Position numbers and translations under genes: made by a program | In this document: positions 1-4,948 of the stretch, piece by piece | How positions within the stretch are numbered: the first letter of the stretch is position 1 | Layout of the letters: each line of letters opens with the position of its first letter | Notes under the pieces: model-generated | Told to the model about the DNA's origin: nothing | The model's database searches: none | What the model saw: the letters and a program-made list of their open reading frames with translations, nothing else | Source: a virus | Lineage: Duplodnaviria > Heunggongvirae > Uroviricota > Caudoviricetes | DNA: 4,948 nucleotides | Virus record (IMG/VR): IMGVR_UViG_3300029650_000085 | Strand: one strand, 5' to 3'

Positions 1-186
1 TTCGGTTACCCGGGATTCACCTTCGCCAGCCAGAAACCAGGTGTGACCAGTTTTATCAACGACGCCTTTTCTTTTGAGTTCCCACAGCTCGTTGACAGCC
101 TCTTCACGACTGATTCCAAGGCGAGCTGCCACCACATGTGAAGAGGCTTTTTTCAGTGCTTTCAGTGCGTCAGATACGGTTTCCAT
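1..186 (-). CDS. Hypothetical protein, partial (ATG at 184-186; C-terminus lies beyond the window start); occupies the ydaW position downstream of ydaV
   Basis: Open minus-strand frame from ATG 184-186 to the window edge (62 codons, [41 protein letters not shown]...). GGAGGA sits 7 nt upstream (plus 194-199 tcctcc). It starts 21 nt after the ydaV stop, consistent with operon continuation. Not in the ORF track because it is truncated by the window edge. Confidence 0.5.
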
Positions 187-207
187 TAAAATTTCCTCCG
201 GACAAAA

Positions 208-954
208 TTACTTCACAACCCTCATATTGCTGACATTTGGACGCCAGCTATCCCAGTTAAACGTCACCCATCGACCACCGTTCATGGTCATGCGGTCCAT
301 AATCCTCTCACCAAGAAGCGTACTCATTGCGGCATGATTCAGGTTTGTTAACATCCCGACACTGCACAGTGATGCTGTCCGGCGATCAATTATCTGGTGC
401 AATACCACCTGCTCGTTTTTCGTCTCCCGCTGAACGCCTATTTCATCCAGGACCAGCAAATCAACCCCGCAAAGCTCCTGTAAAAATTTTTCCCCGGATT
501 TGCCGTTGTCGTAGCTGTCATGCAACACGCTCATGACGTCAGACACGGTGACGATAATCACGCTGCGCCCCTTCACCATCAGCCGGTTGCCCATCGCCGC
601 TGCAAGGTGATTTTTCCCGGTGCCGGTTTTACCGCTGAACACAAAATTCGTGCACCCGGTCATCAGTTCGTCAGCTATGGATTTGGCCTGGCTCAGCGCG
701 TATTTTTGCCCGTCGTTCTGCACCTGATAATTTGCAAACGAGCATTTGCTGTGCAGAGGCTGGATGCCCGAACGATTCAGGATTTTTTCCACCCGCAACT
801 GGCGATTCTGGCGGTTAATCTCCTCGCTGCGTTTTCGTCCTTCAGCAAGTTGCCATTCCCGCCACTCCTCCACCGTCCGGTACGGTGGAACCGACCCCTG
901 TGGTGCAAGTCTGCGAATACGTTCAAGAACCCCAACTGCCGCAATGTTTTTCAT
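208..954 (-). CDS. ydaV: DnaC-like replicative helicase loader (AAA+ ATPase), prophage replication protein
   Basis: 248-aa ORF with ATG at 952-954 and TAA at 208-210. Walker A-like FSGKTGTGKNHLAAA and Walker B DLLVLDEIG match the DnaC/IstB family signature as I recall it. The start lies 6 nt downstream of the upstream initiator gene stop. Length equals that of K-12 Rac YdaV (from memory). Confidence 0.9.
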   Translation of the reverse strand: MKNIAAVGVLERIRRLAPQGSVPPYRTVEEWREWQLAEGRKRSEEINRQNRQLRVEKILNRSGIQPLHSKCSFANYQVQNDGQKYALSQAKSIADELMTGCTNFVFSGKTGTGKNHLAAAMGNRLMVKGRSVIIVTVSDVMSVLHDSYDNGKSGEKFLQELCGVDLLVLDEIGVQRETKNEQVVLHQIIDRRTASLCSVGMLTNLNHAAMSTLLGERIMDRMTMNGGRWVTFNWDSWRPNVSNMRVVK

Positions 955-960
955 GACACG

Positions 961-1893
961 TCACCCCCTGAATCCCGGCGGTATTTCAGTGTCCGGTTCA
1001 GAAATGTGATTCACGCAACGCTGCGCAGGCGAACGCCCCAGGCGGATAACCAGTTCATCCCATTTTTCCCGGAGTTTTGCCGGACTCATGATGTTTTTTA
1101 CCCAGAACGAATCCCGCTGGAGACGCCCAAACATTTCACAAATTTGTCTGTGAGTTCTGCCATCCAGCATCCGCATTGTGCGAACGTCATTGGCCCATGC
1201 TGTCCAGTTGGGTTCTTTCGGTCTAGTGATCTCGCCATCATAGCTGGCCGCCTGCTCGTAAAGACTCACGATTCGTCCCCAGATCCACTGTGCGCACACC
1301 AAATCTTCCTGACTTCCCCACTGGCGTTTTTTCGCACTGAACACAACCGCGTCAGGGTGTCGGGTTAAAAAATCCTGTTCAGCCGTCTGCGGGTCCGGTT
1401 GCGAAGCGTCCGGACAAGAAGATCTTTTATCTGACGGATCAGGTTTTAATACTGACGGATCGGGGTCAATCATCGCCCCCCTAATCGGCAGTTTTTTATC
1501 AACAGTTGATCCATCAAAATTTGACGGGTCAACCGTTGAGGGGTCATTTTTTGCCGGGCTAATTTTTCTTTTCGGTTTATATGACTCACGCGCCGCCGCC
1601 GCAGCTGCTTCGAGTTTTTCCACATTAAGCCGATAGATATTGCTTACATTACGCCCACCGACCTTACGCTCTTCCTTCGTCAGCCAGCCCTCTTTCGCCA
1701 GTTCTGCAATAGCCGATTTCACTGTGGATTCACTTCTTGCACCGATCTGACGCCGGATAGTTTCAATGGCAGGCCATGACACGCCCTCGTCATTGCTGTA
1801 GTCTGCAAGACGGGCCATAACCGCCACCCTGGATAAGATCATGCCGGTGAAGGCGCACCCTTCCCAGACAAGACCATGAAGCTTGCTGCTCAT
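961..1893 (-). CDS. ydaU: Phage replication initiator / replisome organizer (lambda O-like, N-terminal winged-helix domain)
   Basis: Long minus-strand ORF with stop TGA at 961-963. The track start at 1908 is GTG; the first ATG is 1891-1893, preceded by GGGGG. The N-terminus (LSRVAVMARLADYSNDEGVSWPAIETIRRQIG...ELAKEGWL) looks like a winged-helix DNA-binding domain. The central Asp/Pro-rich linker is encoded by iteron-like DNA repeats. Start is uncertain: alternatives at 1842 or 1818 would give 293 or 285 aa. Confidence 0.8.
   Translation of the reverse strand: MSSKLHGLVWEGCAFTGMILSRVAVMARLADYSNDEGVSWPAIETIRRQIGARSESTVKSAIAELAKEGWLTKEERKVGGRNVSNIYRLNVEKLEAAAAAARESYKPKRKISPAKNDPSTVDPSNFDGSTVDKKLPIRGAMIDPDPSVLKPDPSDKRSSCPDASQPDPQTAEQDFLTRHPDAVVFSAKKRQWGSQEDLVCAQWIWGRIVSLYEQAASYDGEITRPKEPNWTAWANDVRTMRMLDGRTHRQICEMFGRLQRDSFWVKNIMSPAKLREKWDELVIRLGRSPAQRCVNHISEPDTEIPPGFRG
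1425..1585. other. Candidate replication origin inside the initiator gene: iteron-like repeats followed by an A/T-rich tract
   Basis: TGACGG(A/G)TC occurs three times (1432-1440, 1453-1461, 1522-1530). Palindrome TCAAC-N-GTTGA occurs twice (1499-1509, 1529-1539). GGGTCA recurs at 1463-1468, 1525-1530 and 1541-1546, followed by a T-rich tract 1545-1580 (cattttttgccgggctaatttttcttttcggtttat). Lambda-type origins lie inside the O gene with this layout. Confidence 0.4.
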
Positions 1894-1915
1894 AAAACCC
1901 CCGAACACCGTGCTT

Positions 1916-2341
1916 TTAGTGCATCACCACAGCATTCCCTGCCGGGCCGCCGCGATTCATCTGGTCATACAAAACAACCGCTGACGCAACAAAATCATCG
2001 ACATCCTTCACCAGCCGATCCCTCCGTTCGACGATCTCACGGTAATATTCAGAACTGTGGCTGCGCATACGGGCCACCAGCAAAGGCGGCATCGCCTTTT
2101 CGATCGCCGGTAACAGAGCCTGCATTTTTTCAACAGCATCAGGGGTGTCTTTATCCAGCCAACGGAAAATTTTCTGGGTATTACGGGCCAGGGCTTCCGG
2201 ATGGCTGTCGTCGTACAGTTCAGGGAACGTCATCCCCAGTTCGAAATAAGTCCGGGCTATTTCAGCTGCAGGAACTTTCTCACCATCAGGGTATGCCCAG
2301 GCATTCATCGCCATGCGGATGTGCTCATGTTTGATTTTCAT
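1916..2341 (-). CDS. ydaT: YdaT-family protein (CII-like; toxic when derepressed)
   Basis: 141-aa ORF with ATG at 2339-2341 and TAA at 1916-1918. N-terminus MKIKHEHIRMAMNAWA and length match my recollection of Rac YdaT. It overlaps the 3' end of the upstream Cro-like gene by 17 nt. Confidence 0.85.
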   Translation of the reverse strand: MKIKHEHIRMAMNAWAYPDGEKVPAAEIARTYFELGMTFPELYDDSHPEALARNTQKIFRWLDKDTPDAVEKMQALLPAIEKAMPPLLVARMRSHSSEYYREIVERRDRLVKDVDDFVASAVVLYDQMNRGGPAGNAVVMH

Positions 2342-2648
2342 GAATCATTTGCCTCTTGATGCTTCGGGTATGATCGTTTTCGTCATTTGGTTGCTTCATC
2401 GACATATTCTGCGAATAACATGACGAGCGTCGTAAGTATGTCCAATCAACATCAGGACGAAGTTCTTCACACAGGACACCACCTTTTGTTGCTCGTTCAA
2501 TCGCAGGACATCTCTCAGCAGGTAACTGACGTACACCTTTGATCCATTGATTTACGCTTGGAGGAGATACACCTAAAAGCCTAGCCATTGCTGATTGCCC
2601 ACCGACAACAGCACAAGCTCGTTTGAATGAATAGTTATCTTTTTTCAT
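2325..2648 (-). CDS. ydaS: YdaS-family Cro-like HTH DNA-binding protein
   Basis: The track ORF 2325..2669 starts at GTG; the first ATG (2646-2648) has GGAG 8 nt upstream and gives 107 aa (MKKDNYSFKRACAVVGGQSAMARLLGVSPPSVNQWIKGVRQLPAERCPAIERA...). HTH-like segment. Divergent from the repressor gene. Confidence 0.8.
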   Translation of the reverse strand: MKKDNYSFKRACAVVGGQSAMARLLGVSPPSVNQWIKGVRQLPAERCPAIERATKGGVLCEELRPDVDWTYLRRSSCYSQNMSMKQPNDENDHTRSIKRQMIHENQT

Positions 2649-2675
2649 CGAATGAACTCCAAAAAACACGCAACA

Positions 2676-2705
2676 ATATTAGGCTTAGCCTAATGAAATT
2701 GTCAA
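2676..2705 (-). promoter_or_regulatory. Leftward sigma70-type promoter for the ydaS-ydaT-ydaU-ydaV operon
   Basis: On the minus strand: -35 TTGACA (plus 2700-2705), 18-nt spacer, -10 TAATAT (plus 2676-2681). Both hexamers overlap operator palindromes. Predicted by eye only. Confidence 0.55.
2678..2694. promoter_or_regulatory. Operator palindrome ATTAGGC-TTA-GCCTAAT (7-bp perfect arms), overlapping the -10 of the leftward promoter
   Basis: Perfect dyad symmetry read directly from the sequence. Sits in the divergent repressor/cro-like intergenic region. Confidence 0.55.
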
Positions 2706-2721
2706 TAGGCTATGCCTAATA
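2699..2721. repeat. Left arm of a 23-bp perfect inverted repeat (ttgtcaataggctatgcctaata) bracketing the repressor gene
   Basis: Exact reverse complement of 3342-3364. Contains a -35 TTGACA (minus strand) and an operator half-palindrome. Confidence 0.9.
2704..2720. promoter_or_regulatory. Operator-like imperfect palindrome aATAGGC-TAT-GCCTAAt, overlapping the -35 of the leftward promoter
   Basis: Shares the TAGGC-N3-GCCTA core with the site at 2678-2694, with a 26-bp centre-to-centre spacing. Confidence 0.5.
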
Positions 2722-2772
2722 CATCGAGAGTAGGGATTGCCTAACGCGATGCGCATAGGAGACTATTAAGCA

Positions 2773-3249
2773 ATGCTTAGTGGTAAAGACTTAGGCCGAG
2801 CGATAGAGCAGGCCATTAACAAAAAAATTGCATCAGGAGCCGTCAAATCAAAGGCGGAAATCGCACGTCATTTCAAAGTCCAACCACCATCAATCCATGA
2901 CTGGATTAAGAAAGGTTCGATAAGTAAAGACAAACTTCCAGAACTATGGCGTTTCTTTTCTGATGTGGTTGGTCCAGAGCATTGGGGGCTTAACGAATAC
3001 CCCATACCAACCCCATCCACTTCAGATACAAAAAGTGAACTTTTAGACATAAACAGCCTTTATCAAGCCGCCTCTGATGAAAAAAAAGCAATTGTGGCTT
3101 TCATCTTATCTGGAAATGCTACGGAGCCTAGTTGGGTTGATTATGACGTTCGCGCCTACATTGCCGCAATGGAAATGAAGGTAGCTAACTATCTGAAAAA
3201 TCAAGAATCAAAACGGAAAAGCCAGAACATCACCAAGACAGGAACTTAA
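2773..3249 (+). CDS. racR: RacR-type prophage repressor (HTH)
   Basis: 158-aa ORF with ATG at 2773-2775 and TAA at 3247-3249. HTH-like segment SKAEIARHFKVQPPSIHDWIKKGSIS. Length and N-terminus match my recollection of Rac RacR. AGGAG at 2757-2761 lies 11 nt upstream. Divergent from the cro-like gene. Confidence 0.85.
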   Translation: MLSGKDLGRAIEQAINKKIASGAVKSKAEIARHFKVQPPSIHDWIKKGSISKDKLPELWRFFSDVVGPEHWGLNEYPIPTPSTSDTKSELLDINSLYQAASDEKKAIVAFILSGNATEPSWVDYDVRAYIAAMEMKVANYLKNQESKRKSQNITKTGT

Positions 3250-3341
3250 ACTTATATGGTCCGACGGGAAATTCCTAGTTCCCGTTAGTTAACTCCTACT
3301 ACCTCTCCCACAAACCATCACCTATTAGGTTGCGCCCAAAT

Positions 3342-3364
3342 TATTAGGCATAGCCTATTGACAA
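3342..3364. repeat. Right arm of the 23-bp perfect inverted repeat (tattaggcatagcctattgacaa)
   Basis: Exact reverse complement of 2699-2721. Carries the -35 TTGACA of the rightward promoter. Confidence 0.9.
3345..3361. promoter_or_regulatory. Operator-like palindrome ATTAGGC-ATA-GCCTAtt, overlapping the -35 of the rightward promoter
   Basis: Mirror copy of the 2704-2720 site. Further half-sites ATTAGG at 3324-3329 and 3368-3373. Confidence 0.45.
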
Positions 3365-3386
3365 GTAATTAGGCATTTCCTATAGT
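3358..3386 (+). promoter_or_regulatory. Rightward early promoter (TTGACA-N17-TATAGT) driving the small ORFs, DicF and the dicB-position ORF
   Basis: -35 TTGACA at 3358-3363, 17-nt spacer, -10 TATAGT at 3381-3386. The operator-like site 3368-3384 overlaps the spacer and -10. Predicted by eye only. Confidence 0.6.
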
Positions 3387-3567
3387 TTTCCCATACCAAC
3401 CCATCCCGTCCCACACAATACAGGGCAATACCTCGAGTTACCAGGCAGTGGTCAGGGGTTAAGTAGCCAGCCCGAGGCGTAAGAACATGACGGCAGGGTT
3501 CAACTTTAATAACTATGCAGCAGGTTTTTGTTCCGCTACCCCGGCGTTAAGGGGAAATGAGGTCAGC

Positions 3568-3720
3568 ATGGATACTATCGAGCTTGGCAACAACGAATCT
3601 CTGGTATGCGGCGTGTTTCCCAACCAGGACGGCACGTTTACCGCGATGACATATACCAGAAGCAAAACGTTTAAAACTGAAGCTGGCGCGCGTCGCTGGT
3701 TAACCAGAAACACTGACTGA
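3568..3720 (+). CDS. Small hypothetical protein (~50 aa), YdaF/YdfA-like by position
   Basis: ATG at 3568-3570 with GAGG 5 nt upstream; stop TGA at 3718-3720 overlaps the next ATG (ATGA). The track ORF could instead start at 3487 (77 aa, weaker RBS). The shorter form is chosen on RBS spacing and on the ~51-aa length I recall for the homologous small proteins. Confidence 0.5.
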   Translation: MDTIELGNNESLVCGVFPNQDGTFTAMTYTRSKTFKTEAGARRWLTRNTD

Positions 3721-4052
3721 TGAGGTTGACGATGGAATTTAAAGATTTACCAGTACCATTCCAGGAAATGGCATCGAATGTGGTTCGCTCTCAACTGGCG
3801 ACTCTTGACCTGAGTACCGTAGAAAAAGAAACCATCGACAATATATCCGGTAACGTACGCCGAGCCTTTATCGGGCTGTACGAAGAGAAGCAGCTCTCTG
3901 ATAACCAGGATTTACATGAAAAATACTTCCTGGATCTAATGGACATCATTGATAAGGGGTTTGGCTTGTTAATGAAAAAGAAAGGGATTCGAATAGAACC
4001 CCTTGAAAATTACTTTGCAACAAAAAGCATTAATTCTTTTGATTCAAAATAA
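3720..4052 (+). CDS. Hypothetical protein (110 aa), translationally coupled to the upstream small ORF
   Basis: ATG at 3720-3722 overlaps the upstream stop; alternative ATG at 3732 with GAGG upstream. TAA at 4050-4052. AT-rich coding sequence. The 3' end overlaps the convergent 91-aa ORF by 23 nt. Confidence 0.55.
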   Translation: MRLTMEFKDLPVPFQEMASNVVRSQLATLDLSTVEKETIDNISGNVRRAFIGLYEEKQLSDNQDLHEKYFLDLMDIIDKGFGLLMKKKGIRIEPLENYFATKSINSFDSK

Positions 4053-4305
4053 GAGAATTAATTACAGACTTAACATGCTCTTTCTCATGATTGAAGCTCT
4101 CATGATTGAAAGTGCCGGGTTGAAGCGAGTCGATATAATCAACAAGACTCTGTCGTACGACTTCATTTTTATCCATAACAGATGCAAGAAATGAAATTGC
4201 TAAAAGAGTTATATCACTACGCGCCGCAGCATGTTGCAATGCTTTATCAAAATTATTAATCTGGCGTATCAGGGAGTTAATGATTTCATCATTTTCAGTC
4301 GACAT
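4030..4305 (-). CDS. Hypothetical small protein (91 aa), antisense to the rightward early operon
   Basis: ATG at 4303-4305 preceded by a consensus AGGAGG with 5-nt spacing; TAA at 4030-4032. One hydrophobic segment (ITLLAISFLASVM) and a tandem FNHES/FNHEKE repeat (DNA direct repeat ctcatgattgaa at 4083-4094 and 4099-4110). The track ORF extends to 4638 (TTG start) through a GC-rich Arg-rich frame that I consider non-coding. Confidence 0.5.
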   Translation of the reverse strand: MSTENDEIINSLIRQINNFDKALQHAAARSDITLLAISFLASVMDKNEVVRQSLVDYIDSLQPGTFNHESFNHEKEHVKSVINSLILNQKN

Positions 4306-4639
4306 TTCACCCTCCTGAGGGTTGGTGATTAAGGAGTTCTCCACGGGTGAGGTGGAGTGCGTGCGCCGGACACGGGTGAGCATCCGGCACTGACAGTTTA
4401 CTGAAAGGATATTTCCCTGAAAAGTCAGACCATAACGCGAAAGCGCCCGGCGAGGTAGCTGGTTCATAGATAGCCTGTCGTTAAATTTTCGTCGACCGTG
4501 CGTTTCCGGTTGTGGCAATCCGCGAAATGGCGCGGCGGTAAGTATGGCGGGGTTATTCCTTCCCCGTTGAGGACACCGAGTTGTCAGGTTGACCATACGC
4601 TTAAGCGACAACCCCGCTGCAACGCCCTCTGTTATCAAT

Positions 4640-4697
4640 TTTCTGGTGACGTTTGGCGGTATCAGTTTTACTCCGTGACTGCTCTGCCGCCCTTTTT
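4640..4697 (+). ncRNA. dicF: DicF-type small RNA (cell-division/ftsZ-targeting sRNA of the dicB operon)
   Basis: The sequence tttctggtgacgtttggcggtatcagttttactccgtgactgctctgccgccc (4640-4692, 53 nt) followed by TTTTT matches the DicF sequence as I remember it. It lies between upstream small ORFs and a downstream short ORF, as in the Qin dicB operon. Recalled, not searched. Confidence 0.75.
4655..4697 (+). terminator. Intrinsic terminator hairpin forming the DicF 3' end
   Basis: GGCGG (4655-4659) pairs with CCGCC (4687-4691), with internal CAGU/ACUG pairing, followed by a T5 tract at 4693-4697. Confidence 0.6.
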
Positions 4698-4700
4698 AAA

Positions 4701-4720
4701 GTGAATTTTGTGATGTGGTG
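4701..4720 (+). repeat. 5' arm of a long-range inverted repeat (potential 20-bp RNA duplex with 4831-4850)
   Basis: tgaattttgtgatg (4702-4715) is the exact reverse complement of catcacaaaattca (4836-4849). Flanking positions extend the pairing with G-U wobbles. Confidence 0.8.
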
Positions 4721-4830
4721 AATGCGGCTGAGCGCACGCGGAACAGTTAAAACCAAAAACAGTGTTATGGGTGGATTCTCTGTATCCGGCGTTAATTGTT
4801 AACTGGTTAACGTCACCTGGAGGCACCAGG

Positions 4831-4850
4831 CACTGCATCACAAAATTCAT
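4831..4850 (+). repeat. 3' arm of the long-range inverted repeat, ending 4 nt before the SD of the dicB-position ORF
   Basis: See the 4701-4720 arm. The GAGG Shine-Dalgarno at 4855-4858 is immediately downstream. Confidence 0.8.
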
Positions 4851-4866
4851 TGTTGAGGACGCGATA

Positions 4867-4948
4867 ATGAAAACGTTATTACCAAACGTTAAGGAAGGTG
4901 CGAATAAGCGGGGAAATTCTTCTCGGCTGACTCAGTCATTTCATTTCT
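4867..4948 (+). CDS. Short ORF in the dicB position, partial (N-terminal 27 codons; continues beyond the window end)
   Basis: ATG at 4867-4869 with GAGG 8 nt upstream (MKTLLPNVKEGANKRGNSSRLTQSFHF...). Lies about 170 nt downstream of DicF, as dicB does in Qin. Identity with DicB is not verified. Confidence 0.45.
   Translation, partial: MKTLLPNVKEGANKRGNSSRLTQSFHF

What the first reader, a model, noticed from the sequence alone, without database searches (positions are those of the whole stretch)
1916..2669. Cro-like/CII-like ydaS-ydaT pair divergent from the repressor: a conditional-lethal module held silent by RacR
In E. coli K-12 Rac, racR is reported to be essential because it represses ydaS/ydaT, whose expression is toxic (established knowledge, from memory). 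The same arrangement is present here, with both leftward promoter hexamers buried under operator palindromes and a 17-nt ydaS/ydaT overlap suggesting coupled translation. The proteins differ in length from what I recall for K-12 (107 versus about 98 aa for YdaS). That makes this a diverged copy in which the toxic determinant and its target could differ.
Basis: partly seen in the sequence, partly recalled or inferred. Interest (0 to 1): 0.45.

Follow-up and report, generated by a model that had tools for sequence, protein, structure and literature searches.

The report
Known Cro/CII-like prophage switch genes
These two genes are the well-studied Cro-like (YdaS) and CII-like (YdaT) regulators of a Rac-immunity lambdoid prophage in E. 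coli, kept off by the RacR repressor; this is a common, already annotated allele combination, so the finding is ordinary.

Summary
On the minus strand, ydaT (1916-2341, 141 aa) and ydaS (2325-2648, 107 aa) overlap by 17 nt. They lie divergent from racR (2773-3249), behind a promoter covered by RacR-type palindromes.

It is not a new diverged module. RacR (90%), YdaS (85%), the ydaS promoter hexamers and the 18-bp YdaT-box all match K-12 Rac. YdaT is the CP-933P allele: 31% identical to K-12 YdaT but about 96% to the crystallised protein 8BT1.

Published work shows this YdaT type has these properties:
- It is a tetrameric CII-like activator.
- It showed no toxicity when overexpressed.
- It does not activate the host rcsA promoter.
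- It does activate the Rac YdaT-box-dependent reverse promoter.

The 107 versus 98 aa difference has two causes: a 12-nt in-frame deletion and a TGA-to-CGA change at the K-12 stop. The frame then runs 13 more codons, to a TGA inside a conserved island at the ydaT start. That island is the mosaic joint between immunity modules and ydaT/replication modules.

About 470 of 5426 complete E. coli genomes carry this exact junction. The host prophage (about 49 kb, in ompW) looks intact, so loss of RacR would be lethal for more reasons than ydaST. Verdict: already known, low interest.

The parts
1916..2341 (-). ydaT: CII-like transcriptional activator (POU-type HTH, tetramer), CP-933P-type allele, 141 aa
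   Evidence: Pfam YdaT_toxin PF06254, 40.9 bits against a cut-off of 21. PHROG 163 'CII-like transcriptional activator', 2e-47. PDB 8BT1 at 3.3e-89 and 3C4R at 2.4e-79. 96% identical to the CP-933P-type YdaT of L004 and 32% to K-12 YdaT, with R60/W61 invariant.
2325..2648 (-). ydaS: Cro-like HTH regulator, Rac type, 107 aa, with a 13-codon read-through tail
   Evidence: Pfam YdaS_toxin, 103.9 bits, and P22_Cro, 35.3 bits against a cut-off of 30.2. PDB Cro proteins 3BD1 at 2.8e-10 and 5W8Y. 85% identical to K-12 YdaS. The tail is explained by a 12-nt deletion and by CGA at 2366-2364 where K-12 has TGA.
2331..2348 (-). YdaT-box, ATGATTCATGAAAATCAA; the ydaT start codon lies in its 6-nt spacer
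   Evidence: 18/18 identical to the DNase I-footprinted K-12 YdaT-box (PMC11879457). One mismatch to TTGATT-N6-AATCAA of CP-933P (PMC9986795). Located. Its core is invariant across 9 loci carrying several unrelated cro-like genes.
2526..2558 (+). Homologue of the reverse promoter PracR4 (PRE analogue) inside ydaS, pointing towards racR: CTGACG, 21 nt, TACGCT
   Evidence: K-12 PracR4 is TTGACG / TACGCT (PMC11879457). In the window the -10 is identical and the -35 has T to C at its first base. It lies about 180-195 bp from the YdaT-box, against about 190 bp in K-12. Activity was not tested.
2676..2705 (-). PydaST (PR analogue): TTGACA, 18 nt, TAATAT
   Evidence: Promoter scan, 10 of 12 matches. 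Hexamers and spacing identical to the mapped K-12 promoter.
2678..2781 (.). OR-like operator cluster: RacR palindromes at 2678-2694, 2704-2720, 2729-2745 and 2765-2781 (the last lies over the racR ATG)
   Evidence: They match the published RacR operator consensus (T/A)TAGGC-N3-GCCTA(T/A), including the published operator over the racR start codon (PMC9638921).
2773..3249 (+). racR: prophage repressor (CI analogue), 158 aa
   Evidence: NCBIfam equivalog NF049929, 244.6 bits against a cut-off of 200. 90% identical to K-12 RacR.
3324..3386 (+). OL/PL-like region: three RacR palindromes (3324-3340, 3343-3359, 3368-3384) over the promoter TTGACA, 17 nt, TATAGT (3358-3386), which reads towards the DUF1391 gene, DicF and dicB
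   Evidence: (11 of 12 matches). Conserved in K-12 Rac and in an O157 prophage.
961..1893 (-). Replication initiator, O-like, directly downstream of ydaT (context)
   Evidence: PHROG 391 'replication initiation O-like', 6e-116. Pfam HTH_36.
208..954 (-). DnaC/IstB-like helicase loader, YdaV-like (context)
   Evidence: NCBIfam PRK12377, 506 bits. Pfam IstB_IS21.

Best explanation
The region is the rightward early regulatory pair of a Rac-immunity lambdoid prophage.

In the lysogen, RacR (the CI analogue) binds the TAGGC-N3-GCCTA palindromes. These cover PydaST and a second PL-like promoter downstream of racR, so ydaS-ydaT-O-dnaC and the leftward early operon stay silent.

When RacR is lost or absent, as on infection, PydaST makes one ydaS-ydaT transcript. 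YdaS acts as the Cro-like HTH regulator at the intergenic operators. YdaT is a tetrameric POU/HTH protein. It binds the YdaT-box that spans its own start codon and activates the reverse promoter inside ydaS (PracR4, the PRE analogue). That drives racR expression and antagonises PydaST by convergent transcription.

The locus is a natural recombinant. It joins a Rac immunity module (racR, operators, ydaS) to a CP-933P-type ydaT plus O/DnaC replication module, at the conserved island made of the YdaT-box and the first codons of ydaT.

Growth arrest on derepression is a side effect of switching on phage regulators and early or lytic genes. It is not the job of a dedicated toxin.

Shown here by sequence: gene identities, promoter, operators, YdaT-box, the mosaic joint, and the origin of the 107-aa YdaS. 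Taken from experiments on near-identical parts in K-12 and CP-933P: repression by RacR, DNA binding and activation by YdaT, and lack of toxicity of this YdaT type. Inferred: that the parts work together the same way in this prophage.
For: Identities:
- RacR passes the equivalog model and is 90% identical to K-12.
- YdaS is 85% identical to K-12 and hits Cro families and Cro structures.
- YdaT is about 96% identical to the crystallised CP-933P protein 8BT1 and falls in PHROG 'CII-like transcriptional activator'.

Regulatory sites:
- The PydaST hexamers and spacing equal the mapped K-12 promoter.
- Palindromes give 8 matches against 1.15 expected, 7 of them in OR-like and OL-like clusters. The OL/PL-like cluster is conserved in K-12.
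- The YdaT-box is 18/18 identical to the footprinted K-12 box.
- The PracR4 -10 is identical; the -35 has one change.

Published experiments:
- CP-933P YdaT activates the Rac YdaT-box-dependent promoter as well as Rac YdaT does (PMC11879457).
- It is a DNA-binding tetramer (PMC9986795).
- It activates PRE933P and is not toxic (PMC8630535).

Context:
- Synteny runs cI-like / cro-like / cII-like / O / DnaC. The prophage is about 49 kb and has int, xis, Q, lysis, head and tail genes.
- The same ydaT type sits next to PaaR2-PaaA2-ParE2, LexA-type CI/Cro, DicC-like and other immunity modules. Similarity begins abruptly at the YdaT-box.
- Isolated phages carry these genes, annotated as cII and Rac repressor.
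Against: - Nothing was measured for this exact locus.
- The PracR4 -35 is CTGACG rather than TTGACG, and the box-to-promoter distance is 12 bp shorter than in K-12. YdaT-dependent activation of racR could therefore be weaker or phased differently.
- K-12 YdaT also binds the racR-ydaS intergenic region, whereas CP-933P YdaT does not bind its own intergenic region. That branch of the K-12 circuit may be absent here.
- In K-12, YdaS was reported not to repress racR, unlike lambda Cro (PMC9638921), so the Cro analogy is incomplete.
- Two groups still describe K-12 YdaS/YdaT as toxins.
Confidence: 0.9

Rival explanations
1. Toxin-repressor (addiction-like) module. YdaS and/or YdaT are dedicated toxins. 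The biological role of the locus is to kill or arrest cells that lose RacR, so the pair is a conditional-lethal cassette rather than a set of switch regulators.
For: In K-12, racR cannot be deleted unless ydaS-ydaT are removed, and ectopic ydaS or ydaS-T reduces growth and causes filamentation (PMC5700373 and PMC5700377; the 2026 preprint). Pfam and RefSeq still name the families 'toxin'. YdaS here is 85% identical to K-12 YdaS.
Against: - The YdaT type present here showed no toxicity (PMC8630535) and does not activate rcsA, the host promoter that K-12 YdaT activates.
- Its solved structure is a DNA-binding POU/HTH tetramer, not a toxin fold.
- Earlier tests found no toxin-antitoxin behaviour (cited in PMC5917428).
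- Lambda CII is also toxic when overexpressed, yet it is a regulator.
- The position between the repressor and O/DnaC in a complete prophage, and the recurrence in isolated phages, fit a Cro/CII role.
Confidence: 0.07
2. Inactive relic. The genes are decaying remnants of a cryptic prophage, and the extended YdaS is a damaged product of stop-codon loss with no function.
For: K-12 Rac and CP-933P are defective prophages. The YdaS tail arises from a point change at the stop codon and a 12-nt deletion. The prophage carries one IS remnant between the lysis and terminase genes.
Against: - All three regulator ORFs are intact, and the promoter, operators and YdaT-box are conserved to the base.
- About 470 complete E. 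coli genomes carry the identical junction allele.
- The same YdaS protein accession, WP_000711018.1, occurs in O157:H7 prophages.
- The host prophage keeps a full set of structural and lysis genes.
Confidence: 0.03

Closest known systems
racR-ydaS-ydaT immunity region of the cryptic prophage Rac, E. coli K-12 (b1356-b1358)
   Same: - RacR is 90% and YdaS 85% identical.
- The PydaST hexamers and spacing are identical, and the RacR palindromes have the same consensus.
- The 18-bp YdaT-box is identical.
- The OL/PL-like region is conserved.
- Gene order is the same: racR / ydaS-ydaT-O-like-DnaC-like.
   Different: - YdaT is only 31% identical; it is a different allele family.
- YdaS is 107 rather than 98 aa, through a 12-nt deletion and TGA to CGA. 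The genes overlap by 17 nt instead of lying 22 nt apart.
- The PracR4 -35 is CTGACG, not TTGACG.
- The O-like protein is a different type: YdaU is DUF1376 in K-12, HTH_36/PHROG 391 here.
- The prophage here is full length and sits in ompW, not the truncated 23-kb Rac.
- The leftward operon carries DicF and dicB instead of kilR.
ydaS-ydaT of cryptic prophage CP-933P / Sp12, E. coli O157:H7 (YdaT structure PDB 8BT1)
   Same: - YdaT is about 96% identical.
- The operator has the same position and nearly the same sequence, TTGATT-N6-AATCAA against ATGATT-N6-AATCAA, at the ydaS/ydaT junction.
- The role is CII-like: it activates a reverse promoter.
   Different: - The repressor there is PaaR2, followed by the PaaA2-ParE2 toxin-antitoxin pair. 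Its YdaS is unrelated (reported as 26% identical to K-12 YdaS) and its operators have the consensus GTTTAGTAA.
- Here the immunity module is RacR/YdaS with TAGGC-N3-GCCTA operators and no toxin-antitoxin pair.
- The cro-like gene there ends at the ATGA overlap (4 nt), not at +14.
Bacteriophage lambda cI-cro-cII (OR/PR/PRM, OL/PL, PRE)
   Same: - The layout matches: a divergent repressor and cro-like gene around a multi-operator region, and a second operator/promoter set beyond the repressor gene.
- A cII-like activator gene lies between cro and O. A reverse promoter in or near the cro/cII junction is activated by the cII-like tetramer.
   Different: - There is no detectable sequence similarity of RacR or YdaT to CI or CII (no Pfam hit for RacR; PMC9986795).
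- YdaT recognises an inverted repeat, not a direct repeat, and is a 222-symmetric tetramer.
- RacR is 158 aa with no Pfam domain hit, so there is no LexA-type peptidase domain. By inference, RecA-mediated self-cleavage is unlikely.
- racR has a Shine-Dalgarno (AGGAG) rather than being leaderless.

Membership tests
YdaT family (Pfam PF06254; CII-like activators, PHROG 163) | Sequence match above the curated threshold | tested here: met
   PF06254, 40.9 bits against a cut-off of 21. PHROG 163, 2e-47. 8BT1, 3.3e-89.
YdaT family (Pfam PF06254; CII-like activators, PHROG 163) | Conserved recognition-helix Arg (Arg60 in CP-933P numbering) followed by Trp | tested here: met
   R60, W61 and L62 are invariant in the alignment of five YdaT proteins, including K-12. 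Their importance comes from PMC9986795 and PMC11879457.
YdaT family (Pfam PF06254; CII-like activators, PHROG 163) | Cognate inverted repeat (T/A)TGATT-N6-AATCAA at the ydaS/ydaT junction | tested here: met
   ATGATTCATGAAAATCAA lies at 2348-2331 and is identical to the footprinted K-12 box.
YdaT family (Pfam PF06254; CII-like activators, PHROG 163) | Tetramerisation and activation of the reverse promoter | not testable with these tools
   Inferred from about 96% identity to the protein for which both were shown.
YdaS / Cro-like HTH regulators (Pfam PF15943, PF14549) | Sequence match above the curated thresholds, and similarity to solved Cro proteins | tested here: met
   PF15943, 103.9 bits against 30. 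P22_Cro, 35.3 bits against 30.2. Cro structure 3BD1, 2.8e-10.
YdaS / Cro-like HTH regulators (Pfam PF15943, PF14549) | First gene of the rightward operon, divergent from the repressor across the operators | tested here: met
RacR repressor (NCBIfam NF049929 equivalog) | Score above the equivalog cut-off | tested here: met
   244.6 bits against 200. 90% identical to b1356.
RacR repressor (NCBIfam NF049929 equivalog) | Operators (T/A)TAGGC-N3-GCCTA(T/A) over the ydaS promoter and the racR start | tested here: met
   Sites at 2680-2692, 2706-2718, 2731-2743 and 2767-2779, among 8 window-wide matches (1.15 expected by chance). Consensus from PMC9638921.
Lambdoid prophage immunity region (CI/Cro/CII-type switch) | Two operator clusters (OR-like and OL-like), each over a strong outward promoter flanking the repressor gene | tested here: met
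Lambdoid prophage immunity region (CI/Cro/CII-type switch) | Embedded in a prophage with integrase, replication, Q, lysis and virion genes | tested here: met
   NZ_CP030768.1, from int to the ompW fragment, about 49 kb.
Type II toxin-antitoxin pair (the original YdaS/YdaT prediction) | A toxin with a toxin fold or activity, neutralised by direct binding of the partner protein | tested here: not met
   YdaT is about 96% identical to a solved DNA-binding POU/HTH tetramer. No match to toxin families other than the historical family names. Published tests were negative. Protein-protein neutralisation itself cannot be tested here.

The most novel reading that the evidence does not exclude
This natural Rac / CP-933P hybrid may behave differently from both parents. 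Three differences could retune how much CII-like activator is made and how strongly it feeds back on racR:
- YdaS translation now runs across the ydaT ribosome-binding site, start codon and YdaT-box, because of the TGA-to-CGA read-through and the resulting 17-nt overlap.
- The reverse promoter has a weaker -35.
- The distance from the box to that promoter is 12 bp shorter.

The island of about 30-36 bp (YdaT-box plus the codons for MKIKHEHI) closes all three reading frames with TGA. It may act as a dedicated recombination joint that lets any immunity module be swapped onto any ydaT/replication module.
Probability: 0.15. Interest if true: 0.3.

Novelty: already known. Interest (0 to 1): 0.1.

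Why it matters
It matters little beyond correct annotation.

- The 'toxin YdaT family protein' label in RefSeq misleads for this allele. Experiments on a protein about 96% identical show a non-toxic CII-like activator.
- The 107-aa YdaS is a common read-through allele, not a new protein.
- The locus illustrates how lambdoid immunity modules are exchanged at a short conserved functional site. It is also a natural counterpart of the published cross-activation experiment, in which CP-933P YdaT acts on the Rac YdaT-box.

Tried and rejected
1. Additional YdaT-box-like sites in the racR-ydaS intergenic region, where K-12 YdaT footprints: none with up to 3 mismatches. The only good site is 2331-2348, and total matches are at chance level (6 against 3.9 expected).
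2. Intrinsic terminators or an oop-like antisense element around ydaT and O: no terminator-like site in 1850-3500. The ydaT-to-O gap is only 22 nt.
3. Two 46-nt queries meant to count the CGA and TGA junction alleles separately. They share a 29-nt exact word, so both retrieved the same roughly 1086 genomes. I used the >=99% identity bands instead (473 and 584 genomes). These are approximate allele counts.
4. NCBIfam has no model that names YdaT, and only a sub-threshold domain hit for YdaS.
5. Rfam found nothing in the finding's coordinates; the only hit is DicF elsewhere.
6. The plus-strand ORF 1876-2334 (152 aa), antisense to ydaT, was judged spurious. It is unannotated in RefSeq, and the opposite frame carries a strongly supported gene.
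7. The large protein-database searches, structure prediction and fold searches were not used. A 96%-identical crystal structure and direct experimental literature made them unnecessary.

Full report
**Where the window comes from**

Positions 1916-2772 are 100% identical to the chromosome of E. coli 2017C-4173W12 (NZ_CP030768.1). They are about 97% identical to a prophage next to potC in O157:H7 strains. In the source genome the window lies inside a prophage of about 49 kb inserted in ompW. That prophage has integrase, excisionase, exonuclease, dicB, the immunity region, O-like and DnaC-like replication genes, RusA, Q, tRNAs, holin, lysozyme and Rz, terminase, portal, capsid, tail and tail-fibre genes. 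It also has one IS remnant. It therefore looks like a largely intact lambdoid prophage, unlike the truncated 23-kb Rac of K-12.

**Checking the observation**

The two minus-strand ORFs exist as described:
- ydaT: 1916-2341, 141 aa.
- ydaS: 2325-2648, 107 aa from the ATG.
- They overlap by 17 nt, at 2325-2341.

The finding's right end, 2669, is an in-frame GTG that would give 114 aa. The ATG at 2648 has GGAG 8 nt upstream and is the RefSeq start. By inference, the GTG lies about where the transcript begins.

The repressor gene at 2773-3249 passes NCBI's RacR equivalog model, with 244.6 bits against a cut-off of 200.

The leftward promoter is TTGACA (2705-2700), 18 nt, TAATAT (2681-2676). These are exactly the hexamers and spacing of the experimentally mapped K-12 PydaST (PMC11879457).

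RacR-type palindromes (TAGGC-N3-GCCTA, up to 2 mismatches) give 8 matches in the window against 1.15 expected, and none of 200 shuffles reaches 8. Seven of them fall in two clusters:
- One lies between ydaS and racR: 2678-2694, 2704-2720, 2729-2745 and 2765-2781. The last sits over the racR ATG, as published for K-12 (PMC9638921).
- The other lies just downstream of racR: 3324-3340, 3343-3359 and 3368-3384. It overlies a near-consensus rightward promoter, TTGACA, 17 nt, TATAGT, at 3358-3386.

The second cluster is conserved in K-12 Rac. It is the OL/PL analogue. The one caveat is that the -35 of PydaST abuts its palindrome rather than lying under it.

**What the proteins are**

YdaS:
- It matches Pfam YdaS_toxin (103.9 bits) and P22_Cro (35.3 bits against a cut-off of 30.2).
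- It matches solved Cro proteins, with 3BD1 at 2.8e-10.
- It is 85% identical to K-12 YdaS.

RacR is 90% identical to K-12 RacR.

YdaT is a different matter:
- It is only 31% identical to K-12 YdaT.
- It is about 96% identical to the crystallised YdaT of prophage CP-933P (PDB 8BT1, 3.3e-89) and to the CP-933P-type YdaT in locus L004.
- PHROGs files it as 'CII-like transcriptional activator', 2e-47.
- The recognition-helix Arg60-Trp61 pair is invariant.

Megablast shows the same split. K-12 Rac matches only window 2318-2772, at 87%. CP-933P-type loci match only 1916 to about 2349.

**The mosaic joint and the 107-aa YdaS**

I aligned the ydaS/ydaT junction from nine loci:
- this window;
- an O157 potC prophage;
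- K-12 Rac;
- phage vB_EcoS-683R6;
- a CP-933P-type locus with PaaR2-PaaA2-ParE2;
- a locus with LexA-type CI and Cro;
- a locus with an HTH repressor and a YdaS-family protein;
- phage 640R1 (cI/DicC-like);
- phage Tritos (CI/Cro).

Upstream sequences are unrelated between immunity types. Similarity begins abruptly at GATTCATGAAAATCA. This island is the YdaT-box plus the first ydaT codons, which encode MKIKHEHI. Downstream of the island, sequences split into the K-12 and CP-933P ydaT types. The island is therefore the junction at which immunity modules are exchanged against ydaT/replication modules.

In the window the box at 2348-2331 reads ATGATTCATGAAAATCAA. That is 18/18 identical to the DNase I-footprinted K-12 YdaT-box, and the ydaT ATG lies in its spacer.

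Relative to K-12 there is a 12-nt in-frame deletion, and the K-12 stop TGA is CGA here (2366-2364). The frame continues for 13 codons (RSIKRQMIHENQT) through the box, to a TGA 14 nt inside ydaT. That gives 98 - 4 + 13 = 107.

In most of the nine loci the island closes all three reading frames with TGA, at -6, +1 and +14 relative to the ydaT ATG. The same 17-nt overlap recurs with unrelated cro-like genes in L007 and L008. The CP-933P, LexA-CI/Cro and Tritos types end at the ATGA overlap.

ydaT keeps the same Shine-Dalgarno sequence (AAGAGG) as in K-12, where the genes are 22 nt apart. The overlap is therefore a by-product of the joint, not specific evidence for translational coupling.

The allele is common. 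About 473 of 5426 complete E. coli genomes carry the identical 46-nt junction, and about 584 carry the K-12 version (approximate, taken from identity bands). In 529 genomes one place covers at least 80% of 1916-2772.

**How it most likely works**

All the pieces have been studied experimentally in K-12 Rac and in CP-933P.
- RacR binds the intergenic operators and silences PydaST. Without RacR, ydaS-ydaT are expressed and K-12 cells filament and die (PMC5700373 and PMC5700377).
- YdaS and YdaT are the Cro and CII analogues (PMC5917428; PMC8630535).
- YdaT is a tetramer with POU-type HTH domains. It recognises TTGATT-N6-AATCAA at the ydaS/ydaT junction (PMC9986795).
- In Rac it activates a reverse promoter inside ydaS, PracR4 (TTGACG / TACGCT), about 190 bp away, and so raises racR expression up to 29-fold (PMC11879457).
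- The window has the PracR4 homologue at 2526-2558. Its -10 is identical and its -35 is CTGACG.
- Wons et al. showed that CP-933P YdaT activates the Rac YdaT-box-dependent promoter as well as Rac YdaT does. This window is the natural version of that cross-combination.

**The 'conditional-lethal' reading**

For the YdaT type present here, this has already been tested:
- No toxicity was detected on overexpression (PMC8630535).
- It cannot activate rcsA, the host promoter that K-12 YdaT activates, with strong effects on the RcsA/B regulon (PMC11879457).

Strong YdaS overexpression may still slow growth, as reported for Rac YdaS and for CP-933P YdaS.

RacR here also sits over a PL-like promoter. 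That promoter reads into a DUF1391 gene, the DicF sRNA (4641-4692, Rfam 76.7 bits) and dicB, which starts at 4867. The prophage also has a full lytic gene set. Loss of RacR would very probably be lethal here, but not specifically because of ydaS-ydaT.

**Comparison with known systems, and verdict**

The locus meets every testable defining feature of four groups: the RacR equivalog, the YdaS/Cro-like family, the YdaT/CII-like family, and the lambdoid immunity layout. It fails the toxin-fold criterion of a type II toxin-antitoxin pair.

It differs from K-12 Rac mainly in its ydaT and O alleles, the read-through YdaS tail, and its prophage context. It differs from CP-933P in its immunity module: RacR/YdaS with TAGGC-N3-GCCTA operators, instead of PaaR2-PaaA2-ParE2 with GTTTAGTAA repeats.

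Nothing here lies outside what is published and annotated. The finding is real but ordinary.

Some questions remain open. How do the weaker PracR4 -35, the 12-bp shorter spacing and the overlap tune the switch? Does this YdaT bind the Rac intergenic region? These are small, parameter-level questions.

Noticed in passing
window 4641-4692 (+); dicB start at 4867: The DicF antisense sRNA (Rfam RF00039, 76.7 bits against a gathering score of 48) lies just upstream of the cell-division inhibitor gene dicB, which runs off the window end. Both are downstream of the RacR-controlled PL-like promoter, so they are further candidate lethal functions on derepression.
   Followed up: yes
window 3324-3386 (+): A second cluster of three RacR-type palindromes overlies a near-consensus promoter, TTGACA, 17 nt, TATAGT (11 of 12 matches), immediately downstream of racR. 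It is an OL/PL analogue and is conserved in K-12 Rac and in an O157 prophage.
   Followed up: yes
window 2699-2721 and 3342-3364: A 23-nt stretch (operator plus TTGACA -35) occurs as a perfect inverted duplicate at the OR-like and OL-like regions. The two outward promoters therefore share an identical -35/operator unit.
   Followed up: partly
window 2318-2348; loci L002-L005 and L007-L010 at the ydaT start: The conserved island at the ydaT start contains TGA in all three frames in most loci (-6, +1 and +14 relative to the ATG). Cro-like genes of unrelated sequence end at one of these stops: a 17-nt overlap in this window, L003, L007 and L008, and a 4-nt overlap in L004, L005 and L009. K-12 and phage 683R6 end earlier, at -25, leaving a 22-nt gap.
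   Followed up: yes
window 1431-1563, inside the O-like gene 961-1893 (-): Iteron-like direct repeats lie in the middle of the replication-initiator gene: CTGACGGATC(A/G)GG twice, 21 nt apart, and GGGGTCA-containing repeats 78 nt apart, with related TTGACGGGTCAA and TTGAGGGGTCA motifs. This is probably the phage origin.
   Followed up: partly
window 4030-4305 (-) and 3732-4052 (+): Two annotated hypothetical genes converge and overlap by 23 nt. The 91-aa minus-strand product matches nothing in Pfam, NCBIfam or PHROGs. The 106-aa plus-strand product matches only PHROGs of unknown function (phrog_6937).
   Followed up: no
window 3487-3720 (+): The mechanical ORF is 77 aa, but RefSeq annotates only the last 50 aa (3568-3720) as the DUF1391 (YdaF-like) protein. 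The Pfam match covers residues 29-75 of the long form. The true start is unresolved.
   Followed up: no
L006 29490-30319 (far end of the same prophage, next to the ompW fragment): A Rha-family regulator gene and an ash-family gene sit at the prophage end. RacR has no recognisable LexA-type cleavage domain, so a Rha-type antirepressor could be the induction route. This is speculative.
   Followed up: no
window 3001-3013 and 3390-3402: An exact 13-nt direct repeat, CCCATACCAACCC, occurs once inside racR and once just after the PL-like promoter. It may be chance.
   Followed up: no

Follow-up and report, generated by a model that had tools for sequence, protein, structure and literature searches.

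The stretch of DNA analysed here (4,948 nucleotides, hereafter the window) contains a repressor gene bracketed by a perfect 23-bp inverted repeat, each arm of which carries a promoter element pointing away from the gene. This raises the question of what the repeat is for, and whether one repressor shuts both early promoters from either side of its own gene, as had been proposed in a sequence-only reading. We consider it very likely that the region serves a Rac-type lambdoid prophage as its immunity switch, in which RacR controls both outward early promoters. The system is real, functional and largely known. Its arrangement is ordinary, and its OR/PydaST half has already been characterised experimentally in E. 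coli K-12; the sole new point is the undescribed OL/PL.

Identity of the locus and of its repressor

The gene order in the region is ydaV-ydaU-ydaT-ydaS in leftward orientation, followed by rightward racR, a ydaF-like gene and, further on, dicF-dicB (Table 1). Annotated E. coli chromosomes match positions 2500-3600 of the window at 100% identity. The prophage in the identical genome differs from K-12 Rac in that it adjoins ompW, carries dicF-dicB, Q and RusA genes, and lacks ydaG; its counterpart of ydaT is annotated as toxin YdaT family. We refer to the leftward-pointing promoter of the window (- strand) as the PR equivalent and to the rightward-pointing one (+ strand) as the PL equivalent. 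The first gene from the leftward-pointing promoter is ydaS, with a Shine-Dalgarno GGAG at 2660..2657 and its ATG at 2648; it precedes racR in divergent orientation in 110 of the 113 related loci and was undetected in the other three. Pfam also identified replication genes of the HTH_36/DnaD_N (O-like) and IstB/DnaC-like types. The locus therefore shows the lambdoid order, with a divergent cro-like gene followed by cII-like and O/P-like replication genes, and with operator clusters on both sides of the repressor gene, each over an outward early promoter. The YdaT-box pattern showed no enrichment in the window, with 6 matches where 3.9 were expected, one of them a 1-mismatch site.

The 158-aa open reading frame at 2773-3249, previously read as a repressor gene, is borne out as racR. 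Its product matched the NCBIfam equivalog NF049929 over residues 1-145 with 244.6 bits (E 4.2e-73), above the curated cutoff of 200 bits, and the gene is annotated as racR in the genomes identical over 2500-3600. Its upstream region has operators of the form (T/A)TAGGC-N3-GCCTA(T/A), including one that spans the start codon, and the divergent ydaS-ydaT operon stands under TTGACA-N18-TAATAT, as in the RacR family. At its N-terminus (residues 1-73) RacR has a probable lambda/Xre-like HTH domain, which a disordered linker (~74-90) joins to a C-terminal domain of helices; in the AlphaFold model (pLDDT 81) five helices fall within residues 4-71 and the C-terminal half is all-helical. The top Foldseek matches listed from the PDB were mostly Xre-type HTH proteins (HipB, ClgR, the lambda cI N-terminal domain in 1lli/1rio/1lmb, and C proteins), and these were weak (best E 0.08, TM 0.3-0.37 on the full-length query); the C-terminal domain had no Foldseek match in the PDB. 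RacR had no Pfam family at E<=0.01 and only marginal HTH-like matches in PHROGs, and a PDB sequence search gave nothing meaningful. An S24 peptidase domain is absent from RacR by Pfam, and in the alignment such a domain was found only in the relatives P0101, P0102 and P0114.

Table 1. Genes, repeat arms, and predicted operators and promoters of the racR region (positions in the window)
Feature	Position	Strand	Description
ydaT	1916..2341	-	lambda cII analogue, second gene of the PR operon; Pfam YdaT_toxin, E 2.8e-10
ydaS	2325..2648	-	cro analogue; Pfam YdaS_toxin, E 3.8e-30, and P22_Cro, E 1e-8
PR equivalent (PydaST)	2676..2705	-	-35 TTGACA 2705..2700, N18, -10 TAATAT 2681..2676; 10/12
OR1	2678..2694		ATTAGGC-TTA-GCCTAAT, 0/14 mismatches; over the PR -10
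Left arm of perfect inverted repeat	2699..2721		TTGTCAATAGGCTATGCCTAATA; equals OR2 plus -35 hexamer
OR2	2704..2720		AATAGGC-TAT-GCCTAAT, 1/14 mismatch; 2-nt overlap with the PR -35
OR3	2729..2745		AGTAGGG-ATT-GCCTAAC, 3/14 mismatches; covers the -35 that the leaderless racR promoter is likely to use
GAGACT	2759..2764	+	positional equivalent of the K-12 PracR3 -10 (GAGAAT), by sequence comparison
OR4	2765..2781		ATTAAGC-AAT-GCTTAGT; its centre is the first base of the racR start codon (2773); putative autorepression site
racR	2773..3249	+	158-aa repressor; NCBIfam NF049929 equivalog
OL3 (weak)	3324..3340		ATTAGGT-TGC-GCCCAAA, 3/14 mismatches; left half-site conserved, right degenerate
Right arm of perfect inverted repeat	3342..3364		TATTAGGCATAGCCTATTGACAA; equals OL2 plus -35 hexamer
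OL2	3343..3359		ATTAGGC-ATA-GCCTATT, 1/14 mismatch; 2-nt overlap with the PL -35
PL equivalent	3358..3386	+	-35 TTGACA 3358-3363, N17, -10 TATAGT 3381-3386; 11/12
OL1	3368..3384		ATTAGGC-ATT-TCCTATA, core 1/10 mismatch, 3/14 overall; over the PL -10
PL-transcript untranslated leader	3387..3567	+	5' part C-rich and G-poor; unstructured, rut-like, with a presumed function
ydaF-like DUF1391 gene	3568..3720	+	first annotated gene of the PL operon; Pfam DUF1391, E 9e-28

The inverted repeat is composed of operators and -35 hexamers

The sequence-only reading had described the two arms as exact reverse complements, each with an outward-facing TTGACA and a TAGGC-N3-GCCTA palindrome, and had placed two further palindromes over the -10 elements. 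Every part of this description held. The arms are 100% complementary over 23 nt and lie 620 nt apart, and the chance expectation for a perfect 23-nt inverted repeat in an 851-nt region is estimated at roughly 5e-9 (~3.6e5 position pairs x 4^-23). The sigma-70-like promoter scan of 2500-3600 returned exactly two strong matches, both pointing away from the gene. The window contains 8 matches to the motif TAGGCNNNGCCTA (<=2 mismatches), where 1.15 +/- 0.99 are expected and 0 of 200 shuffles reached that count, and seven of these matches flank racR (at 2680, 2706, 2731 and 2767 on one side, and at 3326, 3345 and 3370 on the other). The palindrome at the leftward -10 is perfect in both 7-nt arms and overlaps the hexamer by 4 nt, as does the site at the rightward -10. 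Three sites beyond those of the earlier reading were also seen, namely OR3, OR4 and the weak OL3.

Perfect 23-bp inverted repeats around a 620-bp segment superficially resemble IS ends or hin/fim-type switches, and could be taken for the ends of a mobile or invertible segment carrying racR, either a MITE/IS-like element or a recombinase-flipped switch. We regard this as extremely improbable. The window encodes no transposase, invertase or recombinase, and there is no target-site duplication at the flanks (AGCCTAATGAAA and GTAATTAGGCAT). The segment has a single orientation across the 113 related loci, as judged by ydaS in 110 and by ydaF in 71, in all of which ydaF lies downstream of racR in the same orientation. 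The arms consist of operator half-sites found at five more places close by, and the distance between arms varies from 579 to 2204 bp with unrelated genes inserted. In the absence of target-site duplication, transposase, recombinase and inverted orientation, both the IS/MITE element and the invertible switch were rejected.

The repeat is instead perfect because an O2 operator and a -35 hexamer stand on both sides of racR, with the operator spacer also matching. Nearly every base of the repeat is probably functionally constrained, and the match of the 3-nt spacer in this allele would be coincidental. Allele comparison indicates that perfection of the 23-bp identity is not required and is allele-specific. 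The exact shared block spans 12-23 nt across other Rac-type alleles. It is 21-23 nt in many E. coli alleles, which, together with the reported RacR octamers (PMC11014345) and the mere 639 bp between arm centres, could suggest that the identity is itself functional, for example by providing matched affinities for a symmetric RacR-mediated OL-OR loop. This seems unlikely to us, since in other Rac-type alleles, among them that of K-12, spacer or flank differences shorten the block to 12-15 nt, the OR2 of three-operator relatives (GGCAATTCCTATTGAC) is clearly unlike OL2, and the half-site consensus and -35 hexamer account for all non-spacer positions of the repeat. By sequence, OR3 is homologous to that OR2 of the three-operator relatives. 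In E. coli Rac-type phages, copying of the OL2/-35 unit into OR may have given rise to the four-operator OR, which would explain the perfect repeat.

The left side corresponds to the characterised K-12 switch

On the left, the proposal that the repressor shuts the early promoter is upheld by experiments with the K-12 allele of RacR, which is 90% identical. Krishnamurthi 2017 (PMC5700373) saw three complexes by EMSA and also reported ChIP and a PydaS-gfp reporter that was active only when racR was missing. The work of Wisniewska/Mruk 2022-2025 (PMC9638921, PMC11014345, PMC11879457) added a DNase I footprint, in which the lowest RacR concentration protected the ydaST promoter region first, and a half-site logo of ATTAGGC (PMC9638921). 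The K-12 PydaST start for TTGACA/TAATAT was established by primer extension and -10 mutagenesis (PMC9638921); the predicted PR start in the window is at ~2669-2670. Size-exclusion chromatography revealed RacR octamers, and four inverted repeats were described at the locus (PMC11014345), one of which is the start-codon operator (PMC9638921) that is the counterpart of OR4.

The sequence-only reading had found no good sigma-70 promoter for the repressor gene and had anticipated a near-leaderless mRNA. This agrees with K-12, where the main racR promoter, PracR3, was mapped and mutated and gives a leaderless transcript (PMC9638921). In the window, PracR3 has GAGACT as its -10 where K-12 has GAGAAT, and the -10 of PracR2 has not been retained. 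By its position, GAGACT would start racR at or next to the ATG and yield a leaderless mRNA. Use of this promoter in the present allele is uncertain because GAGACT is a poorer -10 than the K-12 hexamer.

A conserved, predicted operator-promoter cassette lies downstream of racR

No description of OL/PL was found in the searchable literature, nor any experiment on RacR binding to OL or a mapped PL start in the literature searched. The predicted PL start is at ~3393-3394, which corresponds to ~1,419,619 (minus strand) in K-12. The cassette is also present downstream of K-12 racR. Among 12 relatives fetched by protein similarity alone, with the cassette sought within a 2.5-kb flank, it was found in 9 (from Escherichia, Mixta, Proteus and Achromobacter), at 91 bp to 2.3 kb after the stop codon, and was absent from that flank in 3. 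Phages vB_EcoS-683R6 and KpF5 carry it as well. Alignment of relatives whose RacR is 57-90% identical showed diverged flanks around an invariant O2/-35/O1 block, and the conservation footprint over 54 distinct PL cassettes agreed with this block. Our survey of viral contigs was seeded with the cassette pattern, so that the independent evidence there is confined to the second cassette and the presence of O1. The left half-site of OL3 is kept in K-12 and E. ruysiae, and is not kept in Mixta or L008.

The cassette also accompanies a protein that shares only the DNA-binding domain of RacR. In the S24 (LexA/CI-type) relatives P0101, P0102 and P0114 this domain is 70-86% identical to RacR residues 1-73, with 40 invariant columns, whereas the C-terminal half is an S24 peptidase (PF00717), presumably RecA-cleavable, in place of the helical RacR domain of no detectable family. 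The OR triplet and the OL2/OL1 pair both recur at the P0102 locus, so that a PL cassette also stands beside an S24-fused relative. Repressor evolution is modular here: the RacR DNA-binding domain and the operator-promoter cassette travel jointly through prophages of Gamma- and Betaproteobacteria, while the C-terminal domain is swapped between an S24 peptidase and a RacR-type helical domain.

Published expression data bear on the same point. In RNA-seq with RacR lowered, ydaF, ydaG, kilR, ydaE, racC and ydaC rose 40-70-fold and xisR/intR ~100-fold, and racR mRNA itself fell. Since the left operon rises while racR mRNA falls, read-through from the racR promoter is excluded and a RacR-repressed promoter downstream of racR is required. 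Published models ascribe kilR silencing to Rho-dependent termination of racR-promoter read-through, with PL unmentioned. A racR-less deletion from sieB to ydaU, which removes PL and keeps kilR, is viable.

It could be argued that the right cassette is conserved without being a direct control point, and that the rise upon loss of RacR is indirect, through YdaS/YdaT, excision or lost Rho termination. The literature searched yielded no direct OL/PL binding or start-site data to set against this; YdaS promotes excision, YdaT is a transcription factor, and Rho termination has been reported as a protection against kil expression. However, OL2 is identical to OR2, a site protected by RacR in K-12, and OL2 and OL1 cover the -35 and -10 of a promoter matching the consensus at 11 of 12 positions. 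Moreover, in different genera the cassette has stayed with the RacR DNA-binding domain even though the distance and the intervening genes vary, a retention that is hard to explain without RacR binding. We accordingly give the indirect explanation little credence. For the right arm, the notion that one repressor shuts both early promoters is thus strongly supported by conservation and published derepression, and we infer that RacR binds OL1-3 and directly represses PL.

Downstream of PL, the leader is conserved with K-12, has a GC skew of ~-0.5 at 3380-3439, and is less structured than shuffled controls (folding z-score +1.71). Rfam returned no match in 3387-3570, and on both grounds a riboswitch or otherwise structured leader was rejected. 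No intrinsic terminator was found between racR and OL.

Proposed mechanism and its consequences

We propose that RacR, an HTH repressor, is read from a weak, probably leaderless promoter and that its dimers bind 17-bp sites with the consensus ATTAGGC-N3-GCCTAAT, of which OR1 to OR4 lie between racR and the divergent ydaS-ydaT, and OL3 to OL1 just downstream of racR. The strongest two sites on each side form a fixed cassette, O2-TTGACA-N5/6-O1, in which the end of O2 reaches into the -35 and the last 4 nt of O1 are shared with the -10 (TAATAT or TATAGT), so that bound RacR would occlude RNA polymerase at both outward promoters. PR (PydaST) would drive ydaS, ydaT and the replication genes, and PL the operon running from ydaF through dicF-dicB, exonuclease and xis-int genes. 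OR3 and OR4, over the racR promoter and start codon, would provide negative autoregulation.

The proposal that OL/PL is a second RacR operator region with a near-consensus promoter, taken together with its corollaries of looping, a read-through block and OR copying, is put forward tentatively, as a possibility somewhat short of an even chance. If it is true, expression of kilR, recET and xis-int on a fall in RacR would come from PL and not from racR read-through. RacR, reportedly an octamer, could bridge OL and OR across ~640 bp, looping out its own gene and sharpening both repression and autoregulation, and OL-bound RacR with the flanking C-rich, rut-like stretches could block racR transcripts from entering the lethal left operon. 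On our main reading, the well-studied RacR/YdaS/YdaT "toxin-repressor" module is one half of a complete lambda-style OL/OR switch. Current accounts explain the silencing of kilR, recET and int-xis by the racR-ydaS intergenic region and Rho termination alone, and probably leave out a strong promoter under RacR control directly downstream of racR. The practical value of this is modest.

Comparison with known systems

The closest known system is the K-12 Rac racR-ydaS-ydaT switch (PMC5700373, PMC9638921, PMC11014345, PMC11879457), with a repressor of the same family. Both have the half-site ATTAGGC, four operators at -93/-67/-42/-6 from the ATG, PydaST as TTGACA-N18-TAATAT, an operator over the start codon, and the downstream OL2/OL1/PL cassette. 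The OR2 spacer is ATA here and ACA in K-12, and the repeat is therefore perfect in the present allele. The published K-12 work concerns the racR-ydaS intergenic region only, and the downstream OL/PL falls outside it.

We also compared the region with the annotated OL1-3/OR1-3 of lambda. As with cI, multipartite operator clusters stand on both sides of the repressor gene, each with an early promoter that faces outward, and the geometry is alike, with a -35 that shares sequence with the end of O2 and a -10 that takes in the final 4 nt of O1. O1 and O2 are ~24-26 bp apart, and the O2-O3 spacing is shorter on the left side. A divergent cro analogue is followed by a cII analogue and replication genes, and an operator lies over the repressor promoter for autoregulation. 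The lambda repressor mRNA is leaderless, as for K-12 racR. In contrast to lambda, RacR lacks an S24 autocleavage domain, OR has four sites instead of three, and the operators lie ~640-690 bp apart rather than ~2.4 kb, there being no rex genes in between. YdaS, the cro analogue, does not repress racR according to PMC9638921. After PL, no N homologue was recognised, and the first genes are DUF1391 and a PHROG family of unknown function (N proteins are hard to detect by sequence), and no nut site was identified there. The longest exact block shared by PL and PR is 23 nt here and 12 nt in lambda. The earlier characterisation of this layout as more symmetric than that of lambda was nevertheless overstated, as the lambda geometry is the same and the 23-bp perfection belongs to this allele.

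The PaaR2/YdaS/YdaT system of CP-933P (Jurenas 2021, PMC8630535) is likewise a lambdoid immunity region. Its repressor gene is leaderless, a ydaS-ydaT operon diverges from it, and its repeats occur at a PL promoter further downstream as well as in the intergenic region. It differs in having a repressor that is unrelated to RacR and shares a transcript with the paaA2-parE2 toxin-antitoxin pair, and in its operators, which are 18-bp palindromes of the GTTTAGTAA type (PMC8630535).

Identity of the locus and its prophage

The region from 2500 to 3600 matched several E. coli chromosomes with 100% identity, and in these the 158-aa ORF (2773-3249) is named racR, and its product scored above the NCBIfam RacR equivalog cutoff (244.6 bits versus 200). 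The prophage in the annotated genome adjoins ompW and has Q, RusA, exonuclease, xis and int genes. This gene content and the ompW-side position identify it as a lambdoid prophage with Rac-type immunity, distinct from K-12 Rac itself. The prophage is a mosaic, its left operon carrying a Qin-type dicF-dicB division-inhibition module. An STnc100-like match at 4704-4844 was below threshold (34 bits versus a 47-bit cutoff). Contig L005 (JARKOR010000130.1, 5.2 kb), assigned to 'Candidatus Nanosynbacter sp.' by binning, bears a K-12-like Rac immunity region with a RacR 90% identical to that of the window, as is the K-12 protein; this contig is almost certainly mis-binned Enterobacterial sequence.

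Operators and promoters flanking racR

The perfect 23-nt inverted repeat noticed earlier around racR (arms 2699-2721 and 3342-3364) showed 100% complementarity across a gap of 620 nt. A consensus scan of 2500-3600 gave exactly two promoter-like sites, the two outward-facing promoters proposed by the sequence-only reading, and every other feature it described also lay where it had been placed. The window held 8 matches to the palindrome TAGGC-N3-GCCTA (up to two mismatches) where 1.15 were expected, and 0 of 200 shuffles reached 8; seven matches (2680, 2706, 2731, 2767, 3326, 3345 and 3370) flank the ORF. The four operators listed previously are all present, but the actual count is seven, with OR3, OR4 and OL3 additional.

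Features of the racR region and its neighbours
Feature	Position	Strand	Remarks
DnaC/IstB-like ATPase gene		minus	neighbour
O-like HTH protein gene		minus	neighbour
ydaT		minus	neighbour
ydaS		minus	neighbour; YdaS_toxin/P22_Cro
PR-side promoter	2705..2676	minus	TTGACA-N18-TAATAT; consensus scan
OR1	2678-2694
OR2	2704-2720
OR3	2729-2745
OR4	2765-2781		centre on start codon
OL3	3324-3340
OL2	3343-3359
PL-side promoter	3358..3386	plus	TTGACA-N17-TATAGT; consensus scan
OL1	3368-3384
DUF1391 (ydaF-like) gene, unknown genes, DicF RNA, dicB	downstream of racR	plus
DicF sRNA	4641-4692	plus	Rfam RF00039, 76.7 bits; directly upstream of dicB (start 4867)

The inverted repeats and operators form a real and functional feature that is not a product of chance, and its original interpretation was correct. 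The layout is a canonical lambdoid OL/OR arrangement in the RacR/YdaS/YdaT system, of which the right half (the OR/PR side) has already been dissected experimentally. A mobile element or invertible segment was rejected: the repeat was accompanied by no transposase or recombinase in the window and by no target duplication, and across 113 loci every ydaS or ydaF that could be recognised lay in the non-inverted arrangement.

The published left-arm data concern the K-12 allele, whose RacR is 90% identical to that of the window. RacR formed three shifted complexes with the 123-bp racR-ydaS intergenic DNA, this region was enriched in RacR ChIP, and a PydaS-gfp reporter was silenced by RacR (PMC5700373). 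Primer extension gave a single ydaS start site (-35 TTGACA, -10 TAATAT), and DNase I footprints defined a half-site ATTAGGC and operators (T/A)TAGGC-N3-GCCTA(T/A), of which one covers the ATG; racR had three weak promoters, the strongest of which, PracR3, produces a leaderless mRNA (PMC9638921). This agrees with the sequence-only reading, which found no good racR promoter and guessed a near-leaderless mRNA. The equivalent of the PracR3 -10 in the window is GAGACT (2759-2764), versus GAGAAT in K-12. At the K-12 OR, PydaST is covered first and repressed by RacR, and racR's own promoters are also covered. Four inverted repeats and, by size-exclusion chromatography, RacR octamers were subsequently reported (PMC11014345), and later work describes YdaS as a Cro analogue and YdaT as a CII analogue (PMC11879457). 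The site TTGATTTTCATGAATCAT (2331-2348), at the junction of the ydaS stop and ydaT start, has one mismatch to the published YdaT-box TTGATT-N6-AATCAA; the pattern showed no other enrichment across the window.

A conserved OL/PL cassette downstream of racR

The searchable literature gave us no description of any operator or promoter lying downstream of racR. The OL/PL cassette (O2-TTGACA-N5/6-O1 plus a -10) is apparently undescribed and the sole new element of the system, with implications for control of kilR, recET and int-xis. K-12 carries the same cassette sequence downstream of racR: ATTAGGCATAGCCTATTGACAATCAATTAGGCATTACCTATAGT. Twelve loci were collected by RacR protein similarity alone (57-90% identity, or N-domain only); nine of these, including loci from Mixta, Proteus and the betaproteobacterium Achromobacter, had, on the coding strand, TAGGC-N3-GCCTATTGAC-N5/6-TTAGGC-N3-GCCTA and a -10, at between 91 bp and 2.3 kb past the stop codon. 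The cassette was also present in two deposited phages, Escherichia vB_EcoS-683R6 and Klebsiella KpF5, in the latter 1.4 kb downstream of the repressor gene with a DUF450 gene between. When the regions following racR were aligned among relatives with 57-90% identical RacR, the O2/-35/O1 block was invariant and its flanks divergent, in agreement with a column-wise footprint of 54 distinct PL cassettes. A pattern scan of viral contigs detected more than 120 loci, with a second outward-facing copy 579-2204 bp away in 85, and both cassettes in 92 of 113 loci with racR as reference; because the cassette itself was the search pattern, independent evidence is limited to the second copy and the O1/-10 part.

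When RacR is lowered, ydaF, ydaG, kilR, ydaE, racC and ydaC increase 40-70-fold and xisR/intR about 100-fold, while racR mRNA decreases (PMC6765115, PMC11014345, bioRxiv 2026.09.06.749655). Since the left operon rises as racR mRNA falls, a RacR-repressed promoter must lie between racR and ydaG, where PL is located. From comparison and these indirect published experiments, we infer that RacR binds OL and directly represses PL. The left operon might conceivably be derepressed indirectly rather than through RacR at OL, but this is hard to square with the position of OL2 over a consensus promoter and its identity to a footprinted site.

A 13-bp exact direct repeat, CCCATACCAACCC, is found in racR linker codons (3001-3013) and directly past the PL -10 (3390-3402), both copies within C-rich, G-poor stretches (GC skew about -0.5). 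C-rich, unstructured stretches span 3260-3349 and 3380-3439, and the PL leader was less structured than shuffled controls (z +1.71). The CCCATACCAACCC stretches are candidate Rho-loading (rut) sites and may have a connection with the 'trac' terminator published for racR. The central PL leader (3420-3500) is nearly identical to that of K-12 (L002 3520-3600, minus strand), more so than racR itself. An ATG at 3487 begins an 18-codon sORF in K-12 and an in-frame run into ydaF in the window; as nucleotides are kept in different reading frames, leader conservation is probably not protein-coding.

Origin of the identical arms

The 23 bp comprise O2 (17 bp) and the -35 hexamer, with a 2-nt overlap. 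Nearly every position is set by the half-site consensus or TTGACA, the 3-nt spacer and outer bases being free. Other alleles vary at these bases (spacer ACA in K-12 versus ATA in the window), and, within a set of 67 distinct cassette pairs, the exact shared block of the Rac-type alleles (626-630 bp spacing) ranges from 12 to 23 nt. In view of this variation, exact identity of the arms is unlikely to be required for function. With functional bases fixed and free positions varying, strong constraint, perhaps aided by copying, has made the repeat perfect by accident in this allele.

Window 2699-2745 was compared with the upstream regions of related loci L007-L013. Three OR operators (-66, -41, -6) are present in relatives of about 60% identity, and the OR2 of these relatives (GGCAATTCCTATTGAC) bears the PR -35 and is unlike OL2. 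E. coli Rac-type loci have four (-93, -67, -42, -6); their OR3 is the old OR2 minus the -35, and the extra unit of about 26 bp (OR2 + -35), about 26 bp further out, is identical to OL2 + -35. The extra unit may thus have arisen by duplication or gene conversion of an OL2-type unit from OL into OR.

Proposed mechanism and comparison with lambda

Half-site centres are 10 bp apart within operators, so that a RacR dimer would contact one helix face, and on either side of racR, O1 and O2 are spaced 25-26 bp apart. RacR at O2 and O1 would occlude the -35 and -10 of PR and PL, with PL directly repressed from OL, and autorepression would act via OR3 (centre -36) and OR4 (centre +1), numbered from the leaderless start. 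More speculatively, octamers may loop OL to OR over 639-690 bp, and OL-bound RacR and the C-rich stretches may limit racR read-through and leaky PL transcripts, which would fit the Rho-dependent terminator of the racR region (PMC4150792).

RacR had no Pfam match and did not classify as an S24 protein. Its C-terminal half was modelled as all-helical, and its N-terminal fold weakly resembled Xre/lambda cI-NTD (Foldseek). Residues 1-73 share 70-86% identity with the DNA-binding domains of S24-peptidase repressors P0101, P0102 and P0114, with 40 invariant columns in the alignment of this domain. The P0102 locus, an S24-fusion prophage, uses RacR-type OR and OL sites (L136 2935-3008 and 4473-4510), indicating that the C-terminal domain has been swapped on a fixed DNA-binding/operator module.

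In KpF5 (L138, 2977-4374) and Achromobacter loci L011 and L013, additional genes spanning 1.4-2.3 kb separate the repressor gene from OL. The KpF5 DUF450 gene thus occupies the position of rex between cI and OL; by analogy with rexAB, this slot is likely to serve exclusion genes or cargo expressed in the lysogen.

Set directly against the annotated lambda operators, the region showed the same geometry: the -35 overlaps the end of O2, the -10 overlaps the last 4 nt of O1, O2-O3 spacing is shorter on the left, and the repressor mRNA is leaderless. However, the exact shared block is 23 nt in the window and 12 nt in lambda, there are four OR sites rather than three, the operators are separated by about 0.65 kb rather than about 2.4 kb, and lambda CI is S24/LexA-type whereas RacR is not. 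The region works like the lambda switch, with a DNA-binding module common to CI-type repressors in a repressor that is not itself S24.

Follow-up and report, generated by a model that had tools for sequence, protein, structure and literature searches.

Genomic Context of the 91-aa ORF

The window, a 4,948-nt stretch of the Caudoviricetes record IMGVR_UViG_3300029650_000085 in IMG/VR, comes from a Rac/Qin-like lambdoid prophage of Escherichia coli and spans its immunity and early region (table 1). The early operon runs rightward in the order racR, ydfA, DicF, dicB, exo, xis, and int, and an ORF of 91 codons lies inside it on the opposite strand. Strain 2017C-4173W12 is 100% identical to the window over positions 3950–4450, and beyond the window its prophage goes on to an exonuclease gene followed by xis and int, with ompW as the neighbor. 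The long 5' region of DicF, which occupies the GC-rich block upstream of the small RNA, is a substrate of processing by RNases III and E (PMC10448788; PMC5069750).

Table 1. Genes and sequence features in the window (positions count from its first nucleotide).
Feature	Position	Strand or direction	Remarks
DnaC-like ATPase gene	208–954	leftward	
Replication-initiator-like gene	961–1908	leftward	
ydaT	1916–2341	leftward	
ydaS/cro-like gene	2325–2669	leftward	
racR	2773–3249	rightward	
DUF1391/ydfA gene	3568–3720	rightward	
Convergent 106-aa ORF	3732–4052	+	phrog_6937; 110 aa from ATG at 3720; left flank of cargo slot
Terminator-like hairpin and T tract	3972–4004	-	hairpin 4004–3982; 26 nt after the stop codon of the 91-aa ORF, inside the plus-strand ORF; common to loci with different 73-aa cargo
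91-aa cargo ORF (MSTENDEIINSL...LNQKN)	4030–4305	-	ATG 4305–4303; stop codon 4032–4030
15-nt tandem repeat encoding FNHES-FNHEK	4081–4110	-	one to three units in natural alleles, with the frame always kept
Conserved GC-rich block	4306–4640		on the plus strand, long untranslated DicF precursor region (PMC10448788); on the minus strand, cargo leader in its first ~95 nt
Shine-Dalgarno AGGAGG	4311–4316	-	5 nt before ATG; AGGAG (4316–4312) is the 3' arm of HP3
Anti-Shine-Dalgarno CUCCU	4332–4336	-	5' arm of the 5-bp HP3; pairs with AGGAG 4316–4312
Leader hairpin HP2 (CUCCAC-N7-GUGGAG)	4339–4357	-	6 bp; two pairs with compensatory double changes
Leader hairpin HP1	4364–4389	-	10 bp including three invariant G.U pairs; 6 bp in plus-sense RNA
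Predicted -10 hexamer TAAACT	4395–4400	-	5 nt upstream of HP1; by inspection
DicF sRNA	4641–4692	+	RF00039, 76.7 bits
dicB	downstream of DicF	rightward	start only in window

A preliminary description of this DNA had singled out the 91-aa ORF for its consensus ribosome-binding site, its convergent overlap with the plus-strand ORF, its base composition, and a short repeat, all of which proved correct. Its AGGAGG-N5-ATG is unique in the window, since no other AGGAGG-N4-9-ATG occurs on either strand (shuffled sequences contain 0.22 on average), and the coordinates give a convergent overlap of 23 nt with the plus-strand ORF. The GC content is 0.32–0.38 over positions 3900–4275 versus 0.53–0.56 in the neighboring block (4350–4650), and the protein carries the FNHES/FNHEK tandem repeat, which is encoded by a 15-nt unit.

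The ORF Is a Genuine Gene

To judge from its pattern of variation, the antisense ORF is a genuine protein-coding gene. It is annotated in RefSeq as a hypothetical protein (WP_000102678.1; UniProt A0A0H0FUR3), so that "undescribed," as the preliminary description had it, applies in the sense of uncharacterized but not of unrecorded. The exact sequence of WP_000102678.1 is a "MULTISPECIES" entry found on at least 1,000 contigs, some of them from Salmonella enterica and Escherichia albertii, and the gene was found in 198 of 5,426 complete E. coli genomes. The 58 copies in IMG/VR represent 14 DNA alleles and seven protein alleles, and all are intact, with neither frameshifts nor stop codons. Compared with an allele whose DNA is 85% identical (locus L002, 43 substitutions), the frame is open with a dN/dS of 0.28, the lowest among the six frames. 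When mutations were placed at random, only 0.19% of 20,000 replicates were both stop-free and at so low a pN/pS (P ~0.002). The low dN/dS together with this randomization shows purifying selection on the ORF.

A Structured Leader Is Conserved Upstream of the ORF

On the minus strand, two hairpins (HP1 and HP2) and a third helix (HP3; table 1) lie between the predicted -10 hexamer and the start codon, and all three were recovered by RNAalifold. Across 28 distinct leader variants, 97.8% of cells are paired, as against 35–52% when the partners are slid by 1–3 columns. Compensatory double changes occur at three pairs, two in HP2 (UA/CG and CG/GC/UA) and the closing pair of HP3 (U-A in 17 and A-U in 10 of the 28 variants), although few of the underlying events are independent, the contrast being in essence between the E. 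coli group and two or three Salmonella-type groups. The sequence folds well only in the sense of the cargo: the fold z-score is -2.9 here versus -0.03 for the opposite sense, and the means over 13 diverse variants are -3.6 and -1.2, respectively. The three invariant G.U pairs of HP1 become A.C mismatches in the opposite sense. The leader helices are thus backed by compensatory changes, with good folding confined to the cargo sense.

The Shine-Dalgarno sequence of the 91-aa ORF, which had been noted for its agreement with the consensus, is itself part of this structured leader, common to many cargo genes; the preliminary description did not notice the leader.

Among loci whose cargo proteins are only 26–36% identical or unrelated, the columns of the leader are 82–86% identical. 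Beyond the -10-like hexamer, further upstream, the leader groups resist alignment with one another. Every leader group has such a hexamer 5–6 nt before HP1, mostly with an extended TGn; it is present in this extended form in the Salmonella-type leaders, whereas the E. coli TAAACT lacks TGn and is weak. A scan for consensus sigma-70 promoters upstream of the 91-aa ORF found no site, and the -10 element is predicted only from the constancy of its position. No Rfam family matched the leader, even at E ≤ 10.

The leader is retained in Salmonella elements which carry C4 RNA in place of DicF, and for this reason it is more than a mere portion of the DicF precursor. On the other hand, the Qin prophage of K-12 retains most of the leader in the absence of any cargo, so that what maintains the block may chiefly be its function on the plus strand, as DicF precursor (PMC10448788). 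We also considered an antitermination element of the HK022 put-like or nut-like kind in the plus-sense transcript. As the principal reading it was rejected, since the wobble variants and the fold z-scores, like the invariant G.U pairs, favor the cargo sense; the hairpins may nevertheless have an additional role on the plus strand.

Unrelated Small ORFs Occupy the Same Slot

The comparison with related prophages, which the preliminary description had proposed for its suggestion of a moron-like cargo gene in a hot spot, gave good support to the structural side of that suggestion: the slot varies, both in the presence of a cargo and in the ORF found at exactly this position. In most Qin-like prophages, including that of K-12, similarity to the window begins only at about position 4320 and extends rightward, and the ORF, its ATG, and its Shine-Dalgarno sequence are missing. 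At the otherwise collinear site of K-12 Qin, ydfC runs straight into the conserved block near window position 4317–4320. Other prophages match from position 4302, including the Shine-Dalgarno sequence and the ATG, and then continue into a different minus-strand ORF.

Leader–cargo pairs were collected by pattern scans of IMG/VR, with a pattern from the upstream block and then with its Salmonella-type variant. (The pattern GCCGGA-N8-14-TCCGGCGCAC, applied to genome contigs, lacked specificity and gave only chance matches in GC-rich genomes.) These data show that the slot is a variable cargo hot spot, in which about ten alternative, unrelated small ORFs stand behind one leader. Besides three subfamilies of the 91-aa protein (one of them of 92 aa), the slot is occupied by ORFs of 77 aa (phrog_10348), 73 aa (phrog_7249), 63 or 59 aa (phrog_2605), and 104 aa (phrog_4753), as well as by a further type of 73 aa, a zinc-ribbon protein of 62 aa, an ORF of 74 aa that starts with TTG, a 70-aa ORF, and a proline-rich peptide of 32–33 aa. 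No known function was found for these alternative cargos in Pfam, PHROGs, PADLOC, or NCBIfam; at E ≤ 0.01, PADLOC matched none of eight other slot proteins (seven unrelated cargo types and the 92-aa homolog).

Alignment with a locus carrying a 73-aa cargo indicated that the cargo-specific DNA is approximately the ORF alone, from about 4010–4050 to 4303, both flanks being shared. The terminator-like hairpin within the left flank was not found downstream of the homologs in three other loci (L007, L009, and L013).

The 91-aa Protein Belongs to a Small Orphan Family

A 92-aa relative in other E. coli prophages shares 28% identity with the 91-aa protein (pairwise BLASTP E = 9e-6 over 86 residues), and its subfamily extends to Rac-like prophages of Salmonella. 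A third subfamily, 34–36% identical to the 91-aa protein, is found in P2/P4-like elements of Salmonella and was retrieved by a profile of the first two at an E-value of about 1e-19. Fourteen residues are invariant across the three subfamilies: the initiator Met, L12, D20, R29, D31, L34, S38, K46, R51, E74, K75, I82, S84, and L87. The 92-aa protein matches phrog_18692 (E = 5.9e-63), and the HMM of this family matches the 91-aa protein weakly (E = 0.022). The 92-aa proteins of phrog_18692 are the closest relatives of the 91-aa protein, with 26–28% identity, nearly equal length, the same slot, and the same leader, whereas the 91-aa protein forms a separate, E. coli-centered subfamily distinguished by the insertion of the 15-nt repeat. 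Significant similarity over the full length thus places the 91-aa protein with the phrog_18692-like helical proteins of 91–93 aa, a small orphan family whose members occur only in temperate-phage elements, those of Escherichia and Salmonella.

The 91-aa protein is acidic (pI 5.4) with a GRAVY of -0.31, and all three subfamilies are acidic to near-neutral, with hydrophobicity below the level of a membrane span. The stretch ITLLAISFLASVM, which the preliminary description had called a hydrophobic helix, is indeed present but is too short and too weakly hydrophobic to span a membrane; the Kyte-Doolittle peak (19-residue mean) is 1.43 for the 91-aa protein and 0.92–0.93 for the sister subfamilies, compared with 2.19 for Rac SieB. 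A type I toxin, which would combine a structured leader with a hydrophobic membrane peptide shorter than about 60 aa, was considered and rejected, as this protein has 91 residues and is hydrophilic and acidic. Two AlphaFold2 models reached pLDDT values of 62.9 and 68.5; the latter, of moderate confidence and built on an alignment with all three subfamilies, has four predicted helices (residues 2–26, 28–43, 48–60, and 68–84). The invariant residues are mostly charged (D20, R29, D31, K46, R51, E74, and K75), as would fit a small soluble helical binding protein.

Homology searches and structure prediction, which had been proposed as a way to its function, gave none in Pfam, PHROGs, PADLOC, NCBIfam, the PDB, or fold libraries, and no match tied the protein to exclusion or defense. 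At E ≤ 1, no Pfam family matched the 91-aa protein or any of 12 family members; NCBIfam gave no significant match to the 91-aa protein, and PADLOC gave only a weak match to BrxA (E = 0.014, 12.7 bits). A phmmer search against 1.84 billion representative proteins returned nothing except its own E. coli cluster, and tblastn against 50,697 phage records gave no match. A profile search of PDB sequences with the family found no significant match, and the best Foldseek matches in the PDB and BFVD were no better than E of about 1. Literature searches by protein accession or leader sequence also found nothing.

Proposed Role and Alternative Explanations

Functions that exclude phages or modulate the host have classic sources in prophage accessory genes expressed counter to the early operon, sieB and rex among them. 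We consider the best overall explanation (probability roughly 0.6) to be that the 91-aa ORF is an accessory moron gene with its own transcription, a platform leader, and a function in conflict. Its architectural part, an accessory gene in a cargo slot on the opposite strand at the position equivalent to that of sieB, is very probable. The unit would be transcribed from its own putative promoter against the early operon, so that it could be expressed while RacR holds the operon off. Translation might be gated by the opening of HP3, the helix which masks the Shine-Dalgarno sequence, and transcription would end at the terminator-like hairpin inside the neighboring plus-strand ORF. The protein may then bind another protein, in superinfection exclusion or counter-defense. 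That it acts in phage–phage or phage–host conflict is a tentative suggestion by analogy, which we make because sieB occupies the same position and unrelated cargo genes turn over rapidly in the slot.

Several other explanations were weighed. In AT-rich DNA an antisense frame may stay open by chance, and the lack of recognizable domains, the very narrow taxonomic range, and the failure to find a relative outside the E. coli cluster among 1.84 billion representative proteins would all suit a frame that is no gene. This reading is, however, largely refuted by the purifying selection, by the intactness of 58 of 58 copies, in which changes of repeat number always keep the frame, by distant protein homologs at the same position where the DNA can no longer be aligned, and by the placement of the sole consensus Shine-Dalgarno–ATG of the window directly before this ORF; we regard it as very improbable. 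Still less probable is a true product of 145, 171, or 202 aa which starts within the GC-rich block. The frame is indeed open from 4305 to 4638 and further, and several database entries use upstream starts. However, the in-frame upstream region, open for 130 codons here, is open for just 0–32 codons in other leaders, so that the 91-aa start is the correct one; the 77-aa cargo type has a 1-nt indel before its ATG that shifts the frame, the extension would coincide with the conserved structured leader, and the strong Shine-Dalgarno sequence precedes the 91-aa start. The 145- to 202-aa database versions are in all likelihood artefacts of a frame that is open by chance through the GC-rich block.

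Immunity genes on the opposite strand are known from the operons of pore-forming colicins, and polymorphic toxin/immunity pairs offer a model for a further possibility, that the 91-aa protein is the cognate antidote or immunity partner of the convergent plus-strand protein, whose variable C-terminus would be the effector. The N-terminal ~55 residues of the plus-strand ORF are common to several PHROGs while the C-termini vary, changing along with several cargo types; purifying selection acts on this ORF too (pN/pS 0.26), and a convergent overlap of 23–41 nt occurs in all three subfamilies. Yet the same plus-strand ORF, identical to about residue 95, also stands beside an unrelated 73-aa cargo and persists where the cargo is deleted (locus L006), and in the P2/P4-like elements of Salmonella the convergent partner is an unrelated protein of 171–191 aa; the similarity of the C-terminal tails, moreover, is forced by the antisense overlap. 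Because of these co-occurrence data we rejected the idea of a toxin–antitoxin or effector–immunity pair, for which neither strict co-occurrence nor covariation was found, and a cognate partnership now seems improbable. The main rival, itself unlikely though ahead of the other three, is that the unit is mainly regulatory: the convergent promoter and antisense RNA would damp leaky read-through to toxic DicF/DicB (or C4/ant-type) functions, or feed RNase III processing, and the ORFs would be hitch-hikers. It would account for a leader that is conserved far better than any cargo, that is kept in K-12 Qin with neither Shine-Dalgarno sequence nor ORF, and that always points against the early operon, at a site immediately upstream of a processed regulatory RNA (DicF or C4), in a block where RNase III processing is known (PMC10448788). 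It would not account for the purifying selection on the 91-aa ORF or for the strong, correctly spaced Shine-Dalgarno sequence before every cargo type, and the covarying helix which masks that sequence makes sense only if translation matters; nor did a survey of small RNAs in K-12 reveal an antisense RNA near dicF.

The 91-aa gene is a prophage accessory gene in an early-region hot spot and is not categorically new; alone it is a modest addition, albeit a real orphan gene, and the greater novelty lies in the leader. It is possible, though we would not count on it, that the leader is an undescribed cis-regulatory RNA, a fixed platform, oriented against the early operon in lambdoid as well as P2/P4-like prophages, from which swappable small conflict proteins are expressed, with the 91-aa protein as an effector of new fold and target whose translation is gated in response to, for example, temperature, a phage protein, or an sRNA. 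Across a large share of the prophages in E. coli and Salmonella, the slot appears to hold a library of uncharacterized proteins of 32–104 aa, each of them predicted to be driven by one conserved structured leader which is in no RNA family database. Solving one cargo protein and the leader switch would thus give a handle on the remaining cargos, and the same work would give insight into the control of expression beside the toxic DicF/DicB module.

Comparison with Known Systems

The gene sieB encodes superinfection exclusion B of Rac and has relatives in P22 and lambda. The preliminary description had stated that the equivalent slot of Rac holds sieB on the opposite strand, and the order in K-12 DH1 (racR, phage protein, ydaF, sieB, kilR) agrees with this. 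In Rac-like prophages of Salmonella, a homolog of the 91-aa protein lies between the repressor-side genes and ydaE/recE/recT, where Rac has sieB. Like the 91-aa gene, Rac sieB is a single opposite-strand gene within the operon that leads from racR to kilR/recE, and it is convergent with a small upstream ORF. The proteins, however, differ: SieB has 162 aa, a basic pI of 9.9, and hydrophobic segments of the membrane type, whereas the 91-aa protein is acidic and soluble, shows no sequence similarity to SieB, and does not match PF14163, which we take to be the Pfam SieB family. Membership in the SieB family was therefore rejected, with no Pfam match and no membrane spans, and only the map position agrees. 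The proximal leader of Rac sieB was tested as well and is not shared with the cargo leader.

Lambdoid morons are accessory transcription units of the type described by Hendrix, such as lom and bor of lambda and the morons of HK97. The 91-aa gene resembles them in its insertion between genes which are adjacent in a collinear relative (K-12 Qin), in a base composition unlike that of the adjoining block, and in its predicted signals of its own and an orientation that would permit expression under a repressed operon. It differs from them in that putative promoter, leader, and Shine-Dalgarno sequence form a fixed conserved platform, the ORF being the sole part that is swapped.

Masking of the Shine-Dalgarno sequence by a 5' leader is known from the lambda cIII leader and from the ROSE and fourU RNA thermometers. 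As in these, an upstream CUCC pairs with the GGAG of the ribosome-binding site in the cargo leader, and the pairing is kept by compensatory change. The architecture of the cargo leader is unlike theirs, with a 5'-terminal hairpin of 10 bp, a hairpin of 6 bp, and an anti-Shine-Dalgarno helix of 5 bp that closes a loop of ~17 nt.

A Conserved Leader in Front of Unrelated Small ORFs

Directly 3′ of a conserved leader of ~95 nt, we found about ten unrelated small open reading frames (ORFs) in prophages of E. coli and Salmonella, including the 91-aa cargo ORF of the window. The leader consists of a -10-like hexamer, two hairpins (HP1 and HP2), and a helix that masks the Shine-Dalgarno sequence. Compensatory changes were seen in its pairs, and good folding was obtained in the cargo sense only. 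The leader had no match in Rfam. Upstream of it lies a near-perfect palindrome, CCCTGA-AAAG-TCAGGG in the locus of the 92-aa homologue (L007) and in a Salmonella Rac-like prophage (L009), of which the window copy has one degenerate arm. This element may represent either an operator or a hairpin in RNA; its wobble variants lean to the minus sense.

Coordinates of features in the window and in comparison loci
Feature	Location	Strand	Remarks
Conserved leader, ~95 nt	window 4306-4400	minus sense	also in L005, L007, L009, L013-L015, L195-L322
Near-perfect palindrome	window 4415-4429		overlaps expected -35 position of putative cargo promoter
IS5 terminal sequence	window 4894-4948		reaches window end
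ECs_2282 family putative zinc-binding protein, 66 aa	L002 4166-4366	-	related prophage
C4 antisense RNA (RF01695), 77 bits	L013 4026-4113; L014 4034-4121		Salmonella P2/P4-like elements with target homologue
DicF-like sequences TTGGCGGTA...CCGCCCTTTTTAAA and terminator	L009 4715-4790; L315 5780-5850		L315, K-12 Rac

Counted from a TTG, the cargo frame (window 4030-4638, minus strand) has 202 codons uninterrupted by a stop and crosses the GC-rich leader block. Because the frame stays open through this block, the same cargo gene appears in databases in versions of 91, 145, 171, and 202 aa. The upstream extension is not kept as a coding frame at other loci.

In K-12 Qin (L008 about 1480-1800, corresponding to window 4320-4620), the leader retains HP1, HP2, and its anti-Shine-Dalgarno segment. 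The Shine-Dalgarno sequence, the ATG, and the cargo are all missing, and ydfC adjoins the leader directly. If the leader promoter were active there, an RNA antisense to ydfC would be expected; one K-12 small-RNA survey contained no such RNA at this leader.

Neighboring Genes and Origin of the Window

The convergent ORF on the left flank of the slot (window 3732-4052, plus strand) begins with an N-terminal module of ~55 residues (MEFKDLP...GLYEEK) that is common to phrog_6937, 1363, 2151, and 9419. The C-terminal parts behind it differ widely, giving proteins of 106-201 aa in total, and in the Salmonella prophage L009 the C-terminal region found in L007 is a separate gene of 71 aa.

The related prophage L002 carries a second small gene on the opposite strand, which belongs to the ECs_2282 family and is flanked by the repressor gene and ydfC. 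The 62-aa zinc-ribbon cargo behind the leader in L299 showed weak likeness to the ECs_2282 and Lar families (E about 0.004-0.007), too weak to reach the family cut-offs.

At the right end, dicB (start 4868) is interrupted by IS5 after about its eighth codon. Alignment to intact dicB loci stops at about 4893, and the annotation of a strain with the identical junction places an IS5 family transposase beside a truncated dicB. The left and central parts of the window match the ompW-adjacent prophage of strain 2017C-4173W12 (NZ_CP030768.1; 100% over 3950-4450), and the dicB::IS5 junction matches another prophage of this strain, about 416 kb away. Therefore, the window either derives from a genome outside the complete-genome set or is a recombinant of two resident prophages.

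Regulatory RNAs beside the Slot

Salmonella Rac-like prophages and K-12 Rac carry DicF-like sequences in the interval from the opposite-strand gene to ydaE/kilR; the L009 copy scored below the Rfam DicF gathering score. In the P2/P4-like elements, C4 is located downstream in the early operon, at approximately the place that DicF takes in lambdoid prophages. In both settings a processed regulatory RNA, either C4 or DicF, follows shortly downstream of the cargo slot.

Follow-up and report, generated by a model that had tools for sequence, protein, structure and literature searches.

Organization of the dicF leader

In the window, the whole 4,948-nt stretch of DNA analysed here, the region from 4306 to 4639 separates a minus-strand gene from the small RNA DicF on the plus strand and matches the ydfC-dicF spacer of K-12 Qin, a correspondence that supports the earlier note's reading of it as a precursor or leader RNA. 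The ydfC-dicF spacer is a long untranslated region from which RNase E frees the DicF 5' end (PMC5069750, PMC9438474). In the window, 815 nt are untranslated, from a stop at 4052 to the start of dicB at 4867, and the ORFs correspond to DUF1391, to a PHROG without assigned function and, in one case, to no family. The region had been described as GC-rich, a label that its 54.8% GC (48.0% for the window) earns relative to an AT-rich neighbour of 32-42%.

An early-left (PdicB-type) promoter-like site, TTGACA-17-TATAGT, lies on the plus strand at 3358-3386, just downstream of a DicA-like repressor ORF (2773-3249), and matches 11 of 12 consensus positions. It is the only plus-strand promoter-like site within 3250-4948, none being found between it and DicF, and the leader is presumably transcribed from it.

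On the minus strand, a "cargo" gene of 91 aa (4030-4305; hypothetical protein WP_000102678.1 in NZ_CP019005), which matches no Pfam and no PHROG family, has its annotated start directly against the region. Its 5' UTR and ribosome-binding site occupy 4306-4320, with a Shine-Dalgarno GGAGGG complementary to 4311-4316; the earlier note had missed that the first ~15 nt belong to this element. Other loci carry genes with different N-termini at the same position, and in several the conserved stretch starts exactly at the CAT (the minus-strand ATG) of differing minus-strand genes. Homology breakpoints cluster at ~4306-4325, 4355, 4415 and 4506, the region being a mosaic of separately exchangeable modules, which had also gone unremarked.

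Clustered breakpoints and a left edge abutted by different cargo genes could mean that conservation operates at the DNA level only, the region serving as a recombination-promoting linker between phage modules or as the promoter or operator of the cargo gene, which requires a promoter somewhere to its right. However, a cargo-gene promoter inside the region was looked for and rejected, there being no minus-strand promoter-like site within 4306-4640, and this reading leaves unexplained both the compensatory changes that tolerate G.U solely on the plus strand and the constant partnership with a terminator, described below. We consider it very unlikely.

DicF begins at 4641, directly adjoining the region as had been noted, and its full-length match to RF00039 (4641-4692, 76.7 bits, E=2.8e-16) comprises the seed and an intrinsic terminator hairpin. 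It is preceded by a single-stranded, A/U-rich linker, GCCCUCUGUUAUCAAUU (4624-4640, plus strand), which holds the reported RNase E cut site, the DicF 5' end being RNase E-dependent (PMC5069750, PMC9438474). Termination at DicF and read-through to dicB both occur, and the DicF literature describes a 53-nt species (PMC5069750, PMC9438474). Beyond DicF, an inverted repeat read from the sequence gives a long plus-strand stem (4702-4722/4829-4849) around an STnc100-like element, which scores 34.1 bits, below the Rfam gathering score of 47. The stem (4702-4849) is a probable RNase III substrate of the read-through transcript, and cdtI has a comparable stem of 17 bp after its terminator. The 3' end of the published 72-nt DicF would map at ~4712, within its 5' arm (PMC5069750).

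Coding potential

The observations from which the earlier note started are real but weak. Plus-strand ATGs within 4250-4700 occur at 4280, 4527 and 4544 only, which leaves 4306-4526 without one, as stated; the resulting ATG-free run, 247 nt, ranks only third in length within the window, and dinucleotide shuffles of the region contain one of 221 nt or more in 10.7% of cases, a frequency (P=0.11) that deprives it of significance. Likewise, the minus strand does keep a stop-free frame of about 110 codons, namely 111 codons upstream of the ATG at 4305-4303. Its description as somewhat unexpected fits the in-phase frame, open in 2.8% of shuffles, and fades when any of the three minus frames is allowed (8.6%).

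This open frame (P=0.028) had been taken as a possible decayed gene, and some public entries carry a minus-strand CDS over the homologous region (cdtI orf40, F1055_0036 and one in phage Evi), which together would favour a decayed or overlooked protein-coding gene. Against it, 18 of 39 distinct full-length homologs interrupt the frame, among them variants with a 1-nt insertion at 97-98% identity, and the codon-periodicity check that had been suggested places variable sites 29/35/37 on codon positions 1/2/3 (chi-square p=0.60), showing no three-base periodicity; the region is therefore not a gene remnant. Additionally, the variable hairpin measures 25, 26, 27, 28, 29, 30 or 31 nt with no multiple-of-three pattern, the frames of the region have no Pfam match, and the compensatory pattern and G.U asymmetry reported below indicate an RNA on the plus strand. 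Plus-strand small ORFs, among them a 68-aa GTG ORF at 4498-4704, were ruled out by indels and by the lack of a Pfam match. Neither strand thus combines a conserved frame, three-base periodicity and indels in threes, and a minus-strand gene is extremely improbable.

Spacer hairpins of the 5' two thirds

The segment 4320-4497 is a hairpin-rich spacer conserved in close relatives only. Hairpin H1 (CUCCAC 4339-4344 with GUGGAG 4352-4357, plus strand), read from the sequence and the fold of 4306-4700, is likewise confined to close relatives. Hairpin H2 (plus strand, 4365-4388) pairs GCCGGA at 4365-4370 with UCCGGC at 4383-4388 across a 12-nt loop, at the positions given in the earlier note; it is a real element, its stem invariant and its loop variable in 25 homologs, although the strongest conserved structure lies further 3', at 4498-4623, and had not been singled out. 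Hairpin H3 (plus strand, 4390-4428), from the consensus fold of the same 25 homologs, joins CUGAC 4390-4394 to GUCAG 4424-4428 around an inner stem, its pairs conserved without compensatory change. A small CGC-GAAA-GCG hairpin with a GNRA-type tetraloop is read at 4436-4445 on the plus strand, and in Qin-type copies the segment around it is complementary to 4494-4508. The consensus fold contains this long-range helix, columns 130-150 with 190-210, with wobble-type variation only.

No predicted pair of the 5' two thirds shows compensatory change in the 25 homologs, the stems being invariant; the earlier description of the region as structured is thus borne out by covariation for its 3' third and is weak for the rest. 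The 5' half and the 3' structure have a CGCGAAA..GCGC..GGCG motif in common. A degenerate tandem copy was considered and rejected, the covariance model R1 (below) giving no match in 4306-4490 with filters off.

A conserved four-way-junction RNA

The minimum free energy fold of the window gives, at 4509-4623 on the plus strand, a four-way junction, which we term the core and which RNAalifold, pair counts and the covariance model R1 also support. All its helices are read on the plus strand. A closing helix, P1 (4509-4516/4616-4623), holds three arms: hairpin P2 (4520-4524/4531-4535); the long arm P3, with its base P3a (4536-4539/4575-4578) and a variable tip, P3b (4546-4552/4562-4568); and P4 (4580-4585/4607-4612), which closes a nearly invariant 21-nt loop. 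In most lineages, pyrimidines predominate in the loop of P3b (UUAUUCCUU, GUCCUCC, UCUUCCUU, AUCCUUUU).

RNAalifold, applied to 56 sequences, independently recovers the junction helices with 11 compensatory pairs. Across 54 distinct sequences, 95.2% of cells are paired, compared with 37-59% when the partners are slid, and none of 500 shuffles reaches any of five pairing measures. The covariation across homologs that the earlier note had called for is present, both sides having changed in 13 of 31 pairs (60 cells), compensatory changes that come from perhaps only 8-10 independent lineages because most of the sequences are close kin. Read as the plus strand, 94.7% of cells are paired, against 86.2% as the minus strand, and 10% are G.U; the G.U pairs and the strand asymmetry therefore argue for a structured RNA on the plus strand. 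Compensatory and wobble changes thus exceed both the shuffled and the slid controls, together with a clear strand preference, as expected of conserved structured RNAs in general. Thermodynamic stability is uninformative here: measured against shuffled sequence, the core gives z=-0.2 and the entire region -1.1. The window copy scores 170 bits with R1.

Rfam searches (the whole window at E<=1, four related loci, and the region halves alone at E<=10) returned only DicF and the sub-threshold STnc100-like match; nothing within 4306-4640 matches any family at E<=10, DicF included. A tRNA-like or tmRNA-like element was considered because of the four-way junction, the tRNA genes downstream in phage P1 and a T-arm-like GGTTCGATTCC upstream in F1055-type loci; ARAGORN was negative in the window, K-12, cdtI and F1055 loci and found only the two known tRNAs in phage P1, and the core has no Rfam tRNA or tmRNA match. 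Short stretches of the core also resemble 5S rRNA helix III/loop C and loop E. This was discarded since the order of the arms would not fit, the P3 internal loop lacks conservation on its 3' strand and no Rfam 5S match was obtained. The junction RNA is a conserved folded RNA, previously undescribed and belonging to no Rfam family.

Occurrence and association with terminators

The core is present in 4,297 of 5,426 complete E. coli genomes, with 8,835 copies, and in ~500 plasmid records, mostly P1-like phage-plasmids; it also occurs in Citrobacter, Trabulsiella, Serratia, Erwinia, E. albertii, E. ruysiae and Shigella. Each locus has exactly one copy (100 loci, 867 kb), and the cro/O/P side of the window has none. 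None of the records examined annotates an RNA on the core, and in some phage and plasmid entries it lies under apparently spurious protein calls. The literature searched made no mention of the conserved blocks and gave no account of the "dicF-like region" of phage P1.

Every genuine copy has an intrinsic terminator on its 3' side, bar one visibly decayed Shigella copy. The linker between core and terminator measures 12 to ~80 nt, and ~310 nt in the most divergent copy; its sequence is unrelated between lineages, and the portion with the DicF seed varies freely. In phage P1, cdtI and F1055, core and terminator are found together without DicF. As judged from these sequences, the core is coupled to the terminator and not to DicF. 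Downstream contexts are co-oriented in 74 of 75 distinct cases (91% of ORF bases).

In phage P1, the core begins ~30 nt after the C1-controlled Pban start, in the ban leader, and precedes ~1.5 kb that lack a plus-strand ORF and carry tRNA genes; the annotated "dicF-like region" there matches the 3' half of the core plus the terminator, not DicF proper. In cdtI, the core lies ~270 nt after a PL-like promoter-like site (11 of 12 consensus positions). The cdtI ORFs downstream of the core look YfdQ/YfdR-like.

Taken jointly, we regard it as very probable that 4306-4639 is non-coding on both strands bar the first ~15 nt and forms a mosaic leader of an early-left (dicB-type) operon, in which 4498-4623 constitutes a plus-strand RNA domain, a short block plus the four-way junction, that is conserved across Enterobacterales temperate phages, occurs once per phage region inside an operon that extends beyond it, and has an intrinsic terminator on its 3' side, which in the window is DicF's own hairpin.

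boxA-like blocks

The short block, GUGCGUUUCCG (4498-4508, plus strand), lies directly 5' of the closing helix and is conserved as columns G-U-G-C-x-C-U in alignments A2, A3 and A7. Other lineages have GUGCUCUUUCC, GUGCUCUCUUC or GUGCUCUCAGC there, which are boxA-like, and Trabulsiella has UGCUCUUUCC. In lambda, the boxA of both nutL and nutR reads CGCUCUUA in the record, and the resemblance of the block to it is partial; the form shared by the window and Qin deviates from the consensus of boxA and is also capable of pairing with a segment further upstream.

A second signal appears directly after H2, where 8 related loci have a canonical or near-canonical boxA (UGCUCUUUAACAA or UGUUCUUUAAAAA). 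The canonical form occurs in L025, L039, L194 and L205, and near-canonical ones in 5 further loci. The window and ~60 other loci have ACUGACAGUUUACUGA in this position, which is not boxA, and canonical UGCUCUUUAACAA is absent from the window.

A nut site consists of boxA (CGCUCUUA / UGCUCUUUA) followed within ~10 nt by a short boxB hairpin with a GNRA-like pentaloop, whereas rrn leaders have boxB and then boxA; the boxB of nut is a 15-nt hairpin that binds N. The region does not have the make-up of a lambda/P22-type nut site, GUGCGUUUCCG being only part boxA and followed by a large junction, not by boxB. It is like nut and rrn leaders in that a boxA-like block (GUGCUCUUUCC or GUGCUCUCUUC) stands directly 5' of a structured RNA and that the long untranslated transcript would otherwise be exposed to Rho, while the perfect UGCUCUUUAACAA after H2 in some relatives reproduces the boxB-then-boxA order of rrn. 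It differs from nut in that its structured part is a large junction and that no N-type gene is annotated nearby; for four complete phages, Evi, mEp460_ev081, 2H10 and cdtI, the annotation of the early-left operon includes no N-type antiterminator near the core, although a lack of annotation does not prove absence. The window blocks deviate from the boxA consensus (CGCUCUUA / UGCUCUUU), and recruitment of Nus factors is putative.

Possible functions of the core

Because the core is constantly found just ahead of a transcription stop signal, it is suggested to control whether transcription continues. We propose, tentatively, that it may act in cis on transcription, governing passage through the following terminator and the long untranslated stretch. 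The core would fold while emerging from RNA polymerase and, alone or with host Nus factors recruited via the boxA-like block, would render the elongation complex resistant to the next terminator and also to Rho along the untranslated stretch. A controlled fraction of polymerases would then reach kil/dicB, exo, xis and int or, in phage P1, the tRNAs and ban, while the others would terminate and leave a short RNA, which in the window lineage RNase E would trim just 3' of the closing helix to the 53-nt DicF. Any antitermination would be only partial, since the 53-nt species shows termination at DicF.

Structure, strand, terminator coupling, a continuing operon and Nus-type signals in the same leader speak for this cis-acting role. 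So do the non-coding character and wide distribution of the core, its placement in phage P1, cdtI and the window, the lack of an annotated N-type antiterminator and the published occurrence of both termination at DicF and read-through to dicB (PMC5069750, PMC9438474). Against it, the core is no homolog of HK022 put, the one well-studied phage RNA antiterminator, and occurs once per phage region, unlike put, which is found in both early operons; the fold of the window does not exceed shuffled sequence in stability (z=-0.2), the boxA-like block of the window is off consensus and the sequence after H2 there is not boxA. Besides, the adjacency of domain and terminator would suit an attenuator or an sRNA-biogenesis module equally.

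In the latter case, the core would be a scaffold, a stable 5' "bumper" directing RNase E to the single-stranded linker immediately beyond helix P1 and shielding or setting the 5' end of the short RNA before the terminator, as part of a modular cassette of core, exchangeable seed and terminator that yields DicF-family sRNAs with different seeds. The DicF 5' end at 4641 indeed lies 17 nt past helix P1, in the A/U-rich linker, and is RNase E-dependent (PMC5069750); linker and seed change in sequence and length from lineage to lineage, whereas the core is retained, often together with the UUUGGCGG terminator hairpin; and for sRNAs derived from 3' UTRs, guidance of RNase E processing by stem-loops is known (review: PMC9438474). 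SroC and MicL provide precedents for a structure just 5' of the RNase E cleavage site that creates an sRNA 5' end (PMC9438474), although theirs are simple hairpins, unlike a conserved 115-nt junction that is present also where there is no sRNA seed. In phage P1 and cdtI, only ~7 and ~12 unpaired nt separate the closing helix from the terminator, which leaves hardly any seed to release; the 115-nt junction with its long invariant loops far exceeds what positioning RNase E needs; and the scaffold does not require that the operon continue downstream. We find the scaffold reading rather unlikely.

If the core were a regulated attenuator, the junction would recognise a ligand, an RNA or a protein of host or phage origin, its bound or unbound state deciding terminator function and two mutually exclusive registers of P4 acting as the switch. 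An aptamer-like architecture, in which several helices form a closed junction, loops and junctions are invariant and a terminator comes directly afterwards, would suit this, and the two registers, GGUUGUC/GACAACC and GGUUG/CAACC, are pairable across the family in 96% and 97% of cells. However, covariation clearly favours one of them, both sides having changed in 4-5 of 7 pairs against 1 of 5, and the spacer between junction and terminator, 12 to >100 nt of unrelated sequence between lineages, is too variable for a conserved alternative pairing of core and terminator, which was looked for and not found. The 3' part of the junction does not overlap an expression platform that could form a conserved anti-terminator, as it would in riboswitches and attenuators, and no Rfam riboswitch matches. 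An attenuator is distinctly unlikely.

Alternatively, the core, with or without the terminator hairpin, could be released as a stable RNA of ~120-190 nt acting in trans, for instance by binding or titrating a host protein or by pairing of the P3b loop with Shine-Dalgarno-like sequences. In phage P1, a discrete RNA of ~190 nt would result from the arrangement of promoter, core and terminator, and the pyrimidine-rich P3b loop of most lineages and the invariant 21-nt P4 loop also speak for it. This is made unlikely by the lack of a promoter-like site beside the core in lambdoid prophages, by lineages in which the P3b motif is missing (e.g. ACGCUUU, ACUCUUU) and by the DicF literature examined, which reports no stable RNA of this size.

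The cis-acting role and the cassette need not be separate, and we put forward as possible, though doubtful, the broader proposal that the core may represent a new class of RNA element that acts in cis as an antiterminator or terminator bypass, with or without host Nus factors, past an intrinsic terminator and long untranslated stretches in N-less lambdoid phages and P1, and at the same time the fixed 5' module of a core/swappable-seed/terminator cassette that yields DicF and DicF-like sRNAs with other seeds.

Relation to known systems

The putL and putR RNAs of HK022, a lambdoid phage without N, are cis-acting, protein-independent antiterminators of ~70 nt with two stem-loops, one copy lying downstream of each early promoter, PL and PR; they act in cis on RNA polymerase, through the beta' zinc-binding domain, and suppress pausing and termination. 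Like put, the core is a structured RNA in an early transcript of enterobacterial temperate phages without annotated N, stands ahead of terminators and lies at variable distances from its presumed site of action and from the promoter. The distance of ~270 nt from the PL-like promoter in cdtI is comparable to that of putR from PR, also ~270 nt (PMC9378689). Unlike put, the core measures ~115 nt, forms a four-way junction with no similarity in sequence or structure and occurs once per locus instead of in both early operons; its antitermination is putative, and a terminator follows within tens of nt in nearly all lineages (~310 nt in the most divergent). In a one-way search of HK022 27500-33500 and 22000-29000 with R1 and filters off, the best hit reached 10.2 bits (E ~0.09, ~50 nt), and homology with put was rejected.

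With DicF (RF00039) the core shares the ydfABC-dicF-dicB transcript, in which the region is the precursor part immediately 5' (PMC5069750, PMC9438474); the DicF model covers 4641-4692 only, and the core is a separate module that exists without DicF in phage P1, cdtI and F1055. Similar to the Gram-positive EAR and Tn916-type antiterminator RNAs (PMC11658703), it is an RNA at the start of a long mobile-element operon, upstream of an insulating terminator, although hosts and sequences are unrelated and the comparison of homology, made via Rfam, gave no match.

Significance

DicF was among the first bacterial regulatory RNAs described, and the untranslated region around it, long treated as spacer, holds a large, well-conserved folded RNA that is absent from Rfam, occurs in roughly four fifths of complete E. 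coli genomes, frequently more than once, and is shared with phage P1, where it is mislabelled "dicF-like". If it does control the terminator, it would be a second, unrelated case of RNA-only antitermination in enterobacterial phages after HK022 put and would explain how the kil, recombination and integration genes of N-less lambdoid phages are expressed; the silencing and switching-on of the toxic dicB/kil genes in cryptic prophages would also become directly testable. Whatever its function, the core provides a defined motif for annotation and sets right spurious calls of ORFs, and it shows that different prophages join the DicF terminator hairpin to different seeds.

An untranslated leader of the dicBF type

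The window comes from a lambdoid prophage and represents its immunity and early region. Its minus strand holds genes resembling DnaC/P (208-954) and O (961-1908) as well as two more ORFs, of which one is cro-like. The plus strand carries a DicA-like repressor ORF (2773-3249), a near-consensus promoter-like site (3358-3386, 11/12 positions), a DUF1391 (YdfA-like) gene (3487-3720; Pfam, 96 bits) and a 110-aa ORF (3720-4052) belonging to a PHROG of unknown function. The minus strand then has a 91-aa gene (4030-4305), while the plus strand is untranslated for 815 nt, from the stop at 4052 to the dicB start at 4867, with DicF at 4641-4692 (Rfam, 76.7 bits). Because dicB matches K-12 over eight codons only and is followed from ~4893 to the window end by an IS5 terminal repeat (segment 4888-4948; 8,204 places in E. 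coli genomes, annotated beside IS5 transposase), this toxic division inhibitor is disrupted in the prophage.

In K-12, ydfC ends ~340 nt ahead of dicF, and homology to the window begins ~20 nt past the ydfC stop; thus, the region 4306-4639 corresponds to the “long untranslated region containing dicF” of the dicBF operon, and the leader or precursor RNA proposed in an earlier note is the right reading. The DicF 5' end is released from this untranslated region by RNase E, while a 53-nt species arises by termination at the DicF hairpin and a 72-nt species by RNase III cleavage of read-through transcripts (PMC5069750, PMC9438474). Directly 3' of the DicF terminator comes a ~20-bp stem (4702-4722 with 4829-4849), inside which is an STnc100-like element that scores 34 bits in Rfam, short of its gathering score (47). 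Since the 72-nt 3' end would map to ~4712, inside its 5' arm, this stem is probably the RNase III substrate. Phage cdtI (locus L005 of our collection) has a 17-bp counterpart (2176-2193 with 2247-2264), and phage P1 (NC_005856; locus L004) has an STnc100-like match at L004 2842-2961.

A four-way junction upstream of DicF

Alignment with phage P1, cdtI and Salmonella phage F1055 (L006) revealed that distant phages share only ~4498-4625, the flanks being unrelated. The minimum-free-energy fold of this core in the window is a plus-strand four-way junction comprising helices P1 (4509-4516 with 4616-4623), P2 (4520-4524 with 4531-4535), P3a (4536-4539 with 4575-4578), P3b (4546-4552 with 4562-4568) and P4 (4580-4585 with 4607-4612), although shuffled sequence folds just as stably (z=-0.2). 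In a MAFFT alignment of 43 non-redundant copies, 94.5% of cells are paired, versus 35-65% with partners slid, and nine pairs show changes on both sides. Realignment of 56 representatives (54 distinct), fitted to a covariance model of 148 positions and 31 pairs (R1), gave 95.2% paired cells and both-sides changes in 13/31 pairs (60 cells), the sequences being related and the changes representing perhaps eight to ten independent lineages. Slid controls reached 37-59% pairing and at most 4 such pairs, and none of 500 shuffles reached any of five measures. RNAalifold recovered the same helices on its own from this alignment, with 11 compensatory pairs, and added an inner P4 extension in which one position is G.U versus G-C in a 28:28 split.

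Compensation is visible in helix P1 (GUUGUGGC/GCUGCAAC versus GUUGUGGU/ACCACAAC), in P2 (CCGCG/CGCGG versus CCGCA/UGCGG, both single-step intermediates occurring in other copies), in P3b (CGGGG/CCCCG, CUGGG/CCCAG, CAGGUG/CACCUG, CGAGG/CCUCG, CCCGGG/CCCGGG) and in P4 (GGUUGUC/GACAACC, GGUUGCC/GGCAACC, GGUUACC/GGUAACC, GAGCUACC/GGUAGCUC). G.U accounts for 10% of paired cells, and helix pairing is 94.7% on the plus strand versus 86.2% on the minus strand, which places the RNA on the plus strand; conservation acting at the DNA level appears highly improbable.

An alternative P4 register, GGUUG/CAACC, can pair as well, with a single both-sides-changed pair; covariation favours the register used in R1. 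At window 4580-4613, ACAACC (4608-4613) can pair with any of three similar segments 5' of it, GGUUGUGG (helix P1), GGUUGUC (P4) or GGUUGAC (P4 loop), so alternative folds during transcription are possible. A ligand- or protein-sensing attenuator would exploit the two P4 registers, yet the spacer is variable and the covariation one-sided, and we consider such a switch quite improbable.

Distribution and relation to known RNAs

Searches of viral contigs, species-representative genomes and metagenomes with three independent sequence patterns supplied the copies. Genuine ones occur exclusively in Escherichia (coli, albertii, ruysiae), Shigella, Citrobacter, Trabulsiella, Serratia symbiotica, Erwinia tracheiphila and P1/P7-like phage-plasmids; pattern matches in other phyla sit within coding DNA and were rejected as chance. 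The 132-nt core occurs in 4,297 of 5,426 complete E. coli genomes, at 8,835 places and up to 8 per genome, with no annotated feature under it among the chromosomal matches listed. In ~500 plasmid records, mostly P1-like phage-plasmids, the same core and terminator head the ban operon, a few matches lying under “hypothetical protein” calls. R1 found exactly one copy in each of 100 loci (867 kb); the rightward (cro/O/P) side of the window has none. Decayed copies in Shigella and E. coli cryptic prophages (L156, L157, L159, L181, L187) are consistent with loss of function there: in some, recombination at a repeated CGCGAAA motif has removed the 5' strand of helix P1, in one the terminator is mutated, and in one a deletion fuses 4436-type sequence to P2.

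Neither half of the region matched Rfam 15, even at E<=10 on isolated segments, and our literature search returned no paper with the core's conserved blocks. The annotated “dicF-like region” of phage P1 (NC_005856 68791-68892, L004 1553-1654) is the 3' half of the core plus the terminator rather than DicF, and the Rfam DicF model has no match in phage P1, cdtI or F1055. The core is a structured RNA domain, very widespread and previously undescribed. As for particular candidates, R1 with its filters switched off gave nothing above 10 bits across the HK022 putL/putR region, and ARAGORN found no tRNA- or tmRNA-like gene.

The open minus-strand frame

The earlier note had also left room for a decayed gene and had not located the core. 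It described a run free of plus-strand ATGs, which is literally correct (ATGs lie at 4280, 4527 and 4544) but statistically weak, being the third longest in the window and found in 10.7% of dinucleotide shuffles. The minus strand is indeed stop-free over the 111 codons that precede the annotated 91-aa gene start; this too carries little statistical weight, an in-phase opening appearing in 2.8% of shuffles, and the doubt that the note itself attached to the frame was justified. The frame is broken in 18 of 39 distinct full-length homologs, including a common 97-98% identical variant with one extra C in a hairpin, and in all copies at <=91% identity. Variable sites fall 29/35/37 over codon positions 1/2/3 (chi-square p=0.60), 1-4-nt indels are located in the variable hairpin, whose segment measures 25, 26, 27, 28, 29, 30 or 31 nt across lineages, and Pfam has no match in the 111-aa extension or in a 68-aa plus-strand ORF. 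Judged by the yardstick that the note itself put forward, a coding origin fails. With its frame broken and codon periodicity absent, a gene remnant is hardly credible, and the minus-strand CDSs annotated over the homologous region in public records (cdtI orf40, F1055_0036, one in phage Evi) are therefore probably spurious. Likewise, the indel pattern and the lack of codon periodicity indicate that minus-strand “hypothetical protein” calls across the core, from records and ORF finders (L005 2045-2500, L006 1784-2356, L218 4296-4487, window 4030-4638), are artefacts that arise because the RNA element is stop-poor and GC-rich.

A mosaic leader, with Nus-type signals in part of the family

BLAST matches of related loci tend to begin at ~4306-4325, 4355, 4415 or 4506. 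The left edge of the leader is the start codon of minus-strand genes whose N-termini differ between loci, and its first ~15 nt contain their Shine-Dalgarno sequence (GGAGGG, complement of 4311-4316). Such opposite-strand “cargo” genes start exactly at this edge in the window (4030-4320), L002, L052, L123, L184 and L189; in other mosaic classes the minus-strand gene start is a different one, with a Shine-Dalgarno-containing hairpin ~50-100 nt upstream of the homology start. The 91-aa cargo protein matches no Pfam or PHROG family, and its gene has no promoter-like site within 4306-4640, the sole weak one being at 4802-4775 (minus strand).

The hairpin-rich 5' module (4320-4497) is kept only in fairly close relatives (80-98% identity). 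Its hairpins include the GCCGGA/TCCGGC pair noticed earlier (4365-4370 with 4383-4388, here H2), whose arms we confirmed; the stems are invariant, the H2 loop is variable, and no predicted pair of the module shows a compensatory change. In eight related loci, H2 is directly followed by a canonical or near-canonical boxA (UGCUCUUUAACAA or UGUUCUUUAAAAA), after which a minus-strand gene is inserted and the core lies 660-890 nt further, while in the window and ~60 other loci it is followed by ACUGACAGUUUACUGA, with the core ~200 nt on. In some relatives, among L025 (2815-2856), L039, L194, L205, L044 and L156, a perfect rrn/P22-type boxA (UGCUCUUUAACAA) stands directly after H2, the same boxB-then-boxA order as in the rrn leader.

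A further conserved block lies directly 5' of helix P1 and reads GUGCUCUUUCC in Trabulsiella, GUGCUCUCUUC in F1055, Erwinia and others, GUGCUCUCAGC in cdtI and Citrobacter, GUGCGCUUCC in the K-12 prophage Qin and GUGCGUUUCC in the window. Its GCUCU centre is that of boxA, as in lambda nutL/nutR (CGCUCUUA in the record) and in the rrn boxA consensus. The versions nearest boxA are found in lineages without the 5' module. Nus-type signals are thus found within this leader in some members of the family.

The terminator and a proposed role in cis

An intrinsic terminator lies 3' of every genuine copy, the sole exception being a visibly decayed Shigella copy. Its U-run begins 41-136 nt past the second conserved block, and the most divergent copy has terminators ~115 nt (weak) and ~310 nt (strong) away. 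Of 75 distinct downstream 3-kb contexts, 74 have ORFs co-oriented with the core (91% of ORF bases); the remaining one is a chance match. The comparisons show a conserved RNA junction on the plus strand, present once in each early-left operon and preceding an intrinsic terminator beyond which the operon continues. In phage P1, the core starts ~30 nt past the C1-controlled Pban start and precedes ~1.5 kb that lacks a plus-strand ORF and holds two tRNA genes; in cdtI, it lies ~270 nt past a promoter-like site (11/12 positions) downstream of the cI terminator. No N-type antiterminator is annotated in the early-left operon of the complete phages Evi, mEp460_ev081, 2H10 and cdtI.

Our tentative proposal is that the junction acts in cis on transcription: it would let a share of polymerases through the terminator, the same share would resist Rho on the long untranslated stretch, and the terminated share would yield a short RNA trimmed by RNase E to DicF. 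Control of passage through the DicF terminator is thus a putative but testable role. The core would work much like HK022 put, or like a nut or rrn leader. It lacks the testable defining features of put and nut and does not belong with either; the canonical rrn boxA is absent from the window and follows H2 in some relatives.

Between helix P1 and the terminator, the linker is entirely different from lineage to lineage: it holds the DicF seed in the window, ~12 nt in cdtI, ~7 unpaired nt in phage P1 and other sequences in L008, L010 and L032 types, and is long in F1055, Erwinia, Trabulsiella and Serratia types. A scaffold for sRNA biogenesis, positioning RNase E and defining a cassette with exchangeable seeds, could use such variety, but phage P1 and cdtI have almost no seed, and we judge it unlikely; an autonomous released RNA seems distinctly so. 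Both, like the attenuator, DNA-level conservation and the gene remnant, are compatible with much of the evidence cited for action in cis.

Several loci (L008, L010, L032, L039, L112, L122, L128, L187, L210) carry variant seed/terminator units ~20-90 nt past the core. Here, a DicF-type terminator hairpin (UUUGGCGG...CCGCC plus U-run) is joined to unrelated 5' single-stranded segments such as CCCAUGUUGAUUACC and AUAUCCAUGUGUAGUC. Conversely, L032, L053 and L128 join the DicF seed UUUCUGGUGA to another terminator. Such units may encode sRNAs of the DicF kind that carry new seeds, and most depart from the canonical seed-plus-hairpin consensus. Past the terminator, cdtI-, F1055- and Erwinia-type copies (L005 2165-2235; L006, L174, L228, L262, L268) share a second conserved block, ACAACAGAnAAGAGCAUCnCCGGnCGACGGGCUCAUAACCC, with a small CCG-GACGA-CGG hairpin inside. 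The 3' arm and U-tract of the cdtI terminator, CGCUCUUUUUACAA, are boxA-like, and the terminator hairpins of F1055, Erwinia and Serratia types contain a Shine-Dalgarno-like GGAGG with AUG or GUG.

Follow-up and report, generated by a model that had tools for sequence, protein, structure and literature searches.

The window, by which we mean the whole stretch of 4,948 nucleotides analysed, contains a canonical dicF gene at 4640-4692, which belongs to the PL-type (early-left) operon of a lambdoid prophage of E. coli. The prophage has an immunity region of the RacR type, and RacR very probably silences the operon ydfA-orf106-dicF-dicB until the repressor is inactivated. This association of RacR with DicF is ordinary; it reflects routine module exchange among lambdoid prophages and is already found in reference genomes.

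Identification of the dicF gene

DicF is a textbook prophage sRNA. In an Rfam search with cmscan, DicF (RF00039) was found at 4641-4692 on the + strand with a score of 76.7 bits, the gathering score being 48 (E = 2.8e-16; model positions 1-52 of 52 covered). Positions 4640-4692 were identical to the annotated dicF gene of K-12 (b1574) at 53 of 53 positions, both target-pairing regions included, and identity to K-12 extended to the 20 bases 3' of position 4692, TTTTTAAAGTG.... Folding revealed the DicF 3' hairpin at 4655-4691 followed by U5 (-15.9 kcal/mol, z = -2.3); a simple terminator scan did not report this hairpin, the loop of which exceeds the 8-nt limit of the scan. Based on the Rfam match, the identity to K-12 and the folding, the sRNA was assigned to 4640-4692 and its U5 tail to 4693-4697, on the + strand. 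These are exactly the limits, 4640-4697, of the region that an earlier note on this DNA had recognized as a 53-nt stretch plus U-tail matching DicF. The Rfam search suggested there gave the significant match described above, and the outcome that was to speak against the assignment, no match to the DicF model, is thereby excluded.

The gene sits in an operon of the dicBF type, with ydfA upstream and the start codon of dicB at 4867 downstream. It is preceded by an untranslated precursor region of the Qin type (4320-4639, 320 nt, + strand), which is part of a longer segment, 4320-4892, showing 98.3% identity to K-12 Qin.

Annotation of dicF is uneven in the public records. RefSeq (PGAP) names racR and dicB, and leaves dicF unannotated, at L001 (13641-13692), L002 (10472-10523) and L006-L008, where the dicF copies scored 69-77 bits on the Rfam model; an ncRNA feature is present in the K-12 record only. 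Copies of DicF are therefore easily overlooked at loci at which racR and dicB are named.

Immunity and replication genes

The repressor gene racR was located at 2773-3249 on the + strand (NCBIfam RacR equivalog, 244.6 bits, cutoff 200). Its product is 90% identical to K-12 RacR and gave no alignment with DicA in BLASTP. Two genes on the - strand encode a YdaS-family Cro-like regulator (2325-2648; Pfam YdaS_toxin, 103.9 bits, and P22_Cro; PHROG 35) and a YdaT-family CII-like regulator (1916-2341; Pfam YdaT_toxin, E = 2.8e-10; PHROG 163, CII-like activator, E = 2e-47). With a RacR orthologue, divergent ydaS/ydaT and three intergenic palindromes, the region has the features of a RacR-type lambdoid immunity region. 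A DicA/DicC (Qin-type) immunity was not indicated by BLASTP or blastn, as no DicA/DicC homologue was found upstream of the operon and blastn similarity to Qin started only at 3530. The equivalog score, the Pfam domains and the lack of detectable similarity to DicA/DicC bear out the description in the earlier note of the upstream immunity genes as RacR/YdaS/YdaT rather than DicA/DicC.

Next to these regulators, on the same strand, is a gene for a replication initiator-like HTH protein (961-1893, - strand; Pfam HTH_36; annotated start as in L001). It showed no DNA homology to K-12 ydaU, and blastn aligned no part of 998-2317 with K-12 Rac; the half of the window called Rac-like is thus a mosaic in its own right. 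At the end of the protein, the final 21 residues weakly matched the C-terminus of primosomal protein DnaT (NCBIfam PRK02854, E = 0.004). The gene at 208-954 (- strand) encodes a DnaC-like helicase loader of the YdaV type (NCBIfam PRK12377, 506 bits; IstB/DnaA ATPase domains) and has 77% DNA identity to ydaV of K-12 Rac.

Operators and promoters

A 17-bp palindrome, ATTAGGC-N3-GCCTAAT, was matched 7 times in the window when up to 3 mismatches were admitted, compared with 0.20 matches expected by chance. The matches are clustered, 3 + 1 at the right operator and 3 at the left operator. The right operator region (2676-2745), between ydaS and racR, has palindromes at 2678-2694, 2704-2720 and 2729-2745, which overlap a leftward PR-like promoter, TTGACA-18-TAATAT, at 2705-2676 on the - strand (consensus 10/12). 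The left operator region (3324-3386, + strand), downstream of racR, has palindromes at 3324-3340, 3343-3359 and 3368-3384 together with a PL-like promoter, TTGACA-17-TATAGT, at 3358-3386 on the + strand. With 11/12 consensus positions it ranked first among the promoter-like sites of the region; the second and third left palindromes contain its -35 and -10 hexamers, and it is directed toward ydfA...dicF-dicB. A 34-bp inverted match connects the two operator regions (blastn). Compared with K-12 Rac, the half-sites were invariant at both operators, with substitutions confined to the palindrome centres, and the promoter hexamers at the left operator were conserved. Judged from these predicted sites, the arrangement is the classic lambdoid layout of right operator with PR and left operator with PL.

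In K-12, gel shift and ChIP demonstrated binding of RacR to three palindromic repeats between racR and ydaS (PMC5700373), and silencing of racR derepresses the left-arm genes ydaG, kilR, racC and recET (bioRxiv 10.64898/2026.09.06.749655). Because the operator triplet at 3324-3384 overlaps the promoter hexamers, and because the left arm of K-12 is derepressed upon racR silencing, control of the left promoter, and with it of the dicF operon, by RacR can soundly be predicted. The half-sites of the operators do not differ from those of K-12 Rac, and a resident RacR of the Rac type could therefore probably act in trans as a repressor of the operon of the window.

A fourth near-palindrome with altered half-sites, ATTAAGCAATGCTTAGT, is present at 2765-2781, where it overlaps the start codon of racR (2773); its conservation extends to K-12 Rac. 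It may either serve in autoregulation or have arisen by chance.

Mosaic structure of the window

Comparison with K-12 by blastn divided the window into segments of different relatedness. Rac-like DNA was found at 27-997 (ydaV, 77%) and, beyond the segment 998-2317 described above, at 2318-3555 (ydaS, racR, left operator and leader, 86%). The ydfA region matched both prophages, Qin ydfA at 3530-3699 (91.8%) and Rac ydaF at 3577-3701 (85.6%). The segment 3700-4319 matched neither Rac nor Qin. It is followed by the Qin-like segment 4320-4892, which comprises the pre-dicF leader, dicF, the spacer and the start of dicB; within it, 4687-4851 also aligned with the Rac kilS-kilR spacer (79%). The last segment, 4893-4948, is IS5.

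At 3530-3555 the window is covered by both the Rac-like and the Qin-like interval, and this stretch corresponds to a conserved box just 5' of the ydfA ribosome-binding site. The box, GTTCCGC..CCCGGCGTTAAGGGGA (approximately 3530-3555), lies in the operon leader (3387-3567, + strand) and was found in 4/4 prophages in a four-way alignment. It is the principal module junction relative to K-12. Prophages with a different immunity become homologous to the window at about 3391, directly 3' of the promoter, indicating that the immunity-specific segment ends there. The mosaic junction between Rac-like and Qin-like modules that the earlier note had expected within 3250-4640 does fall inside that interval, at about 3530-3555; the expectation of one junction did not hold, as there are at least 3 breakpoints, those at 3700 and 4320 included.

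Genes between the promoter and dicF

The first gene of the operon, ydfA (DUF1391), is located at 3568-3720 on the + strand (Pfam DUF1391, 96 bits) and has 91.8% identity to Qin ydfA and 85.6% to Rac ydaF. Downstream of it, a 620-bp cargo block (3700-4319) replaces ydfB + ydfC of Qin. The block contains an ORF of 106 aa on the + strand (3732-4052), which is hypothetical in L001, was assigned to PHROG 6937 (function unknown; E = 6e-67) and had no match in PADLOC or among the sequences of solved structures (PDB). A convergent ORF of 91 aa on the - strand (4030-4305), likewise hypothetical in L001, had no match in Pfam, NCBIfam, PHROG, PADLOC or solved-structure sequences; it occupies the slot that in Rac holds the opposite-strand exclusion gene sieB. 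The whole block was present in 198 complete E. coli genomes; approximately 1450 carried parts of the 106-aa ORF. The block could be a moron or a slot for exclusion genes. A terminator-like hairpin is present on the minus strand at 3982-4004, and convergent transcription or Rho-dependent termination in the block could reduce read-through to dicF.

Interruption of dicB and the dicF-dicB spacer

Only the 5' part of dicB is present, as a stub of 8 codons plus 2 nt (MKTLLPNV; 4867-4892, + strand) that matches the start of K-12 dicB. It is followed by the terminal 56 bp of IS5 (4893-4948), inserted in dicB at TTAA and identical to the end of K-12 IS5A at 56/56 positions; the evidence for IS5 consists of these 56 bp, the transposase and the far end lying beyond the edge of the window. 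The insertion follows codon 8 of dicB (4892/4893) and leaves dicF, 175 bp upstream, intact. Homology to all complete genomes stops at 4892, and the exact dicB::IS5 junction was absent from the complete E. coli genomes and from a set of species-representative genomes. With dicB disrupted by IS5, the sRNA is the only arm of the cassette intact in this strain. The earlier note had proposed that a division-inhibition cassette is placed here under a different repressor. This proposal holds in so far as RacR-type operators cover the promoter facing the dicF operon, and fails in so far as dicB is truncated.

In K-12, most of the toxicity of the operon is caused by DicB, and a construct with DicF and without DicB (F+B-) was not filamentous; DicF expressed from the chromosomal operon without DicB produced hardly any division phenotype and was difficult to detect (PMC5069750). 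In view of this weak effect of K-12 DicF, the physiological effect of the dicB-less copy in the window may be small as well.

A second interrupted dicB was observed in an ST131 strain (L007 4278-5802), in which the gene is split by IS2 and dicF is intact (69.3 bits). Knock-out of the toxic protein arm by an IS element, with the sRNA kept, may be recurrent.

The spacer between dicF and dicB (4698-4866, 169 nt, + strand) has 79% identity to its K-12 Rac counterpart between kilS and kilR. Part of it, 4704-4844, aligned with the Rfam model STnc100 (RF02076) over model positions 21-154, with 34.1 bits against a gathering score of 47, and was rejected as an STnc100 member on account of this score; the kilS-kilR spacer of Rac is likewise weakly STnc100-like (28 bits). 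Full-scoring copies of STnc100 (136-165 bits) were found in the same prophage type in the late region, near Q and tRNA genes (L001 1530-1739 and 2017-2207; L002 80-269).

Frequency of the RacR-DicF arrangement

The frequency of the arrangement was determined in 5426 complete E. coli genomes with a threshold of at least 80% query coverage. The 547-bp DicF region was present in 4059/5426 genomes. A query in which racR, the left operator and the leader are fused to the DicF region was matched in 237 genomes, and one in which K-12 dicA and dicBp are fused to it in 723, both halves of a fused query having to lie side by side to reach 80%. With 237 and 723 of 4059, most DicF-bearing genomes have neither repressor beside dicF. 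At three loci sampled among these other genomes the repressor differed each time; an HTH protein of 130 aa, a protein of 139 aa and a LexA-family protein of 112 aa were encoded, which are at most distantly related to RacR, DicA or one another. DicF scored above the gathering score in 6/6 loci examined (69-77 bits).

Among deposited phage genomes, none had RacR and DicF together at a query coverage of at least 80%. Those with DicF carry other immunities (phage Tritos, mEp460, PPompW and Stx2 phages), and the sole deposited phage record with a "Rac prophage repressor" has a left arm of the Rac type. In the literature, no paper was found that deals specifically with the pairing of RacR and DicF.

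The rarity of this pairing implied by the earlier note is contradicted by its presence in 237 complete genomes and by the finding that the dicA linkage of K-12 is itself in the minority. Conclusions on DicF induction drawn from DicA and Rem in K-12 apply directly to only a minority of the DicF-bearing genomes, 723 of 4059. As a whole, the window is of little significance, since it contains a known sRNA in a RacR-linked arrangement already represented in reference genomes such as that of O103:H2 12009.

Proposed mechanism

From the observed identities of DicF, RacR, the operators, the promoter and IS5, and from the mosaic map, the following course of events may be proposed. In a lysogen, RacR would occupy the three left operators (3324-3384) overlapping the strong sigma-70 promoter (3358-3386) and would thereby keep ydfA-orf106-dicF-dicB silent; it would also repress the divergent ydaS/ydaT promoter via the matching operator triplet at 2678-2745. 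Upon inactivation of RacR, a polycistronic RNA would be made, with co-transcription running through the cargo block. For the subsequent steps, RNA processing and target pairing, we infer the course of events from work on the identical RNA of K-12. There, RNase E and RNase III cut the polycistronic transcript and an intrinsic terminator generates the 3' end of DicF; aided by Hfq, DicF pairs through its 3' region with the ribosome-binding site of ftsZ and through its 5' region with xylR (PMC5069750; bioRxiv 10.1101/2023.04.14.536235). DicF of the window would accordingly be excised by RNase E + RNase III, with its 3' end set by its own hairpin and U-tail, and together with Hfq would pair with the ribosome-binding site of ftsZ and also with the xylR, pykA and manX mRNAs. 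Less FtsZ synthesis and an altered sugar metabolism would be expected to result. With dicB lost to IS5, the sRNA arm would act alone.

Alternative explanations

The point at which this scheme is most open to another reading is the control of dicF. A separate promoter nearer to 4640 might drive the gene, or transcripts from 3358-3386 might stop in the cargo block, by Rho-dependent termination or by collision with the convergent gene at 4030-4305; in the latter case DicF would be essentially silent. Between promoter and dicF there are indeed a convergent ORF and a minus-strand hairpin, and DicF was undetectable when the chromosomal operon of K-12 was induced from Plac (PMC5069750). However, the promoter scan found no promoter-like site on the + strand between 3387 and 4640, and in K-12 dicBp was the sole promoter found for DicF (bioRxiv 10.1101/2023.04.14.536235). 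In addition, the cargo-containing arrangement is 99.9% conserved in several genomes in which the operon runs on to xis and int, which fits a functional early-left operon. Effective escape of dicF from RacR is thus improbable, and RacR control is preferred.

Two other readings concern the identity of the parts and can be given next to no weight. The juxtaposition of RacR and DicF would be a one-off chimera or an assembly artefact only in spite of the colinearity of 1-4892, at 99.9% identity, with several independently closed genomes and of the 237 complete genomes in which racR and the left operator are linked to the DicF region. These refute it, even though the dicB::IS5 junction is unmatched in the genome sets searched. 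It is just as hard to believe that the similarity to DicF is a fortuitous by-product of a protein-coding gene. A mechanical ORF of 68 aa (4498-4704) does span dicF, but it had no match in Pfam or NCBIfam and was rejected as coding on these grounds; RefSeq genomes have no gene annotated at its position, K-12 annotates the dicF stretch as ncRNA, and the covariance-model score is far over the threshold.

Comparison with known systems

Over 1-4892, the window is 99.9% identical to an ompW-located prophage of E. coli MS 145-7. A prophage at potC in O103:H2 12009 is 94-98% identical and has ydfB + ydfC in place of the cargo block. Both show the same order racR - operator - ydfA - ... - dicF - dicB and look intact, their operons continuing with dicB, ydfD, an exonuclease gene, xis and int. 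Unlike the window, they have an intact dicB and no IS5.

The likeness to the PL operon of lambda with kil is one of layout only, namely a repressor gene, a left operator with PL and a division inhibitor in the early-left operon. Lambda has N antitermination and a CI repressor that is cleaved in the SOS response. RacR, in contrast, has been described as a short repressor unresponsive to SOS (bioRxiv 10.1101/2023.04.14.536235).

With Qin of K-12 the window shares DicF (53/53), a stretch of 573 bp that runs from the leader before dicF into the start of dicB (98.3%), the order ydfA ... dicF - dicB, and a lambda-PL-like layout in which a repressor gene is followed by a tripartite operator with promoter and then the operon. 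It differs from Qin, which has dicA/dicC, in having a RacR-type repressor and operators without similarity to DicA, a leader about 140 nt longer with the extra part shared with Rac, the 620-bp cargo block in exchange for ydfB/ydfC, and a dicB interrupted by IS5.

The left arm of K-12 Rac consists of racR, ydaG, ydaF (DUF1391), sieB on the opposite strand, the sRNA KilS and kilR, which encodes an FtsZ inhibitor. The window resembles it in RacR (90%), in the conserved half-sites, promoter and leader (86% over 2318-3555), in having a DUF1391 gene and, in the matching slot, a gene on the opposite strand, and in the spacer (79%). The end of KilS is equivalent to the 3' end of DicF, and the terminator hairpins of the two align; on the DicF model, KilS scored 39.1 bits, short of the 48 required by the gathering score (E = 4e-7 for a search of 501 nt). 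The differences are that the single-stranded 5' part of the window sRNA is that of DicF, whereas KilS bears a 16-nt RprA-like stretch, and that the inhibitor gene is dicB in the window and kilR in Rac.

The kilS gene itself (L004 4406-4503, minus strand; K-12 Rac) looks composite, with a DicF-homologous 3' hairpin/terminator and an RprA-like part. Its single-stranded part contains ATTGCTGTGTGTAGTC, a 16-nt exact match to K-12 RprA (25/26 over a longer stretch) located just 5' of the terminator, as in RprA. The one paper found to name KilS as an sRNA refers to neither DicF nor RprA.

A broader scheme, which we consider rather doubtful, is that prophages of the RacR and DicA types share an ancestral early-left cassette, composed of an Hfq-dependent sRNA on a DicF-hairpin scaffold and an FtsZ inhibitor, in which the seed is exchangeable, and that hosts repeatedly delete the protein arm by IS elements and keep the sRNA. 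If this were true, the seeds would be those of DicF in the window and the RprA-like one in KilS of Rac, the losses of the protein arm would be those by IS5 in the window and by IS2 in the ST131 strain, and the window would show a DicF on its way to becoming a domesticated regulator of the host, controlled by a RacR switch independent of SOS.

The order racR...KilS-kilR indicates that a cassette of an sRNA and a division inhibitor under RacR is the native state of Rac. The placing of a division inhibitor under RacR, which the earlier note had proposed, is therefore no new wiring, K-12 Rac already having KilS + kilR after racR. The best description of the window is that of an allele swap within an early-left backbone shared by Rac and Qin, and not that of a rewiring.

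Follow-up and report, generated by a model that had tools for sequence, protein, structure and literature searches.

The spacer between the DicF small RNA (sRNA) and dicB contains a long-range helix of 21 bp, which is a selected RNA structure and neither a coincidence nor a DNA-level repeat; we conclude this because both arms of the helix, as well as two of the hairpins that they enclose (P4 and P5), covary among relatives. The helix is probably the lengthened outer stem (P1) of a multi-hairpin RNA module, at which RNase III cuts the read-through RNA and thus frees DicF, the core of the module, and the dicB message from one another. The sequence analyzed here (hereafter, “the window”) is the whole stretch of 4,948 nt, and all coordinates refer to it unless another record is named.

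The window derives from a Rac/Qin-type lambdoid prophage of E. coli, of which it covers the immunity and early-left region. Its minus strand carries genes for an IstB/DnaC-like ATPase, an HTH replication protein, YdaT, and a YdaS/Cro-like protein; a RacR-type repressor and a DUF1391 protein of the YdfA/YdaF kind are encoded on the plus strand. Positions 1–4892 are 99.9% identical to prophages of several complete E. coli genomes, and the part from DicF to codon 8 of dicB (4640–4892) is 100% identical to K-12 MG1655, for which coordinates were converted as window = NC_000913.3 minus 1,644,742. At least 80% of window 4600–4948 is present in 3,883 of 5,426 complete E. coli genomes. The DicF assignment is supported by a match to Rfam RF00039 at 4641–4692 (76.7 bits vs. 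a gathering score of 48).

The sequence departs from K-12 within dicB, at a terminal sequence that we take to be the end of IS5; in a related locus, the same dicB junction carries an annotated IS5 transposase. This end begins GGAAGGTGCGAATAAGCGGGG... and is preceded by the 4 bp TTAA (4889–4892); beyond the junction, the dicB sequence of K-12 runs ...GTTAATACGTCT. Because dicB is interrupted by IS5, DicB cannot be made from the window copy. DicF and the DicF–dicB spacer are intact despite the insertion. The features of this region are listed below.

4640–4692, plus strand: DicF sRNA, 53-nt form (the K-12 dicF annotation, 1649382–1649434)
4693–4697, plus strand: U-tract of the DicF intrinsic terminator (whole element, 4640–4697)
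4700–4720, plus strand: 5′ arm of the helix (extended P1), from repeat search, fold, scan, and covariation
4724–4739, plus strand: hairpin P2 (GCGGCUGAGCGCACGC), found in MFE folds and nearly invariant in the in-operon subfamily
4740–4787, plus strand: variable hairpin region P3, which differs in length and sequence among relatives
4788–4814, plus strand: hairpin P4 (GGCGUUAAUUG-UUAACUG-GUUAACGUC), with an invariant loop
4816–4830, plus strand: hairpin P5 (CCUGG-AGGCA-CCAGG), a motif better conserved than any other across the STnc100 superfamily
4831–4851, plus strand: 3′ arm of the helix, from repeat search, fold, scan, and covariation
4855–4858, plus strand: Shine-Dalgarno sequence of dicB (GAGG), from the sequence
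4867–4869, plus strand: ATG of dicB (the K-12 dicB annotation starts at 1649609, i.e., window 4867)
4867–4892, plus strand: dicB remnant, the first 8–9 codons, K-12-identical up to 4892
4893–4948, strand not given: end of the IS5 element inserted in dicB, from the departure from K-12 at 4893

Other elements of the window deserve mention. Two ORFs, 3732–4052 (plus strand, 106 aa) and 4030–4305 (minus strand, 91 aa), lie between the DUF1391 gene and DicF, where K-12 has ydfB/ydfC; a Pfam search returned no match for either of them. The 91-aa ORF runs antisense to the operon, with GGAGGG as its ribosome-binding site. Repeated ATTAGGC(A/T)TAGCCTAAT-like palindromes at 2679–2721 and 3339–3385 flank the divergent Cro-like and RacR-like genes, and downstream of the repressor gene, palindromes of the ATTAGGC type overlap with a promoter-like sequence as well (TTGACA...TATAGT). 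These are probably operators, together with the equivalent of the promoter dicBp.

The preliminary description of this DNA had identified 4702–4715 and 4836–4849 as exact reverse complements. A direct scan bore this out, with 14 perfect Watson-Crick pairs. The same description had extended the pairing with wobbles to a duplex of about 20 bp; such a duplex is indeed present, but its length is 21 bp, the extra pair being A4700–U4851. A repeat search delimited the arms as 4702–4720 and 4831–4849, and the direct scan, in which G·U pairs were allowed, yielded 21 contiguous and ungapped pairs between 4700–4720 and 4831–4851. Three of these are wobbles: G4701·U4850, U4716·G4835, and G4717·U4834. On the opposite strand they would be C·A mismatches, and the structure therefore belongs to the plus-strand transcript, which runs in the direction of the operon. 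In dinucleotide-preserving shuffles of the whole window, at least 14 perfect pairs were encountered in 1 of 200, and 21 pairs with wobble in none of 200. The helix also has the size of an RNase III substrate (about 20–22 bp, or two helical turns, of mostly uninterrupted double-stranded RNA).

RNA folding had been proposed as a check on the duplex. When 4690–4870 was folded with RNAfold, the helix appeared in the MFE and centroid structures alike, closing a multi-branch fold with four hairpins (−65.1 kcal/mol, z = −4.8; 0 of 200 shuffles were equally stable). The enclosed segment measures 110 nt, as previously stated; the “repeats” ascribed to it are the four hairpins, and no direct repeats were found in it. 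The 3′ arm ends 3–4 nt before the GAGG, in agreement with the 4 nt given earlier. No promoter-like or terminator-like site was detected on the plus strand of 4700–4866, nor was there an intrinsic terminator or attenuator at the 3′ arm, after which CAUUGUUGAGG comes next.

Published work on K-12 bears directly on the function of the helix. A 72-nt form of DicF has been described that derives from full-length dicBF mRNA and owes its 3′ end to RNase III (Faubladier et al. 1990, as relayed by PMC5069750 and PMC9438474). On these accounts, the RNase III-dependent end lies 19 nt beyond that of terminated DicF and maps to ~4711 (4640 + 71), a position that assumes the annotated 5′ end at 4640 and is uncertain by a few nucleotides. 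So placed, it coincides with the center of the 5′ arm, 11 bp from the outer end of the helix and 9–10 bp from the inner end. A second line of evidence comes from Table S1 of Gordon et al. 2017, in which position 1649470 (window 4728), assigned to dicF–dicB, is rnc-dependent and marked as known. There, no reads were recorded in the wild type and 26 in the rnc mutant; these 26 reads are unstranded, derive from a repressed operon, and fall inside the enclosed segment, off the arms.

The geometry of RNase III cleavage allows the partner cut to be placed. The enzyme has a binding valley of ~22 bp and cuts twice, with a stagger of 2 nt; in vivo the two pairs between the cuts are paired, usually with a G-C among them (Altuvia et al., PMC6212723). 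Given a cut after 4711, the pairs between the cuts would be G4710–C4841 and U4711–A4840, which accords with this pairing rule. From the geometry of a 2-nt 3′ overhang, we infer that the partner cut on the 3′ arm would lie between ~4841 and 4842.

A 2023 study of dicBF (PMC10448788) confirmed processing by RNase III as well as RNase E and did not find an internal operon promoter. The one RNase III site that it takes up is that responsible for the 5′ end of the 190-nt DicF, and it makes no mention of a site 3′ of DicF. We sought a duplex for that upstream site in a fold of 4320–4700, which was not significant (z = −0.66), and a literature search for Term-seq or other 3′-end data on dicB returned nothing relevant. 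The proposal that the duplex governs processing of the polycistronic transcript by RNase III is thus supported, but it is not new: because the spacer is identical to that of K-12 and an RNase III-made end has been published there, this reading was essentially already known.

With these data, processing at the helix may be envisioned as follows. Most transcripts stop at the DicF terminator, and those that read through would fold into a four-hairpin module of ~150 nt. In such RNA the arms, 110 nt apart, would pair as ~21 bp of double-stranded RNA that fits an RNase III dimer, and the enzyme would cut near the center of the helix, at ~4711 (the reported end) and ~4841/4842 (the inferred one). The double cut would separate DicF from the dicB message, leaving the latter with a leader of ~25 nt, and would release a core RNA of ~130 nt (4712–4841). 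The 72-nt DicF might then be trimmed by exonucleases back to the terminator hairpin. As for the core, the zero wild-type reads at 4728 argue against its being a stable RNA under the growth conditions of that experiment.

We next consider the origin of the module. Searching viral contigs for the motif TCACCNGGAGGCACNNGGC turned up 120 loci. In Rfam, window 4704–4844 matches RF02076 (STnc100) with 34.1 bits (E = 8.2e-5), which is below the gathering score of 47; by the Rfam criterion, it is thus not an STnc100 member. The alignment covers model positions 21–154, including the closing helix, which coincides with the inner part of the window duplex. Sister copies of the window element score 33–44 bits against this model, and bona fide STnc100 copies 68–132 bits. 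Conversely, a covariance model built from the in-operon subtype to which the window belongs matches STnc100-type copies at 28–65 bits, with the caveat that these loci had been collected via a shared 19-nt motif. The two groups have a common order of elements (P1, AAU, P2, a variable hairpin, P4, P5, and the returning P1 strand) and common motifs (GGUGAAU and UCACCNGGAGGCACNNGGCAC). Judged by these model matches and the shared layout, the window element is a diverged relative of the STnc100/PasD family of prophage sRNAs.

The two groups differ in their genomic setting and in the length of P1. STnc100-type copies stand alone as genes and are often preceded by promoter-like sequence and followed by a terminator. 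Unlike them, the window element has no promoter or terminator of its own; it is embedded in an operon, with a coding gene directly downstream, and copies of its subtype, likewise without a terminator, are followed by an ORF start within ~15–70 nt. A downstream run of at least five T residues accompanies 43 of 81 STnc100-type copies vs. 1 of 45 in-operon copies. The median length of ungapped P1 is 21 bp in the in-operon copies and 8 bp (maximum, 9 bp) in the stand-alone STnc100-type ones.

In several viral contigs, bona fide STnc100 genes also occur as three tandem copies with a spacing of 253 nt (L030, 342–1038; also L050, L103, and L121), and each tandem copy has its own terminator. A put-like processive antiterminator RNA was considered for the window element and rejected on position, as the element is downstream of the DicF terminator; terminators of the stand-alone relatives' own, ~60 nt further on, are additional counter-evidence.

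The kinship invites a different interpretation of the helix, namely that it is the architectural closing stem of an STnc100-kind domain and not an RNase III target, and that the 72-nt end arises from another structure. The helix would then hold the four hairpins for some other function, e.g., protein binding or stability. All members of the superfamily do have a closing stem, for which 8–9 bp suffice in the stand-alone ones; the interior loops are invariant across the family, suggesting that the domain has a function of its own; and the silence of PMC10448788 on a 3′ RNase III site would fit. We nevertheless regard this interpretation as unlikely, for it leaves three things unexplained: the lengthening to ~21 bp, which is specific to the in-operon copies; the mapping of the published RNase III-made 3′ end to the center of the 5′ arm; and the rnc-dependent coverage in the spacer.

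The element is not confined to dicBF. BLAST searches against phage genomes found diverged copies at 79–90% identity, and similarity to the diverged phages ends at window 4851, the last base of the 3′ arm. In these phages the element stands just upstream of kilR (Rac-type and Stx phages), terB (P7 and D6), or other small ORFs. K-12 has a second copy in Rac, where the sRNA KilS (b4833) and its terminator are followed by the same structured spacer and then by kilR:

L129 2731–3003 (NC_000913.3 1418230–1418502), minus strand: KilS, spacer, and kilR of Rac

The Rac helix is ~28–30 bp long with one bulge; helices of this type run through the U-tract of the KilS terminator and reach as far as the GG of the kilR ribosome-binding site. 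Among the entries in Table S1 of Gordon et al. 2017 is an rnc-dependent position in kilR–sieB, K-12 1418510 (L129 ~3011, minus strand). This position is 8 nt upstream of the KilS 5′ end and thus outside the kilS–kilR spacer, and it therefore has no bearing on the sister helix. Perhaps it corresponds, in Rac, to the upstream RNase III site that generates the 190-nt DicF.

In the P1-like phages P7 (L007 1501–1616) and D6, the element is located just upstream of terB and its closing stem has 9 bp. Since P1 of the P7 type is so short, the long stem is not essential to the module itself. Also in the operon of the P7/D6 element are tRNA genes and ban; ~110 nt upstream of the P7-type element there is a tRNA-like sequence that scores just below threshold. 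In four contigs of Klebsiella-like phages (L097, L038, L020, and L008), a long-stem module precedes hydrophobic ORFs of 36–67 aa, such as MSRNGIRSLVIVLAICLVAW...; these are possibly membrane-active, host-killing peptides.

The proximity of the 3′ arm to the Shine-Dalgarno sequence raises the matter of dicB translation. In uncut read-through RNA, the helix is predicted to be extended by pairing of the terminator's C-UUU (4692–4695) with GAGG (4855–4858). The predicted unpaired probability of the dicB ribosome-binding site is 0.03–0.11 in this RNA and 0.2–0.5 after a cut at 4842. The helix and its extension would thus lower access to the ribosome-binding site in uncut RNA, and cleavage would license translation of dicB as well as yield mature DicF. 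An activating effect of cleavage on dicB translation is plausible by analogy with the lambda N leader. Control of dicB translation by the helix is hypothetical, and only a prediction from RNA folding.

One might go further and propose that the helix is mainly an RNase III-independent clamp on dicB, acting on translation or stability and silencing the toxic DicB in read-through RNA by means of a rigid duplex upstream of the ribosome-binding site and the pairing of the terminator U-tract to that site. The low predicted accessibility of the site in the full-length fold speaks for a clamp, as do the extension of the Rac-type helix to the GG of the kilR site and the toxicity of the downstream gene products (DicB and KilR) to the host. 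Yet the pairing to the dicB site, itself predicted, amounts to four weak pairs on the far side of an internal loop, in competition with the terminator hairpin, and the 3′ arm proper falls short of the site. As the main role of the helix, a clamp of this sort seems improbable to us; it is also compatible with the RNase III model and does not exclude it.

Is the pairing itself maintained by selection? Alignment A1 comprises 23 distinct arm variants of the window's subtype. Over the 21 helix pairs, 92.8% of the cells in A1 are paired, and 12 of the 21 pairs have both partners changed; in controls in which the partner was slid by 1–3 columns, 33–42% of the cells were paired. The observed covariation was reached by none of 500 shuffles. 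A compensatory change is exemplified by L083, in which GUGAAU/AUUCAU has become GCGAAU/AUUCGC. Two of the Klebsiella-like phage contigs (L038 and L097) have a wholly different outer stem that forms a perfect duplex of 22 bp.

Hairpins of the interior behave similarly in A1. P4 has 10 pairs, 5 of which changed on both sides, with 93.9% of cells paired, and a U-A pair of P5 is changed to G-C in 8 of the 23 sequences. P2 is paired in 100% of cells, nearly without variation. The alignment is gap-rich over P3, whose structure is an MFE prediction only.

The loops within 4800–4830 are invariant in the window and all A1 relatives. The loop region of P4 is GUUAACUGG, and the pattern of P5, CC-N-GGAGGCAC-N-GG, displays a Shine-Dalgarno-like GGAGG. 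Such conservation suggests that the loops bind a partner or make a tertiary contact, which the RNase III model leaves unexplained.

These alignments also speak to the notion that the arms are a DNA-level inverted repeat, i.e., the repeated ends of a small cassette that moves or recombines, or else a palindrome bound by protein. Phage-to-phage similarity begins and ends at the arms, and the module is found upstream of unrelated genes, as would befit a cassette of this kind. The arms, however, tolerate G·U but not C·A, a strand specificity that points to RNA; pairing is kept by compensation while the sequence changes altogether, as in L038 and L097; and the interior covaries as RNA hairpins. We therefore think a DNA-level repeat very unlikely. 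A MITE-like element was rejected separately: the flanks of the arms carry no target-site duplication, and the arm changes are compensatory and G·U-specific. That the inverted repeat is a functionless product of chance is barely credible, for the single shuffle with a perfect repeat of at least 14 nt somewhere in 4.9 kb is outweighed by the absence of any shuffle with 21 wobble-inclusive pairs and by the occurrence in 3,883 of 5,426 E. coli genomes, and the covariation in A1 refutes a chance origin of the helix.

Cleavage of the read-through RNA by RNase III at the lengthened P1 is thus the reading that we prefer. DicF and DicB are textbook prophage-encoded inhibitors of cell division, and when either of them acts depends on how the operon divides a single transcript between an sRNA and a toxic small protein. 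What is added to the result of 1990 is a structural explanation, in which the reported cut falls at the center of a 21-bp long-range helix, and evolutionary support. Three points appear to be undescribed in the literature searched: the kinship with STnc100/PasD, the lengthening of the stem in the in-operon copies, and the recurrence of the site upstream of small host-directed genes.

A broader reading can be offered tentatively, as something possible that we would hesitate to call probable. The spacer may be a portable module of ~150 nt, representing the in-operon branch of STnc100/PasD, whose stem was lengthened from ~8 bp to at least 20 bp for excision by RNase III, whose core RNA is functional, and which gates a toxic gene. 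Enterobacterial temperate phages would place this module before dicB, kilR, terB, or short membrane peptides, and in E. coli it would always come after an sRNA with a terminator (DicF or KilS). The toxic gene would then be translated only from transcripts that have been read through and processed. The recurrence before kilR, terB, and the membrane peptides of Klebsiella-like phages suggests a reusable RNA cassette that gates toxic accessory genes, and the kinship with STnc100/PasD provides a path along which stand-alone sRNA genes could turn into mRNA leaders, and vice versa. The cassette idea is testable in K-12, which carries two copies.

The proposed arrangement has parallels in known systems. 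In the processing stems of 16S and 23S rRNA, a long-range duplex of the flanks is cut twice, and a structured RNA is thereby freed from a polycistronic transcript. The window duplex likewise joins sequences that flank a structured RNA; unlike in the rRNA operons, the enclosed RNA is only ~130 nt, and its release and stability are a proposal. RNase III cleavage in the lambda N leader, as Kameyama and co-workers in 1991 and Wilson and co-workers in 2002 are said to have found, raises translation downstream. Like that site, the window helix belongs to a structure in the leader of an early pL-operon gene, immediately upstream of a ribosome-binding site. In lambda the site consists of a local hairpin tied to nutL and to N autoregulation, whereas the window site is the closing stem, spanning 110 nt, of a multi-hairpin module that follows an sRNA terminator.

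In Campylobacter jejuni, RNase III co-processes both sides of the CJnc190 precursor via a long duplex between its 5′ and 3′ flanks (PMC8687705). The organism and sequence are unrelated to those of the window, and the RNA enclosed by that duplex is the functional sRNA. The kilS–kilR locus (Bar et al. 2021) resembles dicF–dicB in having an Hfq-binding sRNA with a terminator, the same structured spacer with a long closing helix, and a small division inhibitor; it differs in the identities of the sRNA and the downstream gene, and in its helix, which is bulged and reaches further. Finally, the site studied here is the same as that of the K-12 dicBF operon (Faubladier, Cam and Bouché 1990), and only the dicB gene of the window, broken by IS5, sets the two apart.
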